Shown here: positions 1 to 41,532 of the stretch, piece after piece | Layout: each line of letters opens with the position of its first letter | How positions within the stretch are numbered: position 1 is the first letter of the stretch | DNA from: Candidatus Thalassarchaeaceae archaeon | GTDB taxonomy: Archaea; Thermoplasmatota; Poseidoniia; MGIII; CG-Epi1 | Direction of reading: 5' to 3' | Length of the DNA: 41,532 nt | Assembly (NCBI GenBank): GCA_963577905.1 | Contig: CAUYZR010000003.1 | Coordinates: 1-41,532 of the forward strand | Translations under genes and position numbers: made by a program | Notes under the pieces: generated by a model | Databases searched by the model: none | Told to the model about the DNA's origin: nothing | Seen by the model: only the letters and a program-made list of their open reading frames with translations

Positions 1-3
1 CCA

Positions 4-417
4 TTAAAATTTTGCCCCCAATACTTTTGACACTTCACCTAGAGTCACATACTTCGAGTAATTGTTCATTTTTGCTCCATCGACCATTTCGATTTTTCCA
101 TCTCCTACAGATGCAGGCTTACCAACATCTACTTTCAACCTTTTGAAAGCCTCTCTTCCTCTCGGTTTCTGGTAGGGTATCATTCCTCTGACAGCCCTTT
201 TCAGCATCATATGGGGCATCCTTGGGTAATAGGGCCCTTTTCTCGGATGATTCAGCTTTCTTTTTCCGATGTACTCTCCAAAGACCATCTCTTTCGTACC
301 TGAAAATACAGCCATTTCAGCATTGATTACATGGATCTGATCACCATTCAATAGTCCTTTAGCCACAGAACTTGCTAATCGGCCCACTATACAACCACTA
401 GCGTCTATAACTCTCAT
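4..417 (-). CDS. rpl13: 50S ribosomal protein L13 (archaeal type)
   Basis: VIDASGCIVGRLASSVAK, INAEMAVFSG and GPYYPRMPHMMLKRAVRGMIP are archaeal uL13 motifs; start overlaps the rpl18e stop (TGATG). Confidence 0.96.
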   Translation of the reverse strand: MRVIDASGCIVGRLASSVAKGLLNGDQIHVINAEMAVFSGTKEMVFGEYIGKRKLNHPRKGPYYPRMPHMMLKRAVRGMIPYQKPRGREAFKRLKVDVGKPASVGDGKIEMVDGAKMNNYSKYVTLGEVSKVLGAKF

Positions 418-788
418 CAGCCAATCACCATTACGTTTGTTCCCTTTGGATTTGATTTTATAAAATCATTGTATGATAAACATTTTCCACCTGCAGCTTC
501 TATTTTATCTACTGCCGATTGACTGAAACTATAGGCTGTAACCGTTATTTTCTTTGTTATTGTACCAGCTCCTAATAATTTTCCAGGGACAACTATTTTA
601 GAATTCTTATCTGCATTGTATTCAAGTTTACTTATGTTAACCGAGGGCCAATTCTGGGAAGGTCCTTCTAACCTAACTGCTACACTTCTCCAGAGGGGTG
701 CTTCGTTTTTTCGAGCTGCATCCTTGAGATTAGTAATAGCTTTTACTAACTCAGAATTGCTCTTTCGGTTAATTTGTTTCAGCGACAT
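417..788 (-). CDS. rpl18e: 50S ribosomal protein L18e
   Basis: From MSLKQINRKSN (ATG at 788): APLWRSVA, VNISKL, IVVPGKLLGAG, AYSFSQSAVDKIEAAGG. The ORF-track extension to 896 overlaps purN and is probably untranslated. Confidence 0.93.
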   Translation of the reverse strand: MSLKQINRKSNSELVKAITNLKDAARKNEAPLWRSVAVRLEGPSQNWPSVNISKLEYNADKNSKIVVPGKLLGAGTITKKITVTAYSFSQSAVDKIEAAGGKCLSYNDFIKSNPKGTNVMVIG

Positions 789-830
789 CGCTAGGGGTAA
801 TCCACTTAGGTTGGCGGCCAGTCTGTGCCG

Positions 831-839
831 TATATAAAG
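831..839 (-). promoter_or_regulatory. Candidate TATA box for rpl18e-rpl13
   Basis: CTTTATATA on the minus strand, about 45 nt upstream of the rpl18e ATG and just after the purN stop. Confidence 0.5.
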
Positions 840-841
840 TA

Positions 842-1447
842 TTAGTCGGACTTTATTTTGATATGTCGTCCATTTATAGCTATTTTCCCAGAACATAATA
901 ATTGCAATGCTTTGGGCAGTATCTGATGTTCATACTCCAAAATCTTATCAGCCAGGCTTTTCTCAGTTTCCCCATCAGATAAAGTTACGGAAGCTTGCAT
1001 TATTATGGGTCCTGAATCAATCCCTTCATCAACTAGGTGAGCTGTGCAACCACTTACCTTGACTCCGTATTTTATTGCATCTCTGTGTGCATGAGCTCCT
1101 GGAAAAGAAGGCAATAAAGAGGGATGGATGTTCAGAATCCGATTTCTGTAAGTATCGATAAATTCAGGTGTGAGGATTCTCATAAAACCTGCTAATACAA
1201 CTATTTCGATATTCAGTTCTTTGAATAATTTTAGGACACTTTGGTCAAATTCTCTTCTAGTCTTATCATGGGATGTGATTACCGTATAGTCTATTTCGTG
1301 TTTTTTTGCTCTTTCGATGGCATAGGCGTCCATCTTGTTTACAATCAGATGAACAAGATCTGCATCAGGTATCTTACCTCTCTCAGTAGCATCAATAATC
1401 GTTTGGAAGTTGCTTCCTCTTCCGGAAGCCATTACACCTACCCTCAT
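842..1447 (-). CDS. purN: Phosphoribosylglycinamide formyltransferase
   Basis: ASGRGSNFQ, LAGFMRIL, NIHPSLLPSFPG and GCTAHLVDEGIDSGPII are PurN signatures. Confidence 0.97.
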   Translation of the reverse strand: MRVGVMASGRGSNFQTIIDATERGKIPDADLVHLIVNKMDAYAIERAKKHEIDYTVITSHDKTRREFDQSVLKLFKELNIEIVVLAGFMRILTPEFIDTYRNRILNIHPSLLPSFPGAHAHRDAIKYGVKVSGCTAHLVDEGIDSGPIIMQASVTLSDGETEKSLADKILEYEHQILPKALQLLCSGKIAINGRHIKIKSD

Positions 1448-1471
1448 AATCTACTATGAAGGCTGTTCTCT

Positions 1472-2113
1472 TTAATTATTGCTTTTGGAATACTTTAGTA
1501 AGATTCCATCACCTAATATCTGGGCCTCATCTAATTTTAGTTTTAGGAGGTCATCTAACTTTAGAGTGCCATCCCCTCCTGCAATGGTGGGAGTCATTTT
1601 CCCACCTATGATCATACTTGAAATAAATATATTGAATTCATCGAATAGTCCATTTTTTAGGAAAGACCACATGACGGTCTCACCTCCTTCTACCAATACA
1701 GATTTCACTCCTTTATTGCTAAGTTTTTTCAGTAATCTTGTGAGATCTACCTCGTCGGTTCCACATTTTATTATTTCTGTATTTGGGATAGAAGCCGGTT
1801 CTGTTCCTTCACCTATGGCAAGAATGGTTTTACTTTTACCATCAAGTATACTAGCATTTCTTGGAGTCCTACATTTAGTGTCCAGCACTATCCTTATTGG
1901 ATTCTTGCCGGAATTATATTTTGGATCAACAGTTAGTGAGGGGTTGTCTTCAAGGATGGTTCCTATCCCCACTAATATGGCGTCATATTTACTTCTAAGA
2001 AGATGTACCCTTTCAAAATCTTCATTATTTGACAGTTCCAGTCGTTGTCTATTTGAAAGCGCTATCTTGCCATCAGCTGAGGCAGCACAATTGAGTATTA
2101 CTTTTGGTCTCAC
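1472..2113 (-). CDS. arfC: 2,5-diamino-6-(ribosylamino)-4(3H)-pyrimidinone 5'-phosphate reductase (stand-alone RibD C-terminal/ArfC-Rib7 type)
   Basis: RPKVILNCAASADGKI, DAILVGIGTILEDNPSLT, VLVEGGETV, IIGGKMTPT; no deaminase domain; GTG start about 25 nt from a TATA-like CTTATATT. Confidence 0.88.
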   Translation of the reverse strand: MRPKVILNCAASADGKIALSNRQRLELSNNEDFERVHLLRSKYDAILVGIGTILEDNPSLTVDPKYNSGKNPIRIVLDTKCRTPRNASILDGKSKTILAIGEGTEPASIPNTEIIKCGTDEVDLTRLLKKLSNKGVKSVLVEGGETVMWSFLKNGLFDEFNIFISSMIIGGKMTPTIAGGDGTLKLDDLLKLKLDEAQILGDGILLKYSKSNN

Positions 2114-2170
2114 GTTTTTCTATCGGCGGACTGTTAAAATATAAGGGGTATATACTCAAAACTGAGTATC

Positions 2171-2980
2171 TTAGTATTGTTCTTCTTCATTGGGGAAATT
2201 TCCGGTCTTTACATCTTTCACATAGCTTTCTACAGCACCATTAATATCCTTGTACAAATTAAGATACCTTCGCAAGAACCTTGGATTAAATTCATGAGTC
2301 ATACCCAGCATATCATGTAAGACTAGTACCTGCCCATCAACATCGGGGCCTGCTCCAATTCCTATGATTGGGATTTTTACAGCCTTGGCTACTTTTTTAG
2401 CTAATGTAGCTGGAATTTTTTCTAATACAATAGAGAAAGATCCTGTCTTCTCCAGAAGTCTTGCATCCTCTACTAGTTTTTTTGCTTCAGCTTTTTCCTT
2501 GGCTCTAACAGTATAAGTTCCAAATTTATAAATTGACTGAGGTGTTAGACCCAGATGTCCCATAACCGGAATTCCTGCTGTCAGAATTCTTTCTATGGAT
2601 TCAATTATTTCAGACCCTCCTTCTAATTTAACGGCATGTGCCCCTGATTCTTTCATTATTCGTATTGATGATTCTAAAGCTCTTTGGGAATCTCCCTGAT
2701 AGGATCCGAAAGGAAGATCAACGACAACTAGTGATCTTTTTACAGCTCTTACAACAGAAGATGCATGATAGATCATATTGTCTAAAGTAATTGGCAGTGT
2801 TGTTTCATGGCCAGCTACTACATTAGATGCGGAGTCTCCAACCAGGATTACATCAATCCCAGCATCATCCACAATTTTAGTTAGGGTGTAGTCATATGAA
2901 GTAAGCATTGAAATCTTTTCATTACGTGTTTTCATTTCTTGCAATACATTGGTTGTGATTCTCTTGTATTCCTGATTCAT
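2171..2980 (-). CDS. panB: 3-methyl-2-oxobutanoate hydroxymethyltransferase
   Basis: [55 protein letters not shown]. Confidence 0.97.
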
Positions 2981-3071
2981 AAGCTTACCTTTTGAGGTGT
3001 CTATATCAGGATGGGACTAGTTATTATTTAGCATTTTATTTCCAGTCCTATTTGGTCATGAGACCTAACTC

Positions 3072-3079
3072 TTTTAATA
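3072..3079 (+). promoter_or_regulatory. Candidate TATA box of the nuo operon (leaderless nuoA)
   Basis: TTTTAATA 22-29 nt before the nuoA GTG, with no SD motif in between. Confidence 0.5.
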
Positions 3080-3100
3080 GGGATTGACAACAGGGTATCC

Positions 3101-3460
3101 GTGCTGGGACACGAGTATATTCCTATAGGGATTTTTGCGCTTATTGCGCTTTTATTTCCTGTAATGACCTTCTTCATCGGAAGGTTCTTCCGACCCAATA
3201 ATGATAATGCTCTAAAAAATTCGACATATGAGTGCGGTGAGGTTCCCAGAGGTGAGGCTCACATCCAGTTTCATTTTCAGTACTACATGTTCGCTATACT
3301 CTTTGTCATCTTTGATCTGGTAGTGGTTTTCTTAATCCTGTGGGTTCAAGTATATCTTGTTCTTGAGGTATCTGCTAAAGTTGTAATGTTGCTATTTCTC
3401 ATGTTAACCTTACTAGGTTTGTGGTACGCATTTAGGAAAGAGGATGTAATCTGGATATGA
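3101..3460 (+). CDS. nuoA: Complex I-like oxidoreductase subunit A
   Basis: KNSTYECGE, FQYYMFAILFVIFD; three hydrophobic segments. Confidence 0.95.
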   Translation: MLGHEYIPIGIFALIALLFPVMTFFIGRFFRPNNDNALKNSTYECGEVPRGEAHIQFHFQYYMFAILFVIFDLVVVFLILWVQVYLVLEVSAKVVMLLFLMLTLLGLWYAFRKEDVIWI

Positions 3461-4098
3461 GTTCTAAGAGAGTACGTGGTAATCCTAGCCTTAGAAGAGG
3501 TGTGGGATCGCAAACAACTAATTCGGACAAAATAATGGAAGATCCTCCTGCAGGAGATTGGCTTACTCTTCGTTCAGATCAATTGTTAGAATGGATAGAT
3601 AATGCAGTTTACAATGTTGCTGAAACCACAGGAATGCGCGAAGTGGTAAATAGAGTAACTAGACCAATCTTCAATTATGGGCAGAGATTCTCTCCACACC
3701 CCCTTCATTTTGGCATAATGTGTTGTGCTATTGAGATGGGTCAGGCCTCTGCACCAGACCATGATATAGACAGGCTTGGCGTAGTTTATCGTTCTTCTCC
3801 AAGGCAGTGCGATGTGCTAATTGTCAATGGACCGGTTTGTGAAAAACTGCGTCCTAAATTGAAGACACTTTATGAGCAAATGCCAGAACCCAAATGGGTT
3901 ATTGCGATGGGTGAATGTGCAATATCTGGAGGCCCCTACTGGGATTCTTACTCAGTTGTGGCGGGTGCAGATACATTCATGCCTGTTGATGTATATATTC
4001 CAGGATGCCCGGTTAGACCTGAAGCTTTGATGCATGGTTTTCTGACTTTGCAAAAGAAGATTAGAGAAAAGGAACCAGGCATGTTCTTGAGACGTTAA
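3457..4098 (+). CDS. nuoB: Complex I subunit B (N2 cluster)
   Basis: GIMCCAIEM, SPRQCD, YEQMPEPKWVIAMGECAISGG, VDVYIPGCP. Confidence 0.97.
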   Translation: MSSKRVRGNPSLRRGVGSQTTNSDKIMEDPPAGDWLTLRSDQLLEWIDNAVYNVAETTGMREVVNRVTRPIFNYGQRFSPHPLHFGIMCCAIEMGQASAPDHDIDRLGVVYRSSPRQCDVLIVNGPVCEKLRPKLKTLYEQMPEPKWVIAMGECAISGGPYWDSYSVVAGADTFMPVDVYIPGCPVRPEALMHGFLTLQKKIREKEPGMFLRR

Positions 4099-4100
4099 GT

Positions 4101-4580
4101 ATGGAAATCAAGGAGTTAATGCAAGAGGTGTCAGCCTTCGAGGGAGTTAGCAACGCTTCGATGATTAGGGATAATGTTGTTAAATTGGATATTGATAAGA
4201 ATTCTTCCAAAGAGTTCTTTACCAAACTGAGGGATGTTTTTGGTTTTGAACACTGTTCATTGATAACTGCAATAGATAATCAGCCAGAATTTGAATTGGT
4301 TTATCATTTTACATCTGTGAACAAGTCAGTTACTGTTGGATCAACAGACATGTCTGTGATGGTAGAGGTACATATATTTCTTGAACGTGATACCCCTACC
4401 ATAGAATCAATATCAGATTTGTGGGGAGGTGCCAATTGGCATGAAAGAGAAGCTTTTGATATGATGGGAATCTACTTTATTGGCCATCCGGATTTGCGCC
4501 GTGTATTGCTACCAGAAGGTTTTGCGGGCCATCCGTTGAGGAAGGATTACGTGTATGAGATACACGAGGAGGTGTGGTAA
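4101..4580 (+). CDS. nuoC: Complex I subunit C
   Basis: ANWHEREAFDMMGIYFIGHPDLRRVLLPEGFAGHPLRKDY. Confidence 0.96.
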   Translation: MEIKELMQEVSAFEGVSNASMIRDNVVKLDIDKNSSKEFFTKLRDVFGFEHCSLITAIDNQPEFELVYHFTSVNKSVTVGSTDMSVMVEVHIFLERDTPTIESISDLWGGANWHEREAFDMMGIYFIGHPDLRRVLLPEGFAGHPLRKDYVYEIHEEVW

Positions 4581-5674
4581 TGGCTGAGATGTGGATTAGT
4601 ATGGGCCCGCAACATCCAATGACCCATGGTCTCTGGACATTGAAGGTCAAGGTTGATGGTGAAACAATAACAGATGCCGATCCTGAATTGGGCTATCTCC
4701 ACCGTTCAGTTGAGAAAATGGGGGAACGTCGCAAATATTTTATGAATACTACTTTGACGGATCGCCTTTGTTATGCTAGTTCTACTACTTGGACACACAG
4801 CTATGTTCTTACTGTCGAAGAATTGATGAATGTTGAAGTACCTGAGAGAGCAAAATACATACGTACGATTATGCTAGAACTTCAGAGATTAGCTTCTCAT
4901 TTAATGTGGGCAGGAGCCTATATGCCCGATTTAGGCCACATCACTGGAGCGCTTTATTTCTGGAGAGATCGTGAATTGTTTCTGAACCTTCTGGAAATTC
5001 CAAGTGGAAGTCGCCTTCTTTACAATTATATTCGAATTGGTGGGGTGAAAAGAGATTTGCCAGATGGTTTTGTTGAAAAAACGGAGAGGGTCTTCAAACT
5101 CTTTGAAAAACGACTAGATGAATATGCCGATCTTTTTGAAAATTCTAAGATTTTTCGCATGCGCACTGAAGATGTTGGTAATTTCACTGCAGCACAGGCC
5201 CAGAATCTTGGGATAACTGGTCCCAATATGAGAGGATGTGGGACCAAATTTGATTTGAGAAGAAATGACCCCTATGAGATTTATGAGGAAATTGACTGGG
5301 ATATTCAAACAAGGGAGGCTGGTCCAGGCTATAGTGATTGTTTTAGCCGATATATGGTTCGTATAGATGAGATGAAGGAATCAATTCGAATCATTCGGGA
5401 TTGTTTCAAGAAGATGCCCAAGGGACCGATTTTGGCCTCAACTATTCCTGTTCGGGCACAAGGGGAAGCTTTCCGTAGAACGGAGGATTCTAGAGGGGAG
5501 GCTCTCATGTATGTGGTTGGAGACGGAACAGATCGTCCTTACCGGTGGAAAATCAAAAGTCCGATGTTCACCACAATTTCAGCTTGCCCTCACTATCTCA
5601 AAGGGTACAAGCTTGCAGATATTCCAGCAATCATGGGTAGTATTGATATTTGTATAGGAGAGACTGACAAATGA
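4580..5674 (+). CDS. nuoD: Complex I subunit D
   Basis: MGPQHPMTHG, GYLHRSVEK, DRLCY, ELQRLASHL; ATG at 4580 overlaps the nuoC stop and follows SD GAGGAGGTG. Confidence 0.97.
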   Translation: MAEMWISMGPQHPMTHGLWTLKVKVDGETITDADPELGYLHRSVEKMGERRKYFMNTTLTDRLCYASSTTWTHSYVLTVEELMNVEVPERAKYIRTIMLELQRLASHLMWAGAYMPDLGHITGALYFWRDRELFLNLLEIPSGSRLLYNYIRIGGVKRDLPDGFVEKTERVFKLFEKRLDEYADLFENSKIFRMRTEDVGNFTAAQAQNLGITGPNMRGCGTKFDLRRNDPYEIYEEIDWDIQTREAGPGYSDCFSRYMVRIDEMKESIRIIRDCFKKMPKGPILASTIPVRAQGEAFRRTEDSRGEALMYVVGDGTDRPYRWKIKSPMFTTISACPHYLKGYKLADIPAIMGSIDICIGETDK

Positions 5675-6900
5675 CCTTATTCGATGCGTGTAGAATTATG
5701 GCAGAATGGACTGTGAAGCTTCTCATACCCATTTTTGAGTTTCAAGAGGGTCTCTTTCCTCCTTTCAGTAATCCCGCAGGTTGGGTCGCAGATTGGTTAG
5801 CAACTGATGGAGGACTGGATACAATGGCATGGTTTTATGCTGTGAACATCGCTTTTATGATAGGAATGACCAATCTGATTTTGGTTATCCATCTAGAAAG
5901 AAAAGTTGCAGCTAGAATTCAAGATCGTAGGGGCCCAATGCTATCTTTTAGATCTCTTCGTGAGTTAGGCGAGGACTTATCGGGTCAGGCACCTTCCTGG
6001 AAATTTAAGAAGAATTATAGTGGTATAGGGATTTTACAGAATCTAGCTGATGGAATCAAGGCCATCACCAAGGAATTAATTGTTCCGGCCAAGGCAGATA
6101 AATTTCTATTCACCATGGGTCCTATCATATTCATATCTTCATCTGTGTTTTTATTGGCTCTATTTCCCCTGTCAGACAGATTCGCGGCCTCTTCGGCACC
6201 GGCTGGCTTGATGGTAATTATGGCCGCTTTTTCCATAGCACCAATAGGGGTTTTGACCTCAGGTTGGGCTTCCAATAATAAATATTCTATGATTGGAGGC
6301 ATGCGTTCTGCAGCTCAGTTAATGTCGTATGAGATTCCTTTGCTTTTGAGCATGGCGGGTGTGTTTCTGTTAGCAGGGTCCTTTGATCCGGTTGTAATTG
6401 TGGAACAACAACAGGCTTCTACTTGGTTTTTTGGTTTACCAATGTGGAATTTTATTCCCCAAATCATTGGTTTTGCTGTTTTCATGATTTGTATCTTAGC
6501 TGAAGTTGAGCGTGTTCCATTTGATTTGCCGGAAGCCGAAGCTGAATTGGTTGAAGGCTGGACAACAGAGTATAGTGGAATTCGATATATGTTGTTCATA
6601 GCCGCAGAATATATCAGAGGATTTGCAGGTGCCGCGGTTGCGACTATCTTATTTTTAGGTGGCTGGGCAGGTCCTTGGCCAGTACCTCCCGAAATCTGGT
6701 TTTTGCTTAAGGTATATCTAATTATTTTATTTTGGATTTTTATTCGCTGGTCAGTGCCCCGTATAAGAACCGATCAAATTCTTGTTCTGGGCTGGAAAAA
6801 GTTATTACCTTTATCTCTGATAAATATCCTTATTGTTATATTTATGGTTGAAATTTACCCCTATTTTACGGAGATAGTTAATCTTCCGGAGGTATTCTAA
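5671..6900 (+). CDS. nuoH: Complex I subunit H
   Basis: ERKVAARIQDRRGP, LADGIKAITKE, SNNKYSMIGGMRSAAQLMSYE, ERVPFDLPEAEAELVEG, PRIRTDQ. Confidence 0.97.
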   Translation: MTLFDACRIMAEWTVKLLIPIFEFQEGLFPPFSNPAGWVADWLATDGGLDTMAWFYAVNIAFMIGMTNLILVIHLERKVAARIQDRRGPMLSFRSLRELGEDLSGQAPSWKFKKNYSGIGILQNLADGIKAITKELIVPAKADKFLFTMGPIIFISSSVFLLALFPLSDRFAASSAPAGLMVIMAAFSIAPIGVLTSGWASNNKYSMIGGMRSAAQLMSYEIPLLLSMAGVFLLAGSFDPVVIVEQQQASTWFFGLPMWNFIPQIIGFAVFMICILAEVERVPFDLPEAEAELVEGWTTEYSGIRYMLFIAAEYIRGFAGAAVATILFLGGWAGPWPVPPEIWFLLKVYLIILFWIFIRWSVPRIRTDQILVLGWKKLLPLSLINILIVIFMVEIYPYFTEIVNLPEVF

Positions 6901-7676
6901 TGAGTGAAAAAAGGGAACTAGGACTTATGGATATTTTCGTTAATCCAATGAAAGTAACGGTGAAGCAATTTTTCAAATCAACATTTGGAAAACCAACCAC
7001 AGTAATGTATCCTTTGGAGAGAAGGGACCCCCCTCCAACCTACAGAGGAATGAACGCCGTGATTTGGGATCTTTGCATTGGGTGTGGGATTTGTGGCGAA
7101 GTCTGCCCTAACAAATGTTTGAAAATGAAGCCTGTTGAATTATCGGACGAGGAGCAAGATAGGGCGTGGTATGGTTCACATCTGGCCAAACGAAAAAATA
7201 AGCCCGAAAGGCCTGCAATAAATTTCGGCCACTGTATGTTTTGTGGGTTCTGTGAAGATTATTGTCCAACCGGTGCTATGACTATGACTGATTTTTATGA
7301 AATGGCCGACACAAGCCGTGAGGGATTAATCTATCCGGCCCGTACAATGAAAGTTGACCTTGAAGATCTTCCTCAACTTCCCCTTACTAATTATATGATG
7401 GAATCTCCAGTACTGGATATTGACCCTTGTATTGGCTGTAGCAAATGTGTGGACAATTGTCCTACCAATTGTATTATCATGGATGTAGGACCTCATGACA
7501 AGACACTTAAGAGCGGCAAGGTCCGGAACGTGGAAAATCCATATTTTGACTATACCCTCTGCATTGGCTGTTCAGTCTGTGTCAAGGTATGTCCAGCAGA
7601 TTGTCTACATATGGAACCAACAAGCAACTCAAGTTTGAGTGGACTGACTACCGAGGAATCACCAACCGAGGCCTGA
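6900..7676 (+). CDS. nuoI: Complex I subunit I with an extra 2x[4Fe-4S] ferredoxin domain
   Basis: TVMYP then four CxxCxxCxxxCP motifs: CIGCGICGEVCP, CMFCGFCEDYCP, CIGCSKCVDNCP, CIGCSVCVKVCP. Confidence 0.93.
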   Translation: MSEKRELGLMDIFVNPMKVTVKQFFKSTFGKPTTVMYPLERRDPPPTYRGMNAVIWDLCIGCGICGEVCPNKCLKMKPVELSDEEQDRAWYGSHLAKRKNKPERPAINFGHCMFCGFCEDYCPTGAMTMTDFYEMADTSREGLIYPARTMKVDLEDLPQLPLTNYMMESPVLDIDPCIGCSKCVDNCPTNCIIMDVGPHDKTLKSGKVRNVENPYFDYTLCIGCSVCVKVCPADCLHMEPTSNSSLSGLTTEESPTEA

Positions 7677-7680
7677 TAGT

Positions 7681-7944
7681 TTGGATTTAGCGGTTCTCGT
7701 TTTCTGGGGTCTGGCGAGCTTAATCCTAGCTTCGGCCTGGGCCGTTGTAAATGGGAATGATATTGTTCATTCAGTGGTCTGGTTGGCAACCGTTTTCTTG
7801 TTGACAGCATGCCTGTTCATATTGGCAGACGCTGAATTTTTGGCAGTTATCCAGGTCTTAGTCTACGTAGGCGCTATTTCCGTGGTCATAATATTTGGGA
7901 TCATGCTCACTAAGAGAACTCTAAAAGGTGGTGAAGATGTATAG
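7681..7944 (+). CDS. nuoJ: Complex I subunit J, N-terminal half (split NuoJ)
   Basis: IVHSVVWL, ADAEFLAVIQVLVYVGAISVVIIFGIML; TTG start. Confidence 0.92.
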   Translation: MDLAVLVFWGLASLILASAWAVVNGNDIVHSVVWLATVFLLTACLFILADAEFLAVIQVLVYVGAISVVIIFGIMLTKRTLKGGEDV

Positions 7945-8710
7945 TCGGAGTGTTGTCTGGGTGAGGGATGCCTTAGTGATTACCTTATCGATTTATGTTG
8001 TTTTCTCAATTGCCATGGCTCCTTGGAATAATCTGAATTCTAAGGAAACCTTGTCTACGACCTGTGAAACAGGCTGTGCTCCTGTGATAAATTACCCAGA
8101 TGATGGTTATTATCATTACAAGGATTCAATTGTATTTGAATGGAATCCGGTCTCGGTTGGATATCGATTTACGGTTCTAAATAGTACGGGACATGTTTTT
8201 CATGATGAAAATCTTACTGCCATTACAACTTCTACCACTAACCGATTACCAGCTGGTGATTATACTTCATTCGTTTATTACAAGGGTATCGTCGGTTCTT
8301 TACTGGGTGAGGATCAATTCCTTCTTCGTAATGAAGAACATTCTCTGGATTCTTCCTCGAAAATTACTCTGGTTTGGGCCCCAGTTGAGATTACTTACGG
8401 AATTGAAATTCGAGAGCATAAAGTAACAGAGATCCAGATTATTCATCAAGCAGATGGCTTGACTCAGACATCATATGAGTTCCAAGATTTTGATAATGGT
8501 AAAACCTACTCTTGGTCTGTCTATGCCGTTGATTCCATGGGTTTTGTCTCGGAATCGTCAAATGCAAGGGAATTGAATATAGATACAACTAAATTTTTGG
8601 CTTATGAACTGTTCAATAATTGGGAGGTTCCTTTCATCCTCTTAGGAATCCTGATGGTTGTTGCGTTACAGGCAGGTGTTTTTCTGGCTAGGGAGGAAAC
8701 TAATGATTGA
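7937..8710 (+). CDS. Complex I subunit J, C-terminal half, with a large extracytoplasmic FN3-like insertion
   Basis: Lies between nuoJ1 and nuoK. N-terminal TM, about 190 aa of beta-rich sequence, then LAYELFNNWEVPFILLGILMVVALQAGVFLAREE, which resembles the NuoJ last helix. ATG 7937 follows GGTGGTGA. Confidence 0.75.
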   Translation: MYSRSVVWVRDALVITLSIYVVFSIAMAPWNNLNSKETLSTTCETGCAPVINYPDDGYYHYKDSIVFEWNPVSVGYRFTVLNSTGHVFHDENLTAITTSTTNRLPAGDYTSFVYYKGIVGSLLGEDQFLLRNEEHSLDSSSKITLVWAPVEITYGIEIREHKVTEIQIIHQADGLTQTSYEFQDFDNGKTYSWSVYAVDSMGFVSESSNARELNIDTTKFLAYELFNNWEVPFILLGILMVVALQAGVFLAREETND

Positions 8711-9005
8711 TCCAATTCATTTTGTGGTATTCTCTTCTATTCTAATGTTGATCGGGGCTTATGGTGTAATTCGTAACAAGAATGCAATAGTGGTCCTTAT
8801 GTCTATTGAAATAATGTTGACTGCAGCAAACATCAATTTTGTTGCATTCTCTAGTTATTATCATGATCTAACTGGTCAGGTAGCAGTACTATTTGTCACA
8901 ACCATAGCTGCGGCAGAAGTGGCAATAGGTCTGGCAATACTATTGAGCCTCTTCAAACAGAGAGACACCATAGAACTTGATTTGTTGAACACGTTGAGGT
9001 GGTAG
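8703..9005 (+). CDS. nuoK: Complex I subunit K
   Basis: From MIDPIHF (ATG 8703 after GGAGG): VLMSIEIMLTAANINFVAF, GQVAVLF, AAAEVAIGLAI. Confidence 0.96.
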   Translation: MIDPIHFVVFSSILMLIGAYGVIRNKNAIVVLMSIEIMLTAANINFVAFSSYYHDLTGQVAVLFVTTIAAAEVAIGLAILLSLFKQRDTIELDLLNTLRW

Positions 9006-9006
9006 A

Positions 9007-17121: not shown

Positions 17122-20100
17122 TCAGACTATAATCTTCTTCAACGGTTCTAGATGTTCAGCTTCACCTTCTTTCAATGAATTTATAGCTGCTTTTGCGCCA
17201 GTTAGGGTGGTTATGAACGGTATTCCCAACTCGACAGCTAATCTTCTCATTTGTGCTCCATCAGTTGCAGCTCTTCTTCCAGTGGGTAGATTGATAATCA
17301 GATCAACTTTCTTGTTTCTCATTACTGACAGGATATCTGGCTGTTTTCTATCCGATATTCTCCAGATCACCTTGCTATCAATTCCTTTTCTGCGCAGATG
17401 TGCAGCAGTTCCTTTCGTGGCTATCAGATTGAATCCCAGATCTATCAATTCCTGTGCAACATCCCCGAATTCAAGTTTAAGCTTGTTTGATACTGAAAGA
17501 AACACAGTTCCCGTTGTAGGTATTGTCTTGTTTCCGCCCTTCATTGCTTTGAGGTATGCCGTTCCAAAAGTAGGTCCGTGCCCCATCGCTTCTCCAGTGG
17601 ACTTCATTTCAGGGCCCAGCACCGTGTCTAATCCGGTTATCTTCAACCAGGAAAAGGTGGGTACTTTCACTGAAGCTCCCTTCATTTTAATTAATTCTGG
17701 AAACTGGTTCAATTTTTGGCCCAACATCGCTCGTACTGCTAATCTAGCTAGGGGATAACCGGTTGATTTACTAACGAAGGGAAGGGTCCGGCTAGCCCTT
17801 GGATTTACTTCTAGAAGGAACACATATGAGTCCTTGATTGCCAATTGTAAATTTGCAGCCCCAATAATTTTCATCTTTTTGGCAACTTTTTTGCTAATCT
17901 TGATGACCTCATCTTCTAATTTCTTTGAAATTGATTGTGGAGGCATAACGCACGCACTGTCTCCGGAATGGACGCCCGCCATCTCAATTTGCTCCATTAT
18001 CGCCCCAATCACCACTTTCTTTCCATCGGAAATCAGATCAACGTCCAGTTCAATAGCACCTTCCAAGAATTTATCGACCAGTACTGGCCTTTTGGGAGTA
18101 GCATGACTTTCTAATCGCAGATACTTCTTGAGTTGTTTATCATTGTGTACAATTTCCATCCCTCTCCCACCGAGTACAAAGGAAGGTCTGACTAGGACGG
18201 GAAATCCAATTTCCTCTGCTCTGGTTATGACTTCATCCGAACTTTTGGCTATCGCCCATTTCGGCATCTTTATGCCCGCCTTTCTCATTAGTTCTCCACA
18301 TTTCCCTCTGTCCTCGGCAGCATCCATATCCCTAACTTTTGTGCCGAGGATCCTGGTTTTCAATTTTTCTTTTTGGATATAGGCTTCAACATCTGATGCT
18401 AAATTGACTGCGGTTTGTCCACCTAACTGTAAAATTATCCCATATGGTTTCTCTACGTCCAGTATCTCAAAGATAGATTCAGCATCCAAAGGTTCGAAAT
18501 ATAATCTATCGGATGCGTCAAAATCGGTTGATACTGTTTCTGGGTTGTTATTTACCACAACGGCTTCGTAGCCTGCCTTCCTTACCGCTTGTACTCCATG
18601 AACGGTTGAATAGTCGAATTCTATCCCTTGCCCTATTCTTATGGGTCCTGAACCTAGGATCACAATACTTTTCCCTATCTTGTATTCAGATTTCGGGTCT
18701 GAGTAGGTTGAATAGAAGTAAGGCGTCTTTGCTTCAAATTCACCAGCGCATGTGTCCACCATCAAGAATGAAGAAGTGATATTCATTCTCTTTCTCTGAT
18801 TTCTTATGGTTTCCTCTTTCTTTCCAGTTAAATTGGATATGTGAGAATCACTAAATCCGTTGTGTTTGGCCTTGAGAAGGATATTCTTTGGTAGATTCTT
18901 TTTGACCTTTTCCAATTGGTTCTCAATTTTCACTAATTCTCCAATTCTTTCAATGAAAAAAGGATGGAAGTCAGTTAATTCACAAGTTCTCTGAATTCTT
19001 CGGGGACTAGCATTCCTGCGTTTAAGATAATTCCAGATAACTGTTAGGCGTTGATCATTTGGCACCCGCAGCATATCTTTCAATTTCTCTTTTTTCCACT
19101 TGATTGTCTCCGGATATCCTAGACCTTGGCCAATAGATCTCCATCCTTTCATTAATGCTTCTTCAAATGACCTCCCAATGGCCATAGTCTCTCCAGTTGA
19201 TTTCATCTGCGTTCCAAGAGTTCTATCCGCGAGTTTGAATTTGTCGAATGGCCACCTAGGTATCTTGATGACAACATAATCAATAGCTGGTTCGAAGGCT
19301 GCACTTGTATTTCCTGTTACTCTGTTCGATAATTCATGCAGTTTATGTCCAATCGATAGCATGCTGGCAATACGGGCTATAGGAACCCCCGTTGCCTTGG
19401 ATGCCAAAGCTGAAGAGCGTGAGACTCGGGGATTGACCTCTATCAGGATATAATCCTCTGTTTGGGAATTATATGCAAATTGGACATTACAGCCTCCTAC
19501 AATTCCTAGACTTCTGACTACCTTCAACGCTGAAGTCCTCAATTTCTGATACGCTGTGTCTGGAAGAGTGAGGGCCGGCGCCACAACAATAGATTCCCCA
19601 GTATGTACACCCATCGGGTCGAGGTTTTCCATCGAACAGACGATAATGGCATTGTCATCCTCGTCTCTTAGAACCTCAAACTCAAATTCAAGCCATCCCA
19701 GGATGGATTCTTCTATCAATAACTGTTTGACAGGGGAAAGTGCCAGACCTCTACCAGCTATAATCTCTAATTCATTTTCATTATAAGCGATACCTCCACC
19801 CGTACCACCTAGAGTAAAGGCCGGTCTTACAACGACGGGATAATCCAGTTTCTCTGCCAATTTCAGTGATTGGTTGATTGTCTGGGCAATTCCGCTTTCA
19901 GCGACAGGTTCGCCTATTTGTACCATCTTTTTTTTGAAAAGGTCCCTGTCTTCAGCCATTTCAATGGATTTCAATGACGTTCCCAGAATTTTCATCCCAT
20001 GTTTCTGGAGTACTCCGGCCTTGTGCAAATCTATGGTGAGGTTAAGTCCAGTTTGCCCCCCCATACCAGGAATAATCGCATCAGGTTTTTCTTTTTCAAT

Positions 20101-20319
20101 GATTCTCGTCAAGGATTCCACAGTCATCGGTTCGATGTAGACAATATCTGCAGTTTCCGGGTCGGTCTGGATCGTTGCTGGATTCGAATTGACTAGGACT
20201 ACAGTATGCCCTGCCTCACGTAATGCGGAACAACATTGAGAACCTGAATAATCAAACTCAGCTGCCTGACCAATAATTATAGGTCCAGCCCCAGGGACCA
20301 GAATCTTCATTCTACCCAT
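17122..20319 (-). CDS. carB: Carbamoyl-phosphate synthase large subunit
   Basis: GAGPIIIGQAAEFDYSG, NSNPATIQTD, EVNPRVSRSSALASKATG, GSGPIRIGQGIEFDY, C-terminal MGS-like domain. Confidence 0.98.
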   Translation of the reverse strand: MGRMKILVPGAGPIIIGQAAEFDYSGSQCCSALREAGHTVVLVNSNPATIQTDPETADIVYIEPMTVESLTRIIEKEKPDAIIPGMGGQTGLNLTIDLHKAGVLQKHGMKILGTSLKSIEMAEDRDLFKKKMVQIGEPVAESGIAQTINQSLKLAEKLDYPVVVRPAFTLGGTGGGIAYNENELEIIAGRGLALSPVKQLLIEESILGWLEFEFEVLRDEDDNAIIVCSMENLDPMGVHTGESIVVAPALTLPDTAYQKLRTSALKVVRSLGIVGGCNVQFAYNSQTEDYILIEVNPRVSRSSALASKATGVPIARIASMLSIGHKLHELSNRVTGNTSAAFEPAIDYVVIKIPRWPFDKFKLADRTLGTQMKSTGETMAIGRSFEEALMKGWRSIGQGLGYPETIKWKKEKLKDMLRVPNDQRLTVIWNYLKRRNASPRRIQRTCELTDFHPFFIERIGELVKIENQLEKVKKNLPKNILLKAKHNGFSDSHISNLTGKKEETIRNQRKRMNITSSFLMVDTCAGEFEAKTPYFYSTYSDPKSEYKIGKSIVILGSGPIRIGQGIEFDYSTVHGVQAVRKAGYEAVVVNNNPETVSTDFDASDRLYFEPLDAESIFEILDVEKPYGIILQLGGQTAVNLASDVEAYIQKEKLKTRILGTKVRDMDAAEDRGKCGELMRKAGIKMPKWAIAKSSDEVITRAEEIGFPVLVRPSFVLGGRGMEIVHNDKQLKKYLRLESHATPKRPVLVDKFLEGAIELDVDLISDGKKVVIGAIMEQIEMAGVHSGDSACVMPPQSISKKLEDEVIKISKKVAKKMKIIGAANLQLAIKDSYVFLLEVNPRASRTLPFVSKSTGYPLARLAVRAMLGQKLNQFPELIKMKGASVKVPTFSWLKITGLDTVLGPEMKSTGEAMGHGPTFGTAYLKAMKGGNKTIPTTGTVFLSVSNKLKLEFGDVAQELIDLGFNLIATKGTAAHLRRKGIDSKVIWRISDRKQPDILSVMRNKKVDLIINLPTGRRAATDGAQMRRLAVELGIPFITTLTGAKAAINSLKEGEAEHLEPLKKIIV

Positions 20320-21367
20320 TTATAGTCTCCAATACCCTCTTGAAAAGAATATTCGCATCCATTGGGCCTGGTGCCGCTTCTGGATGGAACTGAACAGACC
20401 AGCAATTCCGGGACTCTATTCCTTCACAGGTCCCATCATTCAGGTTGACAAAGGTCTCTTTGACCTTATTTGGTAATTTATGGAGCGCAAACCCGTGATT
20501 TTGTGAGGTTATGTAAATATTATCAGTTTTCAGTTCTTTTACAGGTTGATTTCCTCCTCTATGTCCATATTTCAGTTTGTATGTTTCACCGCCCAACGCC
20601 AGTCCCAGTATCTGATGGCCCAAACATATTCCAACTACTGGTATCTCCTTCAGGATGTTCTTTACTGTATCTACTACCGGTTTCATATCTTCGTGGTCCG
20701 GATCTCCCGGGCCGTTACTCATGAACACCAGGTCTGGTTCTGTAGCTCTTACTTTCTCGATACTATAATTCCAGGGAACAACTGTCACCTGGCTCATTTT
20801 TGCCAGATTCTTGACTATTGATTGTTTTACTCCCCAATCAAACAGCGTGATTCTTGGTCCTTCTGTTCCTCTCTTGTATTTTCGTTTAGTAGAAACTATT
20901 GACACCAGGTTCGAATCAGAGGGCCATTTCATTTGTTTCGCCCTCTGTACTCCCTGTTTAGGTGTTATCTTTCCATCTGTGCAGATAACTGCTCTCAGAG
21001 TTCCGGCCTCCCTGGTAATAATCGTTAATTGTCTAGTATCTAGTCCTTCTAATCCTGGTATTTTCTCTTCCTTAAGCCATTCATCCAGGTTCATTTTTCC
21101 TTGGTGAGGACTTCGGCACCATTCCTTTACCAGACAGGCATTGACTTGTATCTTTGAGGATTCATAATATTTAGGAGCACAGCCATAATTCCCTATCTGT
21201 GGAAAGGTAAACATTAGCATTTGACCAGCATAACTGGGATCCGTAAGAGCTTCCTGATAGCCCGTCATTGAGGTGTTGAAAACGAGCTCTCCTTCCACTG
21301 TTTCTGGATAACCAAATGAGTCTCCAAAAAAAACAGAACCGTTCTCTAGAGCAATCCATCCCTGCAT
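20312..21367 (-). CDS. carA: Carbamoyl-phosphate synthase small subunit
   Basis: GELVFNTSMTGYQEALTDPSY, SNGPGDP, GICLGHQ, TSQNHGF, VQFHPEAAPGP. Confidence 0.98.
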   Translation of the reverse strand: MQGWIALENGSVFFGDSFGYPETVEGELVFNTSMTGYQEALTDPSYAGQMLMFTFPQIGNYGCAPKYYESSKIQVNACLVKEWCRSPHQGKMNLDEWLKEEKIPGLEGLDTRQLTIITREAGTLRAVICTDGKITPKQGVQRAKQMKWPSDSNLVSIVSTKRKYKRGTEGPRITLFDWGVKQSIVKNLAKMSQVTVVPWNYSIEKVRATEPDLVFMSNGPGDPDHEDMKPVVDTVKNILKEIPVVGICLGHQILGLALGGETYKLKYGHRGGNQPVKELKTDNIYITSQNHGFALHKLPNKVKETFVNLNDGTCEGIESRNCWSVQFHPEAAPGPMDANILFKRVLETING

Positions 21368-21407
21368 CTAGGAAATCCCAGTCCGATGGGGGATTAAAAT
21401 AAGATGG

Positions 21408-22154
21408 TTAGAGGTTATCGAGGAAGTCCTTTTCAGTGAAGTGTAATTTAGAGGGAATCACTAGGCTGTGTGGTTCTTTTCCTAGGTCTAATTTGGCCAG
21501 AACCTTTAATTTTCCGTACCATAATCTTTGGTCTTCTCTTCCTACTCTGGCGGCCGCTGCAACTTTTATTTCTCCAGATAGTCCGGTCTCGATGATCTGT
21601 TCTGCAGCCTGAGCAGCAGTCATGTAAATTGGTTCAGTTTCTGGCTGGTCGGCCTTGATATCCAATAATACCAAGGTATGATTCCCATTCTTCATATTGG
21701 TTTTGATCTTGTCGATAGGGCTGGTCGGTTTGTAGTTCCTCTCTGGAAGGACCAATGTTGCTACAGGGCCAAAGTTGTAATGTTGGAGTCCCAGAACACC
21801 CGCGACGGCGGTCAGGACAGATGCATTGTGTATTACATGATATTCAACCTTATTCTTCTTGCATTCTAACAATAAACTGACATGGGTTGTTGCAGATAGT
21901 GGATCTCCTACAACCAGTAATAAGATGTTCTTTTCTTTGGCTAATTCGATAATTTCTTTTGGTTCTTCAACTTGTCCTCTGGATAGATGTATGGGTTCCT
22001 TTTGTGACTTTAATTTTACCCAGTCCAGTGTTTCGGGATGAATTGGAGATGTATAGGTCTCATAGAATATGTGATCAGATAAACTAAGGGCTATCACTCC
22101 ATCCATATTTATGGAATTCGGTCCTCCTAGTCCTAGACCAATTATTGTCAGCAT
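21408..22154 (-). CDS. dph5: Diphthine synthase
   Basis: IIGLGL, YETYTS, VVGDPLSATTH, HNASV, GLQHYNFG, HTLVLLDI, PHSLVIP..LHFTE. Confidence 0.95.
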   Translation of the reverse strand: MLTIIGLGLGGPNSINMDGVIALSLSDHIFYETYTSPIHPETLDWVKLKSQKEPIHLSRGQVEEPKEIIELAKEKNILLLVVGDPLSATTHVSLLLECKKNKVEYHVIHNASVLTAVAGVLGLQHYNFGPVATLVLPERNYKPTSPIDKIKTNMKNGNHTLVLLDIKADQPETEPIYMTAAQAAEQIIETGLSGEIKVAAAARVGREDQRLWYGKLKVLAKLDLGKEPHSLVIPSKLHFTEKDFLDNL

Positions 22155-22188
22155 GAAGTCTTATTTGAGCCTCTCTTAATTAGTTACT

Positions 22189-22605
22189 ATGGCTATATCA
22201 CAAGGTTCATTGGAGATACGTACAAATCCTAAATCTTTCTTGGATATTACCAGTCAGGTTCAGGATTTTGTAATTGAGTCTAAAATACTGAATGGTGTTT
22301 GTCATTTATTTATTAAGCATACAAGTGCAAGTTTAGTCATTCAAGAAAATTATGATCCTTCTGTTAGACAAGATTTTGAAACTATTTTTTCTAATTTAGC
22401 TCCTGAAGATTTTCCATACGCTCATAATATGGAGGGTAAGGATGACATGCCGGCTCATATCCGTTCAGCTCTAACTAGCACTTCTGAGGCTGTTCCGGTT
22501 ATGAATGGCAAACTTTCATTGGGAACTTGGCAGGGAATATATTTGTGGGAGCACAGAGACCAGATGCATAGCCGGAAGGTAATGGTTAGTATTGTAGGTG
22601 AGTAA
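22189..22605 (+). CDS. YjbQ/UPF0047 family protein
   Basis: DITSQV, HTSASLVIQEN.DPSV, DDMPAHIRS, LGTWQGIYLWEHR. Confidence 0.92.
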   Translation: MAISQGSLEIRTNPKSFLDITSQVQDFVIESKILNGVCHLFIKHTSASLVIQENYDPSVRQDFETIFSNLAPEDFPYAHNMEGKDDMPAHIRSALTSTSEAVPVMNGKLSLGTWQGIYLWEHRDQMHSRKVMVSIVGE

Positions 22606-23189
22606 TGGAATTTAATCAATACAAAGCAAAGGCTATGAAAAAATTAGAAGATGCTAAATCAGAAGGTTTAGTTGATAAGGGTGTAATAGGAGTTCTCGAT
22701 TCTTTCAATTCACACCCCGATATTTTTACTACATCTAGTTGTGCAGGTAGATTGCAACTCATTGTTTTACCAGACGTAGGGAGAAAAGATTCTGTTGAGT
22801 TAAGAAAAACTTGGCATAGACCAGTTAAGTTTGAAGAAGTCAAAGAAGTACTTGACAATTTAGATATTCCTCTAAACTCTATTGTTATTCTACAAGGGCA
22901 GTCCCCCATCTTCCATGTAGCTTGTAGGACAATGGAGTTAGCCCAGAAGTTCAGGGGAATAGTCCACAGTAAAGGCTGGAAATATTCTTCATTGATAACT
23001 GGTAATGAGGACAAATGGGTGGTTGAGATCCTTTCAGCGAATAGGATTGATAATCTGTTATTCCGTGATGGTGTCATTGAACCTCCAGATGATGAACGTC
23101 TAAAATTTATCATTGAGGAATCAAATAAGATTTTGATTAAAGCCCAATCACGACTAGAAGCTTTGGAGTATATTCCTTCAGGCTTATAA
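22605..23189 (+). CDS. taw3: tRNA wyosine-derivative methyltransferase Taw3/TYW3
   Basis: GLVDKGV, FTTSSCAGR, TWHRPV, PIFHVACR, GWKYSS, VVEILS. Confidence 0.9.
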   Translation: MEFNQYKAKAMKKLEDAKSEGLVDKGVIGVLDSFNSHPDIFTTSSCAGRLQLIVLPDVGRKDSVELRKTWHRPVKFEEVKEVLDNLDIPLNSIVILQGQSPIFHVACRTMELAQKFRGIVHSKGWKYSSLITGNEDKWVVEILSANRIDNLLFRDGVIEPPDDERLKFIIEESNKILIKAQSRLEALEYIPSGL

Positions 23190-23211
23190 TTAAATACAAT
23201 TCATTCAGTGG

Positions 23212-24243
23212 TTGATTGTGAAGGCGCTCTATTTTGAAGAACATGGAGAAAGAGAGGTATTACAATACGGAGATTTACCGGATATCCAAAACAAAGATAA
23301 TCATGTGTTGATCAAAGTAGAAGCTTGTGCTTTGAATCATTTGGATATATGGATCCGAAAGGGTTGGCCTAGCCTTAATTTGCAAATGCCCCATATTGGA
23401 GGTAGTGATGTTTCTGGAACTGTTGTAGTAGGTAATGGGAAATGGAAAGAAGGAGATAAGATTGTAGTAGATCCAGGTATTTCTACAAAGGAAGATTCGT
23501 GGACTGAAAAAGGCCTGGATAGTATGAGTCCTGGTTATCGTATTCTGGGCGAGCATATCTGTGGAGGATGTGCTGAATATGTTTGTGTACCTGTAGAGAA
23601 CGTTCACACGCGTCCAGAGGGCATGTCGGCTAGTCAGGCAGCCGCACCTCTTCTTGCAGGTTTAACGGCCTATAGAATGCTTGTAAATCGGGCTAATATA
23701 CAGAAAGGAGATAATGTATTGGTAATGGGCTCTGGCGGTGGCGTTAATTCATTATCTATTCAGATTGCCAGACACTTTGGGGCTGATGTTCATGTTGTTG
23801 CTGGTGGAGCTGAAAAGAAAGTTAAAGCAGAAGGCCTCGGTGCTTCTTTTGTTGTAGATTACAAGGCTAATCCCGATTGGCACAAGGAATTGCTTCCAGT
23901 TATTGGCAGAAAAGGCTATGATATTGTAGTTGATAATGTGGGTAAACCAACTTGGTCCCATTCTATCAAATTAGCGGGTATTGGTGGTCGTATTGTCACA
24001 GTAGGTAATACAAAAGGTCCAATCGCCGAAACAGATATTCGCTATATCTTCTCGAAACAATTGTCTATTCTGGGATCAACGATGGGTTCTCATTCAGATT
24101 TTGCTGAATTGCTGAAATTATTAGGTTCTGGTTCTATTAAGCCAGTTATAGACTCTGAGATTCCTCTTTCAAATGGAGCCAAAGGTCATCAAATATTAGA
24201 AGAAGGAACTATGTTTGGTAAAGTTGTGATTGTACCTGACTAG
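23212..24243 (+). CDS. Medium-chain dehydrogenase/reductase (ADH/quinone-reductase-like)
   Basis: ACALNHLDIW, PHIGGSDVSG, ILGEHICGGCAEY, VMGSGGGV, ILGSTMG, FGKVVI. Confidence 0.9.
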   Translation: MIVKALYFEEHGEREVLQYGDLPDIQNKDNHVLIKVEACALNHLDIWIRKGWPSLNLQMPHIGGSDVSGTVVVGNGKWKEGDKIVVDPGISTKEDSWTEKGLDSMSPGYRILGEHICGGCAEYVCVPVENVHTRPEGMSASQAAAPLLAGLTAYRMLVNRANIQKGDNVLVMGSGGGVNSLSIQIARHFGADVHVVAGGAEKKVKAEGLGASFVVDYKANPDWHKELLPVIGRKGYDIVVDNVGKPTWSHSIKLAGIGGRIVTVGNTKGPIAETDIRYIFSKQLSILGSTMGSHSDFAELLKLLGSGSIKPVIDSEIPLSNGAKGHQILEEGTMFGKVVIVPD

Positions 24244-24599
24244 GTGAATTGTTCAATTTTTTCAATTAATGAGGGTAAGCGTACTGGTTTAGTTTCATAT
24301 TCATCGCAACCACCATCTAGTGCTTCTTGTCTATGTTCAGCCATTGCATGTGCTGTTAATGCAATAATAGGAATATTTCCTGTTGTTGAATCTTCCTTTA
24401 TTTCTTTAGTGGCTTGTAGCCCATCTTTTACAGGAAGGCCCATGTCCATCAGAATTACGTCCGGCATTTCACTTTTAGCCATATCAATAGCTTCTTGGCC
24501 ATCCATTGCAAAAATAATATCATACCCTTTCTTCATCAATCTTCTACTCAGCATATCCTTATTCATTTCGTTATCTTCAACAAGTAAAATTTTGGTCAT
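24240..24599 (-). CDS. Single-domain response regulator (DivK-like receiver)
   Basis: ILLVEDN, PDVILMDMGLP (phospho-Asp), IPIIALTAHAM, GCDEYETKPV; start overlaps the kinase stop. Confidence 0.95.
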   Translation of the reverse strand: MTKILLVEDNEMNKDMLSRRLMKKGYDIIFAMDGQEAIDMAKSEMPDVILMDMGLPVKDGLQATKEIKEDSTTGNIPIIALTAHAMAEHRQEALDGGCDEYETKPVRLPSLIEKIEQFT

Positions 24600-26866
24600 T
24601 AGTTTTCCTCTTGTACTACTATGGGAATTGTTATTGAAAAAGTTGTTCCCTTTCCCTCTTTACTTTCAACTTCCATTCTTCCTCCCATTATTTCTGTCAT
24701 TTTCTTACTTATTGGAAGACCAAGGCCAGTCCCTCCATAATTCTTTGAAGTGGAAGATTCTGCCTGTGTGAATTCTTCGAATACATTACCTATTTGCTCA
24801 TCATTCATCCCAATTCCTGTGTCTGTGACATCAAATCTAATTTGATTCTTATTTTCAGACTTTATCTTTAGAGTAATTTTACCTTTGTTTGTAAATTTAG
24901 CGGCATTACTAAGCATATTGAATAATATTTGTCTAATTTTGGTCTGGTCATTTTTTAGTTTCATATTTTTAGTTTCATTGTTTATTATAAATTTATTTTT
25001 ATTTTTCTCAACTAATGGTTTGGCCGTTGCCTCTATTTGCTTCAATAAAGTATTTAGTTCAATATCTTCAATATATAAATCCATTTTTCCAGCTTCTATC
25101 TTTGAGAGGTCCAATATGTCGTTTATAAGTGTCAGAAGATGTTCACCCGAAGAATGGATTTTAGTTAAATCGTCAGAATACGTATCGAGTCCATCATCCT
25201 CAGCTTCTTCCATTAGCATTTCACTATAGCCAATTATGGCATTCAATGGTGTTCTTAGTTCATGGCTCATTTTTGCTAAGAAGTCAGATTTGGCCTGATT
25301 TGCAGTTTGGGCATTCTGCATTGCAACCTGTAAATCATCTTTTTGTTTTCTCATTATCTTATCTGATTCTTCTAGGCTGCCCATGAGAATATTATAGTGA
25401 TATCCTATCTGGCCAGCTTCAGTGAAAAGGTCTTCAGGGCCTCTAACAGAAAGGTCTCCCGTATCATTCTGGTATTGCATTATCTTTAGCAAATCTATTT
25501 GATCACTACTAGAATCGTGTTCAGCAATATTGAGTCCTATGTCTTCAGCCTCTTGACTAACTCTTAGGGGGCTGTAATTATTTATTACATTCAATAGGAT
25601 ATAACTTACGAAAAAAGTATAGAGTCCTACGGAAATAATTCCAATAAGTTGCGCAATGAACTGATTCACTCGTACATTTCCGGTGTACTCTGTCAGATTT
25701 TGATTTCCAATTAAATATTCTTCAGCGGCAAAGAATGGTAAAACTAATGTTCCAAAAATTCCTCCAGCAAGATGAACAGGTATAGCTCCAACGGGATCAT
25801 CTAATTCTAATCTTTCAAGTAAACGCGTTGCATATAATGCCACTAAACCTCCTCCTGCACCTATTATTACGGCACTCAAAGGGGTTACCCAGTTCGCACT
25901 AGCTGTTACAGCTACTAGGCCCGCTAGCAGTCCGTTAAGCAAGTCCCCCGCTGGAGCAGTAGTATTCTGAACACCCCAGAAAATAAGACAAACTACAATT
26001 CCTGCAGCTGCTGCCAAGAAGGTATTTAATAAAATTCCAGGCACAGCTTCATCAAGAACTAGATTGCTTCCTCCATTAAACCCATGCCATCCAAATCCTA
26101 ATAGAAGTACACCCAGAACCGATAAGGGAAGGTTGCTGGGTGCAAATTTCCTTGTCTTACCTTCAACAAATCTTCCAGTCCTAGGTCCTATTATCAAGAT
26201 TATTGCAAGTCCAATCCAGCCTCCTGTTGAGTGGACTATGGTAGATCCGGCAAAGTCAACGAATCCAGCGTCATATAACCAGCCTGTAGACCCATCCCCT
26301 CCAAACAGGTCATCACTATTGGCCCATGCCCAGTGGCCAACTACAGGATATAGAATAGTACCTACTATTGCAGTTATGACTAGATAACTGTTAAATTTCA
26401 GTCTCTCCGCTACAGCTCCCGAAATTATTGAGGCGGCAGTTGCACAAAACATAGATTGAAATATAAAAAAAGTCATTGCTTGACCTGATGTTGCAGTTCC
26501 ACTAGGATCAAAGAAGAAGTCATTGGAACCCATGAAACCAGATTTACTAATTCCAAACATAAATCCATATCCAATGGTCCAAAAACAGACTATAGAAATA
26601 CCAAAATCAGAAACATTTTTCAGTGCAACATTAATATTGTTTTTATTCCTGATTATTCCAGATTCAAGACACATAAATCCAGCTTGCATCATAAAGACTA
26701 GAATAGCACAAATAAGCATCCAGAGAAGGTCTATGTTCGAAGCATTATTATCTATTGTCTCATCAGCAGCCCTGACTGTGTTCAAAGTAGTTATCAGTAT
26801 AATAAAAGCCAATGAGAAAATTATTAATCTTTTAAAGGTCTGAACGAAATTTAGCATTGTATTCAT
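24599..26866 (-). CDS. Ammonium transporter (Amt) - HAMP-like linker - histidine kinase fusion
   Basis: Amt: LVFMMQAGF..LESG, FQSMF, SGAVAER, DFAGSTIVHSTGG, GWHGFNGGS, NGLLAGLVAVTA, DDPVGAIPVH. Kinase: FLAKMSHELRTPLNAIIG, LSNAAKFT, DTGIGM, GGTGLGL. Confidence 0.96.
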   Translation of the reverse strand: MNTMLNFVQTFKRLIIFSLAFIILITTLNTVRAADETIDNNASNIDLLWMLICAILVFMMQAGFMCLESGIIRNKNNINVALKNVSDFGISIVCFWTIGYGFMFGISKSGFMGSNDFFFDPSGTATSGQAMTFFIFQSMFCATAASIISGAVAERLKFNSYLVITAIVGTILYPVVGHWAWANSDDLFGGDGSTGWLYDAGFVDFAGSTIVHSTGGWIGLAIILIIGPRTGRFVEGKTRKFAPSNLPLSVLGVLLLGFGWHGFNGGSNLVLDEAVPGILLNTFLAAAAGIVVCLIFWGVQNTTAPAGDLLNGLLAGLVAVTASANWVTPLSAVIIGAGGGLVALYATRLLERLELDDPVGAIPVHLAGGIFGTLVLPFFAAEEYLIGNQNLTEYTGNVRVNQFIAQLIGIISVGLYTFFVSYILLNVINNYSPLRVSQEAEDIGLNIAEHDSSSDQIDLLKIMQYQNDTGDLSVRGPEDLFTEAGQIGYHYNILMGSLEESDKIMRKQKDDLQVAMQNAQTANQAKSDFLAKMSHELRTPLNAIIGYSEMLMEEAEDDGLDTYSDDLTKIHSSGEHLLTLINDILDLSKIEAGKMDLYIEDIELNTLLKQIEATAKPLVEKNKNKFIINNETKNMKLKNDQTKIRQILFNMLSNAAKFTNKGKITLKIKSENKNQIRFDVTDTGIGMNDEQIGNVFEEFTQAESSTSKNYGGTGLGLPISKKMTEIMGGRMEVESKEGKGTTFSITIPIVVQEEN

Positions 26867-26925
26867 CCTTATTCGATTCTGTATTTAAAAATATAACCTA
26901 AAATACTCCAACTAATTATGAAAGC

Positions 26926-27210
26926 ATGGATGATTTCGATGATGATGAGTGGGCCGAAATGCAGGAAATGTATATTAATTTTACATTTAAGGAATTAAAG
27001 AATCTAAAGAAGGATTTGAGGATTGAGAATATGGAAGCTTTACAAACATTTGGTCATAATACCAAAGGAAGTGGAGGAATGTACGGTTTTGATGAAATTA
27101 CTCGATTAGGTGCCGAAATCGAATCATTGGCCAAAGAATCAGAGTTAGATGGTATTGTAAAATTATTTCAAAACTTGGAAACGTTTCTAAATTCTAAGAT
27201 TGAACTGTAA
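26926..27210 (+). CDS. Stand-alone histidine phosphotransfer (HPt) protein
   Basis: 94 aa helical protein with GHNTKGSGGMYGFDEITRLGAEIE (HxxKGS motif). Confidence 0.88.
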   Translation: MDDFDDDEWAEMQEMYINFTFKELKNLKKDLRIENMEALQTFGHNTKGSGGMYGFDEITRLGAEIESLAKESELDGIVKLFQNLETFLNSKIEL

Positions 27211-27245
27211 GCTCAAGTTCTAATATAACTGTTTAATCGGCAATC

Positions 27246-28202
27246 GTGTCAGATTTAAATTTACCTAATATACTTGCTGTTGATGATGATTATGCTGTAC
27301 GTATGGGTCTGGATTTCATGTTTAAAAAATGGCCAGAATATAATTTGGTCTTAGCTGAAGATCCAAATGATGCCCTTGCTAAGTTAGATGAACGAGAATA
27401 TCTTATGATGTTCAGTGATATCCATATGCCAATTATGTCCGGACTTGAATTATTACAGATAATAAAAGATAAAAGACCAGATATGCCCGTTATTATGTTA
27501 ACTTCTGAGACTGATATACATAGTTCAATTACAGCTTTCCGTTATGGGGCAATGGATTATTTGTTGAAACCGATGACAACGTCTACAGTACGTGATGCAA
27601 TAGATAAGGCAGCACTCTATGTCGAGAAATTATCTAGCAAAACTCTTGGAGTAATAGACATGGAAGACTTCAAGAATTTGGCCGAGAATTTTACTCCAGA
27701 GAAAATGGGCCTTACCACATCAGGTTCTAAAAGTTCCGAATTCACTAAATTAGTAACCATGCTCCAGGAGAAATTGATTCATCCAGGTAAGATTGGTCGA
27801 ATCCATAATTTATTCTTATTGTCTAAATCAGGTATAGTTATTGCAAATTTATCTGCGAAAAGTGTTGAACAAACAGATGTTGAGATATTAGGTGGAATGT
27901 TTACAGCAGTAAAAGATTTTATGGAAGATGCAGTAAGCGCTAGTACTACTTCGTCTTTGAACGACATTCAATTCGGTAATTTTCACGTTAAATTTGCTTC
28001 GGGAGCCTTCTCTGAATTGGCAGTAGTGTATACTGGAGTTCTAAATCAAGAAGCAGAGGATGCGATAACTGATACACTTATAGCTTTTGAATTAGAGAAT
28101 ATGGACATTTTGGAAAACTGGGATGGAGATATGTCTAAATTTGGCACTTCGGTTCAACATTTAGAGAGTCTCTTTGCAGCGATTGACAAGGATAAAAGTT
28201 AA
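27246..28202 (+). CDS. Response regulator with a C-terminal longin/roadblock-like output domain
   Basis: Receiver: ILAVDDD, FSDIHMPIMSG, PVIMLTS, GAMDYLLKP. C-terminus: LFLLSKSGIVI..DVEILGGMFTAVKDFM..WDGD. The receiver call is firm; the output fold is inferred. Confidence 0.85.
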   Translation: MSDLNLPNILAVDDDYAVRMGLDFMFKKWPEYNLVLAEDPNDALAKLDEREYLMMFSDIHMPIMSGLELLQIIKDKRPDMPVIMLTSETDIHSSITAFRYGAMDYLLKPMTTSTVRDAIDKAALYVEKLSSKTLGVIDMEDFKNLAENFTPEKMGLTTSGSKSSEFTKLVTMLQEKLIHPGKIGRIHNLFLLSKSGIVIANLSAKSVEQTDVEILGGMFTAVKDFMEDAVSASTTSSLNDIQFGNFHVKFASGAFSELAVVYTGVLNQEAEDAITDTLIAFELENMDILENWDGDMSKFGTSVQHLESLFAAIDKDKS

Positions 28203-29044
28203 TTTTTTCTCAATATAGCAATGATATGGCTTGTACTAGGACCATAAAATTTCACTCTTTCAAATTTTTCTACAACAAAACCCTTTGTTTTCATCAAATC
28301 TGAGAATTTGGTTGGAATACTTCCCCAGTCGCTTCTACTTTTGAACCCCAACCAGTTATTTCGGTATGCTTCGTGAAAGATTACAATTCCTTTATCGTTA
28401 AGATTATCGTATGTATGTTCAAGAAAATCAATAGTATTTCCAATATATCCTAAATGTATGACATCAGCTTTCACATTCACATTTCTACAATCATCATTTA
28501 TAATTTCTATATTTTTAATATTATTATCTTCAACATTCATTGACAAATATTCAATTGATTTTGGATTCTTATCGATGGCCACTATCTTTGTTTGAGGATA
28601 CCCCTTTGCCATTTGTAGAGAGAAATACCCGATACCTGCAAAATAGTCGATGATTGTTTCAGGGTTATCAAATGTATAGAAATCATTGACTTTTCTAGGA
28701 CCTACCAGAGCCGATCTCCAACCAGTGTTACCTGGTGACCACATAATTTCGCTAAGATCTAATTTATAACTTATTCCATATTCAGTGATTACTGTTGTCG
28801 TTTCTTTGCCATATAAAATCTCAACTTTCCCAGGTTTTCTGAGTTCACCACTAATTCTACGTTTTTGTATAATTGTTTTAGCACCTAATTCTTCTGCATA
28901 AAATTTGGCGATTTTGTTTCTTTTATTTTTATCTATGTTTTTAAGATCAAGAATGATAATATCCCCTACTTTCTTCCACTTTTTGGGTAAGTTGTTGTGT
29001 ATCTCTGAACTTATCTTTAGCTTAATATTTTCAAGAGGATTCAT
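28199..29044 (-). CDS. taw2: Trm5/Taw2 (Met-10+) family SAM-dependent tRNA-modifying enzyme, probably Taw2
   Basis: LPKKWKKVGDIII, ISGELRKP, MWSPGN, DYFAGIGYF, DKNP, IHLGY, IFHE; taw3 lies in the same window. Confidence 0.75.
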   Translation of the reverse strand: MNPLENIKLKISSEIHNNLPKKWKKVGDIIILDLKNIDKNKRNKIAKFYAEELGAKTIIQKRRISGELRKPGKVEILYGKETTTVITEYGISYKLDLSEIMWSPGNTGWRSALVGPRKVNDFYTFDNPETIIDYFAGIGYFSLQMAKGYPQTKIVAIDKNPKSIEYLSMNVEDNNIKNIEIINDDCRNVNVKADVIHLGYIGNTIDFLEHTYDNLNDKGIVIFHEAYRNNWLGFKSRSDWGSIPTKFSDLMKTKGFVVEKFERVKFYGPSTSHIIAILRKN

Positions 29045-29904
29045 TATTCAGCTAATTTTCTTAGTAAGGCTATTTCAGGTTTCCACATTTCAGGGCCACC
29101 CGGTGTTTCAAGATATACTGCTAAATCTTTTAATCTTTTCTCCTGCATAAAGTTCTTGAAAGTTTCTTTACCTAATTTTCCCATTCCAATATTATCGTGC
29201 CTATCAACTCTTGATCCTAATTCACTTTTTGAATCGTTAAGATGAAGTGCTACCAAATGTTCCATACCAACTATATTCTCGAAATCGTCCCATGTTTGGC
29301 TAAAATTGTTTTTCCAATCATAACCAGAGGCCCATGCATGTTGTGTATCAATACAAACACCAACTCTCTTTTTGTCATCTATATGGTCAATAATATGTTT
29401 TATTTCTTCGAATTTTATCCCGACATTGGTTCCTTGTCCAGCAGCATTTTCGATTATTAATTTTGATTCATATCCTTTTGTTTTATCTAATGTTTTGTTC
29501 ATGTGATGAGCAATTCGTTCTAATGCATCATATCTTGTTTGTTTATCGTCCCTCATATCTTTTTTTGGATGGGTATGAGACCCCGGGTGGAAATTGAGAT
29601 AGGCAACACCAAGTGCTTCACATCTGTGATATTCTTCTAAGAATGCAACTTGAGCTCTTTTGCCTTTAGTTTCATCTGGACTTCCCATGTTTATCAAATA
29701 TGAATCATGTATCATAAGGGGGCCAAGATCGGTTTCAGATAATGGTTTTTTGAATCCTTCTATTTGTTCTTCAGTTAGTGGTTTTGCTATCCATTGTCTT
29801 TGATTTTTACTAAACATTTGAAATGTATCAGCTTCTATTTCCAAAGCCCAAGGGATTGCGTTCTGAAGTCCCCCTGCAACACTTACGTGAGCTCCTAGTC
29901 TCAT
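29044..29904 (-). CDS. nfo: Endonuclease IV
   Basis: LGAHVSVAGG, HDSYLIN, NFHPGS, ENAAGQG, CIDTQH, HLNDS, DRHDNIG, LETP. Confidence 0.96.
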   Translation of the reverse strand: MRLGAHVSVAGGLQNAIPWALEIEADTFQMFSKNQRQWIAKPLTEEQIEGFKKPLSETDLGPLMIHDSYLINMGSPDETKGKRAQVAFLEEYHRCEALGVAYLNFHPGSHTHPKKDMRDDKQTRYDALERIAHHMNKTLDKTKGYESKLIIENAAGQGTNVGIKFEEIKHIIDHIDDKKRVGVCIDTQHAWASGYDWKNNFSQTWDDFENIVGMEHLVALHLNDSKSELGSRVDRHDNIGMGKLGKETFKNFMQEKRLKDLAVYLETPGGPEMWKPEIALLRKLAE

Positions 29905-29954
29905 GGTTTTACTAATTCAAGGCTACCTTAATAATAACTATTCGATAAGAGTCT

Positions 29955-30752
29955 GTGAAATTTTCAGTAGTAGCTAATGCTCGCCATGCAGGAATCAAGA
30001 AAATACTGACTAAGGTAATTGGTTTCCTGGATGATTTTGAACTTGAGGAGGAGACTGCTAAAGTTGTAAATCTGAAAGGGACGCCTCTTAGTGAATTACG
30101 GGGCGACATGGTGATTTCTCTGGGAGGTGATGGCACTTTATTGTATATTTTATCAAAAGTGAACAAGCCTATCTTTGGAATTAACTGCGGAGGTGTTGGG
30201 TTTCTGGCTGAAATGGAGCATAGCGAAGATATTTTCACGGCAATTAAAAATTTGGAAAAAGGTGAGTTTCTAAATCAGAAATTACAGAGAATAGACACCT
30301 ACATCAATGAACATCATGTTGGCTCAGCCCTCAATGAAGTCGTATTGCATACCTCTCGTGTAGCTAAAATACAAGGATTCGAGATCCATATTGATGGCGT
30401 TCTAGCCGACAGTTTTAGAGGCGATGGCTTGATAATTTCAACACCTACAGGTTCTACAAGCTACGCAATGTCATTGGGTGCTCCAATCCTGTACCCAACT
30501 ATGGAAGCTCATATTATTGTTCCCATAGCTGCCTATAGGATCGGTGCCCGACCCTTGGTTGTTCCATCCAATTATGAGATAACAGCAAAGTTAACTGGCA
30601 ATCCCGAGGCAGTTATGGTATTAGATGGTCAAGAAGAGATATTGATTACAATCGATGATAATGTAAAGTTCAAAAAGGCATCCAAATCTGTTGAAGTAAT
30701 AAGATTCAAGGATAATTTCTTTGAGAGAGTGAGAAACAAATTGAGGTTGTAG
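29955..30752 (+). CDS. nadK: NAD kinase
   Basis: LGGDGTLL, GINCGGVGFL, ALNE, GDGLIISTPTGSTSYAMSLG. Confidence 0.95.
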   Translation: MKFSVVANARHAGIKKILTKVIGFLDDFELEEETAKVVNLKGTPLSELRGDMVISLGGDGTLLYILSKVNKPIFGINCGGVGFLAEMEHSEDIFTAIKNLEKGEFLNQKLQRIDTYINEHHVGSALNEVVLHTSRVAKIQGFEIHIDGVLADSFRGDGLIISTPTGSTSYAMSLGAPILYPTMEAHIIVPIAAYRIGARPLVVPSNYEITAKLTGNPEAVMVLDGQEEILITIDDNVKFKKASKSVEVIRFKDNFFERVRNKLRL

Positions 30753-30756
30753 AAAC

Positions 30757-32235
30757 GTGAAAAAACGAAAAACTCGATTGAGAGGAACTAAGACAGCTGC
30801 CAAGTCTGAGCAGAAGAAATTAAGAAAACGTATCGATAAAATCAAGGAACGGCCGGAGTTGTTATTGCCTTGGACCAAGGAAGGCACAACTGCTCATGAC
30901 ATCTATGCGAAAGTGTTAAAAGACTTGGAATTGGCCAAGGAACAATATCTGAATCCACCCAGTTTCTTTTCAAGTATTCTTGGCCCTAAACCAAAGGATA
31001 CTATGGCCAAGGCCTATGCAGCCTCTCTTAAGATCCTGGATTCTGGGGCTCCAGTCATGGCCATTGCCCGTTTTCCTCATGGAGAGGTAAATTATGTGAT
31101 GCGTGGTTCTGGTATTTCCAAAGAAAAATTGATAGGAATCCAGAATTATCATCATAGACTCTGGTCTCGTTTTGCCCATCTTGACTATGTGAAAAAATAC
31201 AAGTTGTACATTTATGCTCTCGAAAAAGGTCTGATCTGTAGTGGTAATGACCCCCAATATCCTCCACAATTATGGGATGAGGTATGTTCTTCTTTAAAAT
31301 TGAAGGAATCAAAGGAGACGCTGTTTGGAGTGAATGTATTTTGTGGTTCTATCCAGAAATCTATTACGATTCCTTACAAGAGACTCTTAAAATCAAAGGA
31401 GAACAGTTACAGTCATTTCTTGAAACACCAAATAGCCTTTGATCAGGACGCAGATTTTATTCTTTCAGTCAAAACTTCCTTATCAGACCTAGCTCCAGAT
31501 GTTCCCGAAAATATTTTTGATAATTACAAAAAAGGAATACAGGGCGATTCCGATTTGTGGGAATCAGTCATGATTTTTCAGAAAAAGAAGGTAATGGATT
31601 TAGATGAACAAGTCTTTATAATTTCCAATAATCCAATTTCCAGAGAGGAATTGATTACAAGGATAGGTCACAATAAGATTGATGAGGCCATTATAGCCGA
31701 TATCTTGGTTGATTATACGGGAACGATAATATTGGACAATATCACCTTATCCAGTTTCACGGAATACACTTGGGAGGCAGTAGGGCAAGATATTGCAGAA
31801 AAATTCGATCCTAATTCTTCTAGGCGGTACGACGGTAAAAATTCTCTTGAAATCTTGAGAAGGTTGTATAATCGTGTTGTTAAAGACAGCCTGACAAGTG
31901 AATATCCCAAATTCAGGTCATTGGCTGAACCCTTGCAGTTATTGGATAAAGTAGTCAGGTTACTTAAATCCGGAGAGAAGAGTAAAGCCATTAAAGAAAT
32001 AGAAACTTCCTCATCGAACAACAATATGACCAAATCACTCTCTTGGTCAGCTTTGATGTGTTTGAATGCTACATCTAGTAGGGCATGGAAGTATAGTAAG
32101 GAGGAACAAGCACTCGGTGAAACCTTGAAATCTCCGGTTCAAAGTCTAATTGATAGCAAACCATCGGAATATCTGGGAATATTAGAGGATATTTCAACTA
32201 GAATAGGGCTTGGAAATAAATTGGAAGTTATTTAA
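30757..32235 (+). CDS. Hypothetical soluble protein with a basic N-terminus
   Basis: 492 aa uninterrupted ORF starting 4 nt after nadK; no function recognised. Confidence 0.8.
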   Translation: MKKRKTRLRGTKTAAKSEQKKLRKRIDKIKERPELLLPWTKEGTTAHDIYAKVLKDLELAKEQYLNPPSFFSSILGPKPKDTMAKAYAASLKILDSGAPVMAIARFPHGEVNYVMRGSGISKEKLIGIQNYHHRLWSRFAHLDYVKKYKLYIYALEKGLICSGNDPQYPPQLWDEVCSSLKLKESKETLFGVNVFCGSIQKSITIPYKRLLKSKENSYSHFLKHQIAFDQDADFILSVKTSLSDLAPDVPENIFDNYKKGIQGDSDLWESVMIFQKKKVMDLDEQVFIISNNPISREELITRIGHNKIDEAIIADILVDYTGTIILDNITLSSFTEYTWEAVGQDIAEKFDPNSSRRYDGKNSLEILRRLYNRVVKDSLTSEYPKFRSLAEPLQLLDKVVRLLKSGEKSKAIKEIETSSSNNNMTKSLSWSALMCLNATSSRAWKYSKEEQALGETLKSPVQSLIDSKPSEYLGILEDISTRIGLGNKLEVI

Positions 32236-32259
32236 AACAGCCTTAGATGGAGAAAATCC

Positions 32260-32336
32260 GGGTCCGTGGTCTAGTTGGTTATGACGTCGCCTTGACATGG
32301 CGGAGATCCCCGGTTCGAATCCGGGCGGACCCACCA
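32260..32336 (+). tRNA. tRNA-Val(GAC)
   Basis: Acceptor stem GGGTCCG/CGGACCC, anticodon arm TCGCC-TTGACAT-GGCGG (GAC at 32294-32296), T arm CCCGG-TTCGAAT-CCGGG, encoded ACCA; TTTAAA box at 32231-32236. Confidence 0.97.
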
Positions 32337-32387
32337 TTAAGGTGCATGTTTTTTAATGTAGGAAAGCACAGGGCTCTAGACTCACGA

Positions 32388-33671
32388 CTAGGGAGTTAAT
32401 CTATTTCGATCACGGGGGAATAATACACATTCTCTGACATTCTTTGCTCCAGCAAAAATCATTGCCAATCTATCTAATCCTAATCCCCAACCAGCATGTG
32501 GTGGCATTCCATATCTAAATGGATCCAGATAATGGTTAAATCCTTCAGGATCTAATCCTTGTTCCTTCAATCTTTCTCTAAGCAAATTAACATCATGGAC
32601 TCTTTGACCACCCGAAGTCATCTCAACTTCATTATACATAAAATCGAAACCTTTACTGTATTTTGGATCATCATCGGGCTGTATGTAGAAAGGTTTCAAT
32701 GACAAAGGCCACTTGGTAATGAAATAGAAGCCATTCATCTGTTCAGCTATAGCTCTTGTAGCTTCCATTGACAAATCTTCACCCCACTCTACTTTTCCTT
32801 GTGCCATTTTAACAGCTTCATCATATGTAATACTTGGTAATGGCAACTCAAGTTCAATAGGTTCTATTCCTAATGTCTCTAATGCTTTAGTTTCTTTTGA
32901 AACAGCTCTAGCTGCTGTGGCAACCAATCTTTCCATAACACCCATTACAACGTCATCATCAGCAAATGACATTTCAATATCAATTGAGATAAATTCGTTT
33001 AAATGTCTTGGAGTGTTATGTTCTTCTGCTCTAAATGCTGGTCCTACCTCGTAAACTCTCTCTAATCCTCCACTCATTAATATTTGTTTGTAAAGTTGAG
33101 GAGATTGTGCAAGATATGCAGTCTTATCAAAATATTTCATCTCGAATAAGGAAGTTCCACCTTCTGTTGCTGAGGCAATAATTTTAGGAGTTTGTACTTC
33201 TAAAAAGTTTTCTCTTCTAAGATGTTTATGGACTGCACCAGATATCGCAGCTCTAATTTGGAAGTTTGCCGCAATTTCTGTTTTTCGAAGATCTAAATAT
33301 CGTGCATTTAATCTGGTTTCTATTTCACTATCTATTTTATCGATTACACCTAAAGGTAATGGTGTTTCAGCTTCATTCATTAATTCTATATTGTCTGGTA
33401 ACATTTCAACACCACCAGGTGCTTCTTTGTTTTCTTTGACTATTCCTCTAACTAAAATAATGGATTCACGATTAATGTTGGCCCAACTTTTGAAATTTTC
33501 TTCTCCTAATTTTTTCTTTAAGAGTGTCAACTGGATTACACCCGTAATATCTCTTAATTGAATAAAGGCTATACCGCCTAGGTTTCGTGTATCCTGTAAC
33601 CAACCACAAAGCGTTTGCTCAGAACCAAAGTCAGATTCCTCAATTTCCCCACATTTCCGCGTGTAAAACAT
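32388..33671 (-). CDS. aspS: Aspartate-tRNA ligase, archaeal type, probably non-discriminating
   Basis: GWLQDTRNLGGIAF, ATEGG, YLAQSPQLYKQ, FRAEEHNTPRHLNEF, GMPPHAGWGLGLDR, LFPRD. Confidence 0.97.
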   Translation of the reverse strand: MFYTRKCGEIEESDFGSEQTLCGWLQDTRNLGGIAFIQLRDITGVIQLTLLKKKLGEENFKSWANINRESIILVRGIVKENKEAPGGVEMLPDNIELMNEAETPLPLGVIDKIDSEIETRLNARYLDLRKTEIAANFQIRAAISGAVHKHLRRENFLEVQTPKIIASATEGGTSLFEMKYFDKTAYLAQSPQLYKQILMSGGLERVYEVGPAFRAEEHNTPRHLNEFISIDIEMSFADDDVVMGVMERLVATAARAVSKETKALETLGIEPIELELPLPSITYDEAVKMAQGKVEWGEDLSMEATRAIAEQMNGFYFITKWPLSLKPFYIQPDDDPKYSKGFDFMYNEVEMTSGGQRVHDVNLLRERLKEQGLDPEGFNHYLDPFRYGMPPHAGWGLGLDRLAMIFAGAKNVRECVLFPRDRNRLTP

Positions 33672-33675
33672 ATTT

Positions 33676-34794
33676 CTAGTTTATCGGATACCTCAGCATT
33701 GCCGCTAGCCCTCCAAAAGCCTTCTGTAATGATTTTCCCTCTTCACTATCTGTTGAGATAATAGAGACCTCAGCCTTACTATTCTCAGCTAGTTCTCCCA
33801 ATCTTTTCACAGTACCTTCTTCTATATTGGGCATCTTTTCCAAACCTTCGGAAATTAATAATAGATCAACGGCTCCCATTTCCAAGGCGGTATTAACTTG
33901 TTTAAATCCATATGTCGCCAAAGTTCCTTTCGGAGACAATACTTCCTTCATGAATCGTTCCATGATTACTTTTTCCTTAATTAATTGAATTTCAGACAAA
34001 CGGTTTGAACCTCTGGTCACTAATTCTCTAAGTCCAGTCTCATCTGTATATCCCGTGTCAAAAGTATCGATTACAATCTTATTTAATTCATGGTTAAGAT
34101 AATCTTTACTTAAAAAATAATCTTTTGTTGCTCCTGGTCCTCCTATTAAGATACCTTCTAGATCACTTCCAAGAAAACATTCTGTTGCCGAGCTTCCAAT
34201 CTTTTTGTACCATTCATGAGCGGCTTCCTCAATTAAACGTTCAAATCTTCTTTTGGATTGGCCTCCCTTTCCATGTTTGGATGGGACTTGTGAGAACATG
34301 TGTTTTAGTGTAGTGATGGTTGCCCCTTTCAACATTCCCAAAGTAGATTCAGATCTATCTATAACAATCAGGCCGAATTGGGTTTTGGTTTCACCCAGGG
34401 CCTCTAAAGGTTCAAGGAAAAAACCTGAATCACACCTATAGAGGAAAGCTGGCACCGGTTCTGGAGGGACCACTACTTCCTGGATCATAGTCGTCTGATT
34501 CCCTCCTTTAGCAACATGGCCGACAAAGAATACCATCCCGTTTTCGGGAGGATTCTTGTACATTTTAAGACGGGACATTATGGATTCTATGGCCGCACTG
34601 ACATTCTTTTTGGTTGACTTTGATTTGATATTGGCAGACTGTGAAGCCTCATTACGGAGATAGGCTTGAACTTCATGGATCTTGCGGTCGGGAGGGATGT
34701 AAAGACTGACAAGTTCTGTAGCATGTCCTCTATAGTTCTTGATTCGTTCAAGAGATTGCTTGAATTCATATTTCTGTAGTGATTCAGAACTCAT
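33676..34794 (-). CDS. prf1: Peptide chain release factor aRF1
   Basis: TELVSLYIPP, NIKS, YRCDSGF, GKGGQS..RFERL, FGGLAAMLRY. Confidence 0.97.
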   Translation of the reverse strand: MSSESLQKYEFKQSLERIKNYRGHATELVSLYIPPDRKIHEVQAYLRNEASQSANIKSKSTKKNVSAAIESIMSRLKMYKNPPENGMVFFVGHVAKGGNQTTMIQEVVVPPEPVPAFLYRCDSGFFLEPLEALGETKTQFGLIVIDRSESTLGMLKGATITTLKHMFSQVPSKHGKGGQSKRRFERLIEEAAHEWYKKIGSSATECFLGSDLEGILIGGPGATKDYFLSKDYLNHELNKIVIDTFDTGYTDETGLRELVTRGSNRLSEIQLIKEKVIMERFMKEVLSPKGTLATYGFKQVNTALEMGAVDLLLISEGLEKMPNIEEGTVKRLGELAENSKAEVSIISTDSEEGKSLQKAFGGLAAMLRYPIN

Positions 34795-34845
34795 TATTTT
34801 TGGTAACAGGGGACCTTTTTATGGTATTGCTTGCAATTTGTGCAG

Positions 34846-35532
34846 TTACTGTGTAGTTACAACTCCGCTTGTATCGTAGTCTAAATCTACCTCATAATAG
34901 AAATATATGGGATCAGCAGTTGAGCCTATTGGCGTATTAGGTCCTAAAAGGTCTCTTCCTGTTTTTTCTCCACCTATGTTTGTCCCATAACCTCTATCAA
35001 CTACAAAAAAATAGGTATCAGAATGGAGTGTAATTCCCACTCTATATTTGGTCGTTTCTCCTTTACCCAATGAAGATTCTAATTCAGATAAATGAAAATT
35101 GCTAAATCCATAGGTTTCTCCATTTACAAAGCTTTTATAATTTTCATGATTTAGTATCATTACTCTGCCCGTTCCTGAAGCGTAGCCACTATCTAGGCTA
35201 TAGGTAAAGGATGAAACTGACCATCCCAAATCTACAACTCCATTAACATATCCTAATTCACAAGCAAAAAATGATTTGGAATGCACTACCACACGTTCCG
35301 TTTCATCGGTACTTGCGCTACTATCCTTATCATTGCAATAGTCTAATCCAAAATCTCCAGTGAAACCATTATTTCCTGCAAATCCTCCAGTCGTAAACAG
35401 CAAGAAGAGAATAGCTACAGGTATTACATAATCGTCATTTATGGAGCCCATATCTACACCCAATAGCCCGTAATAGAGTGCTATGGATAGTATCAATACT
35501 AAAAATATTATAAGTAATACACTCAACTGCAT
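34846..35532 (-). CDS. Hypothetical membrane protein (two N-terminal TMs plus a beta-rich domain)
   Basis: 228 aa; two hydrophobic stretches then soluble beta-rich sequence; abuts the upstream gene. Confidence 0.7.
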   Translation of the reverse strand: MQLSVLLIIFLVLILSIALYYGLLGVDMGSINDDYVIPVAILFLLFTTGGFAGNNGFTGDFGLDYCNDKDSSASTDETERVVVHSKSFFACELGYVNGVVDLGWSVSSFTYSLDSGYASGTGRVMILNHENYKSFVNGETYGFSNFHLSELESSLGKGETTKYRVGITLHSDTYFFVVDRGYGTNIGGEKTGRDLLGPNTPIGSTADPIYFYYEVDLDYDTSGVVTTQ

Positions 35533-36531
35533 TTATTTCACATCCTCCTCATTTGTATCCCTTTCTTGTAAGTTTTCGTCATCCTTCTCTTCCCGCATCT
35601 CATCCATTTCTTCAGCGAAAAGGTCCTCTTCAAGATCATCTTTTTCATCAGCCTCTTTGAGTTCATCTACCTTCCTATATTCTGGAATGGTAAGAATGAT
35701 TCTGATAACCAGACTTATTGCTACAAAGTATATTCCTATATCAAAACCAACTTTAGCATATTGTCTTAGACTGGGGATGAAAATATAGTTGTTTGTAATA
35801 TTAAATATCAAATATGTGAAGAACACAAATTTCATGCTTTGAGGTAGAAAATTTCTAAGACGGCTATATCCTGAGGAATATTCATCATCTTCTTCTGTGG
35901 GTTCACTTTTCTTTTTACTAAAGGAAGGTACGATTCTCCACATAAGATAAGGTAAAATATAAATTAGGAACAAATCACCGGCTCTTCTTCCGCCTGTTTG
36001 CACCATCCAGGCACTTTGTCCGATAACGCCTAGTAGAGTATCTAAAAGAAAGAAATTAATTCCAAATATCAATACTGGCATAAATCCCGTGATTAGGGTT
36101 CTTTCTTCTGGTATCTGGAAACTGATTCCCTTTATCAGGGACATCATCCCAACATATATCATACAGGAGCCAAGAAAGGTGGTGAATTCCAAGTCAAAGA
36201 ACCATAATACAATTCCTCCAAACATAATGAAAATCAGGCCAAAAACCGCAAAACTAATAGCCCATTGTTTTTTTATCACTTCAGGTGGTATTTCGATTTC
36301 TTCTTCAGGTTCTTCTTCCTCTTGGTCATCCTTTTCTTCAGGATTTTCTATGCCCTCCGATACCTCTTCGGTACCCGAAGCTTCTTCTAAATCGTAAGAC
36401 TGTTCTTCTAAATATTTAGAATGAGAAGGTCGAGCTAGTAGAATTGTTAGTGATACTAGAAGAAGGGCACCTAGTAGGATCCAGAAATATAATTCCATTA
36501 CATAATTCCAGCCTTCCAAAAACACGAGCAT
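35533..36531 (-). CDS. Hypothetical multi-pass membrane protein with acidic loops
   Basis: About 7 hydrophobic segments separated by Glu/Asp-rich tracts; the real start may be the ATG at 36498 (MELYFW). Confidence 0.75.
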   Translation of the reverse strand: MLVFLEGWNYVMELYFWILLGALLLVSLTILLARPSHSKYLEEQSYDLEEASGTEEVSEGIENPEEKDDQEEEEPEEEIEIPPEVIKKQWAISFAVFGLIFIMFGGIVLWFFDLEFTTFLGSCMIYVGMMSLIKGISFQIPEERTLITGFMPVLIFGINFFLLDTLLGVIGQSAWMVQTGGRRAGDLFLIYILPYLMWRIVPSFSKKKSEPTEEDDEYSSGYSRLRNFLPQSMKFVFFTYLIFNITNNYIFIPSLRQYAKVGFDIGIYFVAISLVIRIILTIPEYRKVDELKEADEKDDLEEDLFAEEMDEMREEKDDENLQERDTNEEDVK

Positions 36532-36574
36532 ATTGTAGCAAACTGATGCTAGGATAAATTAGCTTGTTGGAGTA

Positions 36575-36613
36575 TGACATTCGAAATTCAATTTAGCGCT
36601 AGGCAGCCAACCC
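36575..36613 (-). other. 3' arm of the 16S pre-rRNA processing stem
   Basis: TGACATTCGAAAT (36575-36587) is the exact reverse complement of 38168-38180, and pairing continues to 36613/38141. Confidence 0.85.
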
Positions 36614-36621
36614 TCAATCTT

Positions 36622-38091
<1,470 letters not shown>

Positions 38092-38140
38092 TTTTCCTTT
38101 CGAATGCACACTTTGAGTATATAAATTTTCTAGAATTGTC

Positions 38141-38180
38141 GGATTGACTGCACTAGTTTCGCTTTTGATTTCGAATGTCA
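38141..38180 (-). other. 5' arm of the 16S pre-rRNA processing stem (BHB-like site)
   Basis: Pairs with 36575-36613; central AGCG/CGCU 4-bp helix flanked by AAA unpaired segments on opposite strands. Confidence 0.85.
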
Positions 38181-38346
38181 GATGATAGCCCAAACTGGGA
38201 GTTGTTATCATCTCCATAACATATCTGCAACAACGGAATGGTTCCATCACACAACATCAGGAGCTCGCCGAAGTTATTGCAGCCGTAAAATACGGTCACC
38301 TGGTTACAGCATTTGCTGGTCAGGCTCGTCATCACTTAAAATGGTC

Positions 38347-38354
38347 TATTTAAG
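38347..38354 (-). promoter_or_regulatory. Candidate TATA box of the 16S transcription unit
   Basis: CTTAAATA on the minus strand, upstream of the processing-stem arm and downstream of the preceding stop codon. Confidence 0.4.
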
Positions 38355-38380
38355 AAAAACGGCATTTACCGTCAATAATC

Positions 38381-41300
38381 CTAGATTTTGACCTGAAATT
38401 GAGTTCCCGGTTGCATTCCCGCAGGAATAGTTACGGCTACAACCCTTCCATCTGGTGCTTTAATCTGTATTTGCTGACCTGGTTGAGCGCCTTCTGGAAC
38501 AGTGATACTTAGTAAAGTTCCTTGAGGCGGTGCTACAGGAGGTGCTACAGGAGGTGCTACAGGAGGTGCTACAGGAGGTGCTACAGGAGGTGCTACAGGT
38601 GGTGCAGCTGGAGATTGTTCAGGTTGTGGTGATGCAGCTGGAGATTGTTCAGGTTGTGGTGATGCAGCTGGAGGTTGTTCGGGTAAATCACCCATACCAC
38701 CAAAAGAATCAGTTTCCTCAGTATTCAGTTGCGAACGCTTGTACATAAAATAGGTTCCACCAAGTCCTGCAATCATTACAACAAATACGAGGAGAGGGAT
38801 TATCAACTCACCAGTCCCCACTTCGGATTCGGAGGCTGGTTTGACATTTAAGTTACCTTCTACATTCAGTGTCAATGTCTGGAAATCATCCGTTACGCGA
38901 TCTTCAGAACTTCCTGGCGGACTTACAGAGTTACGATCAATCTGGGCCTTGAGATTTACAACACCATCATAATTACCAGGAACTGACCAATCATATGTCA
39001 CGGCCGTTGATTCAAATGCTGGAGCTGTGAAAGAGATTATCCCTACAACAGAACCACTTTGCAAGATTTCTATGTTCCCTGTTGCCTCGGCTTCACCATC
39101 ATTCACGATCACTATTGTAAACGTGACAGCTTCTCCTTCACCTATATCTACACGATTGGCAGTGAATTGCGACAATGATAGATTCGGAGGTTCCAATACT
39201 TCAACTCTGAAATTTGTGTTCGTGAAAACTAGTTCCTCCGAGTCCCAAATCTGCTCTTCACTATTTTTAGCAAGGATATTTGATATCTTGATATCTACAA
39301 CCCAGTTCCCAGTAAATCCATCCTGACCATCAGAATTAAAGACAGCTTTTGGATATTTTCCATTAATCATCAAAATCGTTTCGGTATCTCCGTTGAAATT
39401 GATATTTGCACCATAGGCTGGCGTCGGTACTATTTTCTTATCCGATTTTGTCAGCTTTAGTTCGACAGATGCAGCAACATCAAACGATCCTTCATTAAGG
39501 ATATAAATCTTTGCATAAGCTACAGTGCCATCACTGAAGGAAGTGATAATGTTAGCATCTTCATCCTGTGAATCGACCCACTCAATATTGCTTACTGTCA
39601 ATTTAGGCATTTTCTGAACGGTAACAACCAAATATTCACCATCACCTTCCCCATTAAGAATTTCACCGTCATCAGTGTCTACAATCATCAGATAGAACTC
39701 GTCAACACCAGACTGAGCCAACCATGAACCGCCAAAATCTTTAGTTACATCTACATCTATTTTGGTAACTGGAGATTCGTAAACTAAGTTATCTTCGTCT
39801 TCTTCATTTTCATAAATATAAACCTTGATATTACCGTATTTATCACCCTCATTTTCTATTGAGAGACTCCAGGCTACTTCACTACCTTCAACGGCGATTC
39901 CATCAAAGCTAAATTCAGTAGTTATCTCCGGATCAGCAGATGCGATATTAATTGACTGACTAATCGTATCCTCATCTCCTTGTGATTTATCTTGGGGTAC
40001 TGAATCCACTATCGATGCTGTAATCTCGTAATTGCCTGCAGGAAGATCCTCCCAAGTTATACTGATTGTTTCGGTGTTACCGCTCTCTATTCCTGTCAAA
40101 GTTCGGGATCCAATTTCATTATCACCATCATACCAACAGGTGATATCTGCAGAAGCATCCCCTTCACCAGTATTTCTTACATGTACTGTAATCACAAGAT
40201 CACCTCCTTCACTGGGACTGGAATTACTGAAATCCATCTGTGTTATTTCCAGGTCAGCTTCAGCACTGACTATCTTAAGATCCTTAAGAATCACTTTTCC
40301 ATTAGTGCTACTTGATACTGAGAATTTAGTTTCAGCAGTTGTCTCCGAATCATCAGTCCCATCTACCAGACTGTTTAATCTGGTGACAAGTAGATCTTGG
40401 TCAACTATGAAATCTACAGTGTATTCAATCTTTAATTCCGAGAAACCCACTCTTCCATCAGTATCACTTGTTACTGTCAGTGTGATATTTGCCATTTCCA
40501 CACCATATTCATCAACAAAAGTATCTCCATTGTCAATAGCCTCTTGTAATCCATCTTCAATAGCTTCTGCAAATGATTTTGATGCCCCGTTTTCACCACT
40601 ATCTTCCCAAGTGATCGGAGAGTTGTCTGGATTAAATTCTCCAGGCCAATCCCAATCATCACTGCCTCCATCAAGATTTATTGTAGGGTTGGTGGGGTAA
40701 CCATCAATGGTAGCCCGTATGAAAACATCAATATCCTCATCTTCCTCTTCTGCAATATTTGTATCATCAGAATATCCAAAGTAAGTCTTTCCATCTTCAT
40801 CAATAGTCAAATCCATTTTAGCATAGTTTAGATTGTGATCATTGGTTATGGCATATTCCTCAGACCATGCATTTCCTGAATCCTGACTAAACTTGAAATG
40901 ATGATCATAAGTTGCACCGTCATATAGGTCTTGGTAAGAGACGTACACATACCCACCAACGCTCGTCACTGCAGGTAGCATATATGTAAAACTAGTTGAG
41001 GTATCTTTACTCGGAACAAGTAAAGTACCCTCATCCCACGTTTCTCCATTGTCATCAGATTTTTTTAGTATGACCTCCATATCGAAAATACCATTCGCAT
41101 CCCAATCATCATCTTGCCAAACAACATATACATTATCTTCATCAGTTGCTATATTCGGAAACCAAGACCAAGCACCGCTAGATGAGGGAGAGTGTAGGGT
41201 CTGCAACTCCCATGAATCGCCATCATCATCACTACTTGCATATTCTATAGTATATTGGGCGTTCCCGTCTGTGTTATAAGCATGCCAAGTCAGATGAACA

Positions 41301-41530
41301 ACATCATTGCTGTATGCTATTTCAGGAATATAATGCGTCCCATCAGAATCCGTTACAGTCGTTGCCGAGTCCCAGGAAGATCCGCTATTGCTAGAATGTC
41401 TTGACACAATATTATAGGTAAATCCTGACGTATCTGATGAATATTCCTGCCAAGCAACATACACCTCATTTCCATTCGCAGTTATAGTGGGGCCATATGA
41501 ATTGAGGGTATCAGCACTTGATGAACTTAT
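38381..41530 (-). CDS. Large acidic surface protein (Asp-box propeller + CARDB/Ig-like domains + C-terminal TM + Pro-rich tail), 5'-truncated by the window
   Basis: Asp-boxes SSNSGSSW, SDDDGDSW, SDDNGETW, SQDSGNAW; CARDB-like ADLEITQM..VRNTGEGDA and PNLSLS..IVNDGEAEA; TM LIIPLLVFVVMIAGLGGTYFMY-KR. The frame stays open from 41464 to the window end. Confidence 0.85.
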   Translation of the reverse strand: MSSSSADTLNSYGPTITANGNEVYVAWQEYSSDTSGFTYNIVSRHSSNSGSSWDSATTVTDSDGTHYIPEIAYSNDVVHLTWHAYNTDGNAQYTIEYASSDDDGDSWELQTLHSPSSSGAWSWFPNIATDEDNVYVVWQDDDWDANGIFDMEVILKKSDDNGETWDEGTLLVPSKDTSTSFTYMLPAVTSVGGYVYVSYQDLYDGATYDHHFKFSQDSGNAWSEEYAITNDHNLNYAKMDLTIDEDGKTYFGYSDDTNIAEEEDEDIDVFIRATIDGYPTNPTINLDGGSDDWDWPGEFNPDNSPITWEDSGENGASKSFAEAIEDGLQEAIDNGDTFVDEYGVEMANITLTVTSDTDGRVGFSELKIEYTVDFIVDQDLLVTRLNSLVDGTDDSETTAETKFSVSSSTNGKVILKDLKIVSAEADLEITQMDFSNSSPSEGGDLVITVHVRNTGEGDASADITCWYDGDNEIGSRTLTGIESGNTETISITWEDLPAGNYEITASIVDSVPQDKSQGDEDTISQSINIASADPEITTEFSFDGIAVEGSEVAWSLSIENEGDKYGNIKVYIYENEEDEDNLVYESPVTKIDVDVTKDFGGSWLAQSGVDEFYLMIVDTDDGEILNGEGDGEYLVVTVQKMPKLTVSNIEWVDSQDEDANIITSFSDGTVAYAKIYILNEGSFDVAASVELKLTKSDKKIVPTPAYGANINFNGDTETILMINGKYPKAVFNSDGQDGFTGNWVVDIKISNILAKNSEEQIWDSEELVFTNTNFRVEVLEPPNLSLSQFTANRVDIGEGEAVTFTIVIVNDGEAEATGNIEILQSGSVVGIISFTAPAFESTAVTYDWSVPGNYDGVVNLKAQIDRNSVSPPGSSEDRVTDDFQTLTLNVEGNLNVKPASESEVGTGELIIPLLVFVVMIAGLGGTYFMYKRSQLNTEETDSFGGMGDLPEQPPAASPQPEQSPAASPQPEQSPAAPPVAPPVAPPVAPPVAPPVAPPVAPPQGTLLSITVPEGAQPGQQIQIKAPDGRVVAVTIPAGMQPGTQFQVKI
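38529..38600. repeat. Coding tandem repeat, 12 bp x 6 (PPVA)
   Basis: GGTGCTACAGGA repeated six times (last copy ends GGT). Confidence 0.95.
38603..38680. repeat. Coding tandem repeat, 30 bp x about 2.6 (SPQPEQSPAA)
   Basis: TGCAGCTGGAGATTGTTCAGGTTGTGGTGA twice exactly, plus a partial third copy. Confidence 0.92.
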
Positions 41531-41532
41531 GA

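Follow-up and report, generated by a model that had tools for sequence, protein, structure and literature searches.

A candidate split phosphorelay with an ammonium-receptor-type kinase in a marine group III archaeon

Four adjacent genes in a marine group III (CG-Epi1-type) archaeon probably form one signaling unit, which we read as a split His-Asp-His-Asp multistep phosphorelay with a probability of roughly 0.6. The window (the whole stretch of 41,532 nucleotides that was analyzed) encodes an Amt-histidine kinase and a single-domain receiver (REC1) on the reverse strand and, divergently, a stand-alone histidine phosphotransfer protein (HPt) and a response regulator (RR-out) on the forward strand. 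The original prediction had placed four genes in two such divergent pairs at 24240 to 28202, and intact open reading frames (ORFs) in the claimed orientation were found at exactly those positions. It had also listed the parts for a His-Asp-His-Asp relay on separate proteins, and we observe that all four are present with intact and conserved sites: the motifs SHELRT/His535 (kinase), LMD/Asp52 (REC1), HNTKGS/His44 (HPt), and FSD/Asp58 (RR-out) were all located in the window proteins, and the sites are invariant in alignments of REC1 (n = 9), HPt (n = 11), and RR-out (n = 14). According to the mechanism that we propose, the Amt receptor domain would report external NH4+ to the fused class I kinase, which would autophosphorylate at His535; the phosphoryl group would then pass to Asp52 of cotranslated REC1, on to His44 of HPt, and from there to Asp58 of RR-out as the endpoint. 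Phosphorylation of RR-out, which has no DNA-binding domain, would alter the protein contacts of its longin/roadblock-like domain. In which direction and order transfer runs is our inference, as are its dependence on ammonium and the target of the relay.

The Amt-histidine kinase is listed as a 755-amino-acid (aa) ORF (24599 to 26866, reverse strand), with the Amt domain at 25511 to 26725, HisKA at 25088 to 25294, HATPase_c at 24620 to 24952, and the His535 codon at 25262 to 25264. Its orthologues begin at the residue listed here as Met4 (ATG at 26857), so that the true protein probably has 752 aa. The kinase stop and the start of REC1 (24240 to 24599, reverse strand; 119 aa; Asp52 codon at 24444 to 24446) overlap in TAATG, an arrangement that is predicted to couple REC1 translation to the kinase gene. 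On the forward strand, HPt (26926 to 27210; 94 aa; His44 codon at 27055 to 27057) is followed by RR-out (27246 to 28202; 318 aa), which consists of a receiver (27270 to 27602; Asp58 codon at 27417 to 27419), a helical linker, and, according to AF2 and Foldseek, a longin/roadblock-like output domain at about 27798 to 28175. In line with the claim that the cluster has no gene for PII, a DNA-binding regulator, or a Che protein next to it, Pfam identifies its neighbors as genes for a Zn-dependent dehydrogenase and for a TYW2/Trm5 methyltransferase.

The kinase matches Pfam Ammonium_transp (381.6 bits, residues 48 to 452), HisKA (76.5 bits, 525 to 593), and HATPase_c (104.7 bits, 639 to 749), and its score against NCBIfam TIGR00836 (407.2 bits; cut-off, 343.3) identifies an Amt/Rh membrane core, with HisKA and HATPase_c downstream in the same ORF as a fused cytoplasmic transducer module. 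Features of a class I (HisKA) kinase are present, namely, an H-box with His535 and the ATP-domain boxes, with both Pfam domains above their cut-offs; the strings SHELRTP (His535), NAAKFT, DTGIGM, FEEFTQ, and GGTGLGL are what we take to be the H, N, G1, F, and G2 boxes. By regular expression, the N1/N2 signature of ammonium receptors (AmR), given in the available text of PMC11152129 as QX6EX15NX2D[FT]X54-60TX2[ST], is matched at residues 61 to 146 and in 12/12 full-length Amt-kinase orthologues. Against PDB sequences the kinase scores 405.6 bits with Sd-Amt1, 303.3 bits with Ks-Amt5, and 167.9 bits with Af-Amt1, and the Amt domain appears to belong with the ammonium-receptor class, the two characterized sensor Amts ranking well above transporters among these PDB sequences.

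The Amt-kinase may also, or mainly, transport ammonium, because the pore strings VDFAGS, VHSTGG, and VHLAGG (presumably the twin-His and Asp positions, in AmtB numbering) are kept in the Amt domain and the fusion is the sole Amt-family protein found in its genus, g1. The only Amt-family match in its own genome (68% complete) is the fusion, as in all 12 of the Amt-positive g1 genomes, this one included. If uptake were its chief role, the kinase would report flux rather than concentration and the relay would tune uptake or assimilation, a reading that concerns the input step, is compatible with a linear or a branched topology, and is possible, if the less likely account of that step. Some signature-bearing Amts do transport, according to the consulted sections of PMC11152129, but the same sections describe Ks-Amt5 as retaining every conserved motif without NH4+ translocation, and the present sequence resembles the two sensors far more closely than it does transporters. 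Furthermore, an Amt match is absent in 20 of 32 g1 genomes, including the 85 to 91% complete G031, G003, and G007, so that Amt is not essential in this genus.

REC1 matches Pfam Response_reg with 88.1 bits, and residues E8/D9, D52, T82, and K104 are invariant among nine orthologues (77 to 92% identity); among solved sequences, it comes closest to DivK and to the receivers of hybrid kinases. Within the genus, REC1 is the most conserved of the four proteins (84 to 92% identity versus 55 to 64% for HPt), which fits a hub role touching several partners. The available text of bioRxiv 10.1101/2022.06.03.494635 offers no general Rec_inter/Rec_term sequence rule by which REC1 could be classified. The identity of HPt is predicted from a match to Pfam Hpt (PF01627; 35.1 bits; cut-off, 24.6) together with the motif FGHNxKGSGGMYGF (H44-N-x-K47-G48), which is invariant in 11 orthologues; its alignment profile gave one weak match only against the PDB (6ff6, E = 1e-4).

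With respect to linkage in relatives, we examined 15 relay-type loci among 20 loci and found kinase, HPt, and RR-out in all 15, with REC1 present in 12, absent in 2, and lost to a contig end in 1. A second genus, g3, has the order HPt (reverse) followed by Amt-kinase, REC1, and RR-out (forward), and the four genes thus stay together despite rearrangement. The cluster is kept in two genera of one marine group III family, and the co-occurrence of both gene pairs on which the original prediction depends was found in relatives, the rearranged order included. A stand-alone HPt occurs in 20/45 genomes of the order, all of them in family f1, and in none of 356 sampled MGII-family genomes; since just 20 of the 43 f1 genomes have it, the relay is patchy and dispensable. 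Every one of the 20 HPt genomes carries a relay-type RR-out (broken in G038), and 17 carry a REC1 orthologue, the exceptions being two at contig ends and one decayed locus.

The divergent intergenic region spans 59 bp and contains an AT-rich core, TATTTAA..ATATAACCTA.A.T, at 26882 to 26904 (no strand assigned; identified by intergenic alignment). Within it, 21 of 23 positions are invariant in 9/9 aligned intergenic regions, two of which adjoin a different kinase gene (HK441) instead of the Amt-kinase, and the flanks are variable. We propose this core as a putative TATA-like promoter element shared by both operons. Taken as chance neighbors, Amt-kinase and REC1 (a CheY-like final output) would be unrelated to HPt and RR-out, which would be served by other kinases; the divergent orientation is all that speaks for such an arrangement, and we regard it as highly improbable, given the shared invariant core, the persistence of the linkage after the g3 rearrangement, the confinement of stand-alone HPt to genomes with the kinase/REC1/RR-out set, and the finding of no other kinase or receiver in the 68% complete genome.

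That genome (about 1.2 Mb) yielded two receiver matches and one each for HisKA, Hpt, and Amt, all within the cluster; its three other HATPase_c matches are GyrB, topoisomerase VI-B, and MutL. The cluster is the sole two-component system found in this genome, which at 68% completeness may have other signaling genes unassembled. With one set of parts found, no scheme other than HK to REC to HPt to REC would employ all of them. P-II (PF00543) was found in 0/45 genomes of the order, nine of them at least 90% complete, by a search that gave a match in 13/14 reference genomes as a control, and there is no PII with or near the Amt gene as in GlnK(PII)-AmtB sensing.

The inputs to the relay vary. Most relatives carry, in the same operon, one or two extra membrane kinases (HK441) with an uncharacterized sensor, and three species have the relay without any Amt-kinase. 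Since the kinases are variable and the Amt-kinase is sometimes absent, the core would be REC1-HPt-RR-out, with ammonium as one input of several and REC1 acting as a hub for them, comparable to Spo0F or LuxU. A relay dedicated to ammonium is therefore not borne out. Split phosphorelays are known from Bacillus (KinA-E, Spo0F, Spo0B, and Spo0A) and Vibrio (LuxN, LuxQ, and CqsS, with LuxU and LuxO), and the present cluster resembles them in that several sensor kinases would feed one relay in which a separate phosphotransfer protein leads to one terminal regulator, with a stand-alone receiver in the place of Spo0F. It differs from the Bacillus relay in its phosphotransfer protein, a monomeric-type HPt (Pfam Hpt) rather than a Spo0B four-helix dimer, from the Vibrio relay in its nonhybrid kinases, and from both in that RR-out has no DNA-binding or sigma-54 domain.

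Outside the order, the nearest relatives are bacterial hybrid kinases. The nearest Amt-kinases there are bacterial Amt-kinase hybrids, with 48 to 51% identity compared with 32 to 35% for archaeal MGII Amts. They belong to Chloroflexales/Oscillochloris and have the order Amt-(PAS)-HK-REC-REC, as derived from a domain scan of one hybrid and inferred from BLAST matches for the other two; unlike in the scanned relative, the linker of the window kinase has no PAS domain. The kinase core is 56 to 57% identical to a cyanobacterial REC-HK-REC-REC hybrid, the gene of which is directly followed by a 122-aa receiver that is 60 to 62% identical to REC1. The idea of a bacterial-type sensor feeding the pathway thus holds for the sensor, but not for a pathway dedicated to ammonium.

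Sequence alone does not settle the order of transfer. The kinase is nonhybrid, and direct transfer from kinase to RR-out is therefore chemically possible. The four genes could thus form one unit that is branched instead of linear, with the Amt-kinase (and HK441) phosphorylating RR-out directly and REC1 and HPt on a side branch, either as a path from RR-out through HPt to REC1 that drains or buffers phosphate or with REC1 as a competing phosphate sink. Two loci (G033:C40 and G029:C25) agree with this in having no REC1 beside their kinases, with REC1 orthologues elsewhere in both genomes. A paralogue of RR-out (61 to 66% identity in g1, 45 to 49% in g3) likewise lies in a plain regulator-kinase operon without HPt or a REC1 orthologue, so that kinases can act directly on regulators of this family. 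At one g3 locus of the paralogue, an unrelated receiver ORF of 161 aa lies upstream. We nevertheless consider a branched topology unlikely: translational coupling ties REC1 to the kinase genes whereas HPt is co-oriented with RR-out, the closest bacterial kinases have built-in receivers, with a REC1-like stand-alone receiver after one of them, and the high conservation of REC1 suits a hub with several partners. The linear relay remains our preferred reading.

RR-out matches Pfam Response_reg at residues 9 to 119 (85.6 bits), and no Pfam family was matched by residues 120 to 318. In a fold search with the whole protein, the receiver dominated the matches (CheY, PorX), which was uninformative on the output, and the C-terminal domain was folded alone. 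Its AF2 model (pLDDT, 83.1; pTM, 0.79) has the order alpha-beta-beta-alpha-beta-beta-beta-alpha, and Foldseek gave 86 PDB matches at E ≤ 1e-3. Those listed (E = 6.5e-5 to 4.9e-4) comprise AP sigma, COPI, LAMTOR/Ragulator, TRAPP, Mon1-Ccz1, MglB, roadblock-domain proteins including an Asgard Roadblock, and axonemal doublet-microtubule chains, all of which are longin/roadblock-type folds or members of complexes containing such folds. With TM-scores of 0.37 to 0.62, a moderate likeness, the modeled domain looks like a member of the longin/roadblock structural superfamily. Robl_LC7 (PF03259) has no match in RR-out and none in its genome at E ≤ 0.1, and a distant relative of the C-terminal domain (P0144) shows a subthreshold Robl_LC7 score over the same region (20.9 bits; cut-off, 23). 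In the ESM Atlas, the top matches are unnamed Thermoplasmatota clusters, and a "Roadblock/LAMTOR2" cluster at rank 17 (score, 0.82) serves as a lead only.

The output-domain family counts 1488 representative clusters at E ≤ 1e-3 and includes proteins with OmpA/BON domains, which we take to be bacterial, the sequence library carrying no taxonomy. The "archaeal-type output" of the original prediction does not hold, as the longin/roadblock-like domain is not archaea specific. Members of the family are also found in giant surface proteins. In the same genome, the domain follows the single membrane helix of a protein that is at least 2603 aa long, and an operon in genus g4 encodes two proteins of the family together with a Ras-like GTPase paralogue. 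The genome has a Ras-family GTPase (139.7 bits) with 94 to 99% identity across the genus. Considering the fold class, the g4 operon, the conserved GTPase, and the giant domain-bearing protein, the C-terminal domain of RR-out might serve this GTPase as a GAP, GEF, or scaffold or partner with the copies of the domain that the giant surface proteins carry in their cytoplasmic tails, which we rate as a speculative and rather improbable endpoint. A complex prediction of two RR-out C-terminal domains with the GTPase scored 0.06 and 0.28 against a mark of 0.32, which counts neither for nor against binding. If the GTPase reading were true, a prokaryotic transceptor-like ammonium sensor would reach a small GTPase by way of a roadblock-type module, following, by analogy only, the logic of eukaryotic Ragulator-Rag nutrient sensing.

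Two-component parts are also coupled to a roadblock-type module in Myxococcus (MglB-MglA with the RomR/Frz response regulators) and in Streptomyces conservons (CvnA kinase, CvnB roadblock, and CvnD GTPase), as described in the consulted sections of PMC4316618. The cluster shares with these systems the longin/roadblock-type output fold and, in the g4 operon, the proximity of the output-domain family to a Ras-like GTPase paralogue; it differs in the direct fusion of the receiver to the longin/roadblock-like domain, in having no Robl_LC7 match, and in the absence of an adjacent GTPase gene in the window. In the available text of the census by Galperin et al. 2018 (PMC5847659), one Roadblock-related REC-associated domain appears, NitrOD3-REC, likewise an archaeal regulator with a non-DNA-binding, lineage-restricted output. 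Its description there, N-terminal to REC and in Nitrososphaera only, sets the C-terminal domain of RR-out apart. The same text counts three kinases and four regulators in 11 Thermoplasmata genomes and describes Hpt solely inside Methanomicrobia hybrid kinases. The cluster documents a stand-alone HPt and a candidate split phosphorelay in Thermoplasmatota and a receiver tied to an uncatalogued longin/roadblock-like family, members of which are also part of giant surface proteins or encoded next to a Ras-like GTPase.

The original prediction had called the pathway one not known to have been described, which is too broad for the sensor, the Amt-histidine-kinase fusion being an established class (Ks-Amt5 of "Ca. 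Kuenenia stuttgartiensis," PMC5764959; AmR with Sd-Amt1, PMC11152129). It stands insofar as no prior account of an Amt-kinase relay in marine group III archaea was found in the open-access literature searched, supplements excluded. As far as the available texts of the two papers go, Ks-Amt5 and Sd-Amt1 share with the window protein the Amt core with a C-terminal HisKA/HATPase_c fusion, the N1/N2 signature, the closest sequences, and the lack of an encoded PII partner. In the archaeal host, a candidate complete downstream pathway adjoins the putative sensor, whereas both papers, within the same texts, characterize the sensor and name no downstream partner, a response regulator being mentioned a single time in the Ks-Amt5 paper, in a general description. 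Marine group III are uncultured plankton in whose 45 genomes no PII was found, and the relay would be their only recognizable candidate for ammonium sensing where it is present. With apparently one such sensor and one relay set in a genome of about 1.2 Mb, four small proteins could be enough to reconstruct the entire route from NH4+ to the output.

Metatranscriptome evidence for the cluster consists of contigs only, from libraries in which DNA may occur, and gives no transcript ends or operon structure. No contig in run X14 covers 22000 to 24135 or 28141 to 29742, a gap that says nothing on whether the flanks are silent or the cluster is expressed in preference to them. Contigs from two libraries in two studies cover parts of the Amt-kinase and RR-out, and in one library also REC1, with 15/18 of the pieces at least 99% alike.

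We observe four genes in two divergent pairs at this locus. On the minus strand lie Amt-kinase (24599-26866; 755 aa), in which an ammonium transporter domain (Pfam Ammonium_transp, 381.6 bits) is fused to HisKA (76.5 bits) and HATPase_c (104.7 bits) domains, and the stand-alone receiver REC1 (24240-24599; 119 aa; Response_reg, 88.1 bits), with the stop codon of the former overlapping the start of the latter in TAATG. The ATG at 26857 is the start used by Amt-kinase orthologues, which makes a length of 752 aa probable. The plus strand carries the phosphotransfer protein HPt (26926-27210; 94 aa; Hpt, 35.1 bits, cut-off 24.6) and the response regulator RR-out (27246-28202; 318 aa), with a Response_reg match at residues 9-119 (85.6 bits) and no Pfam family matched at residues 120-318. 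The original prediction had placed the four open reading frames at exactly these positions with intact phospho-sites, and the cluster is confirmed as a whole: the acceptors are His535 (Amt-kinase), Asp52 (REC1), His44 (HPt) and Asp58 (RR-out), those of the receivers and HPt being invariant in alignments from related genomes (REC1, n = 9; HPt, n = 11; RR-out, n = 14). Zn-dehydrogenase and TYW2/Trm5 methyltransferase genes flank the cluster. The 59-bp divergent intergenic region contains a 23-nt AT-rich core with 21 positions invariant in 9/9 aligned loci and variable flanks, and we infer that this core may act as a shared TATA-like promoter element.

Of the order's 45 genomes, 15 contain the Amt-kinase fusion (4 as contig-end fragments), 18 a REC1 orthologue (at least 76% identity) and 21 Hpt, as a stand-alone gene in 20 (family f1) and within a 778-aa ORF in one (f2). 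Each of the 20 with the stand-alone gene also has a relay-type RR-out (broken in G038), and 17 of them have REC1, the other three being cut at contig ends (G014 and G016) or decayed (G038). Fifteen of the 20 loci retrieved are of the relay type, and none of these lacks a kinase, HPt or RR-out; REC1 is present in 12, absent from two, and one locus is truncated. The layout in genus g1 is dehydrogenase (+), then REC1, zero to two copies of the further membrane kinase HK441 and Amt-kinase (all -), HPt and RR-out (+), and TYW2 and endonuclease IV (-). In genus g3 the order is rearranged to HPt (-) followed by Amt-kinase, REC1 and RR-out (+), so that the four genes are still together. The two pairs are thus linked in relatives, contrary to what would have refuted the original prediction, and their adjacency by mere chance is very unlikely. 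Of 401 genomes sampled from the class, only members of family f1 yielded the fusion, and Hpt was found in 0/356 genomes of the three other families. In G038 (g3; L051/L022 on contig C1), the decayed relay retains HPt and two fragments of RR-out, with kinase and REC1 gone, and a free-standing Amt gene on contig C56 seems split into two pieces on opposite strands.

The source genome (1.19 Mb, 86 contigs, 68% complete) holds two Response_reg matches and single HisKA, Hpt and Ammonium_transp matches, all at this locus; its three other HATPase_c matches are GyrB, topoisomerase VI-B and MutL. P-II (PF00543) was found neither in this 68% complete genome nor in the order as a whole (45 genomes, of which nine are at least 90% complete), and Amt-family genes were detected in only 15 of the 45. 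We favor, with a probability of roughly 0.6, a linear split phosphorelay in which the kinase would signal to REC1 as the hub, REC1 to HPt, and HPt to RR-out, a terminal regulator that would work through protein contacts. The same four parts could also build a branched or sink topology, which we regard as rather improbable. The logic of the linear relay resembles that of the Spo0 and Lux relays.

Ammonium receptors (AmR) are defined by an N1/N2 signature (Pflüger et al. 2024, PMC11152129). This signature is matched at residues 61-146 of Amt-kinase and in 12/12 full-length orthologues. Compared with solved structures, Amt-kinase scores 405.6 and 405.5 bits against 8qj3 and 8qpf, which we take to be the Sd-Amt1 of the same paper, 303.3 bits against 6eu6 (presumably the Ks-Amt5 Amt domain), 167.9 bits against Af-Amt1 and about 120-125 bits against AmtB. 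Judged by its sequence, the sensor falls within the AmR class already described. Since the pore strings are kept and no other Amt-family protein was found in g1, Amt-kinase may also transport ammonium.

The best Amt-kinase matches outside the order are bacterial, in line with the bacterial-type sensor predicted: Chloroflexales/Oscillochloris proteins of 1100-1121 aa (Amt-(PAS)-HisKA-HATPase-REC-REC) are 48-52% identical in both halves, whereas archaeal MGII Amts reach merely 32-35% and MGII kinases at most 39%. Amt-cyclase fusions occur in Rhodobacterales. Pleurocapsales REC-HK-REC-REC hybrids share 56-57% identity with the kinase core, and behind each of them come first a 122-aa receiver with 60-62% identity to REC1 and next a HisKA-REC-SpoIIE protein. 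These similarities support a bacterial origin and suggest that REC1 may be a detached receiver of the hybrid-kinase type.

In most relatives HK441 sits between Amt-kinase and REC1 as a second kinase, with a core 71-76% identical to that of Amt-kinase and an N-terminus of several hydrophobic segments that matched no Pfam family; one genome has two copies, and three (G021, G023 and G024) have HK441 only, without Amt-kinase. This variability of the kinases indicates that REC1-HPt-RR-out is the constant core and ammonium one of several candidate inputs. An RR-out paralogue (61-66% identical to RR-out in g1, 45-49% in g3) lies in an operon with a kinase but with neither HPt nor a REC1 orthologue, and forms with that kinase a second, plain two-component pair sharing the output domain of RR-out. 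At one g3 paralogue locus, an unrelated receiver ORF of 161 aa lies upstream. The partner kinase is soluble (461-463 aa in g1, L047, L048, L019, L023 and L024; 521 aa in g3, L049 and L026), and its N-terminus has two repeats of a ARFPEENPHSVIR...YVN(I/V)YG(V/T)D(I/V)T motif and no Pfam family.

RR-out has no DNA-binding domain. Its C-terminal domain, modelled alone from a 41-row alignment, gives a confident fold (pLDDT 83.1; alpha-beta-beta-alpha-beta-beta-beta-alpha). The Foldseek PDB matches listed (E 6.5e-5 to 4.9e-4; TM-score 0.37-0.62) are AP sigma, COPI, LAMTOR, TRAPP, Mon1-Ccz1 and MglB, as well as roadblock-domain proteins, an Asgard Roadblock among them, and axonemal doublet-microtubule chains. 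We call the domain longin/roadblock-like and not a family member, because Pfam Robl_LC7 has no match in RR-out. When 1.84 billion representatives were searched exhaustively, 1488 clusters were returned at E<=1e-3 and only four at E<=1e-30. Among ten relatives scanned, the core is combined with OmpA/BON, a zinc ribbon or a true Robl_LC7 domain, or belongs to a very long protein; no family at all was matched in four. The core of ~120 residues is thus widespread and its fusion to a receiver rare, and the output cannot be called archaeal-type. For the ammonium phosphorelay originally proposed, and for the interpretation as a whole, support is therefore partial: parts, sites and linkage stand, but ammonium is one input among several and the output is of another type.

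The source genome encodes the domain in just one further protein, at least 2603 aa long (G000:C48:2-7810, L052, outside the window; cut by the contig end), with PKD, Y_Y_Y and laminin-G/ConA-like domains outside, one predicted membrane helix (1652-1672), the domain inside at residues 2181-2308 and then an acidic repeat tail. ORFs of 1600-7000 aa carrying the RR-out-type domain are seen in relatives. In g4, an operon encodes two proteins with this domain (484/480 aa and 314/198 aa), followed immediately by a Ras-like GTPase paralogue in the same orientation (L144, G001:C54, 2935-6001; L145, G002:C219, 969-3661). A Ras-family GTPase of 177 aa (Pfam Ras, 139.7 bits; G000:C69:326-2228, L143, outside the window) heads an operon-like minus-strand row in the source genome, followed by a 157-aa V4R-like gene (16.8 bits, a weak match below cut-off) and a TPR gene. 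It is found in 31/45 genomes of the order and is 94-99% identical across g1 (98-99% in all but one genome), the relay proteins being ~80% identical.

Myxococcus and the Streptomyces conservon are known cases in which two-component parts are coupled to roadblock modules and small GTPases (PMC4316618); here the receiver is itself fused to a longin/roadblock-like domain. That fusion is new, as are the archaeal host, a full candidate pathway next to an AmR kinase and a stand-alone HPt in Thermoplasmatota. The main text of an archaeal census (PMC5847659) does not list the REC-longin/roadblock-like architecture, and we found no prior description of a marine group III Amt-kinase relay in the main texts of the open-access papers searched.

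Seawater metagenomes from 13 studies contain the window stretch. Metatranscriptome contigs (two libraries, two studies) cover parts of Amt-kinase and RR-out, one library also REC1, with 15/18 pieces at least 99% alike to the window, a hint that the locus is transcribed. DNA contigs of two seawater metagenomes (X2 and X3) depart from the window at 24267, 24330, 24355 and 25249, points that lie within REC1 and at the H-box of the kinase. Strains living side by side with different complements of kinase genes, like the zero to two HK441 copies seen between species, would fit this pattern. No 23S rRNA match was found anywhere in the window, which carries a complete archaeal 16S rRNA gene (36622-38091, minus strand) and a tRNA-Val(GAC) gene (32260-32336, plus strand).

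Follow-up and report, generated by a model that had tools for sequence, protein, structure and literature searches.

A probable ammonium receptor kinase at the head of a phosphorelay cassette in a Marine Group III archaeon

The Amt-type ammonium receptors characterised to date are two bacterial proteins that differ in their output. One, Sd-Amt1 from Shewanella denitrificans (PDB 8qj3, 8qj4 and 8qpf; PMC11152129, Pflueger et al. 2024), is an Amt-HAMP-cyclase protein with a GGDEF cyclase as output, and its linker is called HAMP by its authors on the basis of an AlphaFold model. The other, Ks-Amt5 from 'Candidatus Kuenenia stuttgartiensis' (PDB 6eu6; PMC5764959, Pflueger et al. 2018), carries a HisKA-type kinase; the available part of the paper reports that ammonium raised its phosphorylation, describes it as lacking a HAMP linker and does not describe phosphorelay partners. 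Sd-Amt1 and Ks-Amt5 are both reported to show charge displacement and no translocation, although all pore motifs are kept. The N1/N2 signature QX6EX15NX2D[F/T]X54-60TX2[S/T] defines the 'cluster 2' Amt-type ammonium receptors; plant AMT1 transporters are placed in the same N1/N2 cluster (PMC11152129, available part), so the signature is compatible with transport. Amt domains are also found in uncharacterised bacterial Amt-(PAS)-HisKA-HATPase-REC-REC hybrids (Kiloniellales L025, Pleurocapsa L047, Anaerolineae L066; P0109-P0120), in the SAR11 Amt-phosphatase fusion Amt-GI5 (PMC11796062) and in Amt-SpoIIE proteins (P0124-P0229). An Amt-type ammonium receptor in archaea is apparently undescribed in the literature covered, outside which lie the archaeal architectures of Fig. 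7B in PMC11152129.

The window analysed here is the whole stretch of 41,532 nucleotides. It contains an archaeal 16S rRNA gene, and those relatives that carry a name belong to the Marine Group III euryarchaeotes. The archaeal Amt-histidine kinase (Amt-HK) proposed by the first-pass annotation was recovered exactly at its open reading frame, with Pfam matches to Amt, HisKA and HATPase_c; that annotation overlooked the conserved four-protein phosphorelay cassette headed by the kinase gene. Amt-HK is probably an ammonium receptor kinase that feeds this phosphorelay. The features are given below.

24240..24599, minus strand: REC119, a single-domain receiver with E8 D9, D52, T82 and K104 (ORF list, Pfam)
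24599..26866, minus strand: Amt-HK, 755 aa (ORF list, Pfam, NCBIfam)
24620..24952, minus strand: HATPase_c domain of Amt-HK, residues 639-749, with N, G1, F and G2 boxes (Pfam, E 4.8e-30)
25088..25294, minus strand: HisKA/DHp domain of Amt-HK, residues 525-593, phospho-acceptor H535 (Pfam, E 1.7e-21)
25307..25510, minus strand: cytoplasmic linker of Amt-HK, residues 453-520 (alignments to Sd-Amt1 and bacterial HAMP kinases)
25511..26725, minus strand: Amt-like sensor module, residues 48-452 (Pfam Ammonium_transp, E 4.9e-114; alignments to Sd-Amt1 and Ks-Amt5)
26765..26866, minus strand: N-terminal hydrophobic extension of Amt-HK, residues 1-34 (alignment A1, crude hydropathy scan)
26867..26925, no strand assigned: divergent intergenic region of 59 bp with an AT-rich TTTAAAAATATAA element (read from the sequence), a possible candidate for a shared TATA-like promoter
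26926..27210, plus strand: stand-alone Hpt protein, 94 aa (Pfam Hpt, E 1.6e-8; alignment A5)
27246..28202, plus strand: REC-X, 318 aa, with a receiver (residues 9-119) and a predicted C-terminal longin/Roadblock-like domain (residues ~185-310)

The Amt module was matched by PF00909 with 381.6 bits (cut-off 23.2) over profile positions 1-396 of 399 and by the NCBIfam model TIGR00836 (amt) with 407.2 bits (cut-off 343.3). The C-terminally fused cytoplasmic transducer (HisKA and HATPase_c in the same ORF) is a class I kinase with all H, N, G1, F and G2 boxes (SHELRTP 534, LSNAAKF 652, DTGIGM 682, FEEFTQ 696, GGTGLGL 711); the nearest NCBIfam models for this half are hybrid-type kinases (LuxQ, TorS, BarA), none of them above its own cut-off. 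The N-terminal extension is missing from bacterial relatives (alignment A1) and may be signal-peptide-like. A database record representing a 100% identical cluster (P0001) starts three codons later and has 752 aa.

Among solved structures, Sd-Amt1 gave the best match to Amt-HK (8qj3/8qpf, E 3.6e-120), followed by Ks-Amt5 (6eu6, E 3e-89), whereas AmtB and Af-Amt1 were weaker (1e-35 to 1e-48). Sd-Amt1, and not the Ks-Amt5 named at first pass, is the closest characterised relative. Amt-HK shares with Sd-Amt1 the Amt module, six of the seven N1/N2 pocket residues, the K/Y switch, the exit Asn and Phe-25, and the two linkers are homologous; it differs in its HisKA/HATPase output, its archaeal host and two substitutions (Thr-104 to Ser; F219 of GWFGFN to His). 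With Ks-Amt5 it shares the combination of Amt and HisKA-type kinase, the pore motifs and the N1/N2 ligands. Amt-HK unites the HAMP-type linker of Sd-Amt1 with the kinase output of Ks-Amt5 and, unlike the latter as described, comes with a relay cassette. The bacterial Amt-HK-REC hybrids are collinear with it in the Amt module, share its linker motif and belong to its kinase subfamily (45-51% identity over at most 94% of the length), but they have two receivers fused on and often a PAS domain as well, where Amt-HK has neither and a separate receiver instead. The Amt-SpoIIE and Amt-GI5 proteins hold the closest Amt domains outside the clade, among the matches listed, and have the same linker motif and a marine habitat in common with Amt-HK; the output of Amt-SpoIIE is a PP2C/SpoIIE domain and not a kinase.

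The linker contains the motif GDLSVRGPEDLFTEAGQIGYHYNILM at residues 470-495, from which a short helix runs on into the DHp domain; the longer string read as HAMP-like in the first-pass annotation occurs once, at 470-498. Pfam HAMP (PF00672) gave no match to residues 440-530 or 423-560 at E <= 10, nor in the whole protein at 0.01. The relation of the linker to HAMP is borne out by alignment: in BLAST, query residues 469-498 match the C-terminal halves of HAMP domains recognised by Pfam in 5/5 related bacterial kinases (L027, L029, L034, L073 and L097; alignments start at query residues 469-471), and the alignment to solved Sd-Amt1 spans 47-498 and so includes its linker. The pattern G470-D-L...G485...Y491-N492 is common to the archaeal Amt-HK, the Amt-(PAS)-HK-REC hybrids and Amt-SpoIIE.

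Every pore motif quoted at first pass was found exactly once in Amt-HK: the twin His (TIVHSTGG 209-216, H212; IPVHLAGG 362-369, H365), the Phe gate (FQSMF 136-140, F136; GFNGGS 262-267, F263, with S267 as the Ser), the vestibule Trp in GHWAW 177-181 (W179) and the conserved Asp in DFAG 204-207 (D204). These residues align to the same residues in Sd-Amt1 and Ks-Amt5 and are kept in 95-96 of 96 clade representatives. GWHGFN (259-264), reported in place of GWFGFN, proved specific to the clade: H261 is His in 96/96 representatives of Marine Group III-type clusters, F or L in 12/12 bacterial Amt-HK hybrids and F in 104/104 Amt-SpoIIE proteins.

Roles of further residues were taken from the available part of PMC11152129, and positions were mapped on the alignments to Sd-Amt1 and Ks-Amt5. 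The putative N1/N2 site of Amt-HK consists of Q61, E68, N84, D87, F88, S146 and S149. Six of the seven positions are identical to Sd-Amt1 (Q22, E29, N45, D48, F49 and S107), and the seventh has S146 for T104, the Thr that in Sd-Amt1 and Ks-Amt5 spans the two sites; the change keeps the hydroxyl, and the bacterial Amt-HK-REC hybrids have Thr here. The receptor signature also matches literally at 61-146, but this match runs through T143 and is a coincidence of register: the alignment puts S146 at the Thr position and S149 at the last one. By alignment, K83/Y161 correspond to the switch pair K44/Y119 of Sd-Amt1, N311 to N269, which narrows the exit (Leu in 100/104 Amt-SpoIIE proteins), and F64 to F25, so that both members of the Phe/Glu pair opening a side path to N1/N2 (F64/E68) are kept. 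The receptor-site and switch residues, N311 and F64 are unchanged in 96/96 clade representatives, with identities down to 74%. The pore plug F27/Y30/F34 of Ks-Amt5 corresponds to F64/L67/I71, in which the first residue alone is kept; with L67 and I71 replacing Y30 and F34, the pore of Amt-HK may be less obstructed.

The start codon of REC119 overlaps the stop codon of Amt-HK. Its best solved match was DivK, and it is 53-64% identical to stand-alone receivers adjoining related bacterial kinases. The Hpt motif FGHNxKGSGGMYGF with H44 is invariant (alignment A5), and the receiver of REC-X has D13 D14, D58, T86 and K108. All acceptors of a relay are present: H535 of the kinase, D52 of REC119, H44 of Hpt (HxxKG) and D58 of REC-X. 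REC119, Hpt and REC-X accompany Amt-HK in 10/11 complete loci examined, the exception being L019, whose contig ends before REC119. In three genomes (G021, G023 and G024) they occur with HK2 alone, a paralogous kinase with the same core behind an unrelated, MASE-like membrane domain. The cassette accounts for 1/1 HisKA, 1/1 Hpt and 2/2 REC matches in the 68%-complete assembled genome of the host and is the sole two-component system of the assembled part. Prediction of a REC119-Hpt complex gave a score of 0.12 against a mark of 0.32, which counts neither way.

In the Bacillus KinA-E/Spo0F/Spo0B/Spo0A and the Vibrio LuxN/LuxQ/LuxU/LuxO systems, several kinases feed one His-Asp-His-Asp chain. We take these relays to be like the archaeal cassette in their stand-alone receiver and stand-alone phosphotransferase; the cassette presumably differs in its archaeal host, its Hpt-type transferase and a terminal domain that is longin/Roadblock-like and not DNA-binding or AAA+.

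With the whole REC-X model, Foldseek returned receiver domains only, and the C-terminal part was refolded alone. The resulting model (mc6395d86eac7; pLDDT 79.5, pTM 0.73) shows a helix, two strands, a helix, three strands and a helix. All 44 PDB matches listed by Foldseek were of the longin or Roadblock type (E 1.2e-5 to 8e-4, TM 0.35-0.63), including AP sigma, TRAPP, MglB, LAMTOR and Asgard Roadblock proteins, and the model places the domain in the longin/Roadblock (LC7, MglB) fold. No Pfam family, including Robl_LC7 (PF03259), matched the REC-X C-terminus at E <= 10; Robl_LC7 appeared below its cut-off of 23 bits at the aligned position in 2/20 distant relatives (P0254, 20.9 bits; P0240, 19.6 bits). 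Protein Atlas gave scores of 0.75-0.85 for this part, which were taken as a lead only. Giant surface proteins with a single membrane pass carry the same longin-like domain in their cytoplasmic tails; the host encodes one of them on contig C48 (2603 aa or more), and another adjoins the cassette in G024.

Near relatives of the kinase and of REC119 are bacterial only, which supports the bacterial origin considered likely in the first-pass annotation. Among the matches listed, 104 of 106 relatives of the Amt domain outside the clade are Amt-SpoIIE proteins (51-55% identity), the other two (P0174 and P0203; 535 and 546 aa) having an Amt domain alone in Pfam; the whole-protein search added the Amt-(PAS)-HK-REC hybrids at 45-49% identity. 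A scan of genome contigs with kinase peptides returned 77 bacterial loci and zero Marine Group III genomes, which possibly lie outside the set searched. A separate, quick tree of Amt domains, with the canonical Amt of G043 as its sole outgroup (branch length 10), gave three well-supported groups whose branching order was not resolved, and is silent on whether the archaeal Amt lies nearer to the Amt-HK-REC or to the Amt-SpoIIE group. In the kinase tree (quick, SH-aLRT only) the archaeal kinases did not fall beside the bacterial Amt-HK kinases, which were themselves not one group; both whole-gene transfer and fusion within the lineage are therefore compatible with this placement. By eye, the first-pass annotation had judged the kinase half AT-richer than the nuo/car genes. 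In raw GC it is AT-richer than the Amt half (32.9% vs 39.1%), but this does not indicate that it arose separately: the two halves have the same GC3 (about 0.271-0.272 vs 0.279), and the difference reflects amino-acid composition. Values of 0.27-0.31 were obtained for the cassette genes and equally for the flanking ADH, TYW3, UPF0047, TYW2 and endonuclease IV genes, which puts them in the 2nd to 8th percentile of a crude, naive set of 796 ORFs in which short genes are compared with longer ones. Composition as a mark of foreign origin was rejected on this ground.

The 'transceptor' label of the first-pass annotation is not established; the residues of the receptor site and of the exit constriction suggest a sensor. 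Joined to a kinase and next to the three relay partners, Amt-HK most likely detects ammonium rather than imports it. A module that moves NH4+/NH3 and signals at once, as the cell's ammonium uptake route, is the less probable reading, though one with some weight. It would fit the intact pore motifs, the smaller size of L67 and I71 relative to the plug residues in the available Ks-Amt5 description, and the fact that 13/15 Amt-bearing genomes of the host's order have no further Amt. However, Sd-Amt1 and Ks-Amt5 are reported to displace charge only while keeping the same motifs, and neither the Asn that narrows the exit nor any residue of the receptor pocket varies within the clade. Moreover, no Amt match was found in 30/45 genomes of the order and 282/301 genomes sampled in the class, PII was found in 0/45 genomes of the order, and strong glutamine synthetase matches within the order are confined to the two genomes of the sister family. 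The lineage seems not to depend on Amt uptake. That the Amt module serves merely as a membrane anchor or oligomerisation scaffold for a kinase sensing another signal is very improbable: HK2 does couple the same core to an unrelated membrane domain, but the near-invariance of pore and N1/N2 residues at overall identities as low as 74% would be unexpected for a mere anchor.

Within the relay, REC119 might instead act as a sink for phosphate or as a DivK-like output in its own right, with Hpt and REC-X fed otherwise. DivK, its closest likeness, works by partner binding, and the small bacterial receivers adjoin hybrid kinases that already bear receivers. The archaeal kinases (Amt-HK and HK2), in contrast, have no fused receiver, the assembled genome shows no further receiver that could hand phosphate on to Hpt, and the three proteins stay together at all examined loci but one, whichever kinase is present; we consider this alternative unlikely. 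Bacterial contamination or a chimeric assembly, which the first-pass annotation had named as a way to refute its reading, is contradicted by the data and can practically be dismissed, even though the nearest relatives outside the clade are bacterial and a record with 74% identity bears the label Chloroflexi. In both trees that record forms a pair with a genome of Marine Group III, and the archaeal 16S rRNA gene lies on the same contig. The cassette flanks are identical across genomes (synteny of TYW2, TYW3, endonuclease IV and NAD kinase), with the same archaeal neighbourhood at all 14 related loci with flanks examined (that of G028 differs); contigs from two other studies span the ADH/REC119 and REC-X/TYW2 junctions without differences, and GC3 of the cassette equals that of the flanking genes.

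For Amt-HK as a receptor kinase, the following mechanism is proposed. NH4+ would enter through the Trp/Ser vestibule, the Phe gate and the twin-His pore into the lateral two-ion N1/N2 pocket, presumably without net transport. Occupancy of the pocket would be relayed by the divergent HAMP-like linker to the class I histidine kinase, leading to autophosphorylation of H535; ammonium-dependent kinase activity is assumed here by analogy with Ks-Amt5. The phosphoryl group would then most likely pass from H535 to D52 of REC119, presumably co-transcribed, and via H44 of Hpt to D58 of REC-X, whose longin/Roadblock-like domain may act on its putative target by protein-protein contact and not by DNA binding. 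The kinase and REC119 were probably acquired from bacteria, and within the archaeal lineage the kinase core was probably duplicated onto the MASE-like sensor of HK2; the same relay could then be fed by between zero and two additional kinases.

Such a history would represent the transfer of a signalling module from bacteria to archaea, followed by rewiring, in which the receiver is a protein of its own, sensor domains are exchanged, and an Hpt protein and a longin-like output take part. The host group comprises abundant, uncultured marine archaea, and the full downstream relay is found in one compact, conserved cassette. Amt-HK offers a tractable test case of a trimeric sensor driving a dimeric kinase and could reveal whether the N1/N2 pocket tolerates the Thr-to-Ser exchange. 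For Sd-Amt1, two of the three HAMP units have been proposed to pair. Why protein-degrading archaea without PII or Amt uptake would perceive ammonium is an ecological puzzle. Since the order lacks PII and mostly Amt, and the family lacks a strong glutamine synthetase match, one speculative and rather doubtful idea is that ammonium acts as a habitat cue (decaying particles, phycosphere), relayed via REC-X to cell-surface behaviour and not to nitrogen assimilation; REC-X would pair with the longin-like domain in the tails of the giant surface proteins of C48 and G024. If true, archaea would have their first ammonium receptor and two-component signalling a new output logic, with small-genome heterotrophic archaea reading an ammonium cue through their only two-component system.

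A metatranscriptome library (X14) gave a weak indication of RNA from the cassette, as runs were picked by the same stretch, libraries can contain DNA and contigs are silent on strand and level; gaps in coverage of the flanks carry no weight. It yielded 12 contigs on 22000-30000, all but one at >=99%; the eight contigs listed fall inside 24768-28067, and depth was also recorded at 24136-24669.

The open reading frame at 24599-26866 (minus strand) was recovered in the ORF listing of the window as a single frame of 755 aa in which Pfam detects Amt, HisKA and HATPase_c, in agreement with the Amt-kinase fusion proposed by the first-pass annotation. The motifs quoted there were each located once by script at consistent positions, including GWHGFN (residues 259-264) and the linker string (residues 470-498). 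The product (Amt-HK) also exceeds the cut-off of the NCBIfam amt model, and the H, N, G1, F and G2 boxes were all found in its kinase part. The domains are:

Amt-HK residues 48-452: Amt domain (Pfam, E 4.9e-114)
Amt-HK residues 525-593: HisKA (Pfam)
Amt-HK residues 639-749: HATPase_c (Pfam)

Solved structures were searched with Amt-HK. The top match was the ammonium receptor Sd-Amt1 of Shewanella denitrificans (E 3.6e-120; alignment over residues 47-498, reaching into the linker), followed by Ks-Amt5 of Kuenenia stuttgartiensis (3e-89), while the transporters Af-Amt1 and AmtB ranked far below. Ks-Amt5, initially named as the characterised relative, is not the closest. According to the accessible portions of the two reports (PMC5764959, PMC11152129), both receptors retain every Amt pore motif, bind two NH4+ in a lateral N1/N2 pocket and give charge displacement, not translocation. 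The residue roles described there were transferred via the structure-search alignments to both receptors:

N1/N2 pocket: Sd-Amt1 Q22, E29, N45, D48, F49, S107; Amt-HK Q61, E68, N84, D87, F88, S149
Thr bridging both sites: Sd-Amt1 T104, Ks-Amt5 T109; Amt-HK S146
Switch pair: Sd-Amt1 K44, Y119; Amt-HK K83, Y161
Side-path opener: Sd-Amt1 F25; Amt-HK F64
Cytoplasmic-exit narrowing: Sd-Amt1 N269; Amt-HK N311
Ks-Amt5 pore plug: Ks-Amt5 F27, Y30, F34; Amt-HK F64, L67, I71

The published N1/N2 signature is matched literally in Amt-HK only via T143, which was rejected as a register coincidence, since the alignments to both receptors place S146 there; the N1/N2 positions are therefore counted as six identical and one conservatively changed. 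All mapped receptor residues, including S146 and also H261, are invariant in 96/96 representatives of the Marine Group III-type clade, whereas bacterial Amt-HK hybrids (n=12) carry Thr at the former position and Phe or Leu at the latter. H261 lies two residues ahead of the gate Phe, and helix geometry suggests that its side chain faces away from the pore. Amt-HK most likely acts as an ammonium receptor kinase, similar in kind to Sd-Amt1 and Ks-Amt5.

Nitrogen genes were searched in 45 genomes of the order. Amt matches were obtained in 15, of which 13 have the fusion type only; one (G043) has both the fusion and a stand-alone Amt, and one (G038) only a fragmented stand-alone Amt. PII was found in 0/45 genomes, and glutamate dehydrogenase in 38. 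Strong glutamine synthetase matches were confined to the sister family's two genomes, which are larger, those in the window's genus being weak and partial except for a contig-edge fragment in G029 (E 4.5e-30). The lineage thus does not seem to rely on Amt for uptake, which favours a receptor role for Amt-HK.

The linker, annotated as HAMP-like, was not matched by the Pfam HAMP model even at E <= 10. Nevertheless, five related bacterial kinases without Amt (L027, L029, L034, L073, L097) align to Amt-HK from residues 469-471 onwards, and in 5/5 the second half of their Pfam HAMP domain corresponds to Amt-HK residues 469-498. A motif, GDL...G...YN, is common to the archaeal clade, the bacterial Amt-HK hybrids and Amt-SpoIIE proteins, and aligns with the linker of Sd-Amt1, which was named HAMP by its authors from an AlphaFold model (PMC11152129, in the part accessible). 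Because of these alignments and the conserved motif, HAMP-like seems a fair sequence-level description.

The start of the gene for REC119, a 119-aa single-domain receiver, overlaps the Amt-HK stop codon. Divergent from Amt-HK, 59 bp off, lie the genes for an Hpt protein of 94 aa and for REC-X, a receiver protein of 318 aa. The acceptor residues are present in REC119 (D52), Hpt (H44, within the invariant FGHNxKGSGG) and REC-X (D58). In the assembled part of the window's genome (1.19 Mb, 68% complete), the only HisKA, the only Hpt and both REC matches all fall within this cassette. Amt-HK most likely starts a four-protein phosphorelay with a longin/Roadblock-like output at its end.

Here as in related genomes, the cassette is flanked by one set of archaeal genes, on one side by diphthine-synthase-like, UPF0047, TYW3 and ADH genes and on the other by TYW2, endonuclease IV and NAD kinase. 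Amt-HK is its sole kinase in the window's genome and in G013; most other cassettes contain one extra kinase (HK2) and that of G026 two, and in G021, G023 and G024 HK2 is present and Amt-HK absent from the cassette. HK2 comprises 441-448 aa, with a kinase core 71-77% identical to that of Amt-HK and an N-terminal multi-pass membrane domain of ~200 aa that matches no Pfam family; an Atlas match (0.94-0.95) offers MASE-like as a lead only. HK2 genes are located as follows:

L014 6361-7689, minus strand: HK2
L015-L017 and L020-L022: further HK2 genes

G043, from another genus, has these same cassette parts in a different order. In G036 (sister genus, 97% complete), ADH and NAD kinase are ~1.8 kb apart (L108, G036:C66:13000-29000) with no phosphorelay cassette, TYW2 or endonuclease IV between them, and the site is empty or rearranged.

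The C-terminal part of REC-X, found in >1500 cluster representatives, matches no Pfam family. It was folded alone from 42 sequences, giving a model (pLDDT 79.5) with the order helix, two strands, helix, three strands, helix. All 44 Foldseek matches listed (E 1.2e-5 to 8e-4) are longin or Roadblock-type proteins, among them AP sigma subunits, TRAPP, Mon1-Ccz1, LAMTOR, MglB and Asgard Roadblock. Since longin/Roadblock domains act by pairing mutually and with small GTPases, the modelled fold suggests that the output of REC-X would be a protein contact. The domain is also present towards the C-terminal end of giant proteins with one TM-like segment, and distant relatives bear CARDB and DUF5915 domains:

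Window 27798-28175: longin/Roadblock-like domain of REC-X (residues 185-310), with a WDGD motif
Genome contig C48 2-7813: giant protein of the window's genome (ORF of at least 2603 aa)
L021 9052-14001: giant protein, directly adjoining the cassette in G024

The bacterial origin proposed by the first-pass annotation was examined with separate kinase and Amt trees. In a kinase tree built by a quick method with SH-aLRT support, the archaeal kinases, 16 sequences of Amt-HK, HK2 and a variant of 497 aa, formed one long-stemmed clade (100%) nested within a radiation of bacterial hybrid kinases; its sister group was not resolved. The Amt-domain tree gave three supported groups: one is archaeal, one consists of Amt-SpoIIE proteins, and the third combines bacterial Amt-HK-REC proteins with a stand-alone Amt from Marinibacterium. 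The branching order of these groups was likewise not resolved. Across the genomes of the order, kinases outside this cassette family match Amt-HK at only 22-41% identity. REC119 shares 53-64% identity with stand-alone receivers (~121 aa) encoded beside related bacterial kinases, in clusters whose third gene encodes a HisKA-REC-cyclase or REC-SpoIIE protein. Because of this nesting and the receiver identities, a bacterial origin is well supported for both the kinase and REC119. Within the class, 19/301 sampled genomes have any Amt match, and the five outside the order contain only stand-alone-length proteins or short fragments. The fusion may either have arrived whole or been assembled within the archaeal lineage. 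An unfused counterpart was seen in the bacterium Marinibacterium sp. (L033, 2839-8488), where consecutive genes encode a 121-aa receiver with 64% identity to REC119, a stand-alone Amt of 417 aa that shares 46% identity with the Amt part of Amt-HK, and a dCache-HAMP-PAS-HK-REC kinase.

The kinase half had been described as AT-richer. Its raw GC is indeed lower, but because of its amino-acid content; GC3 is 0.271 vs 0.279 in the Amt part and as low in the flanking archaeal genes, so that GC3 marks no boundary between the two parts or towards the flanks. The stretch 22189-29904 (~8 kb around the cassette, with the archaeal housekeeping genes TYW2, TYW3 and endonuclease IV) has a GC3 of 0.24-0.31 (2nd-8th percentile of the genome's ORFs).

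Full-text literature searches did not turn up any report of an Amt-kinase fusion in archaea. The accessible text of a 2018 census of archaeal two-component systems contains no mention of 'Amt', 'ammonium' or 'marine group' and reports Hpt only at the terminus of hybrid kinases of Methanomicrobia. In the accessible part of the 2024 paper (PMC11152129), archaea make up 2.6% of the N1/N2 cluster. In the available part of a 2025 paper, an Amt-phosphatase fusion of SAR11 that contains a HAMP domain is presented as a likely sensor; the output of this fusion is a phosphatase, whereas Amt-HK combines its HAMP-like linker with a kinase.

Bacterial contamination in the assembly had been raised earlier as a concern. 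The window itself contains a complete archaeal 16S rRNA gene (36622-38091, minus strand), and contigs from two other studies span the stretch and both cassette borders with zero differences. The Amt-HK cluster and ~100 cluster representatives (74-100% identity, nearly all ~750 aa) originate from marine metagenomes; the small number that bear names are labelled 'Marine Group III euryarchaeote', 'Methanobacteriota archaeon' and, once, 'Chloroflexi bacterium'. The last label is probably a binning error, because both trees pair the record with G043, a Marine Group III genome. Amt-HK is a genuine gene native to the archaeon. Contigs from RNA libraries match portions of the cassette (>=99% identity), which gives only a weak hint of expression. 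No 23S rRNA match was obtained anywhere in the 41.5-kb window despite the complete 16S rRNA gene, so the rRNA genes appear unlinked.

Two genomes, G029 (C25, C28) and G033 (C40, C47), each carry two Amt-HK copies on separate contigs, 79-84% identical to that of the window. Both copies of G029 lie within the same flanking synteny, those of G033 having been compared within the cassette only, and the doubling looks like co-binned strains, not paralogs. One ortholog (G009:C46:2651-4903) contains an in-frame TAA, which may reflect pseudogenization, an error in sequencing or variation between strains.
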